Below are positions 1 to 34,151 of a DNA stretch of 34,151 bases, piece after piece. The first letter of the stretch is position 1, and the number at the start of each line of letters is the position of its first letter. The DNA lies in assembly GCA_049999805.1 (NCBI GenBank), contig JBNGIO010003129.1:1-34151 (forward strand). Reading direction: 5' to 3'. The stretch is from Folioceros fuciformis. Lineage: Eukaryota. Below the pieces are notes generated by a model, which was given only the letters and a program-made list of their open reading frames with translations, was not told the origin of the DNA and made no database searches. The position numbers were made by a program, and so were the translations under genes.

Positions 1-560
1 GGTGCTTCGCGCGCGTGTACTATGTGACATGCGCCACACACAAGGGCACAATGATCGCGGACGCAGTGCGTGTCGGAGGAGCTTCCACGCTGCGTAGGTG
101 GGGACCAACGCAAATTGGGGGAGGTTTGCCACCGGGCGCCTGCTCTTCTAGGGGCACGCGCAGCCTCGTAGGAGAGATGCGCTGCGTGATCAGATGATTG
201 ACCTTCAATGGGGAATTCCCTGAAAGATTTACATCTGTGTCTGCCCCTAGAAGTTGCGCTGCGTCTCGGCATGATTCCAGAATTCCTCTAGGCGCATCTG
301 CATGGCTCTGATACCATGTCAGATACCATGTCAGAGATATAATCTTGAGAGTAGCGTGCAAAATAGATGCCTTTTTATTTTACGTGGAGAGTGTCTTGTG
401 ATAATGATAATAAGTACCAGCAGCCACCCTTGTTTAATAACTGCCTACATATCCTGCGAAACGATCTACCATCCATGCCGTTCCACCGGCCGCATCGTTT
501 CGGTTGGGTTTAATTAATATAATATATTTATGCCTAAGGATGCAAATATCTATCCTAACA
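1..560 (-). mobile_element. 5' end of an LTR retrotransposon (LTR + tRNA-Met PBS + leader), running off the left edge of the window
   Basis: GCTCTGATACCA at 305-316 is the minus-strand PBS TGGTATCAGAGC. The adjacent LTR reads TGTTAGG...CTGACA on minus (329-560). It interrupts the gag reading frame at 560/561. Confidence 0.8.
329..560 (-). repeat. 5' LTR (~232 bp)
   Basis: TG...CA termini, next to the PBS. The inner end could be 317 because of a 12-bp duplication. Confidence 0.7.
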
Positions 561-2989
561 GGCTGTAAGCGCGCCCAGCTGTGAAGATAACGTTGCAACA
601 GTGGCTTCTAGGGCAGATACCTTCTCTGCATTGGATGCAGCCTTAGCTTTGGCCTTGTCCCTTTGCTGTCCGCTGCATGAGATCCCAACCCTAATACCAG
701 CTTCTGTGGTAGCTATACCTCCAGCATCGACTGCTGTAGTCCCTGTCCCGCTGCTTACATTTTTCTGAGATCTTCTCTCTGGATGCTTCTGAAAACATAT
801 TGTGACCACATGTCCATTCTTGTGACAATGTGTACAGTACAAGCCTTCCGGTGGGCATTTGTAGGCTGGGCTCATATGCTCAGAATTGCCACAGTAGTTC
901 CACAAAGAAGCAACTGTACCTGCAGCTGCTGCAGCCTTGACAGGCTTGGCCTGCTGTGACTTGGCCCATGAACCTATTGCAGTAGACCCCTTGGTGGAGA
1001 ATATAGACTAGTAATGAGTAAATGCCTTGGAGTGTCGTGAGGCATATGCAGAGAAAGTGATCTCCTTGCGTTCAGCTTCTTCATGTACTTGCTCCAAGGT
1101 ATATGTCGCGCAGCAGCCGCATAGCTGCATGCCTACCTAGCCTATCTACCAAGCTAGGTCACTAAGCTTCCGCCTGCCTGCGATCTCCTTGGCCTTCGGC
1201 CCAGGAGCAACAATCCTAGCCTTAATTTGTCCTTGACCTATGGCCAAGAGCAAGGCTACAAAAAGAGACTAGGTTTGCCTAAGAGAGGCAGACCCGGGAC
1301 CCGTCAACAGGTGAAATCAAGCTGGAAAATTCTCCCAACCTGGCAATGCAACGAACCACAAGAACCTCTAGGAGACAAAGACACAGCAGGGACGAAGTAT
1401 GGCTGTCTATTGGAACAAGACAAACATCAACAATCCGAGAATCCATGGCTGGGTGCCTACATATATAGGCAAAAACCCCCAGGAGTTCTCGATGAAGTGT
1501 CCACCCGTATCGATGGTAGGCACTTTATAATCCTACTTTCCTTGATTTATGATTTTTATGTATTTTCTAATATCTTCTAATATAAATCTGCTATCTATAT
1601 ATGCGGCATAGCACCGCGCCTTTCATGCACAACCATGCATATAGGTTGCATGCGCCATGACACATCACTTGCCACATGTCCACATACATCACATGTCATC
1701 CTTCATCTCCATATGCATGCATACATGGCACACATGCATATATGGCATACATGTCATGTGCAGGCCATCCATGGGCCATGTACATGACATCATCAAGCAC
1801 TTCAGCATCAGGGCTTATGCCCGAGATGCTCTAGTCAGTATCTAGTTATTTCAGCATTCAGGGCTTATGCCCAGGATGCTCTAGTCAGTATCCAGTCATA
1901 GAGTCTTAGGTGCTCTGTTTCCCATACAGCAACAGCATGACATATACCTATCACCATATTTATCCACCAATGCTTTGATCACCTGAAAGCGAAAGAATGG
2001 GTCTCATTCCAAGGCTATTAGGAATTTCTTCGCTGCCTCCTGGTCCGTTAGCATCCCTGTGCCCTCACGTAGCTTCTGCAGCCTACGGAACGCCATCCAC
2101 ACGGTTTCTCCCTTCTTCCTAGCGAAAGGTGCCAGCTCTGCAATTTTCTCCGGAGTCTTCAATGGGAAGGCTTTAACCAGAATCCCATGAATTCTTCGAT
2201 GGGGTTGGCATACTTAGGAACCTGTAGCTCATCACGTATGCCCACAGTGGCTGCTATCCTTTCATCTTGTGTAAGAGTCACGACCGTTGGGGGTGGCACT
2301 GTTGGTGCCACCGTGGTTGCAACAATGGCCTGCTAATGGCCCTGAATGGCTGCAGCCAGCTTGGCATTGTAAGCCAGCTAAAGAGCCTCCTGGACCCTTG
2401 GATTAGGCGTGGACACCATGGCTGTGAGCTTAGCCTAATGCAGCTCATAAAGGTCCAAAGCTTCATCTGTCAGATAACTTGAAAGCTGCTCGAACATATA
2501 CAAATGGTTGTAAGCTCCAGCATGCTTGAATTTTACCCGACTGATGACAGCATTGAGGTGCAGTCTGAAATCCCGCAAAGTCTGTGTCCCTGGTCTCCTG
2601 GAGAATCTCTCCTGCTTGTAAGGTGCTCCTCCCTCCATGGATCCAGTATCCGAATCCTTTGAGAGGTCTGCCCGACCTTGAGACCCTACCCTTGCAGTTG
2701 TGACTACAGGACAATTGAAACCAGCTCCTTGGCTTCCCAAAGGAACTGTGGGGGCAGCTGTGGCTGTCAAGCCCACAAACGGAGACCAACTCTCGATCTC
2801 TGGTTCCTGCTGGTCTACAGCACTTGGCCGAGCTTGATGGTCCTCTTGGACCTCTTCCTCCCAAGACAAATGTCGGTGAAGTGCAGCTCTCCTCCTCCTG
2901 GCTCATCCACGCTCCGGTGTAACCCTAGCAGGGGCGGTCCTCGATCGCAGATTATAACGTGCGCTGCCTTCAGGCTCCTCGGGTTGCAT
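561..2989 (-). pseudogene. Gypsy-like gag pseudogene (capsid-like region + zinc knuckles), interrupted by a solo LTR
   Basis: ATG at 2989 opens MQPEEPEGSARYNLRSR..., in frame with ORF 2435-2869 (…RDFRLHLNAV…LSSYLTDEALDLY). CCHC knuckle CTHCHKNGHVVTIC lies in ORF 555-905. The frame is restored across 1104-1942 (…KYGDRYTLEQVHEEAERKE). Several in-frame stops. Confidence 0.75.
1104..1942 (-). mobile_element. Solo LTR (839 bp) with 4-bp TATA target-site duplication
   Basis: TGTCG...TGACA termini with TATA at 1100-1103 and 1943-1946. Removing it restores the host gag frame. It has a CATG-rich array (~1620-1790) and a ~50-bp tandem duplication (~1801-1900). Orientation is inferred from a TATA-like GCCTATATAT on minus. 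Confidence 0.8.
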
Positions 2990-2995
2990 AACCCA

Positions 2996-4101
2996 TGCAA
3001 CAACTCGCACACAAACGACCAATTCTCAACGAGAGGTGACATGCAAGCACACCTATTAGAGAACCCTAGATGCCTCCCTAACACAAAACAGAAAGCACAA
3101 CTGCTCTAGATCTAATCATGCTACAACACCCACAATTCCCTATGTCTACCCTAGGATTTAGGAACACAACACAGCAAAACTCCAGCTTACATGTGAAGAT
3201 TGCAGCACGCGGCCTCGCTCACTTGCGATGCCAGATCAAAAATCAAAACAAATGCAGCAAGAGCAAAACCTTGTTGTCCGAAACTTTCAAATGTAGTTAA
3301 TCCCTAGATAGGGCTCCAAATCGCACAAAAAGCATACCAAACGGCTTGCCTTGACAAGACAAGTCAAATGGTATAAGAATCAATGGCAACCAGTCTGTAA
3401 TGCGAGCGCTATGAGCCCTGGAAGGTTGGTAGCCCTAAACTTGTTAAGTCAGCGTTGCAGCTAGCGAGACAGGGAGGATGGCGCCTTGCTGTAGGTGCTT
3501 CACCACCTCCTCTAAGACTAGTCACACTCAAATCTTGCAGCTAGTCGTCGAAGTGACATGGAATATGCTCAGACGTAGGTTTCTGGACGTTTTTGTTGGA
3601 AGAACTTGATTAACAGGCTGCCTATGCCAGGCAACTTGGAGTCGGGTAAATCAAACCAGGTGCTGCAGCGAGATATGAAGAACATCAATCCTTACAACTC
3701 TTGAGCCCAAATATAGCTGGAACAACAAAAGCAATTGAGTTTCTAAGATAGCGGCAGGCACTCTCCCTTGGTGCGAATTCGACGACTAGCGGCCTCCATC
3801 TCCATCTCTAGGGTTTAGCGTGGCAGCCATGGCTGACGTCAGCGATTCTGGTGCGTGCTTGCCTCTTTGAGTCATGCTCATTTGGTTGAGCTCACACTCT
3901 CAGTGCGGGCTCACAGGTTTAAGCAGGGCAACTGCAAGCATGCCCTAATCCACGTTCTCTAGTTTTTGGTGTTTACTAATTACCGTTTAGCGTTTTCTAA
4001 TCGCCAACATTTAAATGACATTATCCTAAACTAATACTTATTTAAAGGATAATTGTTTCACGCTGCTTACTCAACCTTAAGCTCACCTTGGTATCGTGAC
4101 A
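2996..4101 (-). repeat. Probable 5' LTR of the Gypsy-like element
   Basis: Begins TGTCACGATACC on minus at 4101, has a TATA-like CTTAAA near 3920, and lies directly upstream of gag. The inner boundary (~2996, ...GTTGCA) is uncertain. Confidence 0.5.
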
Positions 4102-5604
4102 ACCTTGAGTTATCAAGACTTAGGGTGGTTTTACATTAGACTGGTGGTGGCCTCGTGCAAGATAGCCATTGTCTAGACAGTCATAACGCGTTTTACATGC
4201 ACAGGTGGTGTCGTTGTCAGCAATCTGACTTGGAAATACCGTGGTGCCAATGTGGCCGGGTCTGACAATGTCAGATCCCCACCTACTCTTTGAGGCTGGT
4301 GGGGCCTGACACCCTTTAGTCCTGACAGCTTCCACCAAATGGACAACAACATCTGCACCATTGTTTACACGTGTGGTAGATTTTTCATTTTTATCTACTA
4401 GTAATGGTTGATTTACTATGATTGATAGGGTTTCGGTTGATGGGGAGTTCGTTTCCAATCACGACGCGGGTTTCCATTGTCCTTGCGCTAGCCTACATTT
4501 CACAAAGGTGGACCAGCCCGCTCACCATACACAAGACTCAATGATTGATGACGTCCCCCCTCAGCAGCCAGCCCCCTACCACACCCCAGGCATGGCCAGC
4601 AATTGTGCCTCCATCTTCGGGCTTGTAGCCCTTATTGGCAAGTTCAAATTTCATATGCTCGTGTTTCTCACTCCAGCTATGTTGTTGCAGCCTCCTTCGC
4701 CATACCTACCCCTCACCAATAGTGGAGAAATTTTGAGCCTCCAAACTCGGTTGTGGCTACGTTAGGTACTGAATAGGTTTTCAGTGTATTTGTTCAGTAT
4801 GGTTGACTCAACACATTTTCATTGCATTTGTCAGCTCTCGCAAGTTTGGACCCCTTTCGTCGAGCCTCCAACGAGTCCTTCCAAAACTATGTGTTTACTC
4901 CCTTGCATCCCTCTTTAGCCCCAAATCTGATGATGTATTCAGCCCCCCCTCCCATGCAACCTTTTGGTGTCTCCCCTCCAAATGCTACTATGCCCTTACC
5001 TTTTCCCATGACACTTTCCATATGTGTAGGCTCCACCCAGGCCATATGCAATATTTAATTTGGATACAACACTCCCTTCCTCAAACCGGGCCAGGAAACG
5101 TAGCTTGCTATCCAAGGGTGCGTCCAAACTTCTAGATACGTACATTGACCTTATGGAAAAAAAGCTAAATCCAAGGAGGAAAGTCCACCATATTGTGCAA
5201 TTGATACATGTCAGGGTTCATTAGATGTTAAGTTCAACAAAGGAAGAAAGCAAGGTGAGCATCTTAGGGTGTCGTGTTTGATTTATGCAACTTTAAGCTT
5301 CTAGCCTCAGGCTTCGTAACTTTTGGCTTATGCTTTTTGATGTGCAGGCATTGACATTTGGGGCAAAGTAGAAACTAGAATTTTGTTAATATTCTACAAC
5401 TTTGATAAAACTGCTGAAGCATGCCAACAAAAGTGGAAGTCCATTTATAACGAATACAAAGAGGACAAAGCAGCCAATGCCACTTCAGGGAATGCCAGGT
5501 CTGAGACTTGTTAGTGGTTTGATTTGGTGGACCAGTACATGCATTCAAGGGCTCATGTAGTTTGTTTGACACATGCCAATTTGCATAACCCGCTAGTGGG
5601 AGGT

Positions 5605-5775
5605 TGTTTGTTTTTATATCATGCATTTTTCTAGGAAAAAACATAATACAATAGAGAGTATATTTCAATTAAGTAAGAGCACTTATATACAAAACTAATG
5701 TGTCTTTTGAGTTTAATAGCTAACCCCTAGTTAAGTAACTAAGGTATAAACAATGTTAGGGTTTCACTCCTAACA
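5605..5775 (-). repeat. 3' LTR (171 bp)
   Basis: Direct repeat of 9590-9760, TG...CA, preceded on minus by PPT GGTTTAGTGGGAG. Confidence 0.95.
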
Positions 5776-5871
5776 CTCCCACTAAACCAACATAGTTTAT
5801 ACAACCATCGAAGGTTCACGAGCATCATTGTTGAACGTTCAGCGCAAAGTCGTACACTCATTAAACTCGGC

Positions 5872-6770
5872 ATGGAGCTCTTGACCTACTTACTCATATG
5901 CCGCGCTTGTTATCTGCTCAGCAAACCAATTCCTTGCTTAGACCTAAAGATGAAGACTCACTCCGGCGATGCAAGTCGCTCAGGAGCCTCCAACGGCGCC
6001 AGCCCCATTCAGAGTCCTCGGCGCATCAGTATGAAGAAAACAAGCAGCAACAGTGGAAGTGGAGCAAGAGGTCGTTCTGCAACGCACAGAGCAATACACC
6101 AAGTTGCTATGGCTGCACTTGAAGCCCTACCAATCGACGAACGCCTTCCAATGAGAGCCCTACCATCAGCCCCAGTAATAGTCGATCCGGAGTCTTCAGA
6201 GTCTGAACCCGAAATGACCCACGTCGACGAGAACTCGGAAGCTAAGGAAGAATTCTCCAGCCACCATGCCGGAGAAAAAGAGGTAGCTCCCACTATATCT
6301 GTATTGGAGCAGCAAGTCGCAACTATCATGGCAACTCTGGCAGAGATGGAGGTGCAACTAGATACGAAGAAGACTGAGGTGATTAGGCAAAAGGCAGCTC
6401 TGGTTGAAGAAGCCGTGGCAAATTCAACTGCAGCCGCCAACAGAGCATTCTTCGACATAGCTAGGACAAGCGAGACTGTATCATGTGCACGCACTGAAGC
6501 CGTCTATGCCTCCTTTGTGGGAAGAAGCTTAAAGAGGTGAGCTTCTTAGCTAAATCTACTCCACGCCATGTCTGTGTTTTGATTCCAAGTTCTAGCTTCA
6601 TCCTCCATACATGCATGTAGATACGACTAACCTATGACCTGACCTTCACTTGCAGGATGGCAGTAAGCCTGAAGCTGCTCCTCGTCATATCAATGGTAGT
6701 GGCCACTAAGTTGCACACATACTATGTGAGAATATCAGCAATCTTCAGTTTCAGCCATAGACCTGCTTAG
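5872..6770 (+). CDS. Antisense accessory ORF of the Copia element; unknown protein with a disordered/acidic N-half and a coiled-coil
   Basis: Uninterrupted 222-codon ORF 5872-6540 (second ATG at 5950). Candidate intron 6537-6655 (GTGAGC…GACTAAC…TTGCAG) would add an exon ending at TAG 6768-6770. Confidence 0.6.
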
Positions 6771-6775
6771 AACAA

Positions 6776-8555
6776 TCAGTTTGATTTCTTAGAGTAGCTG
6801 AACTCCTTCAGACCTAAGGCAGACATATGCTGAAAATGCTTGGCCTTTGTGAGCCCTTTTGTGAAGATGTCTGCTGGATTTTGATGAGTGCTGATATATT
6901 GTATCTTGATAGCTCCTCGCTCTGCTACATCCCGGATATAGTGATGGTACAACTCAATATGTTTTGTACGTGCATGAAACCTAGGATTAGAGACAAGAGC
7001 TATAGCACTCAGATTGTCACAATGAAGCAATGTAGGCCCTTTTTGAGTTTGATTTACTGACTCTAAGAATTGTCGTTGCCATTCAGCCTCCTTGTAGGCA
7101 TCTGTAAGAGCTTTGTACTTTGCCTCAGTAGAGGACATGGCAAGGGAGGTCTGCTTTTTACAGCTCTAGCTAACAGATCCTAAGGACAGCATGAAATAGT
7201 ATGCCGACAAGCTCCTTCGAGTGTCAACATCAGACGCCCAGTCAGCATCAGCATAAGAGATAAGTGTTAAGCTGTTGCTCCCACTGAATGTGTAGTGTAG
7301 ACCATACGAGATGGTTCCTTTAAGGTATCTATATATGTGTTTACCAGCTGCCTAGTGTAACCATCCAGGTTGTTTGGGAAATTGAGAAGCCTGACTGACT
7401 GCATAACTAATGTCTGGCCTTGTCCAGTTGGCAAGAAAGATCAAGCAACCCAGAGTTTCAGCGTAAGGCACAAGACTCAAGTCAGAAACCTCATTCGGAC
7501 TCTGAGGCAACATAGCTTGTGTCAACTTCTCCCCCACAGCTGATGGTGTGGTAACGGGACGAGCTGCATTAAGATTGAAGCGTTTCAAGATTTCCTTAAG
7601 GTACTTGGTCTGATGGAGTATGATCTAACTGGCTTGCCTGTTTTTAAGGATCTGAATTCCCAAACAAAACTGAAGTTCTCCCTGGTCAGTCATTTTGAAC
7701 TCTTTTCGTAATACGCCTTTAACTTTGTCCATCTGACCTATTAAAATCCTAGTAGTAGGATTGCATCTAATCTAGCATGATTAGGATTGCATCTAGTCTA
7801 GCATGATCAAGATGCAATGCTGAAAGAGATATTTCGTGTTAGTCTTTTAAAAGTGTATACAAAGCGTGTCTTAAATAGTGTCACTAGGTGTCTCTTCCGA
7901 AGAGGCACACCCGTTCGTAATTATTAAATACTGTTAATTACGGTCTACGGTAACTAGCTGGTCAGCAAGGTTACGAGCAGATTATCCATTTCGTAACATG
8001 ACCTAGGTCATTACTGAGCAATACGCAGTCATCGACATACAAGGCCAAGATGACAAACAAGGCTCCGGAAGACAGAGAGAAGACATTGGTATCCACTGGA
8101 CTTTGAAGAAAACCCAACTTATAAAGGTACTAGATAATTCTTTTATACCAAGCTCGGGGACTTTGCTTTAATCCATAGATAGTCTTCAGCAAGTGACATA
8201 CTTTCTGAGCATCCTTCTTACTGACAAATCCTTCTAGTTGCTGCGTATACAGAGTTTCCTCAAGTTCACCATGAAGAAAAGTAGTGCACACATCCATCTA
8301 GTGCACCTCCACGTTGTATTCAGCAACCATCGCCAGCAGAATGCGAATGGAAGGGGGCTTAACCACCGGGGAAAACGTTTCACCATAGTCTATTCCAGGT
8401 ATCTGGCTGAACAATCTAGCTACTAATCTGGACTTGTAGCGGGCAATAGTCCCATCAGACCTCAAACTTGGTCTTGAAGACCCATTTGCAGCTAATAGGT
8501 TTTCTTCCAGCTGGTAGGTCAACAAGCTCCCATGTTCGATTATTAATAAGACTGT
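6776..8555 (-). pseudogene. Copia reverse transcriptase + RNase H, degenerate
   Basis: Motifs TWELVDLP, YKSRLVAR, IDYGETFSPV, YGLKQSPRAWY, LYVDD, TRPDISYAV, YADADWA, SSTEAKY, CDNLSAI, RTKHI, NPADIFTKGL. Several stops and frameshifts. Confidence 0.95.
7739..7998. mobile_element. Solo LTR (260 bp) inserted in the RT just downstream of YVDD
   Basis: TGACC TSD at 7734-7738 and 7999-8003; ends TA(=TG mutated)…TAACA. Removal restores YVDDCVLLSNDLGQMDKVKG. Confidence 0.85.
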
Positions 8556-8889
8556 TATTATTTATTATTATATATCTTTAATTAATATTAAACTAATCAC
8601 TAAACCTAGACTCAAACTTTCCCAACCCTATGGCCCGGTACCGGACCTAAACTTTCCCAGGTCTGGAACCAAACCTGTACCCACTCTAATAACCAAACCA
8701 ACTATTTCCTAGTTAATTAACCTAATTAGTACAAAGAAAAATAGGAAAAATGACCAGAAATTAAAGAAAAATTAGGGAAAAGAAGTAGAAAAAGAAAACC
8801 AAACCATACCACTATTAACCCTTTTCAACCGAAACAAACTACTACCCCAAACTTTGGAGGTTCAGAAAGCACATTGGGCTTTAATAACC

Positions 8890-9468
8890 CTACACTTCTC
8901 TCGTAGGAACAAGTGTTCCCAGATACAATGCCGCTAATGGCTGCAATCCAAAGATTGGGGCTGTAGGATTTTTAATTGAGGGATTAGAAATATTATTTGC
9001 CACTGAAAGCATTTCTTTCCGAACCGCTTCAACGTCAGTAGAGATTTCAACTAGGAAGGGTGAGGTGTTCGCCACAAAATGCACCAACACCGATTCCAGA
9101 ACTTCCAGGCGCCTCAATATTCTATCAATTGAGCATGAATTGGTGGAGAAATACTGAGATTCTGTAAAATTCTCCACTCCAATGTCTGAGGATGACCGCA
9201 CATCATCGTCGCCATCTCTTTGCTGAAAACGTGATAGGATTCTCTCCATATGAGTTTGAACTCTGTTCTCATAATAAGTGGGATTAACCAACGCCTGTTC
9301 AATAAAGAATCTGCGCATACTAGTTCTCAATTCATCTATGTGTAAAATCTAGCCTTCAGAGATCAAATCATTATAACATTGTAGAATATATTGATCCCTT
9401 GATAATCTAGAAGAAGCTGACGATAGTGTTGAATTTCTATCATCTCGTCTACCATTTCTTTTAGTCAT
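8890..9468 (-). pseudogene. Upstream accessory ORF ('ORF0') between PBS and the deleted gag; 192 codons with one internal stop
   Basis: ATG at 9468 gives MTKRNGRRDDR…EG*ILHIDE, in frame with ORF 8890-9330 ending PLAALYLGTLVPTREV. Homologous to 29772-30342. Confidence 0.75.
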
Positions 9469-9577
9469 ATTTCAAAGAGAAGATAGCTATAATTCATTTA
9501 GCTATAATGATGATTTCTAGATCAAGCATTGGAAACAATTGCCCAACCTAGATACTAGACAAATAATCATCATTAAT

Positions 9578-9589
9578 GCTCTGATACCA
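9578..9589 (-). promoter_or_regulatory. Primer-binding site (tRNA-iMet)
   Basis: TGGTATCAGAGC on minus, immediately after the 5' LTR. Confidence 0.95.
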
Positions 9590-9760
9590 TGTTTGTTTTT
9601 ATATCATGCATTTTTCTAGGAAAAGACATAATACAATAGAGAGTATATTTCAATTAAGTAAGAGCACTTATATACAAAACTAATGTGTCTTTTGAGTTTA
9701 ATAGCTAACCCCTAGTTAAGTAACTAAGGCATAAACAATGTTAGGGTTTCACTCCTAACA
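9590..9760 (-). repeat. 5' LTR (171 bp)
   Basis: Direct repeat of 5605-5775, followed by the TSD. Confidence 0.95.
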
Positions 9761-10271
9761 GAGGTTGCAGTTCCAGTAATGTTGATCCCGAAGTTGACAT
9801 TGCAAGTGCTAATAGACAAAGTAATGGTAGCAAAGCTTTTAGTGTTGGAAATAAACCAAGTTAGCTGTTGCTTTCGAGGCAAGTTATGTAAATAAGGCTA
9901 TTCAGTCCATGGACAACATGATAGCGGAGATGTCTAGTAGGGAGGATAGGAAGCTTGCACTACTAGAGACGGAGATATCTAGTAGGGAGGATAGGAAGCT
10001 TGCACTACTAGAGACGTTGGTTGCAGCACTAGTGCAACGCAATGAGGATAGCTACAATTCTATGCTGTAGAATTGTGATCGATTTGTTGTTTAAGCCTTG
10101 GACAAACTTGAATGACATAGACGTTTAAGACAAGGCATGTTCTGGATTGCACACGTCGTGGACGGCTATCTTAAAAGTAACATGCTCTTATTTCATATTC
10201 TTCACCATCCCCCTCTACCAAATAGATGCCCCTACTTGCAAATAGCGCAAATGCAAGAAGCTCTTGCTTTC

Positions 10272-11609
10272 TCATTCCTTCACGATACCCCCTGTGTCAA
10301 ATTCAGCTCCATCAAGGGGTGACATGGCATCCTCCTGCGGTGGATGGCTTGCATCCAATCGAACTCGGTGGAGCAAAACTAAAGCATCATGTGCTGCCAA
10401 TGCGGCTTGCCTTTGTGGATTGTCCGTATATGTACTCTCCACATCCAATTGTAGTTCACACTCTGTAGAAGCTTCCTGCAGCTGTTCTTCTTGAAATGTA
10501 TCTTTATGTATGATATAGATGTTGTGTAGTAATAAATAGGCTTGGACTACCCTGGGCACATTTGCAATGCTAATATCTACACGCTTCAACAAGCACCTCC
10601 ATCTTGCCTTCAGGATGCCAAAAGCTCGTTCTACTCCCAATGCTTTTGCACAGGTGTCAAGCCATCACGAGAACCACGGAAAGGAGTAAGCAAATACAAT
10701 ATGGGTCAGTACCCTGCATCACCAACCAAACTATAGTGGCGTAGCATGCCTCTTTCACAGTTACGACCCAATCTTGTTCTCTTAAATAAATTCCGATCAT
10801 TCATACTACCCGCCGACCCAAAATTGTAATCCCAAATAATGCATTTTGCAGTGACAGTAAGTTGGAGCAGATCATTCATACTACCCGCCGAGCCAAAATT
10901 GTAATCCCAAATAATGCATTTTGCAGTAACAGTAAGTTGGAGCAGCTGCGAATAAAACCCTTTTCGATTGTAGTAATCTGCCTTGGCATGTGGTGGGCCA
11001 AGAATGGGGATATCAGAGCCTTGTAGTGCTTTAAATGCTTGAGAGTACTTGCATTGCATGTCGAGGCTAAGGCCATGAAATATAAATAGAGTGCAATTTA
11101 GTGACAAGAGCAGCACAAAAGCCCTGCGTAACATTTCCAACAGTAGAAGTGCCGTACCCAAACAAGTCACCAATGGTTCGAAGCTTATCACCTGAAGCCC
11201 ACTGGTAACGAGCCATTACCACTTTCACCTCTACTGGAACCGCTTTGTAGAATTGAGTATCGGCTATGAACACAGATGGCCCCACTTCAGCACAAATGTA
11301 CTGAAATGTGCTCTGGTTTACATGAAGACGTTGTTGACACATTCTATCTCAAAATGAGAACACTAGCTGATGTTCCAGATACCCCTGATGGCGCTTGACT
11401 GTCCAAGCAAATTTTCGTTTCTTGGAGGGCTTCTGGATAGCAATATTCCTCTTCACAATACATGCTAAGACAATACATCCTAAGAGGATAGCACATGACA
11501 CAAGGACGGTATTTGTTAATGTTGAGTCCACAAGCTCCATCAGAATATAAGCGGTAAGTGCGGCTTCAATTTGGTCTCGGCCCATTTGCTGCAAGACACA
11601 CAGAGACAC
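10272..11609 (-). pseudogene. Harbinger/HARBI1-type DDE transposase, degenerate
   Basis: Fragments RLHVNQSTFQYIC, ASGDKLRTIGDLFGYGTSTV, YYNRKGFYS, GSAGSMND, LVGDAGY, VERAFGILKARWRCL, LLHN. Stops and frameshifts; the GAIDG segment appears deleted. Confidence 0.9.
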
Positions 11610-12556
11610 AGGCTCAGCAGGTTATAGCACACACAACAAAAATCCAAATGGCACAAGAGTAGCACAACATACGCACAGAGTCCATGCTGAGAAGTGATAG
11701 CAAGTCTTGCAAGCCTGCAACTCGTGAACCCCAAGGACGTGTGCAAAGGCAATGCTGGTTAGGTGCTACGTTTGCGGCATTGCTGTTCAGGTATTCAGCG
11801 TAAGGGTAGGTGTAGATCGAATGCACACTACATCTGCATCTGTAGGCATTTTGATGAAATGGAAACCTGCAGAGGAGGCGGTGAGAGGATTGCTTGTGGT
11901 GGAGGAATCTATCACAAGGTGAAAAAAGGAAACCAGCGGTCGCACCGGGAAAATGTGGAGTGGTCGCCTTGCCCGCGCAGCACCCGCTGACAATTTTCTG
12001 CATTGCCTCTGTTTTCAGCATTGCCAGAGGCAAGTCGTCGATCGTCACAGCTTGCATGGCACTGCTATGACCGCATAGTGTAAAATCACCCTTACATGTT
12101 GCTGGTATGTTCCACGAGGTACACGCAATCTAGCATGAGTGAGTGTGATAGAAAAAAAAAACGAAAAAAGAACTTGAACTGCTGACCATTATGTATTTGT
12201 ATTAGGTGTGGTCCCCATCTCCAGCTTACTCGTTAGCAGGACGTAATAGTTTTGAGCGAAGTGCGGCTCCTTCTTCAAGGATTGGACCGGACATTCTTGC
12301 TGCACGCCGAACGCACCTGACCTGAACACAGGGACTTGGACCACTAAAAAATGTACCACACCAGGCCAGCTTCGGAAAAGCGGTTTGCCCGAGACTAAAA
12401 ATTACGATGGTACGAATATAAAGTCGCGGCGGAGGCTCTAGAGGTTCCGTGGTCTCGCGGTACGGGGTACACATACATACATTTGTGTATACATGTGTGG
12501 TAAGCCGGGTTTCTTTTTCGCAACGGCCTTCCCATTCCCGCCAACAACTCTATGCT

Positions 12557-13395
12557 ATGGCTGACTCTGCCTCCTCGCAGGTTCCACCAACTCCGTCTGC
12601 TTGCGGCTATTGCCCCATGTTCTGTATCACACGCCGTGTTCTTTGTGTGTTTAGGATGAAAATGCCACGGCGGTTTCTGCTTCACTACAACCCCAATCCC
12701 CCCCTGGCGACCCCAAAGTTTCGGTGAGTGCCCAACTGCTGCTCTGTTTTCAGCTCCACTCGGTGCGTTGGTCTGACCGCGTGTTCGCTATCTGCAGGAG
12801 CCAGCGGCAAATAGGACTGAGGTTCTTGCGCGGGTCCAACAGCTGCGGAAGGTTTGCATTTCCCTTGCATCTCCTCTGCATTTCCTGCCCCGGCTGGTCC
12901 TCCTCAGTACAACGTTTCTGTTCGCTTCCAGGATTTGCAGGATTGGCGCAGTAGGCTTGACACGCAGGTGAAGACTTACCGCCAGGTAAGACGGAACTGC
13001 TGCGCCAAGAAGAATTGTGTCAAGATCTGGCGCACCTGAACCATGGACATGCGTTTGTGTGAAGGAACTCGGTGATCTTCGGAATAATCTCAATTCTGAG
13101 GTGGAGCAACTGAGAAACGTGAGTTGTTCTGCTCCTGCTTCTATTCCTGGTTCGCATTGCCTCTGGGAGTCACTTAGGCGATGCCTCTGATGAATTGCGT
13201 TCCGGAACGCATTTTTCAGGAATTTCAAGATTTACGAAGTGCTCTGAAGAAGCAGTTGGACGCAACCTCCTGCCTGGCCACCACGGTGCGTTTTCACCTC
13301 TTTTTCTTTTGCATTTGCCGTGCCTAGGGTTTTCAAATGCTCTTCTTTGTTGATATTTCCAGGCTCCAGAACTTCCCAAGTTTCCTAAGAGCTGA
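12557..13395 (+). CDS. Small coiled-coil protein of unknown function (117 aa, 7 exons)
   Basis: Exons 12557-12580, 12655-12723, 12798-12851, 12932-12985, 13065-13118, 13220-13285, 13363-13395, all GT-AG and phase 0. They join to MADSASSQ…EVLARVQQLRKDLQDWRSRLDTQVKTYRQELGDLRNNLNSEVEQLRNEFQDLRSALKKQL…FPKS*. Confidence 0.85.
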
Positions 13396-13473
13396 GGCCG
13401 GCCTCGCTGCAGTGATCGGATCCCCTATATGGCCGCCGTATTGTGTTGTAGAATGGACCCAGTGAGGCACATT

Positions 13474-14905
13474 TTAGAGACATTTCACTACTGCAGTTGG
13501 AACGTTTGCTAAACGTGTGACTTCTGGTAACGCGATATCTTGCCAGCCTGTTATGATGCAAAGCTTTTTCATCAACGCCTGGTCAGCAGGCTCCGCTGAC
13601 CATTTGGTGTAATAGTCTTGTACTCTGAACACTGATTCGGGACCTATAGGAACGCCTTGTGCTCCCTTAAGAAAAAGGTCACCTTCAGAACGTATGCAGC
13701 CAGACGCAGGTTCGCTTCTGTCTGCAGCCTGCATGTCTCTAACGTTAGGCAATCATGGAGACCCCAAGTTATTGACTGAGAGTGTGCGTGGTATGGATAC
13801 AGACCTTTTCGGTGTAGTATTCAAACGCTTTTTTGTTGGCACCGGCCTCGTAGATGCAAGCTTCAGACACAATCTGTCAGCGGCAGCAAGATGGGTTGAG
13901 TCACTACATGCAATAACTGCGCGAGAAGGCCCATGAAGTTGAAGATGAGTTTATTACCTGAGCTTCTACACTGGCACACACAGCGTAGATTCCCCAATTT
14001 CTGGTGTAGTTGTTGTAGAGGTGCACTTTGGCAAACCTGACCCGAGGATGCCTCTGCCTTGTGCCGTCGAACAGGCAGTGATGGATGGTTATCCTCATGC
14101 AACGATCCTCGACATGCGTGGGATCCGCCCCGATGAGCATAGTCTTATCGTGATTGAAAAAGCGGCACCTGCGAAGGGGAGTGGTGCGAAATATGTCACA
14201 TCACACCAGCCTGGGAGTGTAAAGTAAAGGAAAGGAACAGAAGGCAGGAAGGCGAACCAGGTTTGACCTGGAGACGGTGATATCGGTGCACTGACGTGTG
14301 ATGTCGATCAAGCCGTCGTCGAAATCGGACAGCGTGCATCGGTCGATCCAGATGTGACTGGAATTAGGCTTCATCTGTATGCCATCCACATCATGCCCAC
14401 GGCCCGCCTCGAAGAGCAGGTTGCACACTATGACATGCTGGCACTGCTTGAGCTGCAATCCTTTGCCGACAATCTTGATCTGCTGGCCACGCCCGTCGAT
14501 CGTCTTGAAAGACGAGACTCTGAGGTAGGAATTGAGGAAGATGGTGCCGGAGACGTGAAACACGATCCACAGCGGCTCCGTCTTCCGACACGCCTCCCGC
14601 AGCGTGCCCGCGCCGTCGTCTGCAAAATAGGGAAGGTGCACCAGTGAGCTGGTAGGCAAGCGGGCAGTCCCAGGCAGCTGCAGCAAGGCAAGGTAAGGCA
14701 GCTCTGTACCGGCAAGGGAGGTGACGTAGAAGAGCGGGCCTTCCAGCCCGCCGATGGCCCCAGCGCCGAAGCCCTCGGCTGCCCCCGCCAGGTCCCGTAG
14801 GCCATCTGCATTGCCACCCGCCATGCTCTGCTGTTGATGCTGCTTCGTCTGTTTTAGCTTCTGCTTGCCGGACGCGCTGAAGAGGAGTCCGCAACAGCGG
14901 CCCAT
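13474..14905 (-). CDS. Pectate lyase-like protein (PL1 family; 360 aa, 5 coding exons)
   Basis: Exons 14905-14710, 14619-14268, 14168-13958, 13873-13805, 13728-13474 (1083 nt). Motifs AEGFG, GTLREAC, KTIDGRG, IWIDRC, DGLIDI, HDKTMLIG, QRHPRVR, VHLYNNY. Confidence 0.95.
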
Positions 14906-15272
14906 GGTAGGCTGGAACTGGTGACAACTGCACCTGGCGGAAAAAGTTAGCACATGTATGTACATGGTTCGTCTACGACCATGAGAAATTGACTTTCACG
15001 CGGAAAAGGTTTACGGTGTAGGTAGATGGTACGTATTAGGGTATAAAATGACAGAACAAGCCGATGATTGACATCAGGCAAAAAGGACCCGACCACGCAG
15101 AGAAGGGAGGAAGGAAAGGACGGAGTTTGCTTACGACGAGAGCCGCTGTCGTTCCCTTGCCTTGGCGTAGAGCGCAGCCTTGTGTTGCGTTGCGTGGGCT
15201 CGCCGGGGGCCTGAGTGAGCGGGCGCCAGGCGGGCGCGTTTCCGTTGCTGCAATCGGTAGGGTTTTCAACCC

Positions 15273-15830
15273 ATGGCCTTGCTGTTTGGTCCACCAGCGG
15301 GTGGAGGCGCCGGGGGCCGCGCCGTGGATCTGGCTGACTTCATCGAGTGGGGTTCCGTGGAGTGTCTCAACGAGAATCCGAGCCATACATGGGCTAATGC
15401 GCTGAAGCAGGGGTACCGCGAGGACGGCAGCCTGCATCTCCAGAGCTTTGCGGATGAGCAGCTCTTGCTCCACATCCCCTTCGCGCAGGTGGTGAAGCTA
15501 CACTCCCTGGTGGTGAAGGGATCTCAGGAGGATGGCCCTAGGACGCTCAAGCTCTACGCCAACCGCCAGAGCATGGGCTTCAGCAACGTGGCCGACTTCC
15601 CCGTCACCGACACCGTGCTCTTGTCGCCCTCTCACCTGGACGGCTCACAGCCCCTGGCTCTCAAGTATGTCAAGTTCCAGAACGTGCGCAGCCTCACCAT
15701 CTTCGTGGAGGACAACCAGGCTGGATCCGACGTCACCAAGCTGCACAAGCTGGCCATCTTCGGCAGCTTGGTGGAGACCACCAACATGAGCAAGCTCAAG
15801 GACGTCAGCAGTGAGAACGCTGATAAATGA
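15273..15830 (+). CDS. PITH domain-containing protein (185 aa, single exon)
   Basis: VDLADFIEW…VECLNE…[10 protein letters not shown]…VKLHS…[10 protein letters not shown]…[20 protein letters not shown]…TTNMSKLK. Confidence 0.93.
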
Positions 15831-16265
15831 ATGATCCTTCAGGCCAGGCTGCACCAAATTTTCCATTGTCTGCAACCACCTGCCTCCTCCATGCTTGCCT
15901 GACCCCGGGCTCTTATGTGTATTTCTGGCCCATTATGATTGGCCTCCCATCCTGCAACGACCGCTGGTGCGTTTGTTGCAGAAAATAGTCCCTTGACCCA
16001 GCGGTTTATTACACATTTTTTGTACACTCCTCAGCGTGAAATTCAATATGTCGATTGCACAACTTCAGTGCTGTTGTAACAATTTGATATCTACTTCCAA
16101 ATAGTGTGGCCTAGCTCGCTAACATCATACGAACCGACAACAGTCCAATAAATCTTCGCAAGCAGTTCTCGTTCTGTATCAAATACTGTCCTCTGCCACA
16201 TACTGAATCACAAACTGACTATTGAATCAGGAATGGCACCGATACGTCTCCCGCATCCTACGCAC

Positions 16266-17031
16266 CTATGCACAGCAGCCTTTGCTCTTGAGTTTCGAAG
16301 GTTGATCATCTGAAGGGAGATGGATCTTAGTCCCAGACAGGATAGACGTTGACACACTACCCGCATCGGCTAGGAGAACCTTCTTGCTCACTATCCTGTA
16401 AATCTCGGTAAGCACAGTGTAAAAGGCACTCTCCACGTTTGTTGCCTCCAGAGCGGAAGTCTCTATGAAAAAGAGCTTCTCCTTCTCAGCGTACTCCTTG
16501 GCATCTTCCGTGGGAACCGCCCTCAGAGTCCCCAAATCTGATTTGTTCCCGACCAACATAACCACAATGTTGGAATCAGCATGAGCCTTGAGCTCCTCCA
16601 ACCAGCGTTGGACATGATCAAACGACTGCCGCTTTGTGATGTCATAAACTAACATAGCACCTACAGCTCCCCTGTAGTAAGCACTCGTAACAGCCCTGTA
16701 CCTGGCATCACAAGACGGAGCCAGGTCAGTCCAATTGCTTGACCTAAACAGCTTAGCTTAGCAACCAGGCAAGTGAGCCAAGGGGGGACAAGAGAATCAA
16801 CAACCTTTCTTGACCAGCTGTGTCCCAGATCTGCGCTTTGACGGTTTTATGGTCTACAACCACAGTCCGAGTCTGGAATTCCACTCCGATGGTAGCTTTG
16901 GACTCCAAGCTGAATTCCCCGCGTGAGAACCTGGTGAGCAACTGTGACTTGCCGACTGCAGAATCCCCAATCAGGACTACCTTGAAGACGTAGTCGATCC
17001 TGTTTTCGAACTCCCCGAAACCATTCGACAT
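16266..17031 (-). CDS. RABA4: Rab11-family small GTPase, RabA4 subclass (220 aa, 2 exons)
   Basis: Exons 17031-16805 and 16701-16266. [50 protein letters not shown]-terminal CCA prenylation motif. Confidence 0.95.
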
Positions 17032-17328
17032 CGTTCGGGCGGCGAGTGATCGGGCAGCGCCGGAGATCTGGTAGTTGCAGTCACTTGAGTGCGACTCTGG
17101 TCAGCATTTTCAGCCGGCAATCAACCGGTGGTTGATCTTGCTCAGGACTTCTCCAACTGCACACACCCTGGAAGCTCCGGCGCATCTTCAGCCCGCTGCA
17201 GTAGTAGCGAACTGCGGTTAGCCTGTGTTAACCTGCCATACATACATACACAAATACATACATACCAAAGTCACTTTGGTATGTATGTATGTGATAAAGC
17301 ATCGCTTACACTGGATTGCCAGCTAGCG

Positions 17329-18061
17329 GGTTAGGGCTTCAATTTTTTAAGGTTGCGCAATCATGCAATGATGGAATTAACGGCTCCTTAGATGTTAAGG
17401 AGGTTAGGGCTTCAATTTTTTAAGGTTGCGCAATGATGGAATTGACGGCTCCTTAGATACTAAGAGTTGTTAATGTACTATGCCACCAAGTTGCAGCTTT
17501 GCCACCAAGTTGTAGCTAGGAAGAAGTGTCCCATGATGTTGATCCCTTAGCCCTCTCCTTGGTTTACTCCTTGTTACCTTGGTGCCTTTGGGAAGACTGC
17601 CTACTGCTACATGGCTCAGCAGGTGAGTTTGCCCACAAACTCTTTTCAAATCTATTCTACAGCTTATCTTTTTGGTTGCAGGAGAACTCTTATCTTAGTT
17701 TTTGGGTGTTTTGATCAGGTGATTGCTTTGCTCTTATCTTAGTTTTTGGGTGTTGGATTTTTTGACCAGGTGATTGCTTCTCCGACCACTGCGATCTGTC
17801 CACTTGGAAAGATATTAGCAAATAACATGAGCATGTTAGGACTTGGTTTCTGGTTTGAACATGTTAGGACTTGGTTTCTAGTTTGAATATGTTAGGACTT
17901 GGTTTCTGGGTTTTTGGTTTTCACTTGCTCAGGTGCCATGGATCCCTCATTCCGGCTAGAAATCCATGCCAATGATGTCTCTTTTGAAGCTGATGAAGGG
18001 GGATAGAGGGGCTGCCCCACCAGTGACTCGGGGATAGAGGAGCTGCCCCACCAGTGACTCG
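17329..18061. repeat. Mosaic of short tandem duplications in the RABA4-SMC5 divergent intergenic region (possible TE remnant)
   Basis: ~70-bp x2 (17329-17466), CTCTTATCTTAGTTTTTGGGTGTT x2 (~17687-17755), 28-bp x3 (~17832-17910), 31-bp x2 (18000-18061). Confidence 0.7.
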
Positions 18062-18553
18062 CCCTGAGTGTGTGCAGCAAGCCAGGATGCCCACTTGCTT
18101 GGTGTGCTTGGGACATTCTGCTAATTGTTTTAATGCATTGATTGGTGTATTGCTGATAACTTGATGATGAGCAAGAAAATTAACAGTGCTATGACAAGTC
18201 TGGGCTGAATTTTTGATATTGGATGAGTACTTGTAATCACACCAAGCCCATGTTTCTAACTCCATGAGTATGAATTATAGCTTTACGAGTACTCTGATAC
18301 TAGCACTCTACATGATCCAAGGTCTCCCTCTCACCTCACACATAAGCCAAGATTTAATGAGTGTGTAAGTCCTCATAACAGGCAATTGGCAAGCCATGAT
18401 GGCTTGTATATATATATACAAGCATACGAACTGTCCTACAGTATGTGCAAATTCATGGTCAAGGCCGTTCTTGTCTTTCAAAAAAATGAAATGAACTGAG
18501 GGATTTCCCGCCTCCCACTCTATGCGCCTTCAGCACGCTCGACGCCTGTAGCT

Positions 18554-24789
<6,236 letters not shown>

Positions 24790-25173
24790 AGTTCCCGACT
24801 ACGAGCGACCTGAGACTGTTGGACAGATGTTACAAGGCATGCAAGCCGCGGAACGCGACGTTCTTGGATACATGCTTTTTGGGAAAACGAAAGTTTCGTG
24901 GAAGAAGAATTTTATTGAAGTTCATTTTACCCTCATTCTGTGTAGGACTTGTCTGCTTCTACCTAAAATTTGGTAACATGCGATTTTTAATCACGACATT
25001 CTTTGCACATCTGTTACAAACAAACCTGGACAAAATTTTGCGGTCACGATTCGGAAGGGCAGGGAGAAAAGATGTGGAATACATACATATGACTTTGAAG
25101 TTAGTCCCACCGTAACTTAAAATTTACATGCCCTCTGCACTCTGGTTTATGTACACAGTCCGAATCCCGCTCT

Positions 25174-26122
25174 CTACTCGGTTCGCAGCTGGGCTTCCCG
25201 ACTTGTGAGCGGAACGTATCGGACCGAAGTTGCTGTCCACTGGGACAGAGTGCCATCTGCGAGCTTGTCTATCACCCTCAAGTCTTGGAAACTGTCACCC
25301 ACAGGGATGACCAGGCGACCTCCGGCCTTCAGTTGATCGATGAGCGGTTGCGGAATCTGGGAAGCAGCAGCAGCACCTACATGGATGGCGTCGTAGGGCG
25401 CCGAAGAGGGCCACCCTTCCCGACCATCTGCGGCCACCTCCCCAGGGGTCAGGACACCCGAATTCCCAATACATGCCCAAGTCTAGTGACAAAGTAAAGA
25501 GACAACCTGCAACGTGGAGTGAGAGGCGGCCGGAGTTGAGCAGGTCTGCAGCCGGAGTCTTGGCAATATTATCGGCAGCCAGTTGCACCAGCTGGGGGAT
25601 GTGCTCCACTCCGATCGCACGTCCTTGCTCCCCAACCAGCAGGGCAAAAGCAGCTGTCAGGTATCCCGTGCCTGCACCATAGCATAATACAAAACCCCGT
25701 TGAACCCTGCGACAGCAACACGCTAACCAAACGTCAAACAAGTTAAGACCGACGGCAACCTGCGCCGACATCCAACGCTCGCATCCCTGGCTGTAATTGT
25801 TTCTCCAGCAAATCCAAGCACAAGGCATGCATGTGTGGGGCAGATATGGTGGCGTTGTATCCGATAGGGATCGGACTGTCTACGTAGGCCAGTTCACGCT
25901 TGTGGACGAAATCAGCCCTGTCCAGTTCCTCCATAACGCTGGCAATCCGAGGCGACCGTATGGCAGAAGACAGCTGCAACATCTGCACCAGTGATTTGTT
26001 GTCCACTGCTCGTCCCCTCCAAAATTGCTGCCAGGCCATGGCGGGCCGTGCCTGTGTCAGGGTGTGCAGATTTCCCACCGTCACTCTTCTCCACAAAATT
26101 GTACCGGTCTGTTTACCTCCAT
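25174..26122 (-). CDS. PIMT: Protein-L-isoaspartate O-methyltransferase (230 aa, 4 exons)
   Basis: Exons 26122-26117, 26027-25760, 25671-25507, 25427-25174 (693 nt) give MEQFW…ATISAPHMHA…ALDVGAGTGYL…GVEHIP…APYDAIHVGA…LKAGGRLVIP…VRYVPLTS. Confidence 0.95.
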
Positions 26123-28670
26123 GCTGCAAACAAAACGCAGCGCGGAAAGCCTCAACCGCAGGACCTGGGGACCCTCGGCCTCCGGTGAGCCTCTTGGCGA
26201 ACAACTCCCCTTCTGGCCTGGCTTCGACTGCGTTCCCAGACGGGCCCCACGTGTCCCGAATGCAAGACACCGAAGAGATTTGTCATACTGTGTATGGTTG
26301 TATCGCACATTCATCCGCCAAATTCTTTGAGTACCTAGCCACACGGGTAGCCTAGGGTGTAAGATATACACGTCCTGTTCCAATAATCGCAAGCATGGAG
26401 ACTTGATAAAACAGAAGAGACGGAAATCCTATCCACCCCGGCCCCCGCACGAAGGGGAACAACCCACTGAAGGGCAAGAGCCAGAGCGGGCCAGTCCCTC
26501 GCCCTCGGCCAAAGATCTCAATCAATAAAATAATATCTAAAAACGAAAATCTATCCATCACGAATGTAATGATCTTCGCAGCAAAGGCACTAGGCCATGC
26601 CGATGAAGAATATGGAAGGAGATGAAGACGGTCGAGACTTCTCGAGACCGGCACTCTGACTGTGATTTCCCTGGGCCTGCCAGCTCTTTCTGATTGCCAC
26701 AAAGAACTCACGAAATCATTTGTTTTGCCACCTTGGTGAACTCGACCATTGCCTCGTCCATCCCAACCCCGTATGCAAGGTTGAATTAGGGATTTGCCAC
26801 CATCTAGCAAACCAGCGAGATTGCAATTGTCCAGCAATCAGAACATGAAGTCCAGCAGGAATCTAAGCACGGATGTTCGAACCAGAAAAGCAAGGTCTTG
26901 CAAAAATGTGGAGGTACAGCTGCAGAGACCCATGCTGTGCTCACCAGGGCGATACACAGACTGGCTTCATCTGTTTGTCGGTGGTCGTCGCACATGCAAT
27001 CAGGCTCAAATCAAGGACGGGAAGAGGGAAACGTGTCGGTGCATCTAAGCATGGTCACAAAAAGTAACATACCCGTTACATTTTTTATGTAAACTGGCTG
27101 GCTAACGGACATGCAAAATGCGGACAACTCCGTTATGGTTGGACAAGCACAGGATACTTCCACCCCTGGGCGCCCTTGACTGTCGCACGGGCATTGTTCG
27201 ACAAGCCCTCCTTATTGGACTTCAATAAAATTTTCCTTATCAAAGATACGGTCGCCTGTAAATTTAAATATTGGCTATTGCACAAACCACACTAAGGATA
27301 CTTCCAAAACACTCATATTTTTGCATTTTTCCTCATATGCAAAGACGATGTGCGTCCTTCATTCAAGTGAAGCTGAATATAATGTTTTTGAATATTACTT
27401 TAAAAAGTTGAATCTCAATTTAGTTAAGTATATATGTAGATTTTTAAGCTTAATAATTTATTTATTCAATTCAAAAATATTATTATAATATTCTAAATTT
27501 TTAAAATTTTAATAGGTTTTAACATATGTCTGTATTTTATGTTGCACTATAACACCCTAAAGAGAATTCTTTTACTTTTACCTTAAATATTAAAAGATAT
27601 TTATTAAAAATTCATCAATATAATTGATATCTTGTTGTTGTGTACCAACTAGTGGATACAATGATAAAGCTTCACATAACTGGTACATGTGGACGAGATA
27701 TTGTGGCCATGTCAATCCTACGGTCGTTGTAGGCTTCCCTAAAATAGCTCCCTTCAAGTCTCGTTAGCTCTCTCCAACTACATCTATCATTCACCAATGC
27801 ACTCCCAATTACATACCTACCAATCCTCCAACACGTCCAATCAACATGAGGGTACGATTTCCTCATTTAGAAAGACCCTAGTAAGCTACCTACCGATTTC
27901 TACCTTCCTACACTCAATACCCCTTTCCCCACAAGGCTCCCTACAGCACCTTCCACAACGATCCAGCTGCTTATCTCCCTACATCTGACATTACTCCCAA
28001 TTATCAAACACCACAAAGTCCTTTGTAATCAACAACAGAAAGGGCACTCGCATCTCCACCATCCAATAAGATGTCATCTTCCAAGTGCTTTCTCAAGTCC
28101 CCACCCTTCCTCTAACATAAACCTCAAGCTCACTAATTCCATATCACCCTCACAACACAACTTCTTAGGTCTGTTCTAAACCAACAAGTTTTTCCTTCAG
28201 CCGATTGTTGTGTGTTTGCACTTGTTAGTGGGGATCTCTAGCGAGTCTTTCACTATAGTCTACCCTTAAGGCAACAATCATGTAGGTATCGTCATACACC
28301 CACAACAAAGCAACTCACACAATAACCATTCACAAGGGAACCAACTTGCAGGGGTGCCCCTAAAGAATATGAGCCCTCCACCAAGCACTTCAACCATTGC
28401 AACTCTTGCCACAACCAAGCGCTGTTATGGCACACAGCTGGCACCGAAATCCCTACTCTCAATTGAGGATGAGAACTCGCTATGACAAGAGTGCACAATG
28501 TGGTGGTTCATTTCTTTATGTAGCCCCTTCTTATAGGATAGCTCGACATATAAACCCTTCTCCACATGTAGAAGGTGGGCTTACCCTCCTCTCACACTAG
28601 CCGCCACAAACTTCAATACACATGCCTATCAAGATACTAAGGCCTACCAATAATCTACTAGGGCAATGGG

Positions 28671-29290
28671 TGTAGGGTTCTTAAAGCCCAATGTGCTTAG
28701 GCTAATGTGTTTAGTCTAAGATTAGTGTCTAGCTAATGTATCATTAGTTTAGATTAGCTTAAGCTAATCTGTAGGAAGCTTCTTGCGCAGCTTCCTGTGA
28801 GCTTCTTGCGCAGCTTCTTGTGAAGCTTCCTAGGGAGCTCTTCTAGAGGGTATAAATACCCCCTTGAGCTCCCTTGCCAACCACTCTCAATGTGACCTCT
28901 TTTTCTCCTCTCCTCACTGCCTCCTCTTCTCCTCTCCTCCACCATGCTCTCTAGTGGTTCTACAATGGGCACCACTAAAAGTTGGGGACCGTCGAGGCCG
29001 CGACAAGGGATTCTTAGGCCCCCCTCCAAAAGGGAGTGGCTAGGATTGTTCCAAAAGGGAGGCTGGGTTTCAGCTAGGTCCTCTTCCATTCTCTTGGATC
29101 CGTGAACTTCCACCAAACCTTGCTTTGTGGTCATCTCTTAGGTCGTTCCTTCATCGCCACCAACAGGGTCACCCTTGACGTCCGTAGAAAGGGGCTGGCT
29201 TGTCTTTTAACTCGAGGAACTCCTCCCTTCGGTGAAGGGTTTGTCTCCCTATGATCCTCCTCCCTACATAGGGTGAGGATGTCCCTTACA
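28671..29290 (+). repeat. LTR-like sequence (~620 bp)
   Basis: TGTAGGG…CCCTTACA termini, TATAAATA at ~28851, internal AGCTTCTTG repeats. No TSD found. Confidence 0.5.
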
Positions 29291-29771
29291 ATTCCCATCG
29301 TCGATATGTTTCCTACATTTGTAGACTCTCTACCACTTCCTTTTCATAGGTGGGGTCTCTATATAGAGGCCTTCCCCTATAAGTGCCTTCCCTACGTAGG
29401 TATGTTCGAGGCTGTTGGGATAAAACTGTACCATAGCTTATACTACAATTAATATACTTCAGTTAAGTGGTTAACCCAAGAGACACATTAACAATTTTGT
29501 ATTTAAGAACACCTTTCTTTTTATTAATCATTGCTTTTGTTTTACAAGCAGTGTTTATTAGCATGCTATCAGAGCACGAGCTCTATCGATCCATTTAGCC
29601 TGATTCTAGAATGCTGTTAGCATAGATAATTTATCTAATCACATAATACACAATCTCTCTCTGAGAAATGTGTGATTGTGTGGCTAGTAATTCATCTTTG
29701 CCTACACTCTAGATAGTGTTAGTATATTCTAAATTAAATGGGATTGTAAATGAGTCTGTGGATTCTACATC

Positions 29772-30342
29772 ATGACGTGGAGATGTGGGCGACGTCATGA
29801 TGAGCCCTTCTCACAATTTGTGAATAGGCAGCTCAAGAATCGTCCACAACAAGTTGAGCATCAAGGCGATCGGCGGTGTGCGCATTCTTAAGGCTAGCGT
29901 TGTCACTAGGCATCACCTCCTCTAGTGAGAAGATCCCACCAGCTCAACTTGGGGGAGCGAGCCCCATTTCCGCGCCCCCGCAACACCTGCAAAAGAATTC
30001 CCAATAGATTGCAACACACAGACTCAACATTAGATCTCGAAGGAAGGTTCAGTACCTGTGGCTCAATACCGGATCTCAAGCTGGAAGCTTTGCGCATGAG
30101 TTACCAGCGCTGAGAAGATCCTTCTCGCAGAAGTCTGCAGAGGACAATCTATGTTGCTACAGCAAGGAAAACGCCTACTTATGGTGCACGATTTGCTCCA
30201 GAGTGTTCAGAATTCACTCACCGCCCTCACCTTGAGATTGGAGCGTGCTGAAATTGGACCTAAGTCTGCACAAGCACCGCTGGTTGCCACCTACCTGCCG
30301 ACCTTGGTGCCTACACGCGAGGAGCCATCCATGACATCGTAG
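29772..30342 (+). pseudogene. ORF0 homologue (~190 codons; several stops and one frameshift near 30110)
   Basis: ATG at 29772 gives MTWRCGRRHDE…; central GRFSTCGSI; ends …PLVATYLPTLVPTREEPSMTS*. Confidence 0.7.
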
Positions 30343-30627
30343 TGTGGGCGATCAAATCTGTAGGGGCCTGCCTCAATTCGGGATCCCAGCTTCAATCTTG
30401 GAGGGGGATCGCGCGAGTAGGCGCAGCAAGCGCAGCGCCAACGGCACTCAGCCAGACCCCAATCAGCACCTTCGCCTAGGTTGATGTTGATGAGTCCTTT
30501 GACCTGTCGCAAAATCATGATCACTTGCAACGTTTCATGTTAGTTTGCACGTTTTCGTATCTAACCCTAAAAACAGCATTGTCGAAACGTCACGTACCTC
30601 TTTTAGATGTCGTTTCGTTTTCTCTCA

Positions 30628-32900
30628 TGTCGTATGACTTGGATTGGCTGTTTGGGGGCTCTGATAGTGACTTAGATGAAAATTTAGCCATAGACGTTTC
30701 CTTTCTTCAATCCCTGCAGTCTCAATTTCTTGCATTCAACCCTCCACCACATCAAGGGCTACCACCTCCTCTTAACATGGGTATCGTTGCTCAAGTCGAC
30801 ACATATTCTGGTGAATTCAAAGAAAAAGATCGGTTTGATGACAAACCTATTAACTACGAGAGCTGGAGAGCATAAATGCAAGCAAACCTGAATGTGAGGG
30901 ATGTTTGGGAGTACGTCGATGGCAGCATCGCCAATCCACACTTGGTCCCATCTACAGCTGCAAACCAACCAACAGCATATGAGAAGGCGAAATGGGACAA
31001 AGGGAACAAAGTAGCTTTTGCCATCTTGCTGTCTAGGCTAGATGTTACAACTGTCACTGAGGTTGAGTTCCTGGACATAGCACAAGAGGTCTGGACTCAG
31101 CTCAAGGACACGTACAAGGTACAAAATGTGTGTACCTTGATGAATCTGCGAAGTGATTTCCACTTGTTCAGGATATGGGAAGGAGACCCCGTGAGACCAG
31201 GAATTACCAAGTTGAGGCTTCTGCGAGCGCAATTGGCTGGGCTAGGTGCCAAGATCACAAAGGTCGAAATGGTTGCCCAGCTGTTTACTGCCTTGCCGTC
31301 ATCCTATCAAATGTTTATCTCTGGACAGAATTCGGCCTTCTCTACAGCGTATGCTACTGCTGCTGCGAATCAACCTTATAACCTGAACTTTAAACACTGT
31401 TGTGTTTAGGACTCTCCTGCAAGAGGAAGCCAGCAGACACAAACTAGGTCAGGGCTCTTGAGCAAGAGGTGAAAAGGTTCTTTTTGCGGCAAAAGGCAAG
31501 CCGTTTGTAAAGTGAAGGGGGAAAAAGAAGACTCACCAGTAGCCCAGCGCTTCTGGTGGCTCGAACTCATCTCTCTCCATCAAACGGCAGGGTATATGCG
31601 ATTGGTGCCAAATTGCTGGTCACTAAGAGAGGAACTACCGCAAGAAAAAGGCTAGAGAACCAAAGAAGGATCCTCGACCTGAAGCACATGTTGCTGCCAA
31701 GGACAAGGGAACTTCTCCACACAAAAGAAGCTCGATTGTCCTAACAGTAATAGTCTGTTTGTCGTCGTCTGTTGATCCGTCAGACTCTTGGTATATAGAT
31801 TTTTGTGCTATGTCTCACGTCTATAAGAAAAAAAATCTATTTTCCACAATCACAACAAAAGTCCTAGCATAGTCACTTTATGTGGGGGACTCTAGATGCA
31901 TAGACGTACGTGGAATGGGTACTATTACCCTTACCTTGGCTGATGGGTTTGAAATCCTGCTCGATGATGTCCTCTATGTTCCTGCCATGTCGAACAATTT
32001 GCTGTCAGTTAGAGCAGCCACTCAATTTGGAAAGTATGGTTTCTCCTTTGAGCAGGGCAATTGTTGCTTGTACGACCTATCCAGACCTAGAAAGTGTGTT
32101 GCTAGAGGTCAGTTGGTAAATGAGCTATATCAGTTAAACCTGTCCACTGACGCAGAAGCTTATGTTACCTCAACCACCTCTGAAGCAAGTCTTTGGCATG
32201 CTAGGCTTGATCATATGAATAGGGAAAAGTTGAACTTTACGTCTTCACTAGACTATTACAGGGAGAAATTGCCCTCCTGTTTCAAGCAACTGCCTGCCTG
32301 CCAATCCTGTGTCCTCTCAAAGCAGAAGGAGCTTCCCTTCAAAAACAAGCAGGCACAGAAGGCTCAGGCAGTGCTGGAACTCATACATGCTGACATTGCT
32401 GGCAAGCTGCAAGTTAAGTCACTGGGTGGAGCAGAGTATTATTTCACCTTAACGGACGATTACTCTTGCTACACTTGGGTGTTCCCACTTCGCCTCAAGA
32501 GTGATGCTTTCAAGTGTATAGAAACATGGATTTTTATGGTACAAAGACAAACTCGCAGTCTAGTGAAGTGCTTTTGCACCGAAAACAGTGGAGAGTTCGT
32601 TGGTCTCCAATATGATGTGCTATTTGCAGCTCATGGGGATCATTCTCTAGCTTGCCATTCCTTATACTCAACAGCAAAACAGAGTAGCTGAACATAAGAA
32701 CAAGACCCTGATGGGTATGACAAGGAGCATGCTTGGATGGGTGGGTTTGCCCAAACAACTACTAGGCAGAAGCCCTTACAACTGCAGCCTACATACTTAA
32801 CAGAGTTCCGACAACTTCAGTACCTGGCAAAACTCCTTATGAGACGTACTGGAAGAAGAATCCCAGCTTGCTGCATCTGCGGGTGTTTGGCTCCACAGCA
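30628..32900 (+). pseudogene. Copia gag-protease-integrase, degenerate
   Basis: NYESWRA*MQANL…VWEYVDG, AQEVWTQLK, LPSSY, knuckle CDWCQIAGH, WYID protease remnant, DVLYVP..NLLSV, LWHARLDH…CQSC, LELIHADI, DDYSCYTWV, VFGSTA. Confidence 0.92.
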
Positions 32901-34151
32901 TTTAGAAAATACACTCATACTGGAGAATTGTGGAGGCAAAACCCCGGGCACTAATTGCCGATGGGTTCCACCTTTAGTGGCCACACTTATCCCACTATCG
33001 TTGAGACATTGGGTTCCGTTCCCACGAATGAGCGATGGGGTTCCTCGCTGCTGTGGAAGGAGGGTCGGACTCAATCGACTCAGTGATGGATTCGAGGGCT
33101 CATCTCCAGCTCCAATCAGGCGTAGGACAGGCCTCACTGTCCAGCGGTCAGCTGCACCTCTCTCGGTGCCCACAAACTCACTTTAGTTACTACAACGACC
33201 CTAACCTCTCGGATCTGCGACTTCCCTCACTCACTTTACTCGCTCTCTCACTCCAGCACCAACACCAGGAACTAACAACGACACCACTACCTTCTACACT
33301 TCCCTATTGACTCCTCCTACTCGGCAAGAGCCACTAGACTAACCCCCAAGAAAAGAAAGAAGGGAACACACTCCCCTCTTGGATATCTCCTCTCCACAAC
33401 CTTACCAGACGCCATGAAACATGGCCGGCCTACAGTACTTGTACAAACAAGGAACAAGAGTGGATAGGTCGAGAGATAGACACATCCTTTACAATCAAGA
33501 GCTAGGGGCAAGCCCCTTCACCCTGGTCATTACACCTTGTGATCCTACCAGACACTGTACAACCGGCAACATGCGGCTTGCGATCCTACCGGACATTGCA
33601 CAGCCGGCAACACACTGCAAGTCCTAAACCAAGTAGGGACAGACCACAAGAGCTCATGTAGAGAGTACCTCCAAGAGCTCACGAAGTGACAGACTGACTT
33701 CCAAAGTGAATGACTACCTCCTTCTATAGGCTCACCTGATCTTATAGGAGCCTCTCTCTAACTTGACAAATATTATTTTAATAGGACCACTAGCCTAGTC
33801 GGTTGTCACTAGCCACTTATTTAGACTTCTAGCAGATCCTGCCACCAATGAGCTGGCCCTACCACCACAAGGATCTACCACCTCTTAGACTATCCTGAGA
33901 CTTTAGAGGATGTCTGATCTTCAAAGATCTACGGACGCCGCCTCTTCCTTGCTGGATGGCCGCCCGCTAAGTCTTCCACTGTGGTTGAGCCAACTTCCAG
34001 GGGAGGAGTATGAGTAGTGGGAAAGATAGAGAGGAGGTAAGAAGTAATGGGATCAGCAGCCGGAACCTGGGCTGAAAACGGTACTTATTCAGCGGAATCA
34101 ACTTCCAACCGAAATGGTTCCTCGGCCATGAAACACTAACCCTGGGGTGCT
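32901..34151. mobile_element. Unrelated repeat, probably an LTR, inserted into or truncating the Copia integrase
   Basis: Abrupt loss of the Copia frame after VFGSTA. No recognisable ORF follows; composition is LTR-like; the right end is not in the window. Confidence 0.4.

Follow-up and report, generated by a model that had tools for sequence, protein, structure and literature searches.

The window analysed here, a stretch of 34,151 nucleotides from the Folioceros fuciformis contig JBNGIO010003129.1, contains two diverged Copia retrotransposons, each of which opens shortly after the primer-binding site (PBS) with a reading frame of about 190 codons, and the question raised by this locus is whether that frame is a gene of its own, the beginning of Gag, or no gene at all. 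Copia elements are regarded as structurally uniform, with gag-pol filling the interior and extra coding capacity described mainly for SIRE, according to the accessible text of Neumann (2019). The earlier note on this locus proposed a conserved extra gene, ORF0, in both elements. Our analysis leads to the conclusion that the frame, at the 5' end of the elements, is a real and conserved coding module specific to one Copia lineage, most likely part of Gag, and that it is an uncommon form of known LTR-retrotransposon architectures and no new kind of system.

The first element (e1) is encoded on the minus strand between two long terminal repeats, the 5' copy (9590-9760, 171 nt) being 98.8% identical to the 3' copy (5605-5775), and a 5-bp target duplication, ACCTC, is found at 5600-5604 and 9761-9765. 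Its PBS, TGGTATCAGAGC, was read directly at 9578-9589, beside the 5' LTR, and presumably matches the 3' end of tRNA-iMet. This identity agrees with the part of Neumann (2019) that was available. The LTR pair, the PBS next to the 5' LTR and the 5-bp duplication are those of a Ty1/copia element. The conserved frame extends over 8896-9468 and comprises 191 codons with a single in-frame TAG (9351-9349), versus 7 and 22 stops in the two other frames, at 39% GC. The polyprotein is represented in e1 by a remnant of reverse transcriptase (RT) and RNase H (6809-8535, minus strand), which is 45-52% identical to Copia polyproteins and is damaged by five in-frame TAGs, a frameshift near 8455-8465 and a 265-nt insert (7737-8001). 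Similarity to Copia polyproteins starts exactly where the RT domain starts (window position 8535, residue 912 of 1401 in the relative P0007) and ends with the end of RNase H at 6809; gag, protease and integrase are all absent from e1 in the polyprotein comparison as well as in Pfam, which recovered RVT_2 and RNase H only. This element is a dead deletion derivative that kept LTR, PBS and 5' coding region and lost gag, protease and integrase, and it was presumably mobilised in trans.

All six internal in-frame stops of e1 are TAG (9351, 8300, 8132, 7627, 7354 and 7168, minus strand) and five of them are preceded by C (CTAG), while the TAG trinucleotide is not over-represented. A reassignment of TAG was considered and rejected, since three of these codons fall opposite Trp (two) or Gln (one) residues conserved in P0007; random decay explains the pattern less well than C-to-T change at methylated CWG sites. 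Over 5500-9900, nearly every difference in run X3 is a C>T (236) or a G>A (194), an appearance that suggests bisulfite conversion of the DNA and not sequence variation. Run X4, the one guessed to be RNA, has no contig over the bins of the 5' frame. The 265-nt insert interrupts RT just past the YVDD region and is missing from a paralogous contig, where 7736 is joined to 8002; its bins have a depth at least 10-fold above that of the neighbouring bins. In contigs of two runs from one sample, position 5599 is joined to 9761, omitting e1 and one ACCTC copy (4161 nt). This joint, in which the letters between the joined ends are marked "not known", fits an empty site and points to polymorphism or heterozygosity of the e1 insertion, which lacks gag. 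In the interval from RNase H to the 3' LTR of e1, the antisense strand carries a frame (5743-6540, plus strand) of 265 uninterrupted codons at 49% GC, the product of which is acidic and helical-looking; a contig about 84% alike covers this region, and neither a Pfam match nor a usable ESM Atlas match was obtained for it. It is reminiscent of the antisense 3' extra ORFs reported in Grande, RIRE2 and Retand, although its host element is a Copia.

The second element (e2) is on the plus strand, with a 5' LTR of 151 nt (29413-29563) followed by a PBS, TGCTATCAGAGC (29564-29575), that has one mismatch to that of e1; the element is truncated past about 32950 and hence retains only the 5' LTR and the PBS at its borders. 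Its 5' frame is now in two parts, the first (29772-30110, mod3=0) running from MTWRCGRRHD to FST with stops at 29889, 29895 and 29907, and the second (30100-30342, mod3=1) carrying PLVATYLPTLVPTRE at 30277-30321 and a TAG at 30340. The shift from one phase to the other falls at about 30100, and the reading path over 29858-30010 is uncertain, since frame mod3=2 is open there too. Next come an ambiguous stretch of 158 nt (30322-30479), in which the gag frame has one stop (30477), a pre-gag coding stretch of 99 codons in the gag frame (30480-30776), with no stop and no Pfam match, and the canonical gag (30777-31409), which begins with an ATG in the context aacATGG, has an in-frame TAA at 30873 and matches Retrotran_gag_3 and gag_2 (PF14244, PF14223) from about 30798. 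A protease/integrase remnant follows (31627-32954), recognised by Pfam as Pol_BBD, gag_pre-integrs and a weak rve. The Copia domain set gag-PR-IN-RT-RH is thus covered by e1 and e2 together, and in full by neither copy. In e2 the 5' frame is a sense ORF between PBS and gag. The general decay of this element has left eight stops on its reading path, five of them TAG.

The placement given in the earlier note, a frame between PBS and gag in both elements, therefore stands as to the frame of about 190 codons, present in both, and as to its position in e2, and fails for e1, which has no gag. That both copies are disabled was borne out.

The window has the look of plant nuclear DNA, and other features surround the two elements. 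Remnants of a PIF/Harbinger DDE_Tnp_4 transposase (10272-11215, minus strand) adjoin e1 and include a 76-nt tandem duplication, 97% identical (10795-10945). Host genes lie close to the transposons (14201-17100 and 25295-26282), namely a pectate lyase fragment, a PITH-domain gene, a two-exon Ras-family GTPase and a protein-L-isoaspartate O-methyltransferase. Rfam and tRNA scans of the window returned nothing.

Only three things are common to e1 and e2: a 35-nt stretch of the LTR promoter region, 80% alike between the 5' LTR of e1 and 29473-29507 of e2, the PBS, and the 5' frame. The latter is a real coding stretch with a conserved ATG, located 109 nt past the PBS in e1 and 196 nt past it in e2 and preceded in both by A at -3, and with a shared start, MTxRxGRRxD. 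As described before, the N-terminal decapeptides are MTKRNGRRDD (e1, 9439-9468, minus strand, located by codon comparison with e2 and by pattern match) and MTWRCGRRHD (e2); they agree at 7 of 10 residues, four of these seven being written with different codons, and both frames contain FST. Towards the other end, the motif PLxAxYLxTLVPTRE is represented by PLAALYLGTLVPTRE in e1 (8940-8896, minus strand, the last native codons before a break) and by PLVATYLPTLVPTRE in e2, and the codon comparison confirmed that 12 of 15 residues are identical and that 10 of these 12 use different codons. Between the two elements, the first, second and third codon positions of the motif differ at 5, 3 and 13 of 15 sites. 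Residues kept despite different codons imply that constraint acted on the protein and not on DNA or RNA.

The two frames are also collinear, with distances that agree. In e1 the spacing is 106 codons for the initial Met to FST and 85 for FST to the final Glu of the motif; the corresponding values in e2 are 92 codons and 91 codons plus one base. A semi-global alignment of the two products scores 57, against 10.5+/-5.2 for shuffled sequences, a value reached by none of 1000 shuffles (z about 9), and the block from FST to the motif still gives z=4.05 (0 of 2000 shuffles) once the motif itself is removed. With tblastn, the e1 frame finds e2 as its sole match in the window (E=0.003; 2.8e-4 in the reverse search). 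Degenerate DNA patterns for the decapeptide and the motif each match just the e1 and e2 sites in the window, with chance expectations of 0.01 and 0.00 for patterns that were built post hoc from these same sites. A further contig, from run X2, is about 83% alike over 8977-9503.

These observations bear directly on a reading in which there never was a functional protein, the similarity having come from a non-coding leader or packaging sequence common to both elements, from an ORF open by chance, or from a piece of a host gene picked up by transduction. Such a reading can draw on the poverty of relatives. No match to the e1 frame came from a word-indexed protein search, and an exhaustive phmmer search of 1.84 billion representatives yielded no credible homologue; two bacterial RTX/cadherin repeat proteins were discarded as spurious, as they score through 5-7 repeated weak matches. 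Similarly, no piece of the frame belongs to a Pfam family, nothing below E=0.8 was found among PDB sequences, the ESM Atlas gave no usable match to the e1 frame, and the metagenome and viral contigs scanned held no confirmed relative. The single-sequence AlphaFold model of the frame is helical but unreliable (pLDDT 43.6), and the stretch between residue 11 and FST shows no significant likeness between e1 and e2 (z=-0.08). Against this reading stand the saturated third codon positions of the motif with positions 1 and 2 kept, the single stop in 191 codons at a GC content that leaves 7 and 22 in the other frames, the conservation of start codon and decapeptide, and the collinear alignment, and none of the searches lends support to a host-gene origin. 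We consider it very improbable that the frame encoded nothing, and highly probable that it is coding and of common descent in e1 and e2. The comparison of the two sequences supports its description as a lineage-specific coding region, once under purifying selection, that directly follows the PBS in both of the diverged Copia elements, and this part of the earlier proposal of an accessory protein was upheld.

The lineage itself is poorly sampled. The RT-RNase H remnant of e1 retrieves 416 Copia proteins at E<=1e-10, the best of which is 52% identical, and a blastp comparison of all pieces of the frame with 120 of these 416 RT relatives, taken from the matches listed, gave nothing below E=0.4. 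The pre-gag and gag segments of e2 likewise found no longer protein at E<=1e-5.

Where does the protein end? In the earlier note the motif PLxAxYLxTLVPTRE was a short C-terminal interaction motif, a position that closer inspection of e1 did not bear out. Immediately downstream of the frame, on the minus strand, 8560-8895 is a highly repeated foreign sequence of about 335 nt that replaces gag, protease and integrase in e1 and supplies the final Val and TAG of its frame. The summed depth of contig words, which is no copy number, reaches 1e4-1e5 over this segment, versus 15-35 in the bins of the 5' frame, and this was seen in three DNA runs. The first 29 nt of the repeat recur at 28670-28698, a position 700 nt upstream of e2. 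The segment, whose end at 8560 is A/T-rich, also occurs in contigs of X4, the presumed RNA run, and probably represents a short non-autonomous repeat of very high abundance. The junction, at 8895, falls one base past the Glu codon of PTRE. As the final Val and the stop are repeat DNA, the C-terminal position of the motif is unsupported; moreover, since native e1 sequence is broken after PTRE, the similarity between e1 and e2 had to stop there, whatever followed originally. The end of the e1 frame is thus an artefact of the repeat junction, and nothing in it marks a native stop after the motif.

What followed originally can be sought in e2. Between the motif and the gag ATG (30322-30777), the gag frame has one stop in 151 codons, versus 10 in 152 and 12 in 151 for the other frames, and it is nearly open over 30264-31409, with two internal stops. 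Codon scoring, with a table trained on 592 codons of e2 gag, protease and integrase, gives +6.4 for 30480-30776 in the gag frame versus -44.7 and -48.8 in the others. Being open and coding-like, the gag frame indicates that Gag coding reaches back from the canonical ATG by about 100 codons or more, to within 158 nt of the motif. Over these 158 nt the score is negative in all three frames (-9.6, -21.1 and -11.8), the gag frame being the best. The two ATGs within the pre-gag stretch (30537 and 30627) stand in weak contexts, with no purine at -3. One further argument for continuity, the shared phase (mod3=0) of the first ATG of the 5' frame and of gag, was dropped, because e2 carries indels and the agreement is uninformative.

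We therefore favour, with a probability of roughly one half, the reading that the frame represents the first 190 or so codons of an N-terminally extended Gag (gag-pol) polyprotein in one deep Ty1/copia lineage. Translation would begin about 110-200 nt past the PBS, where the genomic RNA has its first AUG that opens a long ORF, and the conserved AUG would occupy the usual start position of Copia gag. The product would open with the Arg-rich decapeptide, which may serve in nucleic-acid binding or as a nuclear signal, and would continue through a fast-evolving, mostly helical region to PLxAxYLxTLVPTRE, which may be a site of protease processing or host docking inside the polyprotein; a poorly conserved linker of about 150 codons would then lead to the canonical gag domains, so that the N-terminal extension of Gag would total about 335 residues. 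Continuity across the 158-nt gap of e2 is presumed in this scheme. For e2 to read from the first ATG into gag, one indel within 30322-30339 and the reversion of the stops at 30477 and 30873 are required, lesions that match the rate of damage elsewhere in e2 and are thus compatible with general decay.

Several findings count against such an extension. A TAG (30340) stands six codons past the motif in e2, the motif and the pre-gag stretch are in different frames, the 158-nt gap scores below zero in each frame, and the ATG at 30777 has the strongest context, which would suit an independent start of gag. In addition, in the three closest full-length RT relatives among the matches listed, the gag domain starts at residues 1-25, and none of the 120 relatives compared resembles the 5' frame. 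Precedents were looked for in six Copia polyproteins, two of which have 180-240 residues before the gag domain; both are weak, one being low-complexity and the other looking like a read-through.

Some of these findings are also what a separate 5' accessory gene would lead one to expect. Under that reading the frame encodes a protein of about 190 residues that ends a few codons past PLxAxYLxTLVPTRE, gag is translated independently, with reinitiation, internal entry or splicing giving access to a start further downstream, and the frame is the Copia counterpart of the 5' additional ORFs of the Gypsy elements Tekay, Retrosat-2 and Ogre. The stop of e2 soon after the motif, the lack of a clear coding signal in the following 158 nt and the context of the gag ATG all fit it, as do the predicted helices and the lack of homologues, which correspond to the profile of the Gypsy 5' extra ORFs. 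On the other side, the stop of e1 is not native, which leaves one degraded copy, e2, to back a stop at this place, and for about 100 codons or more before the gag ATG of e2 the gag frame is open, looks coding and offers no good start codon. Besides, an upstream ORF of 190 codons would block scanning ribosomes under scanning initiation, which counts against a separate ORF0. We regard a separate gene as possible and somewhat less probable than a Gag extension. In its fullest form, namely that a deep plant Ty1/copia lineage encodes a separately translated 5' accessory protein of about 190 residues with a conserved Arg-rich start and a C-terminal docking motif PLxAxYLxTLVPTRE, kept even in the gag-less non-autonomous e1, the proposal is more doubtful still. 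The "extra gene" of the earlier note has accordingly lost ground, given the nearly open gag frame over 30264-31409; and a separate ORF0 is no likelier than the outcome that the note itself had named as speaking against its proposal, namely that the frame simply forms the N-terminus of gag, since the gag frame of e2 is open upstream and the e1 stop is foreign.

Extra ORFs at the 5' end have been described in Gypsy lineages, in the accessible portions of a review (Vicient and Casacuberta, 2020; PMC7264820), of a study of sunflower Tekay (PMC11728184) and of the report on Retrosat-2 ORF0 of rice (PMC3485330), where they appear as fast-evolving, helical or disordered products with basic nuclear signals and no domains (PMC11728184; PMC3485330). 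As far as these texts could be consulted, the 5' additional ORFs (5'aORF/eORF-5'F) of Tekay (sunflower Tekay 13-2, rice Retrosat-2 ORF0) and of Ogre are, like the present frame, sense coding regions between PBS and gag, lineage-specific and fast-evolving, devoid of known domains, endowed with helices and a basic N-terminal patch, and conserved within their lineage (PMC11728184; PMC7264820). This likeness lies in the descriptions, and the same excerpts show differences: those elements are Gypsy, their ORF is separate in intact copies and it is longer (about 400 aa in Tekay 13-2), whereas the frame reported here belongs to Copia, has about 190 codons and may be part of gag.

Within Ty1/copia, the nearest comparison is with Sireviruses (SIRE), whose Gag is enlarged to about twice the usual size, 660 versus 330 aa, by an additional helical or coiled-coil segment for which binding to LC8 proteins of the host has been reported, in the passages available of PMC2829016. 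There, however, the extension lies downstream of the zinc knuckle (CCHC), whereas the frame of e1 and e2 is N-terminal to the gag domains. Sireviruses are also about 10 kb long with large LTRs, in contrast to the LTRs of 151-171 nt found here, and neither e1 nor e2 shows the Sirevirus combination of large size, an env-like ORF and a Gag extended past the CCHC knuckle. Among retroviruses, glyco-Gag of murine leukaemia virus is made from one RNA by an upstream start that adds an extra N-terminal domain before canonical Gag; with its non-AUG start, its shorter extension and its role in membrane targeting, it provides an analogy only.

The survey underlying REXdb recorded 582 Copia elements with extra ORFs, in 45 similarity groups and several position classes including 5' forward, and its main text, in the portion accessible, treats only the 3' forward ORF of SIRE (Neumann, 2019). 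The threshold stated there for an extra ORF is 250 codons, so that a frame of about 190 codons would have escaped listing. The survey left out, according to the part of the text at hand, extra ORFs that stood apart from the polyprotein region in certain elements and belonged to it in others, and we counted this for the reading as a Gag extension. A partial literature search, made by title and by the start of abstracts, found no account of a conserved sense 5' frame in Copia.

The frame has no bearing on a long-standing open question, and both copies described here are dead. If it proved to be a separate 5' accessory protein, it would be the first sense 5' accessory gene described in Copia. Whether fused or separate, a conserved coding module preceding the gag domains would be a new protein component in the biology of Copia; its two short invariant motifs lend themselves to tests of protease processing, nuclear import and host-factor binding, and the frame would be a useful marker for classifying a poorly sampled Copia lineage.
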